From positions 6,332 to 60,955 of the forward strand of contig PBKO01000011.1 of assembly GCA_002721465.1 (NCBI GenBank): a stretch of 54,624 nucleotides of DNA, in the 5' to 3' direction. The position numbers and the translations under genes were made by a program. The DNA is from Gammaproteobacteria bacterium (GTDB lineage Bacteria; Pseudomonadota; Gammaproteobacteria; Magnimaribacterales; D2472). Shown in pieces: positions 1-54,624 of the stretch. The notes beneath the pieces are model-generated. The model made no database searches. It saw only the letters and a list, made by a program, of their open reading frames with translations, and had not been told where the DNA came from. How positions within the stretch are numbered: position 1 is the first letter of the stretch; every line of letters begins with the position of its first letter.

Positions 1-226
1 CATATTGAAATTCGCTTAAAGCTATTTCTGATTTTTCACCTAATTTATTTGTTGAAATAATTTCAGAGGCAGTTGAGTAAACTAAACCTTTTTTTATGAA
101 GAGATCATTTATTTCACATTGGTAAGCATTGTTTCCAAGATTTATTACTTCTTCCATCATTAATATTGATGTATCTTTTTTCACATTTAGATTTGAGAAG
201 GTATCTGTAATAAATAAGGATTTCAT
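1..226 (-). CDS. gshB: Glutathione synthetase, N-terminal part (runs off the window edge)
   Basis: Not in ORF track. Manual translation from ATG at 226 gives MKSLFITDTFSNLNVKKDTSILMMEEV..., matching the GshB N-terminus (KKDSS/KKDTS); directly follows rsmE as in the conserved rsmE-gshB pair. Confidence 0.85.
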   Translation of the reverse strand, partial: MKSLFITDTFSNLNVKKDTSILMMEEVINLGNNAYQCEINDLFIKKGLVYSTASEIISTNKLGEKSEIALSEFQY

Positions 227-227
227 A

Positions 228-965
228 CTATTTCTTGATTTTACCAAAATAATTTTTTATCAAAGCTGCAACATAAATTGGAGCTGTTTCAGATCTTAAA
301 ACATTGTCACCTAAATATCTAAAATTAATTTTTTTATTGCTCAATTCATTGATCTCATCTTCAGAAAATCCAGATTCAGGCCCAGTTATTATTGAAATAT
401 GATCATTCTTTAGCTCATCCTGATTAAAATATTCTTCTGCAGCAGTATCAAATGCATAAATAATCTCTGAACTTTTGAAAGAAGAAATAGCATCCTTCAA
501 GCTATTTTCAAATGCTAGACTTGGCAAAAAATTATTTCCACATTGTTTACAAACATTTATAACAACTTCTTTTGATTTATCTAATAGCTTTGTAATATTT
601 TTCTTAGCAACACTTTGATCAATAAGTTGTGGTTTATAAATCACAAATTTGTTTACGCCTATTTCAGATAATTTTTGTAACATAAAATTAAAATTACTGC
701 CCTTAATTATAGGAATAACCGCTGTAAGAATTTGATGACAAGTAGCACTTTTTTTTAACTCTTCTATCCTCACAACATCACAGTTTGTTTTAGAGATTGA
801 TATTATTTTACATTTAGCAAAATATCCATGGCCATCAAAAATCTCAATAATAGTACCTTCTTTCAGTCGTAATGCTCTTACCAAATGTTGGCTTTGAGAC
901 TCATCAAGATTAAATTCGTCATTTGGACCTGATACTAACTTGCAATATACTCTATGAATTCTCAC
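228..965 (-). CDS. rsmE: 16S rRNA m3U1498 methyltransferase
   Basis: HLVRALRL, QKLSEIGV, GPESGFS, LGDNVLRSETA motifs; GTG start. Confidence 0.95.
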   Translation of the reverse strand: MRIHRVYCKLVSGPNDEFNLDESQSQHLVRALRLKEGTIIEIFDGHGYFAKCKIISISKTNCDVVRIEELKKSATCHQILTAVIPIIKGSNFNFMLQKLSEIGVNKFVIYKPQLIDQSVAKKNITKLLDKSKEVVINVCKQCGNNFLPSLAFENSLKDAISSFKSSEIIYAFDTAAEEYFNQDELKNDHISIITGPESGFSEDEINELSNKKINFRYLGDNVLRSETAPIYVAALIKNYFGKIKK

Positions 966-995
966 CTCAATATTATAGCTATAGCTTGGAAATAT

Positions 996-1559
996 ATGTC
1001 AGAGATTAATCTATTATTTATAAGACATGGTCAAGCCTCTGCATCATGGGAAAATCATCTTGATCCAGGCCTGAGTGAAATTGGTAAAGATCAAGCAAAC
1101 AATTTAACATCTGATAAAAAACTTCCAAATTTATCGAATTATGATTTTCTTTCAAGTCCAAAATTAAGGGCAATTGAAACCTCAAAGCCTTTAGCAGAAA
1201 AATATAAAAAAGAAGTAGTGATTGATGAATCATTTATTGAAATTCCTTCGTCAAACATTGAACTAAATAAGAAACAAGAATGGCTAAAGAATATTGTTGA
1301 GATGAAAAAGAAAGATCTTCCAATGTTTATTCAACAATGGCAAAAAAATATTTTTTTAAACATTAGCAATATCAAGAAAGATACAATAATTTTTACTCAT
1401 TTTATGGTGATCAATTCTGTTGTTAGTAATTTTGTTAAAGCTGATTCAATAATGCATTTTTTTCCTGACTATACTTCAATCACAAAAGTAGTATTGGAAA
1501 ATGGTTATATAAAAGATTGTGTAATAGGTGGTAATCAAAAAACTGATATAAATTTTTAA
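996..1559 (+). CDS. Histidine phosphatase family protein
   Basis: RHG motif (FIRHGQ), SSPKLRAIET, FTH; start moved to ATG 996 to avoid overlapping divergent rsmE. Confidence 0.85.
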   Translation: MSEINLLFIRHGQASASWENHLDPGLSEIGKDQANNLTSDKKLPNLSNYDFLSSPKLRAIETSKPLAEKYKKEVVIDESFIEIPSSNIELNKKQEWLKNIVEMKKKDLPMFIQQWQKNIFLNISNIKKDTIIFTHFMVINSVVSNFVKADSIMHFFPDYTSITKVVLENGYIKDCVIGGNQKTDINF

Positions 1560-1623
1560 AAACCTATTGAGCAATTTTTAAACAACTGTAAACTTATTAG
1601 TCTTTGTTATTTAAATTTCTATT

Positions 1624-1890
1624 TTGGAAAAAAAAGTTAATTCATTTGATAGCTACTCAAAAAAACCTCTGAGAGATGAGGTCAGAAAAGCTATGAAAAG
1701 ATATTTTAATCAGCTTGATAAAAAGAATACTCCAATAGATGTACATCAACTTGTTTTTAATGAAGTGGAGCCTCCTTTGTTAAGTGCTGTTATGAAATTT
1801 TCAAATAATAATCAATCTAAAGCTGCAAAAATATTAGGAATTAACAGAACAACTCTCAGAACAAAATTAAAAAAATATAATATTGAATAA
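1624..1890 (+). CDS. fis: Fis nucleoid-associated regulator
   Basis: PLRDEV..AM..YF..L, EVEPPLL, NQSKAAKILGINRTTLR HTH; upstream of purH; TTG start. Confidence 0.9.
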   Translation: MEKKVNSFDSYSKKPLRDEVRKAMKRYFNQLDKKNTPIDVHQLVFNEVEPPLLSAVMKFSNNNQSKAAKILGINRTTLRTKLKKYNIE

Positions 1891-3428
1891 TGAGTTATAT
1901 CGATCCAAAAACAGCTTTAATGAGTCTTTCAGATAAAACGAATTTAAAAAAAATTGTTGAATTTCTTGTAAAAAAAAATGTCAAGATATTATCAACCGGT
2001 GGAACATTTAAAGCTATAAAAAAAATTACTGACAACGTCATTGAGGTATCAGATTTTACTGGATTTGAGGAAATGATGGATGGAAGAGTAAAAACTCTTC
2101 ATCCAAAAATACATGCTGGAATTCTTGCAAGAAGAGATTCGGATATGGAATTATTGGAAGAGAAAGGGTATGAAGGTATAGACCTAGTAATAGTTAATTT
2201 GTATCCATTTCAAGAAACAATTGCCAGTAATTGTTCTTTTGAAGAGGCAATTGAAAAAATTGATATTGGTGGCCCAACGATGATTAGAGCTGCAGCAAAA
2301 AACTTCAAAGATGTGGTTGTGGTTTCAGATCCTAATGATTATGAAGAAATTATTAATGAGTGGAATGAAAATAATGGTATTTCATACGATTTACGTAAAA
2401 ATCTATCACAAAAAGTTTTTTCTTTAATGGCGCAATATAACAAGTCAATTGCTGATTATTTAAATGAAGATAAAGAAGATTTGCATGATTATGCTTTTCA
2501 GAAAAGTATTACTTTAAGATATGGAGAAAATCCTCACCAATCTGCCTCACTATTTACTTTTGATAATCTTAAAAATAAAAATATTGCTAACGCAGATATT
2601 ATTCAAGGCAAAGAACTTTCATACAATAATATAGTTGATGCAGATGCCGCATGGGAATGTGTGAGAGAGTTTAAAAATCCTTCATGTGTGATTGTAAAAC
2701 ACGCTAATCCATGTGGTGTTGCTGAGAGTGAATCTATTTTTGATTCATATGATCGTGCTTTCAAAACTGATCCAACCTCTGCTTTTGGAGGAATAATTGC
2801 ATTTAATAAGCCTGTTGATCTTAAAACAGCAAAAGAAATTAATTCAAGACAGTTTGTTGAAGTTATTATCGCTCCAGACTATGAAAATGATGCTATTAGT
2901 GAGTTTTCTAATAAAAAAAATGTAAGAGTCTTAAAAGTAGATTTAAAACAAGACAATTTATACCCAGGAACTATAAAAAAAGTTTCAGGAGGCATTCTTG
3001 TTCAGGATGATGATCTTAAAAGTGTGGCTGCTGATGATCTAAAGTGTGTTTCTATGAGACAGCCAAGTGAAACAGAAATTAATGATCTAATGTTTGCATG
3101 GAAAGTAGCGAAGTTTGTCAAAAGCAATGCCATAGTTTATGTAAAAAATAAGCAGACTATTGGTATAGGAGCTGGTCAAATGAGTAGAGTTATCAGTGCT
3201 GAAATAGCAAATTTAAAGGCCAAGGAAGAAGGATTAGAGGTTAAGGGTGCTGCAATGGCCTCAGATGCTTTCTTCCCATTTAGGGATGGTATAGATAAAG
3301 CTGCTTCATCTGGAATATCCTCAATAATTCAACCTGGTGGCTCAATTAAAGATGAGGAAGTGATAGCGGCAGCAGATGAAAATGATATCGCAATGTTATT
3401 TACTGGCACGAGACATTTTAGACATTAA
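1890..3428 (+). CDS. purH: Bifunctional AICAR transformylase/IMP cyclohydrolase
   Basis: GRVKTLHP, IDIGGPTM, LRYGENPHQ, KHANPCG, SDAFFPF, RHFRH. Confidence 0.98.
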   Translation: MSYIDPKTALMSLSDKTNLKKIVEFLVKKNVKILSTGGTFKAIKKITDNVIEVSDFTGFEEMMDGRVKTLHPKIHAGILARRDSDMELLEEKGYEGIDLVIVNLYPFQETIASNCSFEEAIEKIDIGGPTMIRAAAKNFKDVVVVSDPNDYEEIINEWNENNGISYDLRKNLSQKVFSLMAQYNKSIADYLNEDKEDLHDYAFQKSITLRYGENPHQSASLFTFDNLKNKNIANADIIQGKELSYNNIVDADAAWECVREFKNPSCVIVKHANPCGVAESESIFDSYDRAFKTDPTSAFGGIIAFNKPVDLKTAKEINSRQFVEVIIAPDYENDAISEFSNKKNVRVLKVDLKQDNLYPGTIKKVSGGILVQDDDLKSVAADDLKCVSMRQPSETEINDLMFAWKVAKFVKSNAIVYVKNKQTIGIGAGQMSRVISAEIANLKAKEEGLEVKGAAMASDAFFPFRDGIDKAASSGISSIIQPGGSIKDEEVIAAADENDIAMLFTGTRHFRH

Positions 3429-4696
3429 TGAAAATACTTATTATTGGATCAGGTGGCAGAGAACATGCACTTGCATGGAAATGTGCCCATGATATTTCAG
3501 TCGAGCATATTTTTGTTTGTCCAGGAAATGCTGGCACGCATCTTGAGGATAAAATCAGTAATATCGAGATTAATGCTAGTGATTTTGGCGCCATTGAAAA
3601 TTTTTGTGTAAGTGAAGAGATTGGCCTCGTCATCATTGGTCCAGAACAACCACTTGTTGATGGATTAACCAATTATCTTCAAAGTAAAGGTATTGATACT
3701 TTTGGTCCATCAAAAGAAGCTGCTCAACTTGAAGGCTCAAAGACTTTTTCTAAAGATTTTTTTATGAAATATCATATACCGACAGCAGAATATAAATCAT
3801 TTGATGATTTTGATGATGCTTTAAATTATCTTGATGAAATTGATTACCCTACCGTAGTAAAGGCTGATGGATTGGCAGCTGGTAAAGGAGTAATTATCTG
3901 TGAGAATAAAAATGAGGCGATAAAAGCTCTCCAAAGTATTTTCAAAGATAATGCTTTTGGTTCTGCAGGTAATAAAGTTGTGATTGAAGAATTTTTAGAA
4001 GGTGAAGAAGCGTCGTTTATTGCTGTCGTAAGTAAAGACAAAATAATTCCACTGGTAACAAGTCAGGATCATAAAGCTGTTGGAGATGGTGATGTGGGTT
4101 TAAATACTGGCGGCATGGGTGCATATTCTCCTGCTCCTGTAGTTACTGATGAGATAAATAGAAAAATTCTTGATGAAGTCATGTATCCAACTATGCATGG
4201 ATTAATTAAAGAAAATTCGCCTTATCTTGGATTTCTTTATGCTGGCTTAATGATAAAAGATAACGAAATTAAAGTACTTGAATTTAATTGCAGGTTTGGT
4301 GATCCTGAGACTCAACCAATTTTATTAAGACTTAAATCGAGTTTGGTAGAACTTTGTAAAGCAGCAATTAACGATAATCTTGATTCATATAATATAGAGT
4401 GGACTGAAGAACATTCATGTGGAGTAGTTGTTGCATCAAAAGGATATCCTGAAAATTATGAATCTGGAAAAGAGGTTAGTATTGATCAAAATAAAAGTGA
4501 AAACTCAAAACTATTTCATGCTGGTACAAAATTTGAAAATAACAAAATTTTTACAAATGGTGGAAGAGTCTTTTGTGCGACTGCTCTTGGAAAAGATTTG
4601 AAAGAAGCTCAACAAAACGCATATAATCTTCTAGACAAAGTTCACTTTGAAGACGCTTTTTACAGAACTGACATTGGATATAAAGGAATTAAATGA
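3428..4696 (+). CDS. purD: Phosphoribosylamine-glycine ligase
   Basis: GSGGREHAL, KADGLAAGKGV, NTGGMGAYSP, EFNCRFGDPETQ. Confidence 0.98.
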   Translation: MKILIIGSGGREHALAWKCAHDISVEHIFVCPGNAGTHLEDKISNIEINASDFGAIENFCVSEEIGLVIIGPEQPLVDGLTNYLQSKGIDTFGPSKEAAQLEGSKTFSKDFFMKYHIPTAEYKSFDDFDDALNYLDEIDYPTVVKADGLAAGKGVIICENKNEAIKALQSIFKDNAFGSAGNKVVIEEFLEGEEASFIAVVSKDKIIPLVTSQDHKAVGDGDVGLNTGGMGAYSPAPVVTDEINRKILDEVMYPTMHGLIKENSPYLGFLYAGLMIKDNEIKVLEFNCRFGDPETQPILLRLKSSLVELCKAAINDNLDSYNIEWTEEHSCGVVVASKGYPENYESGKEVSIDQNKSENSKLFHAGTKFENNKIFTNGGRVFCATALGKDLKEAQQNAYNLLDKVHFEDAFYRTDIGYKGIK

Positions 4697-5328
4697 GTTT
4701 TTTAAATAACATAGTTAACGAGTTAGATATTGCATTGAAAACTTTATCTGATAAAAAAACAGGTACTGATAGAGTTTACCCTCCTATACCTGAAGGAAAA
4801 AATTCTGAGGATATGTCTCAAAAGGAAAAAAATCTTTCCATTAAATTTATGCGTATAAATCATGCTGGAGAGGTGGCAGCCCAAGCTTTATATAGAGGGC
4901 AGGCTTTTGTTTGCAAAGATCCAGAAGTAAAAAAACACTTAATTCATGCAGGTGACGAAGAGACTGATCATTTGGTTTGGTGTAAAAAGAGATTGGATGA
5001 GCTTGGTGGTAATAGTTCTGCTTTAAATCCATTATGGTATGCCGGTTCATTTGCAATTGGTGCAATATTTGGCTCAATGGGAGAAAAAACTAGTCTTGGT
5101 TTCGTTGAAGAAACAGAGAAACAAGTTGTAATACATCTTCAAAAACATCTTGATAAAGTTTCACACAAAGATAAGGAAACTATTGCGATCTTAAAGACAA
5201 TGCAAGCGGATGAAGATTTACATGCTGGTCAAGCTAATGAATCAGGTGCAGAGGAGTTAGAATCACCAACAAAAAAAGTGATGGAAGTTACTGCGAAGGT
5301 AATGACATCAACTAGTGCATATATTTAA
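4693..5328 (+). CDS. coq7: Demethoxyubiquinone hydroxylase (di-iron, Coq7)
   Basis: MRINHAGEVAAQALY, ETDH, ETEKQV..HL, DEDLH iron-ligand motifs. Confidence 0.93.
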   Translation: MSFLNNIVNELDIALKTLSDKKTGTDRVYPPIPEGKNSEDMSQKEKNLSIKFMRINHAGEVAAQALYRGQAFVCKDPEVKKHLIHAGDEETDHLVWCKKRLDELGGNSSALNPLWYAGSFAIGAIFGSMGEKTSLGFVEETEKQVVIHLQKHLDKVSHKDKETIAILKTMQADEDLHAGQANESGAEELESPTKKVMEVTAKVMTSTSAYI

Positions 5329-5337
5329 TTTAAATAA

Positions 5338-6660
5338 ATGCAAGAAAACTCCTTAAAAACAAAAGAGATAAATATGCGCAAAGTCGCACTCACTGCTTTG
5401 GCTGGCACCAGTATTGAGTGGTATGATTTTTTTCTTTATGGAGCAGCTGCTGCTTTAGTCTTTCCTACAGCTTTTTTCGGCGAAGTGCCAGAATCAACTG
5501 CATTAATATTATCTTTATTAACCTTCGCGGCTGGTTTTATAGCGAGACCAATTGGGGGAATAATTTTTGGTCATTTTGGCGACAAAGTTGGAAGAAAAAA
5601 GACATTGGTTGCAGCTTTAATGTTAATGGGTATTGCATCTACACTTATAGGCTTATTACCAACCTACGCAATGATTGGTGTTACGGCACCGATACTGTTA
5701 ACGACCCTAAGATTTGCACAAGGTCTTGCAATTGGTGGTCAGTGGGGAGGAGCAATGTTATTAGTTACAGAAAGTGCTCCATCAAATCAAAGAGGATACT
5801 ACGGAGCTTATGCACAAGCAGGAGCCCCTATGGGAGTAATCCTAGCGAATCTAGCATTCATTGCTACAAGTGCATCACTTTCGGATGAAGCATTTATGAG
5901 TTGGGGATGGAGAATACCGTTCATTGCAAGTGCAGTTTTAATTGGTATCAGCATGTATGTTCAAATTACTATGGAAGATACAAAAGCATTTAAGGAGTTA
6001 CAAGATCTAAAAAATAATCAAGAGACATCCTCAAGTCCAATCAAAAAATCTCCAGTACTTGAGGCGATAATAAATTATCCAAAAAGAATTGCTCTTGCTG
6101 CAGGAGCTTTTTTATCTATTCAAGTTACATTTTATATTCTAGTTGCATTTCTATTAGCATATGGAGTAAAAAGTGCAGAAATGTCGAGGGATGATATGTT
6201 AATTGCTGTGCTTATTGGATCTGCAATTATGGTTCCAGTTCAATTTGTTTTTTCAGCTTATTCGGATAGACATGGAAGAAAGGGCATATTTATGACTGGA
6301 GCTTTATTAACTGCAATATGGGCCTTTGCAATTTTTCCATTGGTTGATACTGGTAATTTTTGGTTGATAACTTTGGCTGTTACTTTTGGGTTAGGGTTTT
6401 TGGGTATGATGTATGGACCGCAAGCAGCCTTCTTTACAGAATTATTTTCAACAGAAGTAAGGTATTCTGGTGCGACTTTGGGCTACCAATTAGGTGCAAT
6501 TATTGGAGGAGCTTTTGCTCCAACTATTGCAGCAAAGCTATGGACTGACTTCGATATTTTTTGGGTATCAGTTTACATTGCAATTGCATCAATATTAACC
6601 TTGATCTCTGTAATGTCGCTCACTGAGACTTATAAAACAAACCTTAGCGAAAAAATATAA
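5338..6660 (+). CDS. MFS transporter, metabolite:H+ symporter (MHS) family
   Basis: GTSIEWYDF, GHFGDKVGRK, RFAQGLAIGGQWGGA, SDRHGRK; about 12 hydrophobic segments. Confidence 0.92.
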   Translation: MQENSLKTKEINMRKVALTALAGTSIEWYDFFLYGAAAALVFPTAFFGEVPESTALILSLLTFAAGFIARPIGGIIFGHFGDKVGRKKTLVAALMLMGIASTLIGLLPTYAMIGVTAPILLTTLRFAQGLAIGGQWGGAMLLVTESAPSNQRGYYGAYAQAGAPMGVILANLAFIATSASLSDEAFMSWGWRIPFIASAVLIGISMYVQITMEDTKAFKELQDLKNNQETSSSPIKKSPVLEAIINYPKRIALAAGAFLSIQVTFYILVAFLLAYGVKSAEMSRDDMLIAVLIGSAIMVPVQFVFSAYSDRHGRKGIFMTGALLTAIWAFAIFPLVDTGNFWLITLAVTFGLGFLGMMYGPQAAFFTELFSTEVRYSGATLGYQLGAIIGGAFAPTIAAKLWTDFDIFWVSVYIAIASILTLISVMSLTETYKTNLSEKI

Positions 6661-6693
6661 TTTAGGACAACGTCCTTCAAAATCTGAGTATTA

Positions 6694-8112
6694 ATGACAG
6701 ATATTATTATTTTAAATAGAAATTTAAGATTGCTTGATAATTCAGCTCTTTACTATGGCTCATTAAAATCAAACTTTATTGTGATCTATTTGTATGATGT
6801 TGATTACTGGAAAGCTAATGGCAAATCTTCAAGACAACTTAAGTTTTCAAATGATTGTCTTGAAGAATTAGATGAAGATCTGAAGAAGTTGAACTCAAAT
6901 GTTAATGTATTTAATGGTTCTTTCTATGATTTAGGTAAATGGATAGAAACGAACTATAACAACTTTTCTATACATATAAACCATTGTACTGATGTAAATT
7001 ATTTTCGAGAGGGATTCAATAATTTTAAAGAAAATTTTAAAAATAAAATAACGGTTTATGACGACTATGGTCTTCAGCTAAATAATTTTGATAGAGATAC
7101 TTGGTCAAAGAATTGGAACCATATTATGAATTCAGATTTATTAGGCGTACCAAAACCCTCAAATAATAAAGATAGTTTGAATCTTATAGGATTTAGCGAT
7201 TTTAAGAATGAGATATCTTGTGAATTTTCAGGATTGAGTAATATTCAAAAAGGTGGAACTTCAAAAGCAAAAGAACTTCTAGAAACCTTTCTAGATCAAA
7301 GATGTAAAGGCTATAGAATTAAAATGTCCAGTCCAAGTCAGTCTGAAGAAAGTTGCTCAAGATTATCTCCTCATTTTACATATGGCTCTATTTCAATTAG
7401 GCAGGTCTATAAACAATTAAATAAAATGCTGCCTGAATTAAATAATAAAAAAGATTTATACTCTTTTAAAAAAAGACTTTATTGGCATTGTCATTTTGTT
7501 CAAAAACTTCATACAGAACCTGAGTTAGAATTTTATTCTATGCACAGAATGTGTGATGATCTCAGACCTGATTATGATGATGAAATTATCGAAAAATGGA
7601 TTGAAGGAGAAACTGGATTTCCCTTTTTAGATGCATGTATGAAATTCTTAAGTGAAAATGGGTGGATCAATTTTAGAATGCGAGCCATGATAATGTCATT
7701 TGCATCATATAATCTTTGGCAACCATGGCAAAAAACATCACCGCGCCTGGCTGAACTTTTTACTGATTATGAACCTGGTATACATATTAGTCAGGTTCAA
7801 ATGCAAAGTGGCGTTACTGGGATTAATCTTCCGAGAATATATTCTATATCTAAACAAAGTATGGATCAGGATCCAGATGCGGAATGGACAAAAAATCTTC
7901 TGCCTCAGTTAAATAATTTTGATCCAAAGTTAATTCATAACGCAGAATTAAATAATTCATATATTCCTCAAATAGTTGATCTCAAAACCTCTGCAAAGTT
8001 TGCACGTGATCAAGTATGGGGCATAAGAAAAAGTATAGAGTTTAAGAATGAAGCAAGAAAAGTGTATCTTAAACATGGTAGCAGACGAAGAAGATACACT
8101 AAGACTAGTTAG
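6694..8112 (+). CDS. Photolyase/cryptochrome family protein (atypical subfamily)
   Basis: RNLRLLDN, SRLSPHF.YG.IS, GETGFPFLDACM, GWINFRMRA. Confidence 0.9.
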   Translation: MTDIIILNRNLRLLDNSALYYGSLKSNFIVIYLYDVDYWKANGKSSRQLKFSNDCLEELDEDLKKLNSNVNVFNGSFYDLGKWIETNYNNFSIHINHCTDVNYFREGFNNFKENFKNKITVYDDYGLQLNNFDRDTWSKNWNHIMNSDLLGVPKPSNNKDSLNLIGFSDFKNEISCEFSGLSNIQKGGTSKAKELLETFLDQRCKGYRIKMSSPSQSEESCSRLSPHFTYGSISIRQVYKQLNKMLPELNNKKDLYSFKKRLYWHCHFVQKLHTEPELEFYSMHRMCDDLRPDYDDEIIEKWIEGETGFPFLDACMKFLSENGWINFRMRAMIMSFASYNLWQPWQKTSPRLAELFTDYEPGIHISQVQMQSGVTGINLPRIYSISKQSMDQDPDAEWTKNLLPQLNNFDPKLIHNAELNNSYIPQIVDLKTSAKFARDQVWGIRKSIEFKNEARKVYLKHGSRRRRYTKTS

Positions 8113-8662
8113 CTTTCCATTTTATGTTGCATCCCATTGATGGAAGTTGATCATCTGAAATAGGTTCGTTCATAAGGAGACTATTTATAGCTGACCTTAA
8201 ATCTTTTGCAGACGGTCTACTATTGGACCCAGGAGATGTCTCATCCATTCTTCCTCGGTAGACAAGTTTTTGTTTTTGATTAAATAAATAGAATTCTGGT
8301 GTGCATTCTGCTTTATATTTTTTAGCTATGTCTTGTGTTTCATCAAATAAATAAGGAAATGACAAACCAAGAGAGCTCCACAATTCTTTCATTTTGCTTG
8401 GTCTATCTTCCGGGAAATTAATAATGTCATTTGAGCTAATTGCAATCATATTAATATTTTCAAGATAATCTTTTGCAAGCTTAACGAGCTCTTCATGATA
8501 ATGAATGACATATGGACAATGGTTACAGATAAACATTATTAAAGATGGTTTTTCGTTATCAAGTGAATCAGAAGAAAAGCTTTTGTTGGTTAATGAATTT
8601 AATAATTCAAACTTAATTAGATCCGTTTGAAGATCTAGCATACTTGAATAAGTTAAGGCCAT
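8105..8662 (-). CDS. Thioredoxin-fold (AhpC/TSA-like) protein
   Basis: FICNHCPYV CxxC, FPYLFDETQ, CTPEF, YRGR.D, SMGCNIKW. Confidence 0.9.
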   Translation of the reverse strand: MALTYSSMLDLQTDLIKFELLNSLTNKSFSSDSLDNEKPSLIMFICNHCPYVIHYHEELVKLAKDYLENINMIAISSNDIINFPEDRPSKMKELWSSLGLSFPYLFDETQDIAKKYKAECTPEFYLFNQKQKLVYRGRMDETSPGSNSRPSAKDLRSAINSLLMNEPISDDQLPSMGCNIKWKAN

Positions 8663-8669
8663 AGAAATA

Positions 8670-9836
8670 TTATAGACTCATTTGCTGCCACTTAACTGGT
8701 ACACCCTCTAGTTTGTATCTATTTGATTCTTCTCGTAATTTTTCATATTCAGTTTTTGAAGAATAGACTGTTACTATTAATGCATTTTCTTTATTTGCTG
8801 TTATTCGAAGCACCCTTCCCATTCGTTGTATTCTCTGTCTTTTTGATGATGAGGCGCTTAAAATCATTGCTCCATCTGCTTCAGGCATATCAAAACCCTC
8901 ATCAAGGGCTGTGCAACTAACCAAAACATTTAATTTACCTGATTTAAAATTCTCAAGATTCTCTTGTCTTTCATCATCTTTAAGATCGGTATTATAAATA
9001 CCTGACTTAAACCCTTTTTTATTAATAATTTTATTGAATTCTTTAGCCTGTTTCTTGTTTTCGGTAAAAACAATCCAACTGTCTCTTTTATATTTCTGTA
9101 TGAGTTCTAAACCATAAGGAATTCTATTCTTAGAATTTTTTACTAATCTTGCCCTATTAAAAATAAGCATTTTCAAAGGATAGTCATTCATATCATTACC
9201 ACCAATAGTTGCTGCCCTTCTTTGGATACTCTTTGTAAATTTCTTGTATTTGTCTTCTTCTTCAGGAAGTAAAGCTGCATAGCCATAAAGAAGTTTAAAG
9301 TTAACAATTACTTCATCTTCTCTTGCATCAATATAGTCATAATCAAAAATTATGTCGCCGAGGATCTTTGTAATTATAGTGTAGAAATTATCATCATAAT
9401 CCCTTTCTGGTGTTGCAGATAATCCAAGTGTTGCGTGCCAATTATTTGTGAGCATATCTCCTCTTTTTTCAGTACCTATCTTATGACACTCATCAACAAT
9501 AAGTAACGTATTTTGACAATCAACATCATCAATAACATTTTTTAAAGAATCTATTGTAGATATACATATTTTTGTAAGTTTGTTCGTTTGTTCTCCTCCA
9601 CCATTTAGGGAGATATCTTTACTATATTCTTGAGATAGGCTCTCATACCATTGATCAAGAAGTGCAATTGAAGGGACGACAATTAAAATTAATTTTTCAG
9701 GATTTACTTCTAAATATTTTTTTATACAGTGAATGGCAAAAAATGTTTTACCACCGCCTGTTACAACTTTAATAATTCCTCTTTTTTTGACCCACCAAAG
9801 GGGGAAAGCTTTCTCCTGCCATTCCCTAAGTTTCAA
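8670..9836 (-). CDS. Superfamily 2 DExH helicase, XPB/Rad25(SSL2)-like
   Basis: LREWQ, TGGGKT (I), DECH (II), SATP (III), LDEGFD (V), QRMGRVLR (VI); TTG start overlapping trpC. Confidence 0.88.
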   Translation of the reverse strand: MKLREWQEKAFPLWWVKKRGIIKVVTGGGKTFFAIHCIKKYLEVNPEKLILIVVPSIALLDQWYESLSQEYSKDISLNGGGEQTNKLTKICISTIDSLKNVIDDVDCQNTLLIVDECHKIGTEKRGDMLTNNWHATLGLSATPERDYDDNFYTIITKILGDIIFDYDYIDAREDEVIVNFKLLYGYAALLPEEEDKYKKFTKSIQRRAATIGGNDMNDYPLKMLIFNRARLVKNSKNRIPYGLELIQKYKRDSWIVFTENKKQAKEFNKIINKKGFKSGIYNTDLKDDERQENLENFKSGKLNVLVSCTALDEGFDMPEADGAMILSASSSKRQRIQRMGRVLRITANKENALIVTVYSSKTEYEKLREESNRYKLEGVPVKWQQMSL

Positions 9837-10581
9837 AGAAATCTCCTTTCATTAAACTTTCGCCTATTAAAAAAACATTAATATTATGTTCTTGAAGTAT
9901 TTCTATGTCTTTAAAACTTTTAATACCTGATTCTGCAATAAAAATGTTATTTCCTTTGAATATTTCTTTCAATTTAATAGAGTTATTAAGATCAACTTCA
10001 AAAGTTTTTAAATTTCTATTGTTAACCCCAATAAGTGCATTTGAAAATTGTTCTACTCTTGAAAGTTCATTTTCATCATGCACTTCAATGATGAAATCTA
10101 AGCCGAGTTTTTCTGCTGTTTCAGAGAATGTAAATAACTCATTATCATTCAATATAGAAGCAATAAGTAAAATACAGTCGGCTCCAATTAATTTTGATTC
10201 ATAAATTTGATACTCATCAATAATAAAATCTTTTCTTAATATAGGCAGTTTGGTTATAGCTTTTACTTGTTTAAGATATTCGATACTTCCTAAAAAATAA
10301 TCTTCTTCTGTAAGAATGGAGAGAGCTGAAGCACCAAATGATTCATATTCTTTAGCTTTCGAAATTGCGTCAAAATTTTCACTTATTACTCCTGCACTTG
10401 GAGAAGCTTTCTTTATTTCAGCGATGATTGCTTTAGATTTATTTTCTAGGTTTTTCTTGAAATTACTTTGTTCGATATTCTCAAGGTTAATTTTTGAGAG
10501 TAACTCATTGAAAGGAAGACGTAATTTTTTTTCTTCAAGTTTAGTTTTTGTATTTAAAACAATCTCGTCAAGAATATTCAT
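9826..10581 (-). CDS. trpC: Indole-3-glycerol phosphate synthase
   Basis: IAEIKKASPS, LRKDFI, GVNNRNL, AESGI, LIGESLM. Confidence 0.97.
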   Translation of the reverse strand: MNILDEIVLNTKTKLEEKKLRLPFNELLSKINLENIEQSNFKKNLENKSKAIIAEIKKASPSAGVISENFDAISKAKEYESFGASALSILTEEDYFLGSIEYLKQVKAITKLPILRKDFIIDEYQIYESKLIGADCILLIASILNDNELFTFSETAEKLGLDFIIEVHDENELSRVEQFSNALIGVNNRNLKTFEVDLNNSIKLKEIFKGNNIFIAESGIKSFKDIEILQEHNINVFLIGESLMKGDFFET

Positions 10582-11588
10582 GATTCGTTTGAGACTCTTA
10601 CATAACTACTTAATTTTTGTGCTGCTTGACCGCTATTCATTAAATCAAATGCCATCTCAACACCTTCACTCATTGAATTTACAATACTGGCTAAGTATAA
10701 AGCTGCTCCACTATTTAATGCGATCATATCTTGAACTGCAGATTTTTCTCCTTCAAATGCTCTATTTACATGAAGAAGACTTTCTTGAGATGAACTTGCA
10801 GAAATTTGATCAAATGAAGAGATATTTAATCCAAAATCTTTTGGTGATATTTTATATTCACTAATTTGGCCACCCTTAAGTTCTGAAATAGTGGTTTCTG
10901 AACAAATTGAAATTTCATCAAGGCCATCGTCTCCATGTACTATCATGACATGTTCCATATCAAGGTTTTTAGCAACACTAGAGAACATATTGACTAATTT
11001 TTTCTCATAGACACCCAAAACTTGTCTTCTTGCATTGCAAGGATTTGTATGTGGCCCTAACAAATTAAAAATAGTTTTATCAGCAATTTTTTGTCTTGCT
11101 GGCATAACATATTTCATTGCTTCATGATGAAGTGGCGCAAATAAGAATACAAAACCAACTTGCTCAAAAATTGATTTTAATTTTTCTCTTTCATGGCTTA
11201 TATTTGCTCCAGATTCTACAAGGAAATCTGCGCTACCTGATTTACTGGAGATAGCTTTATTTCCATGTTTTGTAATTTTAGCTCCACCCGCAGCAGCTAC
11301 AAATGAAGATGCTGTAGAACAATTAAAGGTATAAAGACCAGTTCCACCTGTTCCACAAGTATCTATATGGGTTCCATCACCTAAATTATATTTTAGTGAC
11401 TTCTCTTTCATTACAGTCGCTGCAGCTGTAACTTCAGTCTCAGTTATACCTTTTGCGTTTAATGCAATGAGAAATGATTCAATATCAGAATCTCCCACCA
11501 TACCAGTCATTATTAAATTAATAGCTTCTTGCATTTCTTCAAGATTTAAATTTTCTTTATTATTTATTTTATTTAAGAAATCTTTCAT
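10578..11588 (-). CDS. trpD: Anthranilate phosphoribosyltransferase
   Basis: DTCGTGG, KHGNKAISSKSGSAD, DGLDE. Confidence 0.97.
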   Translation of the reverse strand: MKDFLNKINNKENLNLEEMQEAINLIMTGMVGDSDIESFLIALNAKGITETEVTAAATVMKEKSLKYNLGDGTHIDTCGTGGTGLYTFNCSTASSFVAAAGGAKITKHGNKAISSKSGSADFLVESGANISHEREKLKSIFEQVGFVFLFAPLHHEAMKYVMPARQKIADKTIFNLLGPHTNPCNARRQVLGVYEKKLVNMFSSVAKNLDMEHVMIVHGDDGLDEISICSETTISELKGGQISEYKISPKDFGLNISSFDQISASSSQESLLHVNRAFEGEKSAVQDMIALNSGAALYLASIVNSMSEGVEMAFDLMNSGQAAQKLSSYVRVSNES

Positions 11589-12151
11589 GCTTTTTTTATA
11601 AAGTTCTCTATAAGCCTCATGCCATTATTTGTATCGATTGATTCAGGATGGAATTGAACACCATAAATTGGTTTTTCAACATGTTCAACTGCCATTATTA
11701 TTTCTTCATCATCACTTAAAGTTGCAGTTATCTTTAATTCATTTGGAAGAGTTTTTTTCTCTATTATAAGACTATGGTATCTAACAACTTTATAGGAGCT
11801 TTCAATTTGATCAAAAATTAAACTTCCATCGTGATCTATATTTGAAGTTTTTCCATGAAAAATTTTAGGTGCCTTAATAATATTTCCACCGAAAGCTGCT
11901 CCAATTGCTTGATGTCCCAAACAAACACCTAGTATTGGAACTTTTGCTTTCTGTATTAGTTCAATCGATATCCCTGCCTCTTTTGGTGTGCAAGGCCCTG
12001 GAGATATAACTATTTTTTCAGGACTATGATCAATGATTTCAGACACAGTCATTTCATCATTTCTTATGACTTTAATGTTTTTTTCGATGTCACCGATATA
12101 GTGAACCAAGTTATAAGTGAAACTATCATAATTATCTATAACAATAATCAT
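11585..12151 (-). CDS. trpG: Anthranilate synthase component II
   Basis: IDNYDSFTYN, SPGPCTP, GVCLGHQ, QFHPES; start set at ATG 12151 (ATGA overlap with trpE stop). Confidence 0.95.
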   Translation of the reverse strand: MIIVIDNYDSFTYNLVHYIGDIEKNIKVIRNDEMTVSEIIDHSPEKIVISPGPCTPKEAGISIELIQKAKVPILGVCLGHQAIGAAFGGNIIKAPKIFHGKTSNIDHDGSLIFDQIESSYKVVRYHSLIIEKKTLPNELKITATLSDDEEIIMAVEHVEKPIYGVQFHPESIDTNNGMRLIENFIKKA

Positions 12152-13614
12152 GAAATCATCTCCATAGCATCCAAGAACACTTTTGATTTTTGTATGCATT
12201 CCTGCCATTCTTTTTCAGGATCTGAATCTGCGACTATTCCAGCACCTGCTCCAACATGAATAAGATTGTCTTTAATGACTGCAGTTCTTATTGCAATAGC
12301 CGTATCAATATTTCCATTCCATGAGATATAACCTATTGCACCTCCATATATTCCTCGTGAACTTGGTTCAAGTTCATTGATTATTTCCATAGCACGAATC
12401 TTTGGGGCACCTGAAAGTGTTCCTGCTGGTAAAGTAGCTTTTAAAGCCTCAATGAAAGTAAGGTTTTTTGAAAGCTTTCCAACTACATTTGAGACTATAT
12501 GCATAACATGAGAGTATCTCTCAATTATCATTTTTTCAGTCAGCTTTACACTTCCAATTTCTGAAACTCTACCAACATCATTTCTACCAAGATCAATTAA
12601 CATTAGATGTTCTGCTAATTCTTTAGGATCACTTAATAAGTCAAGTTCGTTTTTTTTATCTTCATCCTCATTTGTGCCTCTTTTTCTTGTTCCTGCAATA
12701 GGCCTTAAAGTAATTTCATCGTTTTCTAGTCTCACTAAAATTTCTGGAGAAGACCCAACAACTTCACATTCGTCAAGATTTAAATAATACATATAAGGAG
12801 ATGGATTTAGCTTTCTAAGAGCAGAATATAATTCAAAAGAATCACCCTCAAATGACTTATAAAAATCTTGGGCCAATACAACCTGCATTACATCGCCTTC
12901 TTTAATATATTCCTTTACTCTTTTTACAGCACCTATATATTCATTTTTTGTAAAATTTGATGAATATTCTAATTGTCCCGAAATATCCGAATGCTCTATT
13001 TCTCTATACTGACTTGATGAGTCAATGCTGTTTTGAATTTCATCAATTTCTTTTTGTGCATCTTCATATGAGATTTTTTGAGGATCAGCGTTGTAAATTG
13101 CCTGCATAGTTTGATTAAAATTATCATAAACAATTAACTTTTCAGATTTAACTAAATAAATATCTGGCATATCCTCTTCAAATTTTGATTCTTTCTTTGG
13201 AAGATTATTAATTTTTGCCTCAGCATATTTTGCACTTTCATATGCAAAAAAACCTACATATCCACCATAAAATCTTGGCATATCTTTCAAATTGGGTGAC
13301 TTATGAATACCTATTATTTTTTTTAATTCATTAAGAGGTTCATTTGATTCAATTTCATTAATGCCAAGTTCGTTTTTGATTTCAATTTTTTTATCAGATA
13401 CTTTGATAGTATCTTTACAATCCAATCCAATTATTGAGAATTGTGCCCACTTCTCACCTCCCTCAATTGATTCGAGTAAAAAAGTGTTTCGTTTATTCTT
13501 AATTTTAGAAAAAACCTTAATTGGTGAATCTAAATCAAGATCTATAGTCTTTACTAATGGGATAATATTGAAACCATTTTCGCTAAATTCTATGTATTCT
13601 TCTTTACTTATCAT
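12148..13614 (-). CDS. trpE: Anthranilate synthase component I
   Basis: FLLES, NPSPYMY, SSPE, PIAGT, AEHLML.DLGRND, PAGTLSGAPK. Confidence 0.97.
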   Translation of the reverse strand: MISKEEYIEFSENGFNIIPLVKTIDLDLDSPIKVFSKIKNKRNTFLLESIEGGEKWAQFSIIGLDCKDTIKVSDKKIEIKNELGINEIESNEPLNELKKIIGIHKSPNLKDMPRFYGGYVGFFAYESAKYAEAKINNLPKKESKFEEDMPDIYLVKSEKLIVYDNFNQTMQAIYNADPQKISYEDAQKEIDEIQNSIDSSSQYREIEHSDISGQLEYSSNFTKNEYIGAVKRVKEYIKEGDVMQVVLAQDFYKSFEGDSFELYSALRKLNPSPYMYYLNLDECEVVGSSPEILVRLENDEITLRPIAGTRKRGTNEDEDKKNELDLLSDPKELAEHLMLIDLGRNDVGRVSEIGSVKLTEKMIIERYSHVMHIVSNVVGKLSKNLTFIEALKATLPAGTLSGAPKIRAMEIINELEPSSRGIYGGAIGYISWNGNIDTAIAIRTAVIKDNLIHVGAGAGIVADSDPEKEWQECIQKSKVFLDAMEMIS

Positions 13615-14053
13615 TAGATAAAATTGTTTTAATTTTTATTACGTCTCCAATTTCAATTTTGTTTTCTTCAAACCAACCAGAATTAACTTCTAATGCATAT
13701 TTCGCTGCTTTATTTGAGCAAACTGAATTTTTTGAAAGTGGAACCATATCATATATTCCAATAACTTTACCTCTCTTATTTAAATAACCAACGCTTAAAG
13801 GTATTAAAGTATTTTTCATCCACATGCATTGTTTTTTTTCATATGGCCAAACAAAAAACATTCCATAATTATCTGGAATTGATTTTTTATACATAAGTCC
13901 TTTTTTTCTATCCTCAAATTTTGAAACGACTTGAATTTCATCCAGATAATCATAAATATCAACATCTTTTGATGCATCAAGATGATTTACATAGAGTAAA
14001 AATATTAGATACTTAAATGATTTTTGAACGAAGTTCAAATATTGTTTGCTCAT
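13604..14053 (-). CDS. DUF192 family protein, probably exported
   Basis: [28 protein letters not shown]; start uncertain (ATG 14053 or TTG 14038). Confidence 0.85.
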
Positions 14054-14681
14054 AATTTTCTGTATTGAATATTGCTGAGCCGGCAACAAATGTATCCGCA
14101 CCAGCTTCTGATGCTAAACCAATGGTTTCTTTGTTAATTCCACCATCAACTTCAAGACGAATATCTCTTCCTGAATTATCTATCATCTTTCTAACTTGAG
14201 CGATTTTTTCTAAGGAGTTGTGGATAAATGATTGCCCACCAAATCCAGGATTAACACTCATTATTAAAACTAAGTCTAAGTCATCTAATACGCTCTCAAG
14301 AGTATTTAATGGTGTTGCAGGATTATAGACTAACCCAGCCTTGCAACCTTTATCTTTAATAGCATGAATTGATCTGTGTATATGTTTGGAAGCTTCAGGG
14401 TGAAAACTTATCAAGTCCGCACCAGCTTTTATAAAATTTTGAGCTAAATCATCAACCGGATCAATCATTAAGTGAACATCTATGAACTCTTTTATTCCAT
14501 ATTTTCTTAATGCTTCGCAGACCATTGGACCAATTGTTAAATTTGGAACATAGTGATTATCCATAACATCGAAATGAACCCAATCTGCTCCAGCATCAAG
14601 AACATTCCTTACTTCTTCACCTAATCTTGCAAAATCTGAGGCTAATATTGAAGGCGCAATTATGTAATTTTGATCACTCAT
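14013..14681 (-). CDS. rpe: Ribulose-phosphate 3-epimerase
   Basis: [38 protein letters not shown]. Confidence 0.98.
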
Positions 14682-14684
14682 ATG

Positions 14685-15359
14685 CTAATTCTCTTCGTTA
14701 TGAAGAGTATTGGCAAGCTTTAAACGATCTTGAGTGCCAACATCAATCCAAAATTCGGACGACTTATGAGCAGTAACTTTGCCATTATTTATGTACTTTG
14801 GTAAAACACCTTTCCACATGTTAAAGGTTTCGATATCAAAGACATTTTCATTAAAAATAATTGGATTTATTAGAGATATGCCGCTCCAAGTTAGTTCATT
14901 TAATCCATCTTGCACTTCAACCATGTTCTCATTTTTTATTGAAAAATCTCCATTCCTATTATGATCTGGATTTGGAACACCAATCAAATGTGCTGCTTCA
15001 GTTGTTTTTGGCAAGTTCATGAAGCTAATGCAATGATAGATGTCAGAATTTATTAATAAAAAGGGCTCATCTCCCAAAATATTGAGGGCCTTTAAAACAC
15101 CACCACCAGTTCCAAGTGGCCTTTCCTCAAAAGAAAATAAAATATTATTTTTCGGGAATTTTTCTTTAACATGACCTTCAATTAACTTTGATAAATGAGA
15201 AACATTAATAACAATCTCTGAAAACCCACTTTCAAGTAAATTATTGATATTACGCTCTATCAGAGTTTTATTTCCAACCTTAAGAAGTGGTTTAGGAGTA
15301 TCTTTGGTAAGAGGTAAAAGCCTTTTGCCATAACCTGCAGCTAAAATCATTGCTTTCAT
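14685..15359 (-). CDS. murU: MurNAc-alpha-1-phosphate uridylyltransferase
   Basis: ILAAGYGKRLLPLT..TPKPL, NPDHN.NGDF, WIDVGT; directly after amgK. Confidence 0.85.
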   Translation of the reverse strand: MKAMILAAGYGKRLLPLTKDTPKPLLKVGNKTLIERNINNLLESGFSEIVINVSHLSKLIEGHVKEKFPKNNILFSFEERPLGTGGGVLKALNILGDEPFLLINSDIYHCISFMNLPKTTEAAHLIGVPNPDHNRNGDFSIKNENMVEVQDGLNELTWSGISLINPIIFNENVFDIETFNMWKGVLPKYINNGKVTAHKSSEFWIDVGTQDRLKLANTLHNEEN

Positions 15360-16309
15360 ATTTCTGAAACTCTTTTTATTAAAGTCGGGCTAATCGCATT
15401 AATTATGTATTCTTTAGAAGCATGATTTTCAGGAATCATTTGAAGTAAATTTGATAGAATCATTGGTAAATCATTTAATCTAAAACTTCGATTTTTTGTT
15501 AAATATAAATTTGATAAGGTTCCAAGAATTCTTAAGTTTCTTTGGATAGTGCCCCATCTTAAAAACTCAAAGAAATCATCTTCAGAACAGTCTAATTTAA
15601 CTTTTTTTGAATAGAATTTTAATAAGTCTTTTGTAGCACAAAGGTCTACTTCATGATAATGATCAACCAAAATACCAGCCAGATCTATTCCTATTGGTCC
15701 AATTCTCATATCTTGGAAATCAATTATTGTTAATTCATTATTATCTAAAATGAGATTTCTCCTCTCAAAGTCAAAATGACAATTTACCCATGGATGCTCA
15801 AAAAGACAATTTAATGTTGTGGTAATAAGATTATCAATTGAGGAATTTACATTCACATTTAAAAAATTTCTACAAAAAGCATCTTTGAATAAATTCATTT
15901 GCCTTAGAAGTTCTTCTTTAGTGAATTTATTTATATTATTAATTGAACAATTTTGTATTGCAGAAAGCATTTGTAAGGAACTTTTTAGCAATTCATTCTT
16001 ATTATCTTCATCTAAAATTGAAAGAAGATCTCCATCTCCTAAATCATGCTGAATAGTTACGCCTAAGGCTTTATTATGATGAACTATTTTTGAGCAACTG
16101 ATGTTGTTTTTAATGAGTTCTTCAGAAATTGCTATAAACTTTAAATGATCTCCTTTTGAGGGATTTAAATAACACAACACCATAGAATTATTATCTGCAT
16201 CGATAATTCTCCAATACTCTCTACCACTTGCTTCGAGTTTCAATGAGGATGCTTTAACAGCATGAAAGTTACATTTTTTACTTAGAATTATTACTTCTTC
16301 TTCTTTCAA
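15356..16309 (-). CDS. amgK: Anomeric MurNAc/GlcNAc kinase (APH family)
   Basis: EASGREYWR, DLGD, H.DF..RNL, IDFQD, QRNLRILG; paired with murU near lptD. Confidence 0.8.
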   Translation of the reverse strand: MKEEEVIILSKKCNFHAVKASSLKLEASGREYWRIIDADNNSMVLCYLNPSKGDHLKFIAISEELIKNNISCSKIVHHNKALGVTIQHDLGDGDLLSILDEDNKNELLKSSLQMLSAIQNCSINNINKFTKEELLRQMNLFKDAFCRNFLNVNVNSSIDNLITTTLNCLFEHPWVNCHFDFERRNLILDNNELTIIDFQDMRIGPIGIDLAGILVDHYHEVDLCATKDLLKFYSKKVKLDCSEDDFFEFLRWGTIQRNLRILGTLSNLYLTKNRSFRLNDLPMILSNLLQMIPENHASKEYIINAISPTLIKRVSEI

Positions 16310-17167
16310 CTAACTATTTTTAATTTCCTCAGGCAATGGTGTGTCATCTGGAACAAAAAAATCTGGCATTAACTCTCCAAATGGAGCAGAAGCATATTTT
16401 GAAAAATCTTTCACCCCGGCTTCATATAAAACCATATCGTCAATACAGAAATTTCCAGTGAATTCTTTAGAGCTCTTTGTAAGAATTTCATATGCTGAGT
16501 CGGCCATGATTTCTACATTTCTAGATAATTTCATTATCTCATCTCCACCTAGATGATTTTGTACAGCAGCAGTAGCAATTGCAGTTCTTGGCCAAAGCGC
16601 ATTAACCGCTATACCGAATTCTTTAAATTCTTCTGCCATACCTAAAACACACATACTCATAGTGTACTTAGCCATTGTGTAAGCAACAGTTCCTGAGAAC
16701 CACTTCGAATGCATATCAAGTGGTGGTGCAAGATTTAAAATATGAGGATTAGAGGCTTTCTTCAAATGTGGTAAACAATATTTGCTTACCATATAAGTAC
16801 CTCTGCCATTAATTTGATGCATAAGGTCATATCTTTTCATCTCTGTATCAGTCACATTTGTTAATTGAATTGCAGATGCATTATTAATACATATATCAAT
16901 ACCTCCAAAATGATCAACAGTTTGATTGATAGCATCCCTGACATTATCTTCGTTTCTGATGTCACAGATAACAGGTAAAGCTTCACCACCTACTTCAACT
17001 ATCTCATCTGCTGCTGTATAAATAGTTCCAGGAAGTTTTGGATGAGGTTCAGCAGTCTTGGCGGCAATAGCAACTTTTGCACCATCCTCGGCTGCTTTTT
17101 TTACCATTGCAAGTCCAATCCCTCTGCTTCCACCAGATATAAAAATAACTTTATCTTTTAAACTCAT
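16310..17167 (-). CDS. SDR oxidoreductase, HSDL2-like
   Basis: SGGSRGIG, AAKTAEPHPKLPGTI, NNASAI, YTMAK, NALWPRT. Confidence 0.92.
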   Translation of the reverse strand: MSLKDKVIFISGGSRGIGLAMVKKAAEDGAKVAIAAKTAEPHPKLPGTIYTAADEIVEVGGEALPVICDIRNEDNVRDAINQTVDHFGGIDICINNASAIQLTNVTDTEMKRYDLMHQINGRGTYMVSKYCLPHLKKASNPHILNLAPPLDMHSKWFSGTVAYTMAKYTMSMCVLGMAEEFKEFGIAVNALWPRTAIATAAVQNHLGGDEIMKLSRNVEIMADSAYEILTKSSKEFTGNFCIDDMVLYEAGVKDFSKYASAPFGELMPDFFVPDDTPLPEEIKNS

Positions 17168-17188
17168 AATTTTTCCTCATAATTATTA

Positions 17189-17929
17189 TTAAAATTTTTC
17201 CATGTATGGACGTAAATCTAATTCATGTGTCCAAGCATTCTTTTCTTGTGTATGCACAAACCAATAAGCATCAGCAATTGCACTAGGTTGTAGAATACCG
17301 TCTTTTTCTTTGAGAGCATATACGTCTGGAAAATTTTCTTTAATAAATGCAGTATCAATTGCGCCATCAATTATAAAATGAGCAACATGAATGCCTTGTG
17401 GACCAAGTTCTCGTGCCATACTTTGGCTTAAAGATCTGAGAGCAAACTTTGCACTTGAGAAAGCTGCAAAACCTGAACCTCCTCTTACAGATGCGGTTGC
17501 TCCAGTAAAAAATATACTTCCACTATTTCTTTTTTTCATATGCCTGGCTGCTTCTCTTCCAGATAAAAAACCTGCAAAAGCAGCCATTTCCCAAACTTTT
17601 GTAAAAACCCTTGCGGTTGTATCAACAATTGGAAAAAAAACATTAGCTCCAGGATTAAATATTACAACATCAATTGGAGCTACATTATTTTCAACCTCTT
17701 CAAAAAAATCCTTTATAGATGACTCTTCTCTGGCGTCAACACCATAGGCCTTTGCCCATCCTCCAGAATCCTTGATTTCATCAGCTAATTCTTCAAGTTT
17801 ATTGATATTTCTTGGCCTTCTTGCTGGGCAAACCTTATAGCCAAAACTTGCAAACTTTTTAGTTAAAGCTGATCCAGTTGCATCGCCTGCACCAATAATA
17901 ATTGCAGAATATTTTGAAAAATCTTCCAT
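17189..17929 (-). CDS. SDR oxidoreductase
   Basis: IGAGDATG, TGATASVRG, F...KFALR, GIHVAHFIIDG, WTHELDLRP. Confidence 0.9.
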   Translation of the reverse strand: MEDFSKYSAIIIGAGDATGSALTKKFASFGYKVCPARRPRNINKLEELADEIKDSGGWAKAYGVDAREESSIKDFFEEVENNVAPIDVVIFNPGANVFFPIVDTTARVFTKVWEMAAFAGFLSGREAARHMKKRNSGSIFFTGATASVRGGSGFAAFSSAKFALRSLSQSMARELGPQGIHVAHFIIDGAIDTAFIKENFPDVYALKEKDGILQPSAIADAYWFVHTQEKNAWTHELDLRPYMEKF

Positions 17930-17971
17930 ATAAGTGTTTAATTGATTTACTTTACAAAATTGTTAATAAAA

Positions 17972-18577
17972 ATGATAGTAGACTTTATATTTGATGTTGC
18001 CAGTCCAAATGCTTATTTGGCTCATAGAGTAATTCCTGATTTTGAAAAAAGAACAGGGACAACCTTTAATTATATTCCTTGTCTTTTAGGTGGAATACAT
18101 AAACTAACCAACAATCAACCACCATTTGTAGCATTTGCTGAAATTAAAAACAAATCAGACTATCAGATAATTGAACTTGAAAGGTTTGTAAAACAACACA
18201 AACTTGATAAATATAAATTTAATTCTCATTTTCCTCCATCAACAATTCAAATACAAAGAGGCGCCATTGCTGCAAAAGAATTAGGTGTATTTGAACAATA
18301 CATTGAATGTGTCCTGGTTGCTATGTGGGAAAATGATAAAAATCTTTCAGATATAGAAGTATTGAAAGAAACACTTAATGAAAATGATTTTGATGTAAAT
18401 GCAATTATTGAAATAGTTACATCTCAAGCCTGCAAGGATGAACTCATTAAAAATACTAACGAGGCTGTTTCAAGAGGAGCATTTGGTGTTCCAACCTTCT
18501 TTCTTAATGAACAAATATTTTTTGGCAAAGATCACCTTCATCAACTAGAAGAATATATATATTCTTTAAAAAATTAG
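17972..18577 (+). CDS. DsbA-like HCCA isomerase / GST-kappa family protein
   Basis: DFIFDVASPNAYL, GAFGVPTF, FFGKDHL; start set at ATG 17972. Confidence 0.9.
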   Translation: MIVDFIFDVASPNAYLAHRVIPDFEKRTGTTFNYIPCLLGGIHKLTNNQPPFVAFAEIKNKSDYQIIELERFVKQHKLDKYKFNSHFPPSTIQIQRGAIAAKELGVFEQYIECVLVAMWENDKNLSDIEVLKETLNENDFDVNAIIEIVTSQACKDELIKNTNEAVSRGAFGVPTFFLNEQIFFGKDHLHQLEEYIYSLKN

Positions 18578-18627
18578 AACCTTTTTAAAAAAATCTTTCA
18601 TAAAGAATGATGTATTAAAATAATAGA

Positions 18628-21054
18628 ATGTCAAAGATAAAAAGAAATTTTCTTATTGCAATTCTTGTTGCTTTTCAGAGTCACATTAAGAGTGATCTCG
18701 TAAATGAGGAAATTTTAAAAATTAATAAATTAGACAATGCTGTCTCATGTTTTATTTATGAGCCATATCTTGGAATTGTAAATAATATTGAAGATCTTGA
18801 AATTAAATCTGAGAAATTTGAAATTACTGATGATGAAATTCTCATCCTTAATGGAGACGTTGAATTAGATTTTCCTGATGGTTTGTTGAATTCACAAAAA
18901 GTTAGAGTAGACAAAGACAGAGGATATGTAGATTTTAAAAGGCAGGGTCAAATATTTTTTAAAGATTATTTTTTTAAAGCTGAAGAAGGAACTTTCAGCA
19001 GAGATGATGGTTATATTAATTTAAAAAATGGGGAAGCATTTTTAAATTCAAGAAATTTAATCATAAGCTTTGAAGAGCTTGATGGGGACTTGGATGATAA
19101 AATTAATCTTTCTAATGTTCAAATGACTTCGTGCTTAGACTCAACAAATGGTTGGGCTATTAATGCTGGCAAAGTATCACTTGATGAATCAACAAAAAGA
19201 GGAATTGCAAGAAACGTAAGAATAAAGATTCTTGATAAGTCCCTAATCAAATTACCTGTCCTTCCTTTTGCTACATCTAATGAGAATATGTCAGGATTTT
19301 TAGAGCCTACACTATCATACTCATCAGATGGATTAGATTTTGTAATTCCTTATTACAAAACTATATCGAAAAGAAGTGATATAACTATTGCTGCCAGAAA
19401 TATCTCTGAAAGAGGTTCTGGAATTGAAACAAATTACAGAAATCTGCATGGTAAGAAGAACAACCTTCGTAATATAGATCTAATTTATTTTAATAGTGAT
19501 AAAGAACATAAAAAAATGTACCCAAGTCAATCTGATGCAAGATGGGCTTTTAGCGTAAAAGATTCATATTTAGACAAAAAAACCCTATGGATAGACTTAG
19601 ATTGGTCAAAGGCTTCGGATGATTTGGTTTTGAGAGACATATCTGGTGAAATAACTTCGATTGGTTCCCAAAGAGAGCAAAATTTGAGACAAAACATTTC
19701 AATTAACGGTATATACAAAAATGTTGAATTTAAAATTTCTCACAATGGATTTCAGAGCCTTAATCCAATACTAACAAATGGGTACAAAACATTACCATCA
19801 ATAAACATAAAATATTATAAAAGTCTTAAAGGATTTTCTATTGAAGAGAACTTAAATTTGTCTGTATTTAAAGCGGATGATGTTCATGGCTTTTATGGGT
19901 ATCAAAATAAAAGTAATCAGTTTCCATTTTTTATAGATCCTGTAGAAGGATCAAGGGTATTCTCTGATTTCAAAATTTATAAAAGTTTTAACTTAAACAC
20001 ATTAAATATCTATTCTGGATTGGGATTAAAAAGTATTAACTATAATCTTGATAATTCACAGCAATCTCAATCAGTAAGTATTCCTAATTTAATTGTTGAC
20101 ATCAATACTATATTTTATAAGAAGAATAAGATGGATATTCATTTATTGAAGCCAAGATTAATCATTGGATATGTAGGATATAAAAATCAAGATTCAAATC
20201 CAATTTTTGACACAAATAAAATTTCGATGATTAATCAATTATCTAATATAAATCGGTTTTCTGGGATGGACAGAATTGGTGACCAAAAATTTTATACTTT
20301 AAATTTGGAATATAAAAAAAGAATGATGCATATGGATAAAATATCGTTATCTGTTTCAAAAAAGTTTTACCTTGAGGATAGAAAGGTATTTCTTGATAGC
20401 ATGCATATGTCAAATGATCCTATGAGCCAAATGAATATGGCTATGATGAATATGTCATCTCAAATGAATGGAATGATGGATATGTCTCAAATGGGTGGAA
20501 TGATGAAGATGCCAATGGATGAAGGGCCAGTTATGATAATGGGCAAGTGGATGCCTAGTATGAAAACAATGATTATGTCGTATACAAGCTATATTGAGGA
20601 ATCAAATAAGATCCCAGTGGGGGGCATTACTATTAATCATAAATTTAAGTCTGCTTCCATGGGTTATGCGAAGAGATACACAAGAATGTCAGGCGACTTT
20701 GGAGTTACTTTGGATTATTCAGAATTATTTACAGACATCAAAATAAAAAATAAAGTTAGCCTAATTGCGAAAATTAAATATGACGATGAAGCAAGCAAAA
20801 AAATTGAATCAATTTTTGGTATTGGTTATGAAAATTGTTGTATTGCAGTGAGGTTAACCACTTCTGACAAAAATCTCTCAAAATATTTAGATAATTTTGA
20901 ATCAACTTCATATGATTTTTTAAATGAAGCATGGAATAATGTTATAGAAATTGAAAATAAGAGTAGAGTTAATTTTCAATTTGAATTTAAAGGTTTAAAC
21001 TCAACTTTTGAAAAGGCAGGAAAAGCATTAAATAACTCTATTCTAAAATATTAA
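18628..21054 (+). CDS. lptD: LPS assembly outer-membrane protein LptD with Met-rich insert
   Basis: 808 aa; TSC, SGFLEP, PYY, NRFSGMDRIGD, YENCC, FQFEFKGL; upstream of surA-pdxA-rsmA. Confidence 0.9.
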   Translation: MSKIKRNFLIAILVAFQSHIKSDLVNEEILKINKLDNAVSCFIYEPYLGIVNNIEDLEIKSEKFEITDDEILILNGDVELDFPDGLLNSQKVRVDKDRGYVDFKRQGQIFFKDYFFKAEEGTFSRDDGYINLKNGEAFLNSRNLIISFEELDGDLDDKINLSNVQMTSCLDSTNGWAINAGKVSLDESTKRGIARNVRIKILDKSLIKLPVLPFATSNENMSGFLEPTLSYSSDGLDFVIPYYKTISKRSDITIAARNISERGSGIETNYRNLHGKKNNLRNIDLIYFNSDKEHKKMYPSQSDARWAFSVKDSYLDKKTLWIDLDWSKASDDLVLRDISGEITSIGSQREQNLRQNISINGIYKNVEFKISHNGFQSLNPILTNGYKTLPSINIKYYKSLKGFSIEENLNLSVFKADDVHGFYGYQNKSNQFPFFIDPVEGSRVFSDFKIYKSFNLNTLNIYSGLGLKSINYNLDNSQQSQSVSIPNLIVDINTIFYKKNKMDIHLLKPRLIIGYVGYKNQDSNPIFDTNKISMINQLSNINRFSGMDRIGDQKFYTLNLEYKKRMMHMDKISLSVSKKFYLEDRKVFLDSMHMSNDPMSQMNMAMMNMSSQMNGMMDMSQMGGMMKMPMDEGPVMIMGKWMPSMKTMIMSYTSYIEESNKIPVGGITINHKFKSASMGYAKRYTRMSGDFGVTLDYSELFTDIKIKNKVSLIAKIKYDDEASKKIESIFGIGYENCCIAVRLTTSDKNLSKYLDNFESTSYDFLNEAWNNVIEIENKSRVNFQFEFKGLNSTFEKAGKALNNSILKY
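20458..20511 (+). repeat. 27-bp imperfect tandem repeat (2 copies) inside lptD
   Basis: TCTCAAATGAATGGAATGATGGATATG / TCTCAAATGGGTGGAATGATGAAGATG, 23/27 identical, encoding SQMNGMMDM / SQMGGMMKM; a degenerate third unit (SQMNMAMMNM) precedes. Confidence 0.85.
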
Positions 21055-21056
21055 TT

Positions 21057-22301
21057 ATGAATAAAATTTTAATATCATTTATCTATTTAGTATCTACTTT
21101 ACAAATATTTGCTGAGACAGTGATACTCGATCGCATTGCTATTATTGTCGATGACGGTGTTGTTATGGAATCGCAAATCAAAAGTAGCATTGTCAAAATC
21201 AATCAAAGATATGAAGATCAAAATATACCTAAGCCTCCATTGGATGTTGTTGAAGAAAATGTTAAAGAACAATTAATAATAGAAGAGTTGCAACTTCAAC
21301 TTGCAGATAGAGCTGGAGTAAGAATCAGTGATGCTGAGTTGAATGTCACAGTAGAAAGATTGGCTAGAAATAATCAAATGAGCTTAGAAGAGTTCATTTC
21401 ATTTATTGAAAATAGTGGAGATTCCTACGAAGACTTGAGAGATGATATTCGAAAAGAAATGAGGATTCAGAGAATCCAAAGAGGACGGGTAAACTCAACA
21501 ATCGATATCACTGAAAAAGAATTTGATGCATTTTTAGCTACAGATGATTCTCTTGATGCCCTTCAACCTGAACTATTAGTTAGACAAATCTTGGTGAAAG
21601 ATAAAAGTACTGCTGACAATGTCATTGATCAGATAAATAAAAACATTGAATTTTCTGATTTGGCAAAACAATACTCACTAAGTGCAACTGCTCAAAATGG
21701 TGGACTTATGTCCTGGAAAAGACTTAATGAAATGCCGGTGTTATATGAGAATGCTCTTGATAAAAAATCTGTGGGTTATATTTCTGAGCCACTAGAAAGT
21801 GGATCAGGATTTCATATTTTAAAACTCGAAGATAAAAAAGGTGATTTTGTGCAATTTCAAGATCAATGGAAATCAAGACATATTCTTTTAATGCCCACTG
21901 CAATTAGAGACGATGAAGAAACTGAAAGACTTTTAAATGAAATTAGAGACAGAATTATCTCTGGTGAAGACTTTGGTGTTCTAGCAGATGAATTTTCAGA
22001 AGATCCAGGTTCAGCAAAGCTTGGAGGTGATCTAGGTTGGTTAGGCCAAGGAGTCCTAGCAGACAAATTTGAAGAAACAATGCTTGCCTCAGAAATTAAT
22101 GAGATTTCTGAAGTATTTAAAACAGAATTTGGTTATCACTTTCTTGAAGTTTTAGAAAAAAGGAATCATGAGCTTACAAATGAATTAATTGAGGAGAGAG
22201 CATATCAAGTATTATATTCAAGAAAATTTGATGAAGAGCTAGATAATACTCTAAGAACAATGCGTGCTGAGGCTTTTGTTGAATTCAAAGAATTAGATTG
22301 A
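21057..22301 (+). CDS. surA: Periplasmic chaperone/PPIase SurA
   Basis: Signal peptide, LDRIAIIVDDGVV, two parvulin domains (GGLMSW; HILL..SEDPGS..GGDLGW..FGYH). Confidence 0.95.
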   Translation: MNKILISFIYLVSTLQIFAETVILDRIAIIVDDGVVMESQIKSSIVKINQRYEDQNIPKPPLDVVEENVKEQLIIEELQLQLADRAGVRISDAELNVTVERLARNNQMSLEEFISFIENSGDSYEDLRDDIRKEMRIQRIQRGRVNSTIDITEKEFDAFLATDDSLDALQPELLVRQILVKDKSTADNVIDQINKNIEFSDLAKQYSLSATAQNGGLMSWKRLNEMPVLYENALDKKSVGYISEPLESGSGFHILKLEDKKGDFVQFQDQWKSRHILLMPTAIRDDEETERLLNEIRDRIISGEDFGVLADEFSEDPGSAKLGGDLGWLGQGVLADKFEETMLASEINEISEVFKTEFGYHFLEVLEKRNHELTNELIEERAYQVLYSRKFDEELDNTLRTMRAEAFVEFKELD

Positions 22302-23281
22302 AAAAAATAATTTATTCTCCTGGTGAACCTGCCGGTATTGGTCCTGACATAATAATTAAATTATGTTGCTCTAACTCATGGGAAAAATATAAATCATCAA
22401 TAGTCTCAATTGGAGATCCTGAATTATTTATTAGAAGAGCTAAATTATTAAAAAAGAAACTAAAAATAGTTGAAGCTAATTCGTTAGAAGATTTAAAAAA
22501 AAATAAAAAAAATATTCTTCAAATAATCAAAGTATCCAAATGTAAAAATTATCAAGCAGGTGGTCTATCAGCTAACAATGCAGAATATGTAATAGATAAC
22601 TTAGACTATGCAATTGATCAAACACTAAATATAGACAAAGTAGCACTTGTTACCGGCCCTATTAGTAAAGAAAATATTACCTCAATCATTAAGAATTTTT
22701 CAGGTCATACTGAATATATTATGCAAAATACTAAAAGCAAAGATGTACTTATGATGCTTGCGTCTCCAAAATTGAAAGTGGCACTAGCAACTACCCATGT
22801 TCCTTTAAAAAAAGTATCTAAAATGATAAAAAAAGAATTAATTGTTAATAAAATTAAGATACTTAATAACGAACTTAAAAATAAATTTAATATTAAAAAA
22901 CCAAAAATAAGAATACTTGGCCTTAATCCTCATGCTGGTGAAAATGGAAAAATAGGCACAGAGGAATTAGATCATATTAAACCTGCTGTGAGGATCCTCA
23001 AGAAAAATAATATAGATGTTTCTTATCCAATTTCTGCTGATACTGCATTTTCTATTGGCCTATTAAAAGAGACAGACGCATATCTTGGAATGTACCATGA
23101 TCAAGTGCTTCCGGTATTAAAAGCTTTAAGTTTTGGCAACTCAATTAATATTACTCTTGGTATTCCAATTATTAGAACATCTGTAGATCATGGTGTAGCC
23201 CTTGATATTGCTGGAACATCAAAATCAAATTCATCCTCTTTAGATCTCGCAATTAAAACAGCAATAAGATTGACTAAATGA
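22298..23281 (+). CDS. pdxA: 4-hydroxythreonine-4-phosphate dehydrogenase
   Basis: GEPAGIGPD, GHTE, GLNPHAGE, MYHDQ, RTSVDHG. Confidence 0.96.
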   Translation: MKKIIYSPGEPAGIGPDIIIKLCCSNSWEKYKSSIVSIGDPELFIRRAKLLKKKLKIVEANSLEDLKKNKKNILQIIKVSKCKNYQAGGLSANNAEYVIDNLDYAIDQTLNIDKVALVTGPISKENITSIIKNFSGHTEYIMQNTKSKDVLMMLASPKLKVALATTHVPLKKVSKMIKKELIVNKIKILNNELKNKFNIKKPKIRILGLNPHAGENGKIGTEELDHIKPAVRILKKNNIDVSYPISADTAFSIGLLKETDAYLGMYHDQVLPVLKALSFGNSINITLGIPIIRTSVDHGVALDIAGTSKSNSSSLDLAIKTAIRLTK

Positions 23282-24045
23282 ACTCTAGAGACCTAAGACG
23301 TAAATATGGTCAAAACTATTTAAAAGATAAGGCTATTTTATTCGAAATGGGCGAAGCAATAGCTCCGAGAGAACATGATAATTTTATTGAGATTGGTCCT
23401 GGTTTGGGTGCCCTCACCGATCAAATTAATATAGAAAAAATAAATGTTACATGTATTGAAATAGATGCAAAAAATATTGAATATTTAAGAAAGAAGTATG
23501 ATGGTCCTGCTAGCTTTAAATTCATAAATGAAAATATATTAGATTTTAATTTAGATGATGAAGTTAGTAACTACAGATTAATTGGTAATTTGCCATACAA
23601 TATCTCGACTCAAATAATGTTGAAGTTTATTGAAAATTACAAAAATATTTATGACATGCATTTCTTAGTTCAAAAAGAAGTTGCTGAAAAAGTCACTGGG
23701 AATGTTTCAACCAAAAATTGGGGAAAGTTAGCATTAAAAATTTCTGCTTTTTTTGACAGTGAAGTTCTGTTTGATGTTCCACCAGAATCATTTGATATTA
23801 AGCCTAATGTAAATTCAAGTTTTATAAGGCTCTTGCCAAAAAAAAACATAAATTATGATTTAGAAATCAAATCAGATCTTTACAATATAATTGATTCAGC
23901 CTTTATGTCTCGAAGAAAAAATATAAAGAATAATTTAAAAAATCTTAATATTAATTGGAATGAAGTTGATATAAATCCAAATAAAAGATCTGAAGAATTA
24001 TCAACACAAGATTTTATCTATTTAGCTAAAAGTTTAAAAAAATAA
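23278..24045 (+). CDS. rsmA: 16S rRNA adenine dimethyltransferase (KsgA)
   Basis: GQNYL, EIGPGLGALT, GNLPYNIST, QKEVAE. Confidence 0.96.
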   Translation: MNSRDLRRKYGQNYLKDKAILFEMGEAIAPREHDNFIEIGPGLGALTDQINIEKINVTCIEIDAKNIEYLRKKYDGPASFKFINENILDFNLDDEVSNYRLIGNLPYNISTQIMLKFIENYKNIYDMHFLVQKEVAEKVTGNVSTKNWGKLALKISAFFDSEVLFDVPPESFDIKPNVNSSFIRLLPKKNINYDLEIKSDLYNIIDSAFMSRRKNIKNNLKNLNINWNEVDINPNKRSEELSTQDFIYLAKSLKK

Positions 24046-24852
24046 ATGTCACACTATGTAGTTGGAGATGTTCAAGGTTGCTTTGATGAGCTAATTTCTT
24101 TGTGTAAAAAAATAAAATTTAATCCAAATAAAGATAAGTTAATATTTGCAGGAGATTTTGTTAATAGAGGCCCAAAATCTCTCGAAGTTTTAGAATTTTG
24201 TATTCAAAACAAAAGGTCTGTTTCTGGTGTTCTTGGTAATCATGATTTTTATTTGTTATATCTGATTGAGCACAAAAAAAGAAATAAATCATTAAAACCT
24301 ATTCTTGAATCTAAAAATGTAAATAGAATTTTTAAGTGGTTACGCAAGCAACCCCTTGTTCAAAAGATTAAAATTAATAAATCTAAAGAGGTCTTTTATA
24401 TTGTTCATGCTGGCATTCCATTTTTTTGGAGTCTAAAAACTGCAAAAAAACTTTCAAATGAGTTGCAGGGAGTATTAAAAAAAGATTCCTATAATATTTT
24501 AAAAAAAATGTGGGGTGATTCACCCTCGAGATGGAAAGCAAGCTTAGAAGGTTATAAAAGATATAGAACTATAATTAATTATTTCACTCGAATGCGATAT
24601 CTTGATGTCAATGGGAATCTAAAGTTAAAGAAAAAAGATCTAAAAAAGGAAAAAAATCATATACCCTGGTTTCAACAAACTATAATTAATTTGAAACCAA
24701 AAGAATTTATAGTTTTTGGTCACTGGGCAGCTTTAAATGGTAAGACAAAATTTAAAAATATAATTGGTCTAGATACTGGTTGTGTATGGGGTAAAAAACT
24801 AACAGCAATTAGATTAGAGGATAAAAAGATATTTCAAGTTAATAAATTATGA
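24046..24852 (+). CDS. apaH: Symmetrical bis(5'-nucleosyl)-tetraphosphatase
   Basis: GDVQGC, GDFVNRGP, LGNHD, VHAG, TRMR, FGHWAAL, LDTGCVWG. Confidence 0.95.
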   Translation: MSHYVVGDVQGCFDELISLCKKIKFNPNKDKLIFAGDFVNRGPKSLEVLEFCIQNKRSVSGVLGNHDFYLLYLIEHKKRNKSLKPILESKNVNRIFKWLRKQPLVQKIKINKSKEVFYIVHAGIPFFWSLKTAKKLSNELQGVLKKDSYNILKKMWGDSPSRWKASLEGYKRYRTIINYFTRMRYLDVNGNLKLKKKDLKKEKNHIPWFQQTIINLKPKEFIVFGHWAALNGKTKFKNIIGLDTGCVWGKKLTAIRLEDKKIFQVNKL

Positions 24853-25868
24853 AAATATACAAAGTTGGTGGTGCTGTAAGAGACGGTCTTTTGGGTGTAA
24901 AGGCAAAAGATAACGATTGGGTTGTTGTTGGTTCCTCACCAGATGAAATGATCTCAGAGGGCTTTAAACCTATAGGAAAAGACTTTCCAGTATTCTTACA
25001 CCCTGAAACTAAAGAGGAATACGCATTAGCCAGAACTGAGAGAAAGTCAGGTACTGGTTACCATGGTTTTACATTTTATTTTGGGAAAGAAGTTACCTTA
25101 GAAGAAGATTTATCGAGGAGAGATTTTACAATAAATGCAATGGCTCAAGATGAAAATAATAATATTATTGATCCACTAAATGGTCAGATTGATCTGCAGA
25201 ATCAAATTTTTAAACATGCATCTGAAGCATTTTCAGAAGATCCACTCAGGGCTATTAGGTTGGCAAGATTTTTTACATATGATCACCTGAAAGATTTTAG
25301 TATTAATAGTTCAACAATTGATAAAGTTAATCAAATTGTCTCATCAAATGAAATATCAAAACTTTCATCTGAAAGAGTTTGGATAGAAACATCAAGGGCG
25401 TTATGCAGTTCTAATCCCAGTAATTATTTTGAAAAAATTATTTCCTTGGATTTAATAAAGCCCTTTTTTGAGAATCTAAAAATAGCACATTGTCATAGTC
25501 ATTCAGACACTGAAATCAGATGGTCAGAGCTTCAAATAAATAATCATTTTAAATTAGGCAACAAAATACCTATCCCAAATGAATATAAAAATGCATCTAG
25601 TGTGCTAAAAAGTATTTCAAAAATTACTAATAATGTTGAAGAAAGTCATTTAATTAAAATTATTAAAGATACTCAATTTAAAAGAAATAAAGAGCTTATT
25701 GACAAGCTGCTAACGCTTCCGTGTTTGTCAAAAAATAAAGATTACGTGTCTAGTATTGCTGACGAACTAAACAATACCGATTTTTCTTTCCTTTCAGGTA
25801 TACCAAAAGAGAAAGTTGAGACAGAAAAGTCTAAAATATACAAAGAAATACTTAAAAAGTTTATATGA
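24849..25868 (+). CDS. cca: tRNA nucleotidyltransferase, short form lacking the HD domain
   Basis: VGGAVRD, DNDWVV, GKDFPVFLHP, ALARTE, RRDFTINAMA, EDPLR. Confidence 0.93.
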   Translation: MKIYKVGGAVRDGLLGVKAKDNDWVVVGSSPDEMISEGFKPIGKDFPVFLHPETKEEYALARTERKSGTGYHGFTFYFGKEVTLEEDLSRRDFTINAMAQDENNNIIDPLNGQIDLQNQIFKHASEAFSEDPLRAIRLARFFTYDHLKDFSINSSTIDKVNQIVSSNEISKLSSERVWIETSRALCSSNPSNYFEKIISLDLIKPFFENLKIAHCHSHSDTEIRWSELQINNHFKLGNKIPIPNEYKNASSVLKSISKITNNVEESHLIKIIKDTQFKRNKELIDKLLTLPCLSKNKDYVSSIADELNNTDFSFLSGIPKEKVETEKSKIYKEILKKFI

Positions 25869-26590
25869 GCAAAACTATATTTATTACAGGAGCAGCAAAA
25901 AGAATAGGAAAGGAAATTGCTCTTACCTATAAAGAATTGGGATGGAATATTATTATTCATTACAATTCGTCAAAAAAAGATGCCGAAGATCTTGCTGATT
26001 TTATTAATAAAGATAACCCTGATTCTGCAAAAACTGTAAAGGGTAATTTAGATATCAAAGAAGATGTCGAAAAAATATTAACTGATATAGATGGAATGTT
26101 CCCTTCATTAGATTTACTAATAAATAATGCTTCAACCTTCTACCCTACTCCAATTGAAGAGGTATCTGAAGACCATTGGAATAAGCTAATTGGTAGCAAT
26201 TTAAAAGGTCCTTTATTTTTAATACAAGGTGTAAAAGAAAAACTTAAAAAATCTAATGGTCAAGTGATTAATATTACTGATACAAACCTCTCTAGAGGTG
26301 TTGCAAATTATTCTATATATTCTGCTGCTAAGGCAGGCCTCGAGGCAATTACAAAGGGGCTTGCGAGAGAGCTCGCTCCTGAGATTAAAGTTAATGCAAT
26401 TGCTCCAGGAGCAATGCTTGAACCACCAGATGTTACATGGACAGAAGAACAAAAAAATAAAGTAATTAGCAGTATTCCTTTAAAAAGAATGGGTTCTGAA
26501 AAAGATATTGCCGAAGCTGTAAAATTCTTAGAAAGTTCAGACTATATTACGGGCCAAATTATTAAAGTTGATGGCGGAAGATCTTTGTAA
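25865..26590 (+). CDS. folM: Pteridine reductase (FolM-like SDR)
   Basis: TGAAKRIG, IHY, NNASTFYPT, YSAAK, NAIAPG; downstream of cca, near folBK. Confidence 0.8.
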   Translation: MSKTIFITGAAKRIGKEIALTYKELGWNIIIHYNSSKKDAEDLADFINKDNPDSAKTVKGNLDIKEDVEKILTDIDGMFPSLDLLINNASTFYPTPIEEVSEDHWNKLIGSNLKGPLFLIQGVKEKLKKSNGQVINITDTNLSRGVANYSIYSAAKAGLEAITKGLARELAPEIKVNAIAPGAMLEPPDVTWTEEQKNKVISSIPLKRMGSEKDIAEAVKFLESSDYITGQIIKVDGGRSL

Positions 26591-27639
26591 TGAAGGCTTT
26601 GGATGATGCAAAATTTTCTGGAACAAAGAAAGTTGATGAAAGCTTAAAAATTGAAGTTTCAAAATTACAACCTTGGATTGATGAGTTCGTCCCAAAAGCA
26701 GGAAAAATAAATTCCATTGAACAATTTAAAGGTGGTCAATCAAATCCAACATACAAAATTATTACGGAATCAAAAAGTCTTGTATTAAGGCGAAAGCCTC
26801 CTGGAAAACTGCTCCCTTCAGCACATGCAGTGGACAGAGAATATAAAGTAATTACTGCTTTGTATGAGACTGATGTTCCAGTTCCAAAAACATATGGGCT
26901 CTGTGAGGATAATGATGTTGCAGGTACAGAGTTTTTTCTCATGGACTTTTTAGATGGTGATCTATTTTGGGATCCAATGATTCCCTCTCTCAATAACAAA
27001 GATAGAGCAGAGATTTACAAAAATAAGAATAAAACCTTAGCCAAGCTTCACAGTATTGATTATAAAAAAATAGGACTCGAAGACTATGGTAAACCAGGTA
27101 ATTATGTTGCAAGACAGGTTTCAAGATGGTCTAAGCAATACAGGGCATCTGAAACTGACAATATTGAAGCAATGAATAATCTTATTGACTGGTTACCACA
27201 AAATATTCCTGATGATGATGAGACTTCGATTGTTCATGGTGATTACAGGTTAGATAATATGATTTTAAAAAATAATAAGGTAATGGGTATTCTCGACTGG
27301 GAACTATCTACACTTGGACATCCTATTGCAGACTTTAGCTATCATTGTCTATCTTGGAGAACTCAAGAGGCCTTTTGGGATCATGCTAAATTGAAAGAAC
27401 TTGGAGTTCCCTCAGAAAAAGAATATATGGAAATGTATTGTGAAAATTCAGGTAAAGACCTTTCAAAAAATTGGGAGTTTTATATGGCTTTTAATATGTT
27501 CAAAATTGCTGGAATACTTCAGGGGATTTTAGGAAGAGTAAGAGATGGAACCGCATCAAGCAAACACGCTGAGGATCGAGGCATGATGGTTTATCCTTTA
27601 TCAGAAGCAGCCTGGAAGACAATTAAAGAAAATTTCTAG
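26590..27639 (+). CDS. APH-family phosphotransferase, ACAD10/11 kinase-domain-like
   Basis: FKGGQSNPTY, LRRKPPGKLLPSAHAVDRE, VHGDYRLDN, LDWELSTLGHP. Confidence 0.9.
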   Translation: MKALDDAKFSGTKKVDESLKIEVSKLQPWIDEFVPKAGKINSIEQFKGGQSNPTYKIITESKSLVLRRKPPGKLLPSAHAVDREYKVITALYETDVPVPKTYGLCEDNDVAGTEFFLMDFLDGDLFWDPMIPSLNNKDRAEIYKNKNKTLAKLHSIDYKKIGLEDYGKPGNYVARQVSRWSKQYRASETDNIEAMNNLIDWLPQNIPDDDETSIVHGDYRLDNMILKNNKVMGILDWELSTLGHPIADFSYHCLSWRTQEAFWDHAKLKELGVPSEKEYMEMYCENSGKDLSKNWEFYMAFNMFKIAGILQGILGRVRDGTASSKHAEDRGMMVYPLSEAAWKTIKENF

Positions 27640-27642
27640 AAT

Positions 27643-28248
27643 TTATTTTTTTACAAAAAATAAAGTAATGCCTGATAATGAGGTAATTAGCGCAAGAATA
27701 GATAAAAGCTTAAATAGTATATTATTTATATTATCCCTTTCGCGGTAATCCATAATATGAAGTGACCACATTAGGTCCCAGATTCTCCAAGAATCACTTC
27801 TTATTGAACTAATATCACCTGTCATATATCCAACATATACATTTATCTTATCTTTTGTATCTGTCTTTACTTTATATGCAGGTAGAGACCCTCTATATTC
27901 AGAACCTTGTTTCACATCCTTAATAAATATGGCTTCTATGGGATTAAGGGTTGTTTTTTGCGATGTAATCAATAAGGCTTCTTGTTTAGTTAAAGGTTCG
28001 ATAGATTCTCTTTCAGGGTAAGTTTGATAAGACTTTTTACCATCTTTATTTGTCTCTATTAAAGTTAGTCCCAACCTATCAAAAATTCGATACTCTATGT
28101 CTTTAGGAAGTCGATATTGCTCGCCTCTTACCAACTCAATCTTATTGTAAGCAAAATAAATACCTGACACAGTCCACAATCACAATTGAATAGAAACAAA
28201 TATACTTAGGTATCTATGAAAATTTCTTGTGAATTTCTTTGCTCTCAT
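27643..28248 (-). pseudogene. PepSY-associated TM protein interrupted by one in-frame TGA (pseudogene or base error)
   Basis: From ATG 28248: MRAKKFTRNFHRYLSIFVSIQL*LWTVSGIYF..., TGA at 28180-28182, frame continues to 27643; C-terminal WRIWDLMWSLHIMDY plus a TM helix. Confidence 0.75.
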
Positions 28249-28628
28249 TAAATTAATTCTTTTAAAGGTTCAGATACAAAAGTATATTTTTCGACTTCAT
28301 CACTTTCAAATAAAATTTCTTCGTTTTCATCGATTTGTAGAACAATATCAATATCAAGAGTTCTTGCACTAAACTTTGGGGCGTTTCTATTTCTTCCAGA
28401 CTCATCCTCAATTAATTTAAGTTTTTTATTGAGTTCGTCAAATGTTAAATTTGTTTCGCCACATACAACTGAATTTAAAAAATCGTCACCTTCAAATCCT
28501 TCAGCTTTTGTTCTATGAATTGAAGACGAACTAGTATTTTGTAAAATTTTAGTTAATTCTTTTTGAGCAAAGTCTAAGTTTTTTTGTGCGTTAATATTGC
28601 TTCCGAGTGATAAAAAATATTTCATCAT
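28248..28628 (-). CDS. folK: 6-hydroxymethyl-7,8-dihydropterin pyrophosphokinase, short
   Basis: LSLGSNI, FLNSVV, E...GR, RTLDIDI; after folB. Confidence 0.9.
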   Translation of the reverse strand: MMKYFLSLGSNINAQKNLDFAQKELTKILQNTSSSSIHRTKAEGFEGDDFLNSVVCGETNLTFDELNKKLKLIEDESGRNRNAPKFSARTLDIDIVLQIDENEEILFESDEVEKYTFVSEPLKELI

Positions 28629-28972
28629 CTATGGATAATTAAGCCTACATCTTTTGCTCCACGAAGAGCTCCAGGCTTTGATACTCTTAGCTTAATTGAT
28701 TCAACACCAAAATCATCTTTTACCAATGATGCAATGCCTTCAGCTAAAGATTCTTGAAGTTGAAATGAAGATTCTTCAACAAATTTTATTACAGCTTTAC
28801 AAATAGTCTTGTAATCAGTTGTATCTTCTATTGAGTCAGATACTGCTGCTTTTCTGCAATCAAATGGAAATTCCATATCAATGCTCACTTCTTGTTTTAC
28901 TTTTCTCTCCCAATCAAAAATTCCAATGATTGTTTTAACTCTTAAATCTTTTATATAAATAATATCTTTCAT
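28625..28972 (-). CDS. folB: Dihydroneopterin aldolase
   Basis: IGIFDWER..KQ, DY, L.ESLAE, SKPGA. Confidence 0.95.
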   Translation of the reverse strand: MKDIIYIKDLRVKTIIGIFDWERKVKQEVSIDMEFPFDCRKAAVSDSIEDTTDYKTICKAVIKFVEESSFQLQESLAEGIASLVKDDFGVESIKLRVSKPGALRGAKDVGLIIHR

Positions 28973-29973
28973 TGTTCCAACTCATCCAGTGGCCATCTTG
29001 CTCTTACTTTTGATACGTTATGTCCCTTATTTTTTGGGCTTATCTTCGATCCTACAAAAGCTATCATTGCAGCGTTATCACCACAATATTTCAGATCTGG
29101 GTAATAAACTTTAATATTAAGATCTTCTTCAATGTTTTTAAACTCATTTCTAATAAATTTATTAGCAGCAACTCCTCCAGCAATTATTATGTCCTTTCTA
29201 TTTGTTTTATTGATGGCTTTTGTTATTTTAGCAATTAATAAATCTGAAACAGCCTTTTGAAAAGATGCAGCTATATTTGATTTTACTTTCTCATCTAAAT
29301 TATCTATCTTTTGAACTGTATACAAAACAGATGTCTTTAATCCACTTAGACTCATATCAAGATTATCACTATGAATCATCGGTCTAGGAAAGTCATATGT
29401 TTCTGGATCACCATTTAAGGCTATTTTTTCAATATAGGGACCCCCTGGATATGGGAGATCAAGTAATTTTGCTACCTTGTCAAAAGCCTCTCCAACAGCA
29501 TCATCTTGAGATTGACCGATAATTTGATAGTTACCTTTTTCTTTTACATCAACAATCATGCTATGTCCGCCTGATATTAGTAAACACAAAAATGGCATTT
29601 TAATTTCTGGAAACTCCATCATAGGTGACATCAAATGTCCCTCAAGATGATTTATTGGGATTAATGGAACATCAAGTGCAGAAGATAAGCCTTGAGCAAA
29701 GCTCTCTCCAATTAAAAGTGCTCCTAATAATCCTGGACCAGATGTGTAAGCTATCTGATCAATACATTCTATTGAATAATCACCTAGTGCTTCTCTCATA
29801 ACATTTACTATCTTTGAACAATGGTCTCTTGATGCTAATTCGGGTACTACACCACCATATTGTGTATGCATTTTTATTTGACTATGAATTGATTCACCAA
29901 CTAACCCTTCATGAGAATCATAAATAGCAATTGCAGTTTCATCACATGATGTTTCTATTCCTAAAGTTTTCAT
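28969..29973 (-). CDS. tsaD: tRNA t6A threonylcarbamoyltransferase
   Basis: GIETSCDET, GGVVPELASR, HLEGH, DDAVGEAFDK, DNAAMIA. Confidence 0.98.
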   Translation of the reverse strand: MKTLGIETSCDETAIAIYDSHEGLVGESIHSQIKMHTQYGGVVPELASRDHCSKIVNVMREALGDYSIECIDQIAYTSGPGLLGALLIGESFAQGLSSALDVPLIPINHLEGHLMSPMMEFPEIKMPFLCLLISGGHSMIVDVKEKGNYQIIGQSQDDAVGEAFDKVAKLLDLPYPGGPYIEKIALNGDPETYDFPRPMIHSDNLDMSLSGLKTSVLYTVQKIDNLDEKVKSNIAASFQKAVSDLLIAKITKAINKTNRKDIIIAGGVAANKFIRNEFKNIEEDLNIKVYYPDLKYCGDNAAMIAFVGSKISPKNKGHNVSKVRARWPLDELEQ

Positions 29974-29981
29974 AAAAAATT

Positions 29982-30010
29982 TTGCAAAATTGTTAATAAA
30001 AGCCTAAACT
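29982..30010 (+). promoter_or_regulatory. Putative sigma70 promoter of rpsU
   Basis: TTGCAA (29982-87), 17 bp spacer, TAAACT (30005-10), 12 bp before the ATG. Confidence 0.55.
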
Positions 30011-30022
30011 ACGCGACACATT

Positions 30023-30238
30023 ATGCCTTCAATTATAATAAAAGAAACAGAACATTTTGATATTGGTTTAAGAAAATTCAAGCGTGCTTGTGAAAAAGCT
30101 GCAATTGTTCCTGAAATAAGAGCAAGAGAATTCTACGAAAAACCAACTGAGAAGAGAAAACGTCTAATGGCAGCAGCTGTCAAAAGAGCAAGAAAAACTA
30201 ATAGGAAATATTCATTCCCAAGACAAAGATCTAGATAA
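30023..30238 (+). CDS. rpsU: 30S ribosomal protein S21
   Basis: [19 protein letters not shown]; divergent from tsaD. Confidence 0.97.
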
Positions 30239-30240
30239 TT

Positions 30241-30684
30241 TTGGCTCTTATATCTGATATTAAAAACGACCTTAAGCAGGCAATGCTTAATAAAGATGAT
30301 TTGGTACGAGATACTTTAAGAATGTTCTTATCCGAAGTTCAAAGATTTGAAATTGATAACAAAGAAGATGTGGATGATGCAAAGGCCATTCAGATTATTA
30401 ATAAAATGATTAAACAAAGAAATGATTCAATTAATCAATTCAAAACTGGTGGGAGAGACGACTTAGCTGAAAAAGAACAACATGAGTCTGACATTTTATC
30501 TAAGTACAAACCTCAACAACTCAGCGATGCAGATATCAAAATCAAAGTGAAAGAAGTTATAGAGCAAACTGGTTCAACTTCAATGCAAGATATAGGAAAA
30601 GTTATGGGTGAGCTAAAATCTTCTTTAGCTGGTTCAGCTGATATGGGTATTGTGAGCAAGATAGTAAAAGAGCTGCTTTCATAA
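30241..30684 (+). CDS. GatB/YqeY domain protein
   Basis: [29 protein letters not shown]; follows rpsU. Confidence 0.93.
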
Positions 30685-30697
30685 AATTTTTTTTAAT

Positions 30698-31399
30698 ATG
30701 AGAAACAAAGATCGTGATCATAACCAACTTAGAGATATCTCAATTGAATCAAATGTTAATATTCATGCGGAAGGATCTGTTTTAGTATCATTTGGAAATA
30801 CCAAAGTTATTTGTAACGCCTCTATTGAAAATAACGTTCCACGATGGATGAAAAACTCCGATGAAGGTTGGATAACTGCTGAATATGGCATGTTACCAAG
30901 ATCCACCAATGAAAGAATGAGTAGAGAAGCTGCAAGAGGAAAACAGAGTGGAAGAACTCAAGAAATTCAGAGGCTAATAGGAAGATCTCTTAGACAAGCT
31001 GTAAATCTTAAATACTTAAAAGGCAAAACAATTAATATTGATTGCGATGTTATTCAAGCTGATGGTGGCACAAGAACGGCATCTATAACTGGAGGTTGTG
31101 TTGCTTTGTTTCTTGCAATTAAGAATCATCATGATGATCATAGAGCGATTAAATCCTTCGTAGCTGCGATATCTCTTGGTATCAAAGACAATAAGATTTT
31201 ATTGGACTTAGATTATGACGAGGATAGCTCAGCTGATACTGACATTAATATTGTGATGAACGAAAATGATGAATTGATTGAAATCCAAGGTACTGCTGAA
31301 GATGCACCTTTTTCAAAATCAGAACTTGTTGATATGCTAGAGATGGGTGGCTCTGCAATAGCAGAGTTAATACAAAAACAAAAAGCTTGTATTGAGTAA
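30698..31399 (+). CDS. rph: Ribonuclease PH
   Basis: [43 protein letters not shown]. Confidence 0.98.
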
Positions 31400-32038
31400 G
31401 TGAAAGATTATCAAAAACTATTTCTTAATTTAGCAATAGAATCTAATTCTTTGCAGTTTGGTTCTTTCACTTTAAAGTCTGGAAGAAAAAGTCCATATTT
31501 TTTTAATGCCGCAAATATGTTAAGTAATTGTAATCTCTTTGAGTTAGCAAATTGCTATAAAAGTGCTATCGAAGATAAAGAGCTAGAATTTGACTCAATT
31601 TATGGTCCAGCTTATAAAGGTATATTTCTTGGGTCTATTGTTGCAGCAGCTTTTGGTAACGATGGCAAAGAGTATCCTCTTTCATTTAATAGAAAGGAAG
31701 AAAAAGATCATGGAGAGGGAGGCAATATTATTGGGCCGCCTCCATCTGGAAATGTTTTGATCATTGACGATGTTTTATCAGCTGGAACTGCTGGAAGAGA
31801 GTCAATAGAGATGATTTTAAAGCTTTCCGCTAACCCTAGTGCATTTTTAGTCGGTTTGGATAGACAAGAAATAGGTATATCAGAAATTTCCTCAAGCAAG
31901 GAGCTTGAAAAAGACTTCAATATTAGGGTTGAATCTATAGTTAATTTAGACACACTTGTTGATTTTGTTAAAGACGATCAAAAATTTGATAAGCATATTG
32001 AAGATCTCAACAAGTATAGAGAAGAATGGGGAGCATAA
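31400..32038 (+). CDS. pyrE: Orotate phosphoribosyltransferase
   Basis: FTLKSGRKSPYFFN, GPAYKGI, NRKEEKDHGEGG, IIDDVLSAGT. Confidence 0.97.
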   Translation: MKDYQKLFLNLAIESNSLQFGSFTLKSGRKSPYFFNAANMLSNCNLFELANCYKSAIEDKELEFDSIYGPAYKGIFLGSIVAAAFGNDGKEYPLSFNRKEEKDHGEGGNIIGPPPSGNVLIIDDVLSAGTAGRESIEMILKLSANPSAFLVGLDRQEIGISEISSSKELEKDFNIRVESIVNLDTLVDFVKDDQKFDKHIEDLNKYREEWGA

Positions 32039-32653
32039 ATGTTTTCAGGAATAGTCCAAGGAACAGGCAAATTATCTAAAATCATCAACAATAAAGATTT
32101 CGTTAGGCTTGAAATAATACCGCCTAAAAACTTTTCAAAAAATCTCAAGAAGGGTTTTAGTATTTCTGTAGATGGAGTTTGCCTCACATCACTTTCTGGC
32201 AATTCAAAAACTTTAAAGTTTGATGTAATAGAAGAGACCTTATCAAGAACAAATTTTAAAGAATTAAAAAAAGGGTCATCTGTCAATCTAGAAAGATCAA
32301 TAACTGCTTCGTCAGAAATTGGTGGTCACTTAATGTCTGGACATATTCATTTTACTGGTAAAGTTAAAAAGATTATTAAAAAGCCATCTACTATCGATAT
32401 TGTAGTTAGCTTCCAAAAAAGATTTAAAGATTATATTTTTGAAAAAGGCTATATAGGTATTAATGGCTGTAGTCTAACTCTAGGAAAAGTAAATAAGGAT
32501 AGTTTCTATTTACATATTATTCCCGAAACTCTCTCAATAACTAATTTGAAAGAATTAAAAACGAATTCATTGGTTAATGTTGAAATAGATCAAAATACTA
32601 TTTCAATTGTAGAGACAGTTAAAAAAACTTTAGCAGCTCAAAAATCTCGATAA
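32039..32653 (+). CDS. ribC: Riboflavin synthase (alpha chain)
   Basis: MFSGIVQ, VDGVCLT, VNLER, GGHLMSGH, NGCSLT, IPETL. Confidence 0.95.
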   Translation: MFSGIVQGTGKLSKIINNKDFVRLEIIPPKNFSKNLKKGFSISVDGVCLTSLSGNSKTLKFDVIEETLSRTNFKELKKGSSVNLERSITASSEIGGHLMSGHIHFTGKVKKIIKKPSTIDIVVSFQKRFKDYIFEKGYIGINGCSLTLGKVNKDSFYLHIIPETLSITNLKELKTNSLVNVEIDQNTISIVETVKKTLAAQKSR

Positions 32654-33535
32654 AACAGCCATCCTTACAGCAACTCCATTTTTCACCTGCTCTCTTATCA
32701 CTGATTGCTCAGAATCATAAATAGACTCAGTGATTTCTATATAGTTTACTGGTCCTGGATGCATAATTATTGCATCTCCTTTTGCATTATCCATCTTTTC
32801 AGATGTTAGTTGATAGTCTTGTTTATAAGTTTCTAAATCTAAATCTAGCTCTTGTTCAAATCTTTCATGTTGAATTCTTAAAGCCATTACAACATCAGCA
32901 TTGTCCAAAGCTTTATTCAAGTCTGGTTCATATAGTCCTTGTTTATTATCTATATATTTTGTGCACATTGCTGGATGACCTGATAAAACAAGTGCCTCAA
33001 GCTCAAAATTTTTGAGAACCTCAAGAAAAGATGAAGTAACACGAGAATGATCAAGATCACCTACAATTACAATTTTTAGGCTATCTAGAGTTTCTTTGTT
33101 ATCCATTATTGTCTTTAAATCAAGCAAGGTTTGAGTTGGATGTGACAACATGCCCTCGCCTGCATTTACAAAAGTCATATTTGGTAAATATTCTGCAAGA
33201 TCCTTTATCACTGAGTCAGAATGCCTTAGTACACATAAATCAACACCCATTAGATGAAGTGCATCAATAGTCTCATAGATAGTTTCTCCTTTTTGTATAG
33301 AAGAATTATTTACATCGAAATCTAAAACACAACATCCTAGGTTTGATGCGGCGATAGAGAACGAAGATTTAGTTCTGGTGCTTGGTTCACAAAAAACATT
33401 TGCAATGGTCTTATCTGGAAAAAGATCCTCTTTTCTAAAATTACCTTCATCATCAATAAAACTATCAGAAAACTTAATAATTTCTAAAATTTCATTTTTA
33501 GATAAGTCAGAAATAGATATTAGATTTTTAGCCAT
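32630..33535 (-). CDS. pyrB: Aspartate carbamoyltransferase catalytic subunit
   Basis: EPSTRT, KGET, NAGEG...HPTQ, GDLDHSRV, RIQHER, MHPGP; start set at ATG 33535. Confidence 0.96.
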   Translation of the reverse strand: MAKNLISISDLSKNEILEIIKFSDSFIDDEGNFRKEDLFPDKTIANVFCEPSTRTKSSFSIAASNLGCCVLDFDVNNSSIQKGETIYETIDALHLMGVDLCVLRHSDSVIKDLAEYLPNMTFVNAGEGMLSHPTQTLLDLKTIMDNKETLDSLKIVIVGDLDHSRVTSSFLEVLKNFELEALVLSGHPAMCTKYIDNKQGLYEPDLNKALDNADVVMALRIQHERFEQELDLDLETYKQDYQLTSEKMDNAKGDAIIMHPGPVNYIEITESIYDSEQSVIREQVKNGVAVRMAVLSRFLSC

Positions 33536-33914
33536 TAGTTGAAACAATTGCCTCAATCTCAACATTCACACCCAGAGGTAAACCAGATACTTCTACAGTT
33601 GCTCTTGCAGGAAATGGTTCAACAAAATTATTAATCATAACTTCATTTACTTTTGCAAAATTACCAAGATCGGTTAAAAAAATTGTTATTTTTACAATGT
33701 CTTCTAATCCTAATCCTGCTGCCTCGCATATACTCTTGAGATTTTTAATTACTTGAGTAGTTTCTTCTTCTATGGATCCTTCAACAAGATTTCCTGTTTT
33801 TGGATCTAAGGGTATTTGCCCTGATATAAAGATTAGATCTCCAGTTTTAACAGCCTGTGAGTATGGTCCTATGGCTTGAGGAGCATTTTGTGTTGAGATT
33901 ACTTCCTTAGACAT
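33528..33914 (-). CDS. ridA: RidA family enamine/imine deaminase
   Basis: APQAIGPYSQA, SGQIP, PARATVEV, VEIEA; AAGGAG RBS before ATG 33914; possible longer start at 33995. Confidence 0.9.
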   Translation of the reverse strand: MSKEVISTQNAPQAIGPYSQAVKTGDLIFISGQIPLDPKTGNLVEGSIEEETTQVIKNLKSICEAAGLGLEDIVKITIFLTDLGNFAKVNEVMINNFVEPFPARATVEVSGLPLGVNVEIEAIVSTNG

Positions 33915-33984
33915 TTTTAACTCCTTTGACAAAATAAAATTAGGTAGTAATAGAATTGTACATAAAAAAAAATAAATTATTTTA

Positions 33985-36168
33985 CTATTTGTCATTAATA
34001 TTTCTTCTACAACTAGTTGTAAATTTCATGCCTCTTACCTTTTTCATTATATTCTTTAGATCTTCTAAATTTTTAACTTCAATTTCTAATTCAAAACCAG
34101 CAAATTTTTTATCAATTGTTTTTGTATTTACTGAATCAATATTAATTCCATTCTTTGCAAATACCGAACCTAGATCTGAAAGAACTCCAACTCTATCTTC
34201 TGTATTAATTTCTATTTTAGTTTTGTATAAAAGATCCTTCTTATTTTCTCCCCAGATTGCAGGTAAATATCTAGGATCTTTTTTGATATATTTTAAAATT
34301 TGTTTACATTTTTTGTGATGAACAACCATTCCCCTTTCCGTATCTGAATGAGCTGCAACAGGATCTCCATATACTGGGCGGCAACATTTTGCAAAACGAA
34401 CGGTAACACTTTCAATTCTGTTATCTAAAATAATTACAGGATTAGGCTCTTCAATACCTTCTCTAATTTGAAGCCCCGAATAAAATCTTTCAGCGATAAT
34501 ACTTCCAGTTCTCTTGCCCAAACCAAGATCGGTAAGTAAATTATTAAGTGATGTAACTCCAATGGAGTCGAGTATTTTCTTGAGATAGCTTCCTCGATAT
34601 TCTGAAAGACTTGAGCCAGCTCTTTTTAACTCAGTCTCAAGCATCACTTTACCAGCCTTTCTTGCATCTGATTCTTTTTGTTTTCTTAATCTGGCTCTAA
34701 TGAAACTTCTTGCTTTACTTGTAACAACATAATTAAGCCATGAAGGATCTATTTCTGATTTAGTTTTTGATGTGATTATTTCAACAGTTTGACCAGTTTC
34801 AAGTTCAATATTAATTGGTACTTCTTTTCTATTAACTTTGCATCCAATGATTGAATTTCCTAAATCGGTATGAACTTCATATGCAAAGTCTATTGGTGTA
34901 GCTCCTTTTCTTAGAGCATACACGTCACCTTTTGGTGAAAATAAAAAGACCTCGTTAGAATCTAGATCTGTTTTTATGGATTCAGCAAACTCAGATGGAC
35001 TATTAGATTTTTTTTGAAGATCTACTAAGCTACTGAGCCATCTGGTTGCTCTGAGTTCTGATCCCTTCTTTTTATCATTAGTCTTGAACTGCCAGTGAGC
35101 TGCAATTCCAAAACTTGCTATTTCAGACATACTTCTAGTTTGTATCTGTACCTCAATTGGGAAAGCATTTAATGCAAGCAAGCTTGTATGCAGAGCCTGG
35201 TATCCATTACTTTTTGGAATGGCGATATAATCTTTAAATCTATTTTCAATTGGTGAAAAATAGTTATGAATAATTCCAAGAGATCTATAACACTCATCAA
35301 CAGAATCAACGAGTATTCTAAAACCATAAACATCTAAAATTTCAGAAAAAGGTTTATGTTTAGATTTAATTTTTTTATAGATGCTATAGATATTTTTTTC
35401 TCTGCCCTTTACACCAACTTCATCAATTCCATTTGATTTAAGATGCTTTTTGAGTTCTTTTCTTATTTTAGAAACAATTCTTTTTCTGCCTCCACTAGAT
35501 TTTTTTATTGCACTTTCTAGCATTGAGGCTCTTAGAGGATGAATGCATCTAAATGATAAATCCTCTAATTCGGATCTTATATCCTGCATACCAATTCTTA
35601 ATGCTAATGGACCATATAATTCTATGGTTTCTTTAGATTTTTGAATCTGCTTAGATCTTGGTAAATGCTCAATGGTTCTCATGTTATGAAGTCTGTCACA
35701 TATTTTTACCAATATTACTCTTACATCTTTTGAAATTGCTAACATCATTTTTTGAAGATTATTAGCATCTCTCTCTGATGTAGTTTTTATATCTAAAGCG
35801 CTAAGCTTGCTCACTCCATCAACTATCTCTGCAACATCATTTCCAAATAACTTTGCAAGATCATTTTTTTTAACATCACAATCTTCGAGAATATCATGCA
35901 TTAATGCAGCACATATAGAATCAGGATCCATTTTAAGTTCCAATAAAATGCTAGCCACATTTACAGGGTGTGAAATATATTTTGAGCCATCTTTTCTCTT
36001 TTGACCTTCATGAGAATAGAATGCAAATGTATATGCCTTTTGAATCTTTTTAAGATCTTTGACATCAAGATATGATTTTGTTTTTTTATAAAAATCGTAT
36101 GGTAATTTGAGTAGATAATCCTCTGTAAAGTTATTAACTAACGTGCTTGGCAGGACATGGTCACTCAA
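33985..36168 (-). CDS. spoT: (p)ppGpp synthetase/hydrolase SpoT
   Basis: H.GQKRKDG..YISHP, HDILED, DRLHNMRT, RFKDY, TGS, CCRP zinc finger, ACT; follows rpoZ. Confidence 0.95.
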   Translation of the reverse strand: MSDHVLPSTLVNNFTEDYLLKLPYDFYKKTKSYLDVKDLKKIQKAYTFAFYSHEGQKRKDGSKYISHPVNVASILLELKMDPDSICAALMHDILEDCDVKKNDLAKLFGNDVAEIVDGVSKLSALDIKTTSERDANNLQKMMLAISKDVRVILVKICDRLHNMRTIEHLPRSKQIQKSKETIELYGPLALRIGMQDIRSELEDLSFRCIHPLRASMLESAIKKSSGGRKRIVSKIRKELKKHLKSNGIDEVGVKGREKNIYSIYKKIKSKHKPFSEILDVYGFRILVDSVDECYRSLGIIHNYFSPIENRFKDYIAIPKSNGYQALHTSLLALNAFPIEVQIQTRSMSEIASFGIAAHWQFKTNDKKKGSELRATRWLSSLVDLQKKSNSPSEFAESIKTDLDSNEVFLFSPKGDVYALRKGATPIDFAYEVHTDLGNSIIGCKVNRKEVPINIELETGQTVEIITSKTKSEIDPSWLNYVVTSKARSFIRARLRKQKESDARKAGKVMLETELKRAGSSLSEYRGSYLKKILDSIGVTSLNNLLTDLGLGKRTGSIIAERFYSGLQIREGIEEPNPVIILDNRIESVTVRFAKCCRPVYGDPVAAHSDTERGMVVHHKKCKQILKYIKKDPRYLPAIWGENKKDLLYKTKIEINTEDRVGVLSDLGSVFAKNGINIDSVNTKTIDKKFAGFELEIEVKNLEDLKNIMKKVRGMKFTTSCRRNINDK

Positions 36169-36188
36169 GATAACCGCTCCTTAATCAT

Positions 36189-36458
36189 TTATCCAATATT
36201 TTCGTTTTCTGGATTTGAAGGAACAGAGAATTCGTCAAGTAAGACGTCTTCTTCAAGTGTTTTTTCTAATGTTTCCTGATCGAGTAAACCTTCTTCAATT
36301 TCCCTTAAAGCAACTAAAGTCGGTTTATCATTATCCCATTCCACCAAAGGATCTCTGCTAGTTGTCGAGAGTTGTCTTGCACGCTTAGATGCCATTAATA
36401 TAAGATCAAACCTACTAGGTATCTTCTGTAAACAATCTTCTACTGTAATTCTTGCCAT
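36189..36458 (-). CDS. rpoZ: RNA polymerase omega subunit
   Basis: [34 protein letters not shown]. Confidence 0.97.
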
Positions 36459-36496
36459 TTTACGCTCCTGGGTTGAGTATTCTAATTCTTATTAAC

Positions 36497-37123
36497 TCAT
36501 TTATCCAATAAATCTTTTAATATATTGTTACTTTTTCTAGAGTCGTAACTTTTCTTTTCATCAAAAATTATTAATTTTAAATATTCAATAGTCTTCTCAA
36601 AATTATCATTCACTAAAATGTGATCAAAACTCTCTGCGTACATGAGTTCTGATTTTGCATTAACAAGTCTTTTTTTTATTACATTCTCAGAATCTAAGCC
36701 TCTATCTTTTAATCTCTGCTCAAGCTCTTCTAATGATGGAGGCAGTATGAATATAGATATTGTATCTACAAAGGATTTTTTTATTTGCTCATATCCTTGA
36801 ACATCAATATCAAGAATAATATCTTTACCACTGTTAGTTTTTTCATCAATAAAAGTTTTGAGGGTACCATATTGATACTCATGAACAGTTGCATGCTCTA
36901 TAAAAGCATTATCTATTTTTAAAGCATTAAATTCTTCATCTGTAACAAAAAAGTAATCTCTACCATGCTCTTCACCTTCTCGTGGTGAGCGGGTTGTAAC
37001 AGATACTGAGAGTTCAATCTTTCCATCACTTGATTCAACAATTTTTTTTATCAGTGAGGATTTACCGGCACCTGAGGGAGCTGCAAAAATAATCAATTTT
37101 CCTTTTGTTAAATCACTCAACAT
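36497..37123 (-). CDS. gmk: Guanylate kinase
   Basis: APSGAGKS, TTRSPREGE..G.DYFF, LDIDVQG, ILPPS; start about 37123/37120. Confidence 0.97.
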   Translation of the reverse strand: MLSDLTKGKLIIFAAPSGAGKSSLIKKIVESSDGKIELSVSVTTRSPREGEEHGRDYFFVTDEEFNALKIDNAFIEHATVHEYQYGTLKTFIDEKTNSGKDIILDIDVQGYEQIKKSFVDTISIFILPPSLEELEQRLKDRGLDSENVIKKRLVNAKSELMYAESFDHILVNDNFEKTIEYLKLIIFDEKKSYDSRKSNNILKDLLDK

Positions 37124-37961
37124 TTTGAATTTGTTCACGCATTTCTTCAATACTTAATTTTATTTCTAGTCCATAACTCTTCAAATTAGATTCATCCAGT
37201 TTTACAGTTAAAGTATTGGCTTCTCTAAATAATTCCTGAAGAATAAAATCTATCTTTTTTCCACTAGTTTTTTTTTGATTTATTTCCTTAACTAAAGACT
37301 CACAATGAAAATTAATTCTGTCTATTTCTTCACTTACATCATGTTTCAAGGCAAGCAAAACAATTTCTTGTTCTAATCTTTTTTTATCTAATGTATCAAT
37401 TATTTCTAAAACTTTTTGCTGATACTTCCTTTTCCTTTTATGAATATTTTTTTGGCTTGCCTTATTTATTTTTGAAATAGTTGTTTTTATATAATTGATT
37501 TTTTTTAAAAGCACTTTACAAATTTTTTTTCCTTCAGAGACTTTTGATGAATGAAAATCTTCTAATGCATTATTGAAGACATCCTTAATATGTTTTTTGT
37601 TTAGATTGATGGACGTATTTATCTGAAAAATCCCAGGTACATTTTTTATATCATTAAATTTGATTTTGCTGGAATCTATAGTGCTCTTTTCAAGTGATGT
37701 TTTAAATTTTTTTAAAAGCTCGGTATCTATCGAATAATATGTTTTTTGAGGCATTTTAAATCTCAGTCTAACCTCAAACTTTCCTCTCTTATTATCTTTA
37801 GAAATTGATTTTTTTATATAGTCCTCGAGATCATTGGGCAGATCATTTGACTTAATAGATATTTCGTTAAATCTATGATTGATGCTCTTTATTTCACAAT
37901 ATATTTCAAAATCATTTTGGATCATCTCAGAGGATCCAAAACCTGTCATACTATTAATCAT
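37113..37961 (-). CDS. yicC: YicC/YloC family endoribonuclease
   Basis: MINSMTGFG, KSINHRF, EEIDR, GKKIDFILQELFREANT, EEMREQIQNVE. Confidence 0.93.
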   Translation of the reverse strand: MINSMTGFGSSEMIQNDFEIYCEIKSINHRFNEISIKSNDLPNDLEDYIKKSISKDNKRGKFEVRLRFKMPQKTYYSIDTELLKKFKTSLEKSTIDSSKIKFNDIKNVPGIFQINTSINLNKKHIKDVFNNALEDFHSSKVSEGKKICKVLLKKINYIKTTISKINKASQKNIHKRKRKYQQKVLEIIDTLDKKRLEQEIVLLALKHDVSEEIDRINFHCESLVKEINQKKTSGKKIDFILQELFREANTLTVKLDESNLKSYGLEIKLSIEEMREQIQNVE

Positions 37962-38008
37962 CTAAATATTGTATTTTGCAATTGAGATTTCTACTAGTTA
38001 AATCTATT

Positions 38009-38674
38009 TTAAAAGTTAAATCCTAGCTTTTTTAATTTATTATTTGAAATGTTACGTTCCTTGTTTAAGTTTAATTTATCTTCACAACAATTAAATATTT
38101 CAGAAGATTTAAATTTAAAATCATTCTCAACAAAGAACTTGATAATTTTTGCAGCATTATTTCGACTAAGAGAGTTTTTATAATTGTGTGGTTTATTTTG
38201 ATCATATAACCCAGCAAACCTTAAAATGATTAACTTATCTTGATAATAATTTAATTGCTTTTTTTCATAATCTTGAATGATTTCAGTTCTAAAGCCATTC
38301 TGAATCAAAATATCATCTTCTGAGACTATTTCTTTTTTTGAAGGTCCATAAACTCTTGTGGATGATATTGAAATAAACTTTTGATATGAAATTGTTTTTA
38401 TAAGATTATTTATATTATTTGAAGATTTTAAAAAGCCATCTTTATAATCATTTTCGTTAATGGAATTAGGCTTTGGAAAAAAAATGATAGAATCGAATGT
38501 ATCTGGATCTAGGCTAAAAGAATTATCCGACAGCCAGTCCCAGCAAATGTGACAATCTAAATTTTTTTTATTATTTCTTGATATCCCAATAACCTTGTAT
38601 TTTGATAAATCAAGTATTTCAGAAAGTCTCGAAGCAACTTCTCCATAACCAATTATTAAAATATTCTTTTTCAT
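38009..38674 (-). CDS. Shortened NAD(P)-binding atypical SDR/epimerase-like protein (YeeZ-like)
   Basis: ILIIGYGEVA Rossmann start, ISSTRVYG, LRFAGLY, ISNNKLKKLGF. Confidence 0.7.
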   Translation of the reverse strand: MKKNILIIGYGEVASRLSEILDLSKYKVIGISRNNKKNLDCHICWDWLSDNSFSLDPDTFDSIIFFPKPNSINENDYKDGFLKSSNNINNLIKTISYQKFISISSTRVYGPSKKEIVSEDDILIQNGFRTEIIQDYEKKQLNYYQDKLIILRFAGLYDQNKPHNYKNSLSRNNAAKIIKFFVENDFKFKSSEIFNCCEDKLNLNKERNISNNKLKKLGFNF

Positions 38675-38687
38675 TGACCAATTTAAT

Positions 38688-38724
38688 AAATATATCTAAA
38701 AGATTTTAAATCTGAGATATATTT
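38688..38724. other. AT-rich inverted repeat downstream of hppA (possible terminator or operator)
   Basis: AAATATATCT (38688-97) / AGATATATTT (38715-24) with inner AGATTT / AAATCT. Confidence 0.35.
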
Positions 38725-38732
38725 TTAATTAT

Positions 38733-40751
38733 TTAAGTGCTTAATAATGGTGCTATAACCAGACTTACAATTGCCATAACATTTATTAATATATTCATTG
38801 CAGGGCCTGAGGTGTCTTTAAAAGGATCACCAACAGTATCGCCAACCACCGTAGCTGAATGTGTATCAGTTCCCTTGCCTCCATAGTTACCTTTCTCTAC
38901 AAATTTCTTTGCGTTATCCCATGCTCCACCTGCATTAGCCATCATTAAAGCCATCAACACACAGCCTAATAAGGCACCTGCAAGCATCCCACCAAGATGA
39001 ACTGGTCCTAGAATAAAACCTACTAACATTGGCGACAAAATTGCTATTGCTCCTGGAAGAAGCATTTTGTTTAATGCTGCCTTTGTAGCTATATCAACAC
39101 ACTTTGCGTTATCAGGCTCTGCTGTACCCTCTAATAGACCAGGTATTTCTCTAAATTGTCTTCGAATTTCTTCTATCATTTCAAAGGCTGCATCGCCAAC
39201 AGCAGTCATAGTTATTGAAGATACTAAAAATGGAATTGATCCACCAATAAACATACCCATTAAAACTCTTGGATCATTTAACGAGAGATACTCAATTCCA
39301 GTAGCAAGCATATATGCAGCAATTATAGCGAGAGCTGCTAATGCAGCTGCACCAATTGCAAAACCTTTTCCTATTGCAGCAGTTGTATTACCTAATTCAT
39401 CTAAAGAATCAGTAATTTCTCTTACCTCTGGTTCCATACCACTCATTTCAGCAATTCCACCAGCATTGTCTGCTACAGGACCATAAGCATCAATTGCCAT
39501 AGTTATGCCAACAGTTGATAACATTCCAACAGCAGCTATACCTACTCCATATAAACCGGAAAAATTTGTTGAGAGTCCAATAATTGCAGCTATTACAAAT
39601 AAAGGCATTACAACTGATTGCATTCCAACACTTAGACCAGTAATCATTACTGTGGCAGGACCAGTTTCACCAGATTTTGCGATCTTTCCAACAGGAGAAT
39701 TCTCTGTCGATCCTCCAGTATAGTATTCAGTAATTAGGCCAATTAGGATTCCTCCAACAGCTCCAGTTAAAACAGAATAAAATACACTCATTTCTATATT
39801 TGGTGACATAGATATACTCATTCCGGCGATAATAAGAAATACTATTGGTGAAAAAAAAGTTCCTAATCTTAATGCAACAGATGGAGATCTTGATACTTGA
39901 GTTCTAACAATACCAATACCAATTAGAGAGCAAAATAAACCTAAGGCAGCAAGCCAAAGAGGCAAGAACATTAAATCAGTATTGCCAACTGATGCAGCTA
40001 TTGCTATGGAAGCTATCATTGCCCCACAATATGACTCAAAGATATCTGAACCCATTCCAGCAATATCTCCTACATTATCTCCAACATTATCAGCAATTAC
40101 ACCTGGATTTCTTGGATCATCTTCAGGAATACCAGCCTCAATCTTTCCAACAAGGTCTGCTCCTACGTCAGCGCTTTTAGTAAAAATTCCGCCACCAACC
40201 CTTGAAAATAATGCGACTGCAGATGCGCCAACTCCAAAACCTTCAAGAGCTTTTGCTATTTTGTCTGGGTCATCCATTACTCCTGAGAAATAAAAATATA
40301 ATCCACCTAATCCAACTAACCCCATTGAAGCAACACATAATCCCATTATTGATCCACCAAAAAATGAGATAGACAATGCCTGTTCAGCTCCAGAGTTTTC
40401 TGCAGCAGTAGCTGTCCTAACATTTGCTTGAGTCGCAGAATACATTCCGATAAAACCAGCAATAGCAGATGATAGTGCGCCAACAGCAATAGCTATTGCT
40501 GTAAACCACCCCAAAGGTGAAAAACCACATGCTATGACAAGAACTAAAACTACTGGGGCAAGTATTTTGTACTCGGTAAACATAAATACTTTTGCACCCA
40601 AATGTATCTGGTCACCAATTTTAACAACTGAATCTTTTCCTGCAGGATATTTCATTATCAAACCATACAGAATAAAAGCAAAAGCGAGCCCAACAAAACC
40701 AGTTACAAATGGCCCCCATGGAGTCATTGGACCTATAATAAAACTTTCCAT
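38733..40751 (-). CDS. hppA: Membrane pyrophosphatase, K+-dependent, probably Na+-translocating
   Basis: [55 protein letters not shown]. Confidence 0.96.
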
Positions 40752-40762
40752 ACTATCCCCTA

Positions 40763-42016
40763 TTAACTATTAAAAATTTGTTTATCTAATTCCTCTTCAG
40801 ATGATGCAACTATACATGACACGGCTGCATCTCCGCAAACATTTACTGAGGTCCTTATCATATCCAAAATTCTATCTACGGCCAGAATTATCCCAATAGC
40901 TTCTAAAGGCAATCCAAATTGCTGAAGAATAATAATGAGAGTTATTGTCCCTGCAGATGGGACTGCAGCAGTACCAATCGAAGTAGCAACAGCCAAAATA
41001 ACAACTTGAACATATTCAACCAAAGTAAGCTCAATACCTGACATCTGAGCAATAAAAATTGTAGCCATACCTTGCATGATTGCCGTTCCATCCATATTAA
41101 TAGTTGCTCCAACTGGTACAACGAAAGATGCAACGTTTTTGTTCACACCAAGATTATTTTCAACAGTATTTAGTGTAACTGGAATTGTTGCTGCGCTTGA
41201 TGAAGTTGAAAATGCAAATATTGCAACATCTTTCATCTTCTTAAAAAAAGTTACTACGCTTAGATTAGTAAAAAACTTTAACATTAAAGAGTATGTTAAA
41301 AATGTATGTAAAATTAGTACTGAAATTAAAAGAATTACATACATAAATGCTTCTTGAAAAACATTCAATCCATCAGAAATTACAAATTTACCTATTAAAC
41401 AAAAAACTCCAATAGGCGCAAATGAAATAATCATAATGACCAGCTGCATAAATACAATATTTAATTTTTCAAATGCCTTGCTTATGTTGTCCGTAAGATG
41501 ATTAGTTTTATTCAAAGCTAATCCAAAAATAATGCTAAAAAATACTATCGCCAACATTTGATTATCAGCCATTGCTTGGATTATATTTGATGGAAATATT
41601 CCTAAAATAGTTTCGTAAGTTCCTTGGCCTTCAGGAAGAGAATCTGGAGAAACGCTAAGATCACTTGAATACCCTGATCCAGGCCTAAAAATAGAACCAA
41701 CCAACAAAGACAAGCTTACAGCTATTGTTGTTGTTGTAAGATAAAGGCCAATTGTTTTTAGAGTGATATTACCAAGACTTTTCAAAGATCCTAAAGATGA
41801 AATCCCAGTCACCAAAGAAAAGAATACCAGAGGAACGATCATAAGTTTCAGAAGATTAATAAAAATATCACCGCCAAGATTAAATAAATATGTCCCTATA
41901 AGAAAAGTAAGGTATTCTGGCAGTGGATCCAAATAAAATATAACTGCTCCAAACAGCAGCCCAAAAAACATACCCAAAAGAATATTCTTAGTTAAATTTT
42001 TTGGTGTTTCAATCAT
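40763..42016 (-). CDS. Dicarboxylate/amino acid:cation symporter (DAACS)
   Basis: [36 protein letters not shown]. Confidence 0.95.
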
Positions 42017-42186
42017 GTAATCTCAATCATTTCAAAGTCTTCTTTACCAACTCCGCATTCCGGACATAACCAATCGTCTGGCACATCCTCCCATTTTGTT
42101 CCTGGTTCAATGCCATCATCTGGCCAACCTAACTCTTCGTCATAGATTAATCCACAAACTATGCATTCCCATTTTTTGTAATTCAT
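42013..42186 (-). CDS. rubA: Rubredoxin (57 aa)
   Basis: Below ORF-track cutoff. Manual translation: [57 protein letters not shown]; two CxxCG motifs; ATGA overlap with the DAACS gene. Confidence 0.96.
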
Positions 42187-42258
42187 AAAATATTAAAGAT
42201 AAGTTGTTTGGTATAAAAACATCGAAGATTATAATATCAGATTTATACTATTTAATTA

Positions 42259-42747
42259 ATGAAGCCTGAACAAATATCATCTTGGAAAAAATTTGAAGTA
42301 ATGAATAATGAACTTCAAAACGAAACAATTAGATCATGGTTACTTGAAGATGGACCAATCACTGAAAGGATAAAGTTAAAAAATAAATTCAACTTAAAGC
42401 TTCTTAAAGATGAAGTTTCAAATATTGATAGCTCTGACGAGGACTTTCTTGGAAATATTTCAGGATGTGTGAAAGTCAGGGAAGTTATTTTAATGGCAGA
42501 TAATGTTCCTAAAGTTTTTGCAAGGTCTTTAATTCCAGAAATTACGATCGAGCACGGATTGTCTAAACTCGGTTCTTTGGGGTCAACTCCTCTTGGAGAT
42601 ATTTTGTTTGAAAAAGAAATCTTTAAAAAAATTGAAGTTTTATTTTCTAAGTTTATAGTAAATAAAGAAATATTTTGGGGAAGAAAAACAAAATATAGTG
42701 TAAAGAATTTACCAATTTCTGTAATGGAAGTTTTCCTAGTTAATTAA
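42259..42747 (+). CDS. ubiC: Chorismate pyruvate-lyase
   Basis: WLLEDGPITERI, VREVIL, VFARSLIP, LG..PLG..LF, WGR, VMEVFL; upstream of ubiA. Confidence 0.92.
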   Translation: MKPEQISSWKKFEVMNNELQNETIRSWLLEDGPITERIKLKNKFNLKLLKDEVSNIDSSDEDFLGNISGCVKVREVILMADNVPKVFARSLIPEITIEHGLSKLGSLGSTPLGDILFEKEIFKKIEVLFSKFIVNKEIFWGRKTKYSVKNLPISVMEVFLVN

Positions 42748-42750
42748 ATT

Positions 42751-43599
42751 ATGTATCAAAATATAAGACCTTATGTTGAGCTCGCCAGACTTGATAAACC
42801 TATAGGCATTTATCTTTTATTATGGCCATCGCTTCTTGGCTTACTAATCTCTGGATTTAATTCAAATATAGGTTTTGAAGAATTCTTTATAGTCATAATT
42901 GGATCAATACTAGTTAGGTCTTGTGGGTGCGTAATTAATGACATAAGCGATTTTAAAATTGATAAATTAGTAAAAAGAACGGTCGGTAGGCCCCTAGCAA
43001 GTGGTGCTGTTACTCTTCAGTCTGCTTGGAGATTTTTTTTCTTGTTAAGTTTTCTATCTATATTGATTCTTTTGTTTACAAACCCTTTCACAATAAAAAT
43101 GTCTATGTTTTTTGCTCTTCTTATTGTGTTGTATCCTTTGACTAAAAGATTTTTTGTTGCTCCTCAAATAATTCTAGGAATTACATTTGGCTCAGGATCA
43201 ATTATTTCTTACTCTTTAGTTTCAGATACATTTACAGTATCTATTTTATTGTTATATGTTGGAATAATTGCATGGATAGTTAGCTTCGACACTATTTACG
43301 CTTTTCAGGATAAAGAAGATGATATAAAGATTGGTGTTAAATCTACAGCAATATTGTGGGGTACAAATTCAATAAAAATATGTCAATATCTTCAAATATT
43401 TTTTTATTTCATGTTGACTTTAGTTGCTTTGATAAATTCATTTTCTTTTTATTTTATCATTACATTGATCGTCTTAATTTTGTTGCTTGTTTTGCAAAAG
43501 AAATTGATAAATCAATGCAAGTTTTTAGAGGCCTTTAAAATAAATAATTTGATTGGCCTTGTTGCGGTAATAAGCTTTTATTTTGAAATTATTATTTAA
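42751..43599 (+). CDS. ubiA: 4-hydroxybenzoate polyprenyltransferase
   Basis: RLDKPIGIYLLLWP, GCVIND..D, RPLASG, DTIYAFQDKEDD. Confidence 0.95.
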   Translation: MYQNIRPYVELARLDKPIGIYLLLWPSLLGLLISGFNSNIGFEEFFIVIIGSILVRSCGCVINDISDFKIDKLVKRTVGRPLASGAVTLQSAWRFFFLLSFLSILILLFTNPFTIKMSMFFALLIVLYPLTKRFFVAPQIILGITFGSGSIISYSLVSDTFTVSILLLYVGIIAWIVSFDTIYAFQDKEDDIKIGVKSTAILWGTNSIKICQYLQIFFYFMLTLVALINSFSFYFIITLIVLILLLVLQKKLINQCKFLEAFKINNLIGLVAVISFYFEIII

Positions 43600-43605
43600 T
43601 TCATA

Positions 43606-44739
43606 ATGGAAAACCTAAAATTCATTCAAAAAATTTCATCATTGAAAGAGTTGGATTATCAAAAATTAATCAAAAATGACGATAATCCTTTTATACAGTA
43701 TTCTTTTTTAGATTCTTTGGAAAATTCAGAAAGCGTATCTATTAAAAATGGCTGGCAACCCAATCATTTAATATCTTTTAATAAAACCTTAAAGGGTTTT
43801 ATGCCTTTATATATTAAAAATAATAGCCAAGGAGAGTTTGTTTTCGATCATTCTTGGTCATATGCTTTATCTAGAGCAGGAAGGGAGTATTATCCTAAAC
43901 TTTTGACTGCTGTACCCTTTACACCATGTGAAACAAAAAAGTTTTTACAAAAAGAATTTTCATTAGACTTTATTGATAAAACTAAATCTTTTATGGATGA
44001 CAAGGATATCGAGACTTGGCATATACTTTTTCCTGATAAAGATCTTGGAAATAAGTTGAAAGAAAATGACTTTATTGAACGTTACGGATATAAATTTATT
44101 TGGCAAAATAAAAACTATAGCTGTTTTGACGACTATCTTAATGTTTTCAAGTCAAGACAAAGAAAAAATATCAAATCTGAAAGAAAAAAAATAAAAGATC
44201 TTGGAATAACTTTTGAGATAAAAGACCTCGACAATATTACAAAGGAGGATTGGGAAATTTTCTATGATTTTTATAAAAGTACATATCATCAACGAATGCA
44301 AATGCCTTATTTAAATAAGAAATTTTTTGAAGGCGTTCATAAAAATAAGTCAATTTTGAAGCCTGTAATTTTTTTTGCTGTTCATAAAAATAAAAAAATA
44401 GCTGGATCTTTGTGTTTCAAAAGTAAGAAAACTTTATATGGCAGGCATTGGGGCTCTAGTTACAATATTGACTCACTTCATTTTGAATGTTGTTATTATC
44501 AAGGGATAGAATATTGTATAAAAAATAAAATTGACACTTTTGATCCTGGTGTACAGGGCGAGCATAAAATACGAAGAGGTTTCGAGCCACAAAAATCAAG
44601 TTCTTATCATTACATACATAAAGAAGATCTTAGAGGTGCAATTTTAGATTTCTGCAACAAAGAAGAGAAGGAAATTAACAGATATATAGAAGCTTGCAAC
44701 AGATATACTCCATTTAAAAAAGAATATAAAATTAAATGA
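43606..44739 (+). CDS. GNAT-fold FemAB-like protein (DUF482)
   Basis: SQGEFVFDHSW, YYPKL..AVPFTP, LYGRHWG, LHFECCYYQGI, QGEHKIRRGF. Confidence 0.92.
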   Translation: MENLKFIQKISSLKELDYQKLIKNDDNPFIQYSFLDSLENSESVSIKNGWQPNHLISFNKTLKGFMPLYIKNNSQGEFVFDHSWSYALSRAGREYYPKLLTAVPFTPCETKKFLQKEFSLDFIDKTKSFMDDKDIETWHILFPDKDLGNKLKENDFIERYGYKFIWQNKNYSCFDDYLNVFKSRQRKNIKSERKKIKDLGITFEIKDLDNITKEDWEIFYDFYKSTYHQRMQMPYLNKKFFEGVHKNKSILKPVIFFAVHKNKKIAGSLCFKSKKTLYGRHWGSSYNIDSLHFECCYYQGIEYCIKNKIDTFDPGVQGEHKIRRGFEPQKSSSYHYIHKEDLRGAILDFCNKEEKEINRYIEACNRYTPFKKEYKIK

Positions 44740-45164
44740 TGCTAAAAAACTTACCTAAGACAAGTCATCAATTATCAATATGTGAAGCAAATTTTCTGCG
44801 TTTAAAAAAAATCTTAATAAACTTTGATAATGATAATTATGAGTATGAAACTGTAAATAATGACTTAAGCCACAATAAAGTAATTTTTAAGATATTACAA
44901 AAATCTAAACATACTTTAATAATTGAGGCTAAGCAGATTTCATCTAAAATGAAAGGTATCAATAATTTTACTTTGCGTTTTCAGGTTTGTCTTGATGCAA
45001 AGCTTGCAGAGGTTATTTCTTATCAAGGAGAAAAACCAATACCATTCTTTCTAAAAAATTCTTTTATTCAATCTAAAGATGAAAAAATACAACAAAATAG
45101 ATTTCTAACTGAGTGGCTGGAATCTATTTTAGCCTCAGGAATTGATACTAGTTTGAAAATATAA
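44736..45164 (+). CDS. DUF1249 (YqiB-like) protein
   Basis: CEANFLRL, DAKLAEV, DEK.QQNRFL.EWL. Confidence 0.85.
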   Translation: MMLKNLPKTSHQLSICEANFLRLKKILINFDNDNYEYETVNNDLSHNKVIFKILQKSKHTLIIEAKQISSKMKGINNFTLRFQVCLDAKLAEVISYQGEKPIPFFLKNSFIQSKDEKIQQNRFLTEWLESILASGIDTSLKI

Positions 45165-45165
45165 A

Positions 45166-45741
45166 TTGAAAGCCATAATTTTATATTTTCATGGATTCGC
45201 CTCATCTTCAAAGTCAGATAAAGTTAAAATACTAAAAAAATTCTTTTCTAATGAAATTACAAATGCAAAAATTATTGCTCCTGATCTAAGTAATAACTTT
45301 TCAGAAACAATCTCTCAAATTGAGATGTTAATTGAGAGATATAGTAAGTTTGAAATTTGTATGATGGGAAGTTCTCTGGGTGGATATTACGCGTCATACT
45401 TTGCAACCAAGCTTAAGGCCAAGGCTGTTCTAATTAATCCAGCAATCTATCCTCTTGTAGGTTTTGATATTTACTTAGGAAAAAACAAAAATTTTTCTAC
45501 AGGTGAGGAGTTCTATATTACTGATGAAGATATAAAATATTTAAGAACAATATCTTATAAAAAATATAAAAATCAAAGAAATACCCTAATCCTATTAGAG
45601 TCAAACGATGAAGTGTTAAGTTATAAAAATACATGTTCATATTATTATGGATCTAACATTGATATTACATTTGGTGGAGACCATTCATATATATCACTTA
45701 GTAAAAAACTGAATAAAATAAGAAATTTTCTTAATATTTAA
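45166..45741 (+). CDS. yqiA: YqiA/YcfP family alpha/beta hydrolase (esterase)
   Basis: LYFHGFASS, GSSLGGYYA, LINPA, DEVL, GGDHS; TTG start. Confidence 0.88.
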   Translation: MKAIILYFHGFASSSKSDKVKILKKFFSNEITNAKIIAPDLSNNFSETISQIEMLIERYSKFEICMMGSSLGGYYASYFATKLKAKAVLINPAIYPLVGFDIYLGKNKNFSTGEEFYITDEDIKYLRTISYKKYKNQRNTLILLESNDEVLSYKNTCSYYYGSNIDITFGGDHSYISLSKKLNKIRNFLNI

Positions 45742-45775
45742 TAAATGTAATTAAATTGAGCAAAAAACTTTATTT

Positions 45776-45792
45776 CGCACAGAAAAAATGCA
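45776..45792 (+). promoter_or_regulatory. Putative NtrC binding site upstream of glutamine synthetase
   Basis: CGCAC-AGAAAAA-ATGCA matches TGCAC-N7-GTGCA at 8/10; a second half-site GTGCG at 45810-14. Confidence 0.55.
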
Positions 45793-45864
45793 TAATAATA
45801 TCAATATTAGTGCGATTTAATTAAATAAAGCATTTTTAACATTTTTTAACACGAGGAGAATTTA

Positions 45865-46833
45865 ATGAAAACTTACGAATATATTTGGCTCGATGGATAC
45901 AAGCCTGAGCCATCAATGAGAAGCAAAGTCAAAGCTACCAAGGATGAAAGTCCGCCTGATTGGTCATTTGATGGATCTTCAACAGAACAAGCAGAAGGCG
46001 GTAGTTCAGATTGCTTACTTTTACCCGTTCAAACATACGAAAATCCAAATGGTCATGATCTTGTTATGACACAAGTTCAAGCTGCTGACCATACAACTCA
46101 TCCATCAAACTTTAGAGCTGCAGCAGCAGAAGTCGTCACTGACGAATGGTGGTTTGGATTTGAGCAAGAATACTTTTTTACAGATCCTGAAACAGGTGAA
46201 CCACTAGGTTGGGAAAATGGTGAGCCAGTACCTCAAGGTCCATATTATTGTGCAGTTGGTGCTGGAAATGTTTCTGGAAGAGAAATCTCCGATGCTCATC
46301 TTTTAGCTTGCTTAGATCTTGGAATTGAATTAACTGGAACTAATGCTGAAGTTGCAATAGGTCAATGGGAATATCAGTGTTTCGGTAAAGGCATTAAGGC
46401 TGCTGATGATTTATGGGTAAGTCGCTATATGCTATATAAGATTGCTGAAGAATTTGGTGTTGGTGTAAACATACATCCTAAACCAAAAACTGGTGATTGG
46501 AATGGTTCTGGAATGCATACTAACTTTTCAAACGAAGCCATGAGGTCTGCAGGAAGCGAAGAACTTTTTAACTCAATGTGTGATAAGTTAGGTGAAGTAC
46601 ATGCAGATGGTATATCTGTATACGGATCTGATAACGATATGAGGTTAACTGGTCTTCATGAAACACAAAGTATTGATACTTTCTCTTATGGAGTTAGTGA
46701 CAGAGGTGCTAGTATAAGAATACCTGTATACACAGTTGAGCATGATTGGAATGGTTATCTTGAAGATAGAAGACCTGCTTCAAATGCAGACCCTTACAAA
46801 ATTCTTGCACATATTGTAGGCACACTTACGTAA
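45865..46833 (+). CDS. glnII: Glutamine synthetase type II (GlnII/eukaryote-like)
   Basis: 322 aa; EYIWLDG, WSFDGSST, WFGFEQEY, QGPYYC, NAEV..GQWE, GDWNGSGMHTNFS, RLTGLHET, EDRRPASN.DPY; GAGGAG RBS. Confidence 0.93.
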   Translation: MKTYEYIWLDGYKPEPSMRSKVKATKDESPPDWSFDGSSTEQAEGGSSDCLLLPVQTYENPNGHDLVMTQVQAADHTTHPSNFRAAAAEVVTDEWWFGFEQEYFFTDPETGEPLGWENGEPVPQGPYYCAVGAGNVSGREISDAHLLACLDLGIELTGTNAEVAIGQWEYQCFGKGIKAADDLWVSRYMLYKIAEEFGVGVNIHPKPKTGDWNGSGMHTNFSNEAMRSAGSEELFNSMCDKLGEVHADGISVYGSDNDMRLTGLHETQSIDTFSYGVSDRGASIRIPVYTVEHDWNGYLEDRRPASNADPYKILAHIVGTLT

Positions 46834-46847
46834 TTGTCTTAATGATT

Positions 46848-46875
46848 TTACTGCCTTATTAATATTGGGCTGTAA
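46848..46875 (+). terminator. Imperfect hairpin between GS and ntrB
   Basis: TTAC-T-GCCT...GGGC-T-GTAA stem; no U-tract, so terminator function is uncertain. Confidence 0.3.
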
Positions 46876-46880
46876 TAATT

Positions 46881-47960
46881 ATGAATTTAGATAATACAGA
46901 CTTATCATTTTTGAATCAGCTGGCTACTGAGATTATTATTCTTGATAAAAATTTTAATGTTATTTGGCTAAATGACTCAGCTCTTAATAAGGGCTGGGTC
47001 ATGATCAAAAATAAAAAAAATATTATTACAGATCAACTTTCAGCTAAGACTAATTCAACTTTAATCGGGCTATTAAAAAAAACTGTCGAAACATATGGGT
47101 CTAAAACTAAAAGAGATTTTGAAATTATATCTTCAGATGATTCCAAAAGAATAATTGATCTTACAATTAAGTGGAGCAGAGAATATAAGTCATTGATTCT
47201 TGAAATCCTATGTGTAGATAATCTAAATAAAATAATAGACTCTACTAAAACTTTTTCTACACAAAAAATTGCTGCTAATCTTGCGAGAACGTTAGCTCAT
47301 GAAGTAAAAAATCCATTATCAGGAATTAGAGGCAGCGCACAAATCTTAGATAAGAAACTTGATGACAAATTTTCTTCAAAATTCTTAAAAATTATTATTG
47401 ATGAAACAGACAGATTAAATCAAATTGTCACTAAAATTCTTACGCCTCCTACTAAGCCTAATTTAAATTTCTTTAATATTCATTCAGCACTTGAAAAAGT
47501 ATTTGCACTTGCAAAAGCTGATAAAAATCAAGAGATTGAAATAATAAGAGATTATGATCCAAGTATTCCTGAGATTAATGGAGATGAAAATATTTTTGTT
47601 CAAGCTATTTTAAACATAGTAATGAATGCTCAACAAGCTTTGAAAAGTTCTGAAAATCCCTGTATGATAATTAGATCAAGGGTAAGGTACAGTCAGCCAG
47701 TCAATGGCATTATCCATCAAACAGTATGTGGAATAGAAATTGAAGACAACGGTCCAGGAATACCAAAAGATATTCATGATCAGGTTTTTTTTCCAATGGT
47801 ATCTTTAAAAGAAACTGGATCAGGTCTTGGTCTTACAATTGCACAGGATATTATTCGAATTCATGGTGGAGGGATAACTTTTAAATCTGAGCCTGGTAAA
47901 ACGTCTTTTTCAATTAATATCCCACTTAGAATTAAGAATGAGGAGTCAAAAATTGCATAA
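46881..47960 (+). CDS. ntrB: Nitrogen regulation sensor kinase NtrB
   Basis: PAS-like N-terminus, LAHEVKNPLSGIRG, RDYDPSIP, NIVMNA, DNGPGI, GSGLGL. Confidence 0.93.
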   Translation: MNLDNTDLSFLNQLATEIIILDKNFNVIWLNDSALNKGWVMIKNKKNIITDQLSAKTNSTLIGLLKKTVETYGSKTKRDFEIISSDDSKRIIDLTIKWSREYKSLILEILCVDNLNKIIDSTKTFSTQKIAANLARTLAHEVKNPLSGIRGSAQILDKKLDDKFSSKFLKIIIDETDRLNQIVTKILTPPTKPNLNFFNIHSALEKVFALAKADKNQEIEIIRDYDPSIPEINGDENIFVQAILNIVMNAQQALKSSENPCMIIRSRVRYSQPVNGIIHQTVCGIEIEDNGPGIPKDIHDQVFFPMVSLKETGSGLGLTIAQDIIRIHGGGITFKSEPGKTSFSINIPLRIKNEESKIA

Positions 47961-49329
47961 AATTTGGATTGCAGATGACGACGAGGCTATAAGAATTGTT
48001 CTTGAGGAAACTCTAAATGAAGCTGGTTTTGAAACACAAGTGTTTAAGACTGGTGATGATCTTGTAAAACAATTAGAATCTGAAAGTCCTGATTTAATAA
48101 TAACAGATATTCAAATGCCAGGAATGTTGGGATACGATGTTTTAAAACATATAAACAATAATTTTGAAGATCTTCCGGTTATTGTAATGACTGCTTTTGC
48201 TGATATGCAGGCTGCTGTTGAATCTTTTGGTGGAGGTGCTTTTGAATATATTCCAAAACCTTTTGATCTAGAGGAAGCACTACAGATTGTTGAGAGAGCT
48301 CTTGAAGATAAACCAAAAACAAAAGGACTCAAGAAAGACAATAAATTAGATATTATTGGAGAGTCTCAAGTCATGCAAAATGTTTATAGAGCAATTGGAA
48401 AATTATCCAACACAATAGCGACAGTTTTAATTCAAGGAGAATCTGGAACGGGAAAAGAGCTTATTGCAAAATCACTGCATAAAAATAGTCCAAGGCATGA
48501 CATGCCTTTTATTGCTCTCAATATGGCAGATATTCCGAAAGAGTTGGTTGAATCAGAGTTATTTGGCCACGAAAAAGGATCCTTTACTGGAGCTGTCGAT
48601 AAAAGAGTTGGGAGATTTGAACAGGCAAATGGTGGTACTTTATTTTTAGATGAAATTGGTGATATGCCTTTAGATTCTCAGACAAGATTGCTTCGTGTAC
48701 TTTCGAATAAAGAATTTTATAGAGTTGGAGGAGATAAGCCAATTAAAGTTGACGTAAGAATTATCGCGGCTACTCACCAAAATTTAAGTAATCTTGTTTC
48801 TCAAAAACATTTTAGAGAAGATTTATTTTATAGATTAAATGTTATAAAGATTGACGTGCCTCCAATGAAAGATAGGAAAGAGGATATTGATGATCTATCA
48901 AAATATTTTCTTAAAAACTATTCAGATTCACTAGATGAAGATCTCAGAGTTTTATCAGAAGATGCCAAAAATATCATGATGAAATATGATTGGCCAGGTA
49001 ACGTCAGGCAGTTAGAGAATGTCTGTTATTGGCTAACGTTAATGTCACCAAATCAAAATGTAAAAGCTCAAGATTTACCAACTGAGGTTAAAGAATACGA
49101 GATGGTTGATGTTCCTTCTTCATCATGGGAGGACGGCATGAAAAATTGGCTTAAAAACATCTCGCTAAATATTGACTCTGGGCTTTCTGAAATCGCAATC
49201 ACAAAAATTGAAAAAATGCTTATTAAAACTGCGCTTGAAAGATCTAACGGTAAGAAAAATGATGCCGCACAAATTTTAGGATGGGGGAGAAATACATTAT
49301 CAAAAAAAATGAAAGAGCATGGAATTTAG
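47953..49329 (+). CDS. ntrC: Nitrogen regulation response regulator NtrC
   Basis: Receiver (ADDD, TDIQMP, KPFD), GESGTGKEL, ESELFGHEKGSFTGA, FLDEIGDM, HTH LGWGRNTL; TTG start 7 bp after GAGGAG. Confidence 0.95.
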   Translation: MHKIWIADDDEAIRIVLEETLNEAGFETQVFKTGDDLVKQLESESPDLIITDIQMPGMLGYDVLKHINNNFEDLPVIVMTAFADMQAAVESFGGGAFEYIPKPFDLEEALQIVERALEDKPKTKGLKKDNKLDIIGESQVMQNVYRAIGKLSNTIATVLIQGESGTGKELIAKSLHKNSPRHDMPFIALNMADIPKELVESELFGHEKGSFTGAVDKRVGRFEQANGGTLFLDEIGDMPLDSQTRLLRVLSNKEFYRVGGDKPIKVDVRIIAATHQNLSNLVSQKHFREDLFYRLNVIKIDVPPMKDRKEDIDDLSKYFLKNYSDSLDEDLRVLSEDAKNIMMKYDWPGNVRQLENVCYWLTLMSPNQNVKAQDLPTEVKEYEMVDVPSSSWEDGMKNWLKNISLNIDSGLSEIAITKIEKMLIKTALERSNGKKNDAAQILGWGRNTLSKKMKEHGI

Positions 49330-49730
49330 ACTAGTGGCAAGTTATCCATTTTCCACTGATTAATTCCGCCTTTTAAAATTAAAATATCTTCAAATCCCTC
49401 TTTTTGTAATAGTTCTCCAGAGTTTGGAGAAACGCTCCCCATTTCACATATCAAAACAATAGATTTATCTTTTTTATTAATTTCATTGCTCCTTCTTATT
49501 AGATCATTTGAAGGGATATTGAAAGAATTTGTTATAGACCCATTTTTGAATGACTCTGAGTCTCTCAAGTCAATTAAAAAGGCTTTGTCTTGATTGCAAA
49601 GACTTATTAATTGTTGTGTTGATATCTTTTTTCCACCTTTTCTTGCATTCGAGATTATTAATAAGACAATCACAATTAATAGTGGTCCTGACAAATAATA
49701 ATGTTCAATTAAAAAATTAATTAGTTCCAT
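49326..49730 (-). CDS. Membrane-anchored rhodanese-like protein (YibN-like)
   Basis: N-terminal TM, IDLRD, G.I..S.NIP, ICEMG, LKGGI..W...NLPLV. Confidence 0.88.
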   Translation of the reverse strand: MELINFLIEHYYLSGPLLIVIVLLIISNARKGGKKISTQQLISLCNQDKAFLIDLRDSESFKNGSITNSFNIPSNDLIRRSNEINKKDKSIVLICEMGSVSPNSGELLQKEGFEDILILKGGINQWKMDNLPLV

Positions 49731-49775
49731 ATGTATATTATCTATTAAAATAGATTAAATTATGAAAAAAAGTAA

Positions 49776-50396
49776 ATGAAAAATAGAAATCTAATTTTAG
49801 TAAGGCACGGCCAGAGTGAATGGAACAAAAAAAATCTTTTTACTGGTTGGGAAGATCCAGGATTGACAGCGAAAGGTTCTGATGAAGCAAAAAATGCAGG
49901 AACTCTTATCAAAGGTCTAGATATAAAATTTGATTATATGTTTACTTCAGCTCTTATAAGAGCTCAACTAACTGGTTCTATAATCTTGCAAAACATTGGT
50001 CAAGAGGATTTGAAAATTGTAAAAGATAAATCTTTAAATGAAAGATTTTATGGTGATCTTCAAGGTCTAAATAAAGATGAGTGCAGAGAAAAATGGGGTG
50101 AAGAAACAGTCCAAATATGGAGAAGATCTTATGATAAAGGCCCTCCTGGCGGAGAGACTTTAAAAGAAACAGGTGAAAGAGTTTTACCCTACTATTTTGA
50201 AGAAATTCATCCATTAATATTAAAAAATATGAATGTACTTGTTGCTGCGCACGGGAATTCACTAAGGTCATTAATAAAGTTTTTAGATAATATGTCTGAT
50301 GAGGATATTGTTAAGTTAGAAATCCCAACTGGCGCACCAATTCATTATTGCTTTGATGAGAGTGGTAAGGTAATAAGTAAAATAAATTTAATTTAA
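49776..50396 (+). CDS. gpmA: 2,3-BPG-dependent phosphoglycerate mutase
   Basis: LVRHGQSEWN, FTGW.D, LNERFYGDLQGLNK, WRRSY, AAHGNSLR, IPTG. Confidence 0.96.
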   Translation: MKNRNLILVRHGQSEWNKKNLFTGWEDPGLTAKGSDEAKNAGTLIKGLDIKFDYMFTSALIRAQLTGSIILQNIGQEDLKIVKDKSLNERFYGDLQGLNKDECREKWGEETVQIWRRSYDKGPPGGETLKETGERVLPYYFEEIHPLILKNMNVLVAAHGNSLRSLIKFLDNMSDEDIVKLEIPTGAPIHYCFDESGKVISKINLI

Positions 50397-50400
50397 TAAC

Positions 50401-51411
50401 TTGAGACTAGAAGACAAAAAATTTTCTAAAGAGATTATTGAATGGTATCGCCTATTTGGAAGGGATAATTTACCTTGGAGAAAGAATGTTTCTCCCTATA
50501 AAATTTGGATTTCAGAAATAATGCTTCAGCAAACTCAAGTTAAAACTGTAATTCCTTTTTACAAAAAATTTCTTAAAAAGTACCCTAATCTAAAATCCAT
50601 TGCTCCTGCAAGAGAAGATGATATTTTGGCTCTATGGACAGGCCTTGGATTCTATAGAAGAGCAAAAAACATCTACAAAACAAAAGAGATAATAAAAAAA
50701 TCTTTCATCAATAGATTCCCAAAAAAATTTAGTGAATTGGTAGAGTTGCCAGGGATTGGAAGATCAACTGCTGGTGCAATTATGTCAATTGCATATCAGG
50801 AGCCTTTTCCTATATTAGATGCAAATGTAAAAAGAGTTATATCAAGATATAAAAAAATCAATTTAAAAGAAAAAACTTCAATCAAAAAACTCTGGTCTTC
50901 TTCAGAAGATCTTACTCCAAAAAAAAATATATTTGAGTATACACAAGGTGTTATGGATCTTGGTGCAACAATTTGTAGAAGCAAATCTGCTGAATGTTTT
51001 GATTGTCCACTAAAAAAGACATGTAAAAGCGCCTTTCAAAATTTTCAAATAGAAACTATGGTCAAAAAAACTAGGCCTATAAAAGATATCTACTTTACCC
51101 TAGCCCATTCAAATAATTCATTTTTGCTATTTAAAAAAAACGATAAAAGTTTTTGGGAAAGTCTTTGGATTCCCTACGATGATAGTTACTTAAATAAAGA
51201 AAGTATTTTTAAGAAATCTTTAAAGAAAAAGACAACAACTATAAACCACTGCTTAACGCACCTAGAATTAAATATAAAAATAGAAATTATTGACTATAAA
51301 AATATATTTAAAGTTAATTCTAATCTAGAACATCAATGGATTAATAAAAAACAAATTCATAATTATGGCCTGCCAAAACCTATAATGACTATAATAGAAG
51401 AATATGTCTAA
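50401..51411 (+). CDS. mutY: A/G-specific adenine glycosylase
   Basis: LPWR, SEIMLQQTQV, LPGIGRSTAGAI, LDANVKRV, C-x6-C-x2-C-x5-C. Confidence 0.95.
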   Translation: MRLEDKKFSKEIIEWYRLFGRDNLPWRKNVSPYKIWISEIMLQQTQVKTVIPFYKKFLKKYPNLKSIAPAREDDILALWTGLGFYRRAKNIYKTKEIIKKSFINRFPKKFSELVELPGIGRSTAGAIMSIAYQEPFPILDANVKRVISRYKKINLKEKTSIKKLWSSSEDLTPKKNIFEYTQGVMDLGATICRSKSAECFDCPLKKTCKSAFQNFQIETMVKKTRPIKDIYFTLAHSNNSFLLFKKNDKSFWESLWIPYDDSYLNKESIFKKSLKKKTTTINHCLTHLELNIKIEIIDYKNIFKVNSNLEHQWINKKQIHNYGLPKPIMTIIEEYV

Positions 51412-51673
51412 AAAAATATTGTGTAAAAAGCTTGAGAAAGAACTTCCAGCTTTACAGATGCCTCCAATGCCAGGACCAAAAGGAATTGAAATAATGAATA
51501 CAGTATCTGCAGAGGCATGGGAGATGTGGAAATCTCATCAAACTACACTTATTAATGAAAAACACCTTGATATGTCTGATCCAAATAATAGAAAGTGGCT
51601 CTTAGAACAAATGGAAAAATTTTTTAATAATGAAGATTATGAATCAGCTTCTGGCTTTAAAGCGCTAGATTAA
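51404..51673 (+). CDS. yggX: Fe(II)-trafficking / oxidative damage protection protein
   Basis: C.KL, PGPKG..I...VS.EAW..W..HQT.LINE; follows mutY. Confidence 0.93.
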   Translation: MSKKILCKKLEKELPALQMPPMPGPKGIEIMNTVSAEAWEMWKSHQTTLINEKHLDMSDPNNRKWLLEQMEKFFNNEDYESASGFKALD

Positions 51674-51820
51674 AAATAATATTTCATTGATTTTTTGACT
51701 AAATAACTAACTGTAAAAATATTTATAATTGAAACTATATTGGTTCAAACTTTTTGATTTACAAAGTAAAAAAAATAAAGTTTAATTTATTAAGATTCAT
51801 ATTTTTAGGGAGCATGAAAT

Positions 51821-54424
51821 ATGTCTGATAAAACAAATTCTAAATTCCCAAGTGAGGCAGATATCGTAATTGTTGGTGTCGGTGGCATTGTAGGTTCAAT
51901 GCTGGCATATTGGCTTGCAGAGCTTGGTCAAAAAAATGTTGTTGGGCTAGAAAAATCTTCTGTCATACCTTCTGATATTGCATCAACTGCACATGCGTCT
52001 GATTTTGTTTATAACACCACTCATGACAAACTTGGCTGTTGGACAACAGCATTTAGTAGAAAATTCTATGAAGATAATGGATTTTTTCTTAAAAAAGGAG
52101 GTCTTGAAATTTGTAGAAAAGACGATAAGGCGCGTTGGGAAGAATTAAAGAGAAAGGTATCGTCTGGAAAAGCTTTTGGAAGTAATGTTCGACTGATTTC
52201 TGCATCGGAAGCTAAAGAAAAATTCCCATTATTAGACGAAGACTCTTTGCGAGGTGCGATGTGGGATCCGGATGCAGGCCTAGTGATACCAAGATCACAA
52301 GAAGTTGTAAGTTTTGCAGTAGAAACTGCAAAAGATAAAGGATCCTTAAAGACATTCACAAACACCCCTGCTATTGATTTTGAAATTGAAGATGGTCGCA
52401 TTACTGGAGTTAAAACTGAGAAAGGAATTATAAAAACTGAGAAAGTTGTAATTGCGTCTGGAATATGGGGACCTTTAATGGGAAAAAAAGCTGGTGTACC
52501 AGTACCGTTAATGCCATTGGAACATCCTTTATTATTTTTTGGGCCACTTCCAGAGGCACAAGGTGCTGAAGATTTCCTTATATATCCACTATTAAGAGAT
52601 CAAGGAAATTCAGCATATGTGAGAGATACTGGAAGACTCCACGGAGGAATGCTTGAGTGGGGTTTTTATGAAGATAAAAATCCAAGACTGGTTGATCCCG
52701 AAGATATTGGAAATCCAGAAAAAACAATGGGGTCTGACTCAATGAGATATCTTGATCTAGAAGAAGTTGCAGAACCTCTAGAAAAAGCATTTGAAACAAC
52801 TCCAATACTTAATGAACTTGGTTGGGATGAAAAGAGTTCTTTCAATGGACTTTTATCGGTTACGCCAGATGCTGGGTCATTAATAGGCGAAAGTCCAGAA
52901 GTTAGAGGATTTTGGATGTGTGAGGCTGTCTGGGTAAAGGATGGTCCAGGATGTGCAAGATTGTGTGCAGAATTAATGGTAAATGGTAAAAGTCAGGTAG
53001 ATATTCATTCTTTTGACATAAGTAGGTTTTATCCAGAACAAAAAGAAAAAGAATTTGTAAAATCACGCGCATATGAAAATTCACAAACTATTTATACTCC
53101 TGCAGTTCATCCAAGAGAACCCTATATCAGTCAAAGAGAAAAATTTGTAAGTCCTTTTTATGAGAGAGAGATTGAGCTTGGGGGATATTTTGATAATGAA
53201 GTAGCTTGTTGGGAAAGAGCTTTTGCTTATGAAAGCAATAAAGAGAAACTCCAAAAATACGCAAATCAAATACCTACAAGAGAAAATGAGTGGGATAGGC
53301 GACATGTTCCTTATGAGATTGCCAACGCGGAACATTTAGCAATGAGTGATTCTGTTGGCATGATTAATTTATCGCATTTCCCCATCTTAGATATAAAAGG
53401 TCCAGATGCTGAGAAAATGTTAGAGTATCTTTCTGTTGCCAAAGTTGGTGGTAATACTCCAGAGGGTAAAGTTGTCTATACTAACTTTCTTGATGAAGAT
53501 GGCGGAGTTCATGCAGATCTTACTATTTCTAAATTGAGTTCAAATAGCTACCGAGTAGTTACAGGTGGTGCTGATGGAAATAGAGACTGGGTAACATTAA
53601 GAAATTACAGAGACGATAACGGACTTGATGCTGATATAAATATTAGAACTCATGACATAGCAACTTTAGGCTTATGGGGGCCTGATGCAAAAAAAGCATT
53701 GAGTCATTTCGTTGATCCGAATGAAATAAGTATTGAAAACTTTCCTTTTGTGTCTGCTAAAAATCTCTCGCTTAATTTAACAAATGGGAAAAAGATTGAC
53801 GTTTGGGCTGCTCGAATTTCTTACGTTGGTGAAAGTGGTTGGGAAATCTATCTTGATAACAATAGTGAGGACGGTCTAGCTTTGTATGATTCCCTTCTTG
53901 AGGTTGGAGTTATTCCAGTTGGAATCGAAACCTATGCTAATAGTAGAAGGCTTGAGAAGAGCTTTAGACTTCAAGGAGCTGATCTTGAAACTGACTACAA
54001 TGCAATTGAAGCTGCAATTCAAAGACCCTTGGTAAAAGAAGCAGATTTTCATGGTAAAGCTGCTCATCTTTCACACAGAAAAGAAGATCCATGTGCTGTG
54101 CTTTGTACAATGACGTTAGATGATCTTAACGTTTCAAATGATACCAGATATCCAGTTGGTATTTCACCTATCATTGATCCTGCAACAGGTGAAGTACCTA
54201 TAGATAGCAAGGGGAGAAGATCATATACAACGGGCATGTCATACTGCCCTTCTGTCAAAAAATTTGTAGTTATGGGGTACCTTCCTAAAGAAATTGCAAT
54301 TAAAGGTAAGTCACTTTTAATAGAGTACTTCAATGAAGATGGTGATGGTTTATATCCAATGACTGTTGAAATAGTTGGCAAAGGATCCCTGTATGATCCT
54401 ACCAATGAGAGAGTTCGTATCTAG
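51821..54424 (+). CDS. Dimethylglycine/sarcosine oxidase-dehydrogenase-like flavoprotein (DAO + GcvT folate domains)
   Basis: Rossmann GVGGIVG, STAHA, TPD...LIGE, ARISYVGESGWEIY, SRRLEK, YDP.NERVR; 867 aa. Confidence 0.88.
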   Translation: MSDKTNSKFPSEADIVIVGVGGIVGSMLAYWLAELGQKNVVGLEKSSVIPSDIASTAHASDFVYNTTHDKLGCWTTAFSRKFYEDNGFFLKKGGLEICRKDDKARWEELKRKVSSGKAFGSNVRLISASEAKEKFPLLDEDSLRGAMWDPDAGLVIPRSQEVVSFAVETAKDKGSLKTFTNTPAIDFEIEDGRITGVKTEKGIIKTEKVVIASGIWGPLMGKKAGVPVPLMPLEHPLLFFGPLPEAQGAEDFLIYPLLRDQGNSAYVRDTGRLHGGMLEWGFYEDKNPRLVDPEDIGNPEKTMGSDSMRYLDLEEVAEPLEKAFETTPILNELGWDEKSSFNGLLSVTPDAGSLIGESPEVRGFWMCEAVWVKDGPGCARLCAELMVNGKSQVDIHSFDISRFYPEQKEKEFVKSRAYENSQTIYTPAVHPREPYISQREKFVSPFYEREIELGGYFDNEVACWERAFAYESNKEKLQKYANQIPTRENEWDRRHVPYEIANAEHLAMSDSVGMINLSHFPILDIKGPDAEKMLEYLSVAKVGGNTPEGKVVYTNFLDEDGGVHADLTISKLSSNSYRVVTGGADGNRDWVTLRNYRDDNGLDADINIRTHDIATLGLWGPDAKKALSHFVDPNEISIENFPFVSAKNLSLNLTNGKKIDVWAARISYVGESGWEIYLDNNSEDGLALYDSLLEVGVIPVGIETYANSRRLEKSFRLQGADLETDYNAIEAAIQRPLVKEADFHGKAAHLSHRKEDPCAVLCTMTLDDLNVSNDTRYPVGISPIIDPATGEVPIDSKGRRSYTTGMSYCPSVKKFVVMGYLPKEIAIKGKSLLIEYFNEDGDGLYPMTVEIVGKGSLYDPTNERVRI

Positions 54425-54436
54425 TGATTAGACTTA

Positions 54437-54465
54437 ATGACAATGCTTACAAACTTGCCTATAAT
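54437..54465 (+). promoter_or_regulatory. sigma70 promoter of tRNA-Phe
   Basis: ATGACA (54437-42), 17 bp spacer, TATAAT (54460-65), 15 bp before the tRNA. Confidence 0.65.
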
Positions 54466-54480
54466 CCAAATTTCAAATAA

Positions 54481-54556
54481 GCCCAGATAGCTCAGTTGGT
54501 AGAGCAAAGGACTGAAAATCCTTGTGTCGGTGGTTCGATCCCACCTCTGGGCACCA
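54481..54556 (+). tRNA. tRNA-Phe (GAA)
   Basis: 76 nt; acceptor GCCCAGA/TCTGGGC, anticodon arm AAGGA-CTGAAAA-TCCTT, T-loop TTCGATC, encoded CCA. Confidence 0.98.
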
Positions 54557-54624
54557 TTCATCAAAATTGTACGAATTAAAATTAATTTTGGATGTTAAAA
54601 TATTTATATGACTTTACAAAAACC

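What the first reader, a model, noticed from the sequence alone, without database searches (positions are those of the whole stretch)
20401..20580. Methionine-rich, repeat-expanded insert in the LptD barrel
Seen: residues 592-651 contain 23 Met in 60 (17 in the first 40): MHMSNDPMSQMNMAMMNMSSQMNGMMDMSQMGGMMKMPMDEGPVMIMGKWMPSMKTMIMS, built partly from a 27-bp tandem duplication; RMMHM lies just upstream. The rest is an ordinary LptD with its Cys residues. Known: Met-rich loops bind Cu(I)/Ag(I) (CueO, Ctr1) and scavenge oxidants; LptD loops are surface-exposed and can be phage or antibiotic targets; I know of no such insert in E. coli or Pseudomonas LptD. Inference: an essential outer-membrane protein given a surface metal-binding, redox-shield or length-variable receptor-masking loop. 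It is costly in sulfur, so probably selected. This is the best novelty candidate in the window.
Basis: partly seen in the sequence, partly recalled or inferred. Interest (0 to 1): 0.75.

Follow-up and report, generated by a model that had tools for sequence, protein, structure and literature searches.

The report
Methionine-rich surface loop in SAR86 LptD
One genus of the abundant ocean bacterium SAR86 has rebuilt one sector of its essential lipopolysaccharide exporter LptD with methionines (a length-variable surface loop that is about 40% methionine, plus a methionine-lined strip of the inner barrel wall), most likely to bind copper-like metals, although no binding has been measured.

Summary
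The 808-aa LptD (window 18628-21054) has 23 Met in residues 592-651, partly from a 27-bp tandem repeat. No structure tool was available, so the placement rests on homology: the segment is extracellular loop L9, antibody-accessible and dispensable in E. coli and a phage contact in Pseudomonas.

It is a genus trait of SAR86. All 20 genus genomes with LptD and all 120 closest database relatives have it; 10 LptDs from two sister families and 144 of 150 family representatives do not. The loop is built from 9-residue Met repeats. It holds the only internal indels among near-identical relatives, yet it stays 27-49% Met with MxM spacing.

Four Mets at lumen-facing positions of strands 18 and 19 are invariant in the genus, where other LptDs have polar residues. 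New here: in one subclade the probable partner lipoprotein LptE carries a polymorphic His/Met repeat insert.

No P-type ATPase and no multicopper oxidase were found in 41 SAR86-order genomes.

My best reading is a thioether track that binds Cu(I)-like metals (confidence 0.4, untested). My searches found nothing in print. This scan noted the loop twice before, in other SAR86 genomes.

The parts
18628..21054 (+). lptD gene, 808 aa: N-terminal periplasmic domain plus C-terminal barrel.
   Evidence: It matches Pfam PF04453 with E 1.9e-27. hhalign against E. coli K-12 LptD gives probability 100% over 710 aligned columns. Solved LptD structures are the only PDB matches (15 of 15).
20377..20529 (+). 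Expanded extracellular loop L9 (residues about 584-634), Met-rich and low in complexity.
   Evidence: D584 aligns with D709 of P. aeruginosa LptD, the first residue of L9 (aa 709-733) as defined in the supplement of PMC12892993. hhalign treats residues about 596-628 as an insertion relative to E. coli. Across 64 unique loops the composition is Met 27-49%.
20401..20580 (+).
20443..20511 (+). 27-bp (9-codon) tandem repeat with 2.4 copies, inside L9.
   Evidence: One natural relative (P0277, 799 aa, 1 of 14 full-length members compared, out of the 15 listed of a 123-member cluster) lacks exactly one 9-aa unit here. Arrays of 27-bp period with different unit sequences recur in other genus members.
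20320..20340 (+). Turn between strands 16 and 17 (residues 565-571, RMMHMDK), assigned to periplasmic turn T8.
   Evidence: Met at 567 in 18 of 20 and at 569 in 19 of 20 genus loci. The 108 outgroup LptDs have T/S/N and R/K/Q there, with 0-1% Met. The assignment to T8 comes from counting strands back from the Cys pair and is an inference.
20530..20595 (+). Strand 18, turn T9 and strand 19 (residues 635-656), with Met at alternating positions read as lumen-facing.
   Evidence: Met is present in 20 of 20 genus loci at 638, 642, 648 and 650, in 19 of 20 at 645 and in 16 of 20 at 636. In 108 outgroup rows the same columns are polar (E/Q/D, Q/R/N, S/R/W, R/S/N) and the flanking columns are hydrophobic. 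Outgroup Met is 0% at 638, 642, 645, 648 and 650 and 1% at 636.
18748..18750 (+). Cys41. Together with Cys169 (19132-19134) it is one half of the LptD Cys quartet.
   Evidence: C169 is invariant and C41 is at least 90% conserved in the 144-row alignment A1.
20836..20841 (+). Cys737-Cys738 pair, equivalent to E. coli Cys724/725 (E. coli numbering recalled).
   Evidence: C738 is invariant and C737 is at least 90% conserved. The pair aligns with the E. coli CC pair.
21057..24045 (+). surA, pdxA and rsmA directly downstream: the conserved lptD operon.
   Evidence: Pfam matches SurA_N/Rotamase, PdxA and RrnaAD. E. coli K-12 has the same order, lptD-surA-pdxA-rsmA.

Best explanation
In this SAR86 genus, one sector of the LptD barrel has been converted into a thioether-rich track.

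Shown:
- Surface loop L9 was expanded by 9-residue Met-rich repeats to about 40-55 residues. It is about 40% Met with dominant MxM and MxxM spacing, is acidic, and has almost no Lys or Arg.
- Polar residues at alternating positions of strands 18 and 19, and in the two adjoining turns, were replaced by Met. These Mets are now invariant or nearly so across the genus.
- One subclade has added a His/Met repeat hairpin to the probable LptE plug.

Inferred: these methionines coordinate soft metal ions, above all Cu(I) (and Ag(I)), at and through the LPS translocon. The purpose would be either to hold Cu(I) away from the copper-sensitive parts of this essential machine (two non-consecutive disulfides, a lipoprotein subunit) or to pass it along. 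No canonical copper export or detoxification gene was found in these genomes.

Repeat slippage makes the loop length-variable, and selection keeps its chemistry. Metal binding, the direction of any metal movement and the benefit to the cell are all inferred and not tested.
For: 1. Composition. In 64 unique loops from 169 sequences, Met is 27-49% (median 40%), D 11%, N 9%, P 7%, S 7%, H 3% and K+R about 1%. Met-Met spacing is 2 in 484 of 847 cases, against 24% expected for random placement. The window's loop holds 9 MxM, 10 MxxM, 3 MxMxxM and 4 MxxMxM. MxMxxM is described as a Cu(I)/Ag(I)-selective Met-only motif of human Ctr1 (PMC9117721, abstract seen in the listing).

2. Selection for Met itself.
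- Met has a single codon in a 32% GC genome whose proteins are 2.1% Met.
- The trait is present in 20 of 20 genus LptDs at 52-97% identity and in 120 of 120 nearest database relatives.
- Loops that can no longer be aligned keep the same composition.

3. Met ladder. Met is present in 20 of 20 genus loci at 638, 642, 648 and 650. In 108 other LptDs these columns are polar with 0% Met, and the neighbouring columns are hydrophobic, so these positions face the lumen.

4. Second subunit. 7 of 22 genus LptE candidates carry His/Met repeats in one hairpin. The DNA motif for that unit occurs only at lptE in 5 of 5 genomes searched. In G000, LptD is the only strongly Met-rich ORF. The enrichment is therefore specific to the translocon and not genome-wide.

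5. Precedent. PcoB is an outer-membrane barrel whose disordered His/Met-rich region is needed for copper efflux (PMC12509749, passages).

6. Rationale. Periplasmic copper catalyses wrong disulfides, LptD depends on two rearranged disulfides, and copper inhibits lipoprotein maturation (PMC6593411, passage). The four Cys are kept here.

7. Context.
- P-type ATPase domain: 0 of 41 SAR86-order genomes (control 14 of 14).
- Multicopper oxidase: 0 of 41.
- CopB: 0 of 5.
- HME-RND above the family cut-off: 0 of 41.
Against: - The lumen-facing and periplasmic assignments therefore rest on alignment and hydropathy alternation.
- No copper gene lies near lptD. The neighbourhood is the housekeeping lptD-surA-pdxA-rsmA operon.
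- Sister SAR86 families lack the same copper genes yet have no Met loop. The missing efflux genes therefore do not explain why only this genus has the loop.
- The LptE insert is polymorphic among close relatives (>=84% identity to the G024 protein for those carrying three units or none): 3 representatives carry three units, 3 carry one unit and 7 carry none. It is therefore not essential.
- L9 is dispensable in E. coli (growth and MICs unchanged) and in P. aeruginosa.
- Neither Pfam nor the ESM Atlas links the loop to a copper family.
- LptD is a low-copy protein and free copper in the open ocean is very low (both recalled). Bulk buffering by the loop is therefore implausible.
Confidence: 0.4

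Rival explanations
1. L9 is a variable surface shield or decoy. It is the outermost, dispensable loop of an essential receptor-grade protein. Phages (or other surface binders) select for rapid change in its length and sequence, and the Met-richness is secondary.
For: - L9 is antibody-accessible, non-essential and covers the functionally critical L10 in E. coli. The accessible loops are also the most diverse in sequence (PMC6592684, passages).
- P. aeruginosa phage DEV uses LptD as its receptor, and a loop 9 deletion gives thermosensitive plating (PMC12892993, passages).
- In three >=90% clusters the only internal indels lie in this loop: 1 of 14, 1 of 14 and 9 of 13 members. Loop columns vary about twice as often as the rest of the protein.
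Against: - Masking does not require one residue type. Yet Met stays at 27-49% in 64 unique loops, with fixed MxM spacing.
- It does not explain the invariant Mets at lumen-facing strand positions or in the periplasmic turns.
- It does not explain a His/Met insert in LptE, which by topology lies at the periplasmic end (inference).
Confidence: 0.2
2. The change is a structural remodelling of the translocon. The flexible hydrophobic Met side chains form a soft lining or gasket that packs against the strongly diverged LptE plug or against the lipid/LPS cargo. The loop is a lid belonging to that remodelled sector.
For: - The ladder Mets replace polar lumen residues in exactly one hairpin.
- The genus LptE is so diverged that Pfam LptE does not recognise it, so the interface may have co-evolved.
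- L8, next to L9, contacts LptE in the lumen in E. coli (PMC6592684, passage).
Against: - The loop itself is acidic and polar apart from Met (D+N+S about 27%), and L9 is surface-exposed and not lumenal in E. coli.
- A gasket does not need repeat expansion, His residues or MxM spacing.
- The LptE insert is present or absent among near-identical strains.
Confidence: 0.15
3. The Mets act as sacrificial antioxidants. Exposed methionines scavenge peroxide and photochemical oxidants in sunlit surface water and so protect LptD.
For: - The catalase family was found in 0 of 5 genomes.
- MsrA is present in 5 of 5 genomes, with a second copy on a 424-428 aa ORF in 4 of 5.
- Marine metagenomes and metatranscriptomes hold the sequence.
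Against: - No reductase can reach an extracellular loop (established knowledge), so the protection would work only once.
- Sister families without the loop also lacked the catalase family: 0 of the 2 sister-family genomes searched had it.
- No other surface protein of this genome is Met-rich.
Confidence: 0.1
4. The loop is neutral low-complexity drift. Slippage of ATG-containing repeats in a tolerant loop produced it, and it has no function.
For: - Tandem 27-bp arrays with different units recur.
- Indels are confined to the loop.
- L9 tolerates deletion in model species.
- The LptE insert comes and goes.
Against: - The trait has persisted down to 52% protein identity in 20 of 20 genus LptDs.
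- Met is invariant at four non-repeat strand positions.
- No other ORF of the genome shows such tracts.
- In an AT-rich genome, drift would turn ATG into ATA or ATT.
Confidence: 0.1

Closest known systems
LptD (Imp/OstA) of E. coli, Shigella and P. aeruginosa (PDB 4q35, 4rhb, 5iva, 8h1r) and its extracellular loop L9
   Same: - Same family and architecture.
- Same four Cys.
- Same operon order.
- A loop at the same place. In E. coli it is surface-accessible and dispensable, and in Pseudomonas it is a phage contact.
   Different: - L9 here is about twice as long and 40% Met.
- The aligned P. aeruginosa loop has no Met, and the E. coli loop is about 20 residues.
- The lumen-facing positions of strands 18 and 19 are Met instead of polar residues.
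PcoB/CopB outer-membrane copper channel with a disordered His/Met-rich N-terminal region (PMC12509749)
   Same: Both are outer-membrane beta-barrels carrying a disordered segment rich in metal-ligand residues. In PcoB that segment is needed for copper efflux (passages).
   Different: - The family is different: the CopB Pfam was found in 0 of 5 genomes.
- The PcoB segment is N-terminal, periplasmic and His-dominated, and it is encoded in a copper operon.
- Here the segment is an extracellular loop, Met-dominated, inside an essential LPS exporter, with no copper gene nearby.
Mets motifs of the Ctr1 copper importer ectodomain (MxMxxM; PMC9117721)
   Same: Met-only MxM, MxxM and MxMxxM strings on the outer face of a membrane protein.
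   Different: Ctr1 is a eukaryotic helical trimer with short motifs. Here there are up to about 20 Met in a single loop of a bacterial barrel, and no transport function is known.
Methionine relay of the CusCFBA Cu(I)/Ag(I) efflux system
   Same: Mets spaced along a path through a transporter, and MxM ligands in CusF and CusB.
   Different: There is no homology. No HME-RND pump above the family cut-off was found in 0 of 41 genomes. A relay role for the LptD ladder is pure inference.

Membership tests
LptD (PF04453, LPS-assembly protein) | Sequence match to the family model and to solved LptD structures. | tested here: met
   Pfam E 1.9e-27, 97 bits against a cut-off of 22.4. All 15 PDB matches are LptD. 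hhalign to E. coli LptD gives probability 100%. The NCBIfam LptD equivalog scores 155.6 bits, below its cut-off of 683, so this is a diverged member.
LptD (PF04453, LPS-assembly protein) | Four conserved Cys that form the two non-consecutive disulfides. | tested here: met
   Cys are at 41, 169, 737 and 738. In alignment A1, C169 and C738 are invariant and C41 and C737 are at least 90% conserved. Disulfide formation itself cannot be tested here.
LptD (PF04453, LPS-assembly protein) | 26-stranded barrel with an N-terminal jellyroll. | not testable with these tools
The only support is the full-length alignment to E. coli LptD.
LptD (PF04453, LPS-assembly protein) | Gene context lptD-surA-pdxA-rsmA, and lipid A synthesis present in the genome. 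| tested here: met
   LpxC was found in 5 of 5 genomes and in 22 of 22 high-quality genomes.
LptE (PF04390), for the 153-aa lipoprotein at G000:C10:27818-28276 | Match to the family model. | tested here: not met
   - Pfam LptE was found in 0 of 41 genomes, but the control rang in only 3 of 14.
- The protein has no Pfam or NCBIfam hit.
- hhalign to E. coli LptE gives probability 12% and aligns only the signal region.
LptE (PF04390), for the 153-aa lipoprotein at G000:C10:27818-28276 | A small lipoprotein encoded between leuS and holA. | tested here: met
   - The order leuS, 153-aa ORF with signal peptide plus Cys18, then holA is seen in G000 and in G024.
- E. coli has the order leuS-lptE-holA.
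- All 18 genus sequences examined have a signal peptide followed by an invariant Cys.
LptE (PF04390), for the 153-aa lipoprotein at G000:C10:27818-28276 | Similarity to solved LptE or to LptE clusters. | tested here: inconclusive
   In the profile search of the PDB, 3 of 5 hits are P. aeruginosa LptE, but with E 0.5-0.9. In the ESM Atlas, 19 of 30 nearest clusters belong to the set carrying PF04390, at score 0.94. This is a lead only.
Cu(I)/Ag(I)-binding Met-motif segments (Ctr1 Mets motifs, CusF/CusB, PcoB region) | MxM, MxxM or MxMxxM strings with Asp/His partners and few basic residues. | tested here: met
Cu(I)/Ag(I)-binding Met-motif segments (Ctr1 Mets motifs, CusF/CusB, PcoB region) | Measured Cu(I) or Ag(I) binding. 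| not testable with these tools
   This needs peptide chemistry.
Cu(I)/Ag(I)-binding Met-motif segments (Ctr1 Mets motifs, CusF/CusB, PcoB region) | Genetic linkage to copper-homeostasis genes. | tested here: not met
   None of the 52 further window ORFs scanned has a copper-related Pfam family, and neither do lptD's immediate neighbours.
PcoB/CopB (PF05275) | Match to the family model. | tested here: not met
   0 of 5 genomes match. The LptD loop alone has no significant Pfam hit.

The most novel reading that the evidence does not exclude
The LptD-LptE translocon of this SAR86 genus doubles as the cell's outer-membrane copper gate. A methionine relay runs from the periplasmic rim (turns T8 and T9, and in some lineages the His/Met hairpin of LptE), up the lumen face of strands 18 and 19, to the 40%-Met surface loop. 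It hands Cu(I) across the outer membrane without energy input, in an organism in which no P-type ATPase, multicopper oxidase, CopB or HME-RND pump was found.
Probability: 0.1. Interest if true: 0.85.

Novelty: new variant of a known kind. Interest (0 to 1): 0.6.

Why it matters
LptD is essential, conserved, a drug and phage target, and thought to do one job. SAR86 is among the most abundant bacteria of the surface ocean and is uncultured.

A genus-wide, selected conversion of one barrel sector to methionine, mirrored in a subclade by a His/Met insert in the partner lipoprotein, has two implications:
- The LPS translocon can acquire a second chemistry.
- It offers a concrete, testable handle on how extremely streamlined cells, with no recognisable copper export genes, deal with copper or oxidants at their surface.

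The peptides are short enough to synthesise. L9 is dispensable in E. coli, so the loop can be grafted and tested directly.

Tried and rejected

**Idea rejected: the Met loop replaces a missing LptE**
- Pfam LptE is indeed found in 0 of 41 genomes.
- However, a conserved lipoprotein sits at the canonical leuS-holA position.

**Idea rejected: the upstream DSBA-like gene is a periplasmic DsbA tied to LptD disulfides**
- It matches only the generic DSBA-like domain.
- Its translation shows no CxxC motif and no obvious signal peptide (sequence; my reading, not a tool call).

**Searches that gave nothing useful**
- Pfam on the loop alone gave only DUF6414 at E 0.17.
- The ESM Atlas on the loop returned LptD fragments only.
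- Pfam on the LptE variants with inserts gave nothing relevant.
- A profile search for wider LptE relatives listed only same-clade proteins without Pfam domains among its best 120.
- hhalign of the LptE profile to E. coli LptE aligned only the signal region.

**Literature**
- 'LptD' + 'methionine-rich': 1 paper, on gut pangenomes, listing only.
- 'SAR86' + 'LptD': 0 papers.
- 'CopB' + 'octapeptide' and related terms: 2 unrelated papers.
- Freinkman 2011 (PMC3038725) is not held.

**Reads**
- No indels were listed in the four runs laid. These are contigs, so rare length variants would not be seen.
- One X3 contig joins 20189 to 20814 with 603 other letters between. It is probably a diverged relative and was not pursued.
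Full report
**What is there**

Window 18628-21054 (+) encodes an 808-aa protein. It matches Pfam LptD (E 1.9e-27) and, in the PDB, only solved LptD chains (15 of 15). It aligns over 710 columns with E. coli K-12 LptD (probability 100%). It is followed by surA, pdxA and rsmA, as in E. coli.

Residues 592-651 contain 23 Met in 60. The rest of the protein is 1.6% Met, and the four LptD cysteines are at 41, 169, 737 and 738. A 27-bp repeat (2.4 copies) lies at 20443-20511.

Against a genome background of 2.13% Met, the probability of such a window is 3.9e-23. No other ORF of the 986-kb assembly comes close: LptD has 14 Met in its best 30-aa window and the next ORF has 8.

The stretch is present in 14 DNA runs from 7 studies. 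Contigs from two metagenomes and from two RNA libraries cross it without gaps. These are contigs, not raw reads.

**Who has it**

The organism is an uncultured SAR86 bacterium. Two database contigs at 97% identity are titled as SAR86 single-cell genomes.

- In the genus, LptD was found in 21 of the 25 genomes searched, the window's own included. The 20 full-length LptD loci fetched from them, at 52-100% identity to the window's protein, all carry the tract, with 13-24 Met per 60.
- All 120 listed nearest database proteins also carry it, with 16-26 Met per 60.
- The 10 LptDs fetched from two other families of the same order are 698-751 aa and have at most 1-3 Met per 60.
- Among the best 150 of 2629 family representatives, only 6 reach 7 or more Met per 60. 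Four of these are from the same clade, one is a fragment of the upstream turn, and one is P0122.
- P0122 is 42% identical and lacks the loop expansion. The next relatives at 30-34% identity also lack it.

The trait therefore arose within one SAR86 lineage and has been kept since.

**Where it sits**

The placement therefore rests on homology.

- The conserved FY-x-x-DR motif before the tract aligns with P. aeruginosa LptD so that D584 matches D709. Extracellular loop 9 of that protein is defined as aa 709-733 in the supplement of PMC12892993.
- hhalign treats residues about 596-628 as an insertion between E. coli residues about 586 and 605.
- Counting strands back from the Cys737/738 turn gives the same answer, L9 (my inference).

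In E. coli, L9 is antibody-accessible. Its deletion leaves growth and the vancomycin and rifampicin MICs unchanged. [quoted passage not shown] In P. aeruginosa, a loop 9 deletion is viable and makes phage DEV plating thermosensitive (PMC12892993, passages).

The tract is thus an expansion of a surface loop that exists in all LptDs. The loop is about 50 residues here, against about 20 in E. coli and 25 in P. aeruginosa, where the aligned loop has no Met.

**How it is built and how it varies**

I delimited the loop by sequence anchors in 169 sequences. Ten of 179 were dropped because the diverged subclade has a different downstream anchor. The 64 unique loops have these properties:

| Property | Value |
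|---|---|
| Length | 21-43 residues |
| Met content | 27-49% (median 40%) |
| Other residues | D 11%, N 9%, P 7%, S 7%, G 5%, H 3%, K+R about 1% |
| Met-Met spacing of 2 | 57% of cases (24% expected by chance) |
| Met-Met spacing of 1 | 15% of cases (41% expected by chance) |

Arrays of 27-bp period recur in several lineages with different unit sequences: 3.1 copies at 94% match in L010 and 2.4-4 copies in L012, L014-L018 and L020.

In three clusters of >=90% identity (up to 40 members of each were read and 15 listed by the tool), every internal indel among the full-length listed members that I aligned lies in this loop:
- In one cluster, 1 of 14 members lacks exactly one 9-aa unit.
- In the second, 1 of 14 lacks 3 aa.
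- In the third, 9 of 13 lack 4-5 aa.

Loop columns vary about twice as often as the others. Length and sequence therefore drift by slippage, while composition and spacing are held.

**The methionine ladder**

In alignment A1 (34 clade rows and 108 outgroup rows), the outgroup columns of the two strands after the loop alternate between hydrophobic and polar. The clade's Mets occupy the polar columns, which I read as lumen-facing:

| Position | Element | Outgroup residues | Met in the 20 genus loci |
|---|---|---|---|
| 567 | preceding turn | T/S/N | 18 of 20 |
| 569 | preceding turn | R/K/Q | 19 of 20 |
| 636 | strand 18 | A/V/I | 16 of 20 |
| 638 | strand 18 | E/Q/D | 20 of 20 |
| 642 | strand 18 | Q/R/N | 20 of 20 |
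| 645 | turn | D/K/Q | 19 of 20 |
| 648 | strand 19 | S/R/W | 20 of 20 |
| 650 | strand 19 | R/S/N | 20 of 20 |

Outgroup Met is 0-1% at these columns. P0122 has Met only at 567, 569, 592 and 638 among the ladder and loop-edge columns tabulated, so the turn came first and the rest of the ladder and the loop expansion came later.

These are single, non-repeat positions. Slippage cannot explain them.

Pfam LptE is found in 0 of 41 genomes of the order, but its control rings in only 3 of 14 known genomes.

Between leuS and holA, where E. coli has lptE, G000 encodes a 153-aa protein with a signal peptide and Cys18. The evidence on its identity is as follows:
- It is found in 23 of 41 genomes, all of them in the genus.
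- All 18 sequences examined keep the signal-plus-Cys pattern.
- It has no Pfam or NCBIfam hit, and hhalign to E. coli LptE is weak.
- The best PDB profile hits are P. aeruginosa LptE at E 0.5-0.9.
- 19 of 30 nearest ESM Atlas clusters belong to the set carrying PF04390.

I call it a probable LptE.

In 7 of 22 genus sequences this protein carries a His/Met repeat insert of about 10-35 residues, built from units of the M-D/N-H-S-M-H kind, in one hairpin. G024 shows the same leuS-X-holA order for an insert-bearing copy.

The insert is polymorphic. Among the 13 database representatives that share the sequence type of the G024 protein, 3 have three units, 3 have one unit and 7 have none. The DNA motif of the unit occurs only at lptE in 5 of 5 genomes searched.

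On an LptD tree built without the loop columns, the six insert-bearing genomes fall in one supported nine-row clade, with one exception, G015.

The position of the insert can be inferred from topology:
- The hairpin aligns with the strand 3 to strand 4 hairpin of P. aeruginosa LptE.
- In E. coli LptE, R91 lies in the strand 2-3 hairpin and K136 at the start of helix 2.
- The conserved basic LPS-binding residues of LptE are described as lying at the extracellular side (PMC6286764 and PMC4353691, passages).
- The strand 3-4 hairpin should therefore point to the periplasm. This is an inference from topology and has not been modelled.

**Context**

| Family searched | Result |
|---|---|
| LpxC (lipid A synthesis) | 22 of 22 high-quality genomes |
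| P-type ATPase domain | 0 of 41 (control 14 of 14) |
| Multicopper oxidase | 0 of 41 |
| CopB | 0 of 5 |
| HME-RND above its cut-off | 0 of 41 |
| HMA domain, on a small ORF | 4 of 5 |
| DUF305 domain, on a 730-762 aa ORF | 5 of 5 |
| DsbC | 5 of 5 |
| MsrA | 5 of 5 |
| Catalase family | 0 of 5 |
| Sulfite-reductase domain | 0 of 5 (control 11 of 14) |

The lack of a sulfite-reductase domain means that methionine sulfur probably has to be acquired in reduced form, which raises its cost. All of these absences hold equally for the sister families without the loop.

**Reading**

The chemistry points to soft-metal coordination: Met-only MxM, MxxM and MxMxxM strings, acidic partners and almost no basic residues, with His added on the periplasmic partner.
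- Ctr1's MxMxxM is called Cu(I)/Ag(I)-selective (PMC9117721, abstract in the listing).
- PcoB's disordered His/Met region is needed for copper efflux (PMC12509749, passages).
- The Met/His/Asp/Ser octapeptide repeats of P. syringae CopA and CopB look similar. That is recalled and was not checked.

Why LptD should carry such a track has a plausible answer. Copper catalyses wrong disulfides and blocks lipoprotein maturation, and LptDE depends on both (PMC6593411, passage).

The case remains circumstantial. There are no binding data, no copper genes nearby and no model. The LptE insert is dispensable, and sister lineages live without any of it.

Phage-driven variation of an exposed receptor loop probably explains the length polymorphism. 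It does not explain the conserved Met chemistry, the lumen ladder or the LptE insert. Antioxidant and purely neutral readings fit worse.

**Novelty**

- My searches found no paper linking LptD with Met-rich segments ('LptD' + 'methionine-rich': 1 unrelated paper).
- They found none linking SAR86 with LptD (0 papers).
- This scan reported the loop twice before in other SAR86 genomes (e1-5054038 and e1-3983535), with the same best guess.

I file it as a new variant of a known kind: LptD with a second, thioether-based chemistry.

Noticed in passing
Outside the window: G000:C10:27818-28276 (-). Relatives: L058-L064 (G022, G003, G014, G004, G006, G010, G024).: The probable LptE lipoprotein between leuS and holA is not recognised by Pfam. 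In 7 of 22 genus members it carries a polymorphic His/Met repeat insert (0, 1, 3 or about 5 units) in one hairpin.
   Followed up: yes
41 SAR86-order genomes (G000-G040).: No P-type ATPase domain (PF00122) was found in 0 of 41 genomes, 22 of them at least 90% complete, while the control rang in 14 of 14 known genomes. No multicopper oxidase was found in 0 of 41, and no HME-RND above its cut-off in 0 of 41.
   Followed up: partly
Family f4 (genus g4): G027, G030, G033, G036, G039.: Five genomes of 91-97% completeness have LpxC (5 of 5) but no match to the window's LptD, to Pfam LptD or to LptD_2 (0 of 5 each). Either their LptD is extremely diverged or it is missing.
   Followed up: partly
G000:C15:5806-8010 (-), locus L043.: A 735-aa ORF with an N-terminal hydrophobic stretch (signal-peptide-like by eye, not tested with a tool) has a DUF305 domain (E 9.6e-38), a His/Met-rich stretch, and about 500 further residues with no family match. 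ORFs of 730-762 aa with the same domain are present in 5 of 5 SAR86 genomes searched.
   Followed up: partly
G000, G002, G019, G024, G031.: No sulfite-reductase NIR_SIR domain was found in 0 of 5 genomes (control 11 of 14). This suggests dependence on reduced sulfur.
   Followed up: no
G008:C2:80465-82847.: The LptD of this genus member is read in two pieces with one TAA stop between residues about 464 and 470. It could be a sequencing error, a broken gene or a split gene.
   Followed up: no
G015 (L015 and L053, both on contig C2).: Its LptD groups with the clade whose LptE carries the insert, but its LptE is insert-free and by eye resembles the type of another subclade (G009 and G017). This could reflect recombination or a chimeric assembly.
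   Followed up: no
window 17942-18577 (+).: A 211-aa ORF with a DSBA-like thioredoxin domain (E 2.8e-30) lies directly upstream of lptD. It has a TTG start, and its translation shows no CxxC motif and no obvious signal peptide. It is probably a cytoplasmic isomerase-type member and not a DsbA.
   Followed up: partly
G000:C16:44654-45127 and the equivalent ORFs in G002, G019 and G031.: A second MsrA domain sits in a 424-428 aa ORF, present in 4 of 5 genomes. Its extra domains were not examined.
   Followed up: no
window 20189-20814 in run X3.: One metagenome contig joins these two places with 603 other letters in between, 21 fewer than the window has. It is probably a diverged relative with a shorter region.
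   Followed up: no
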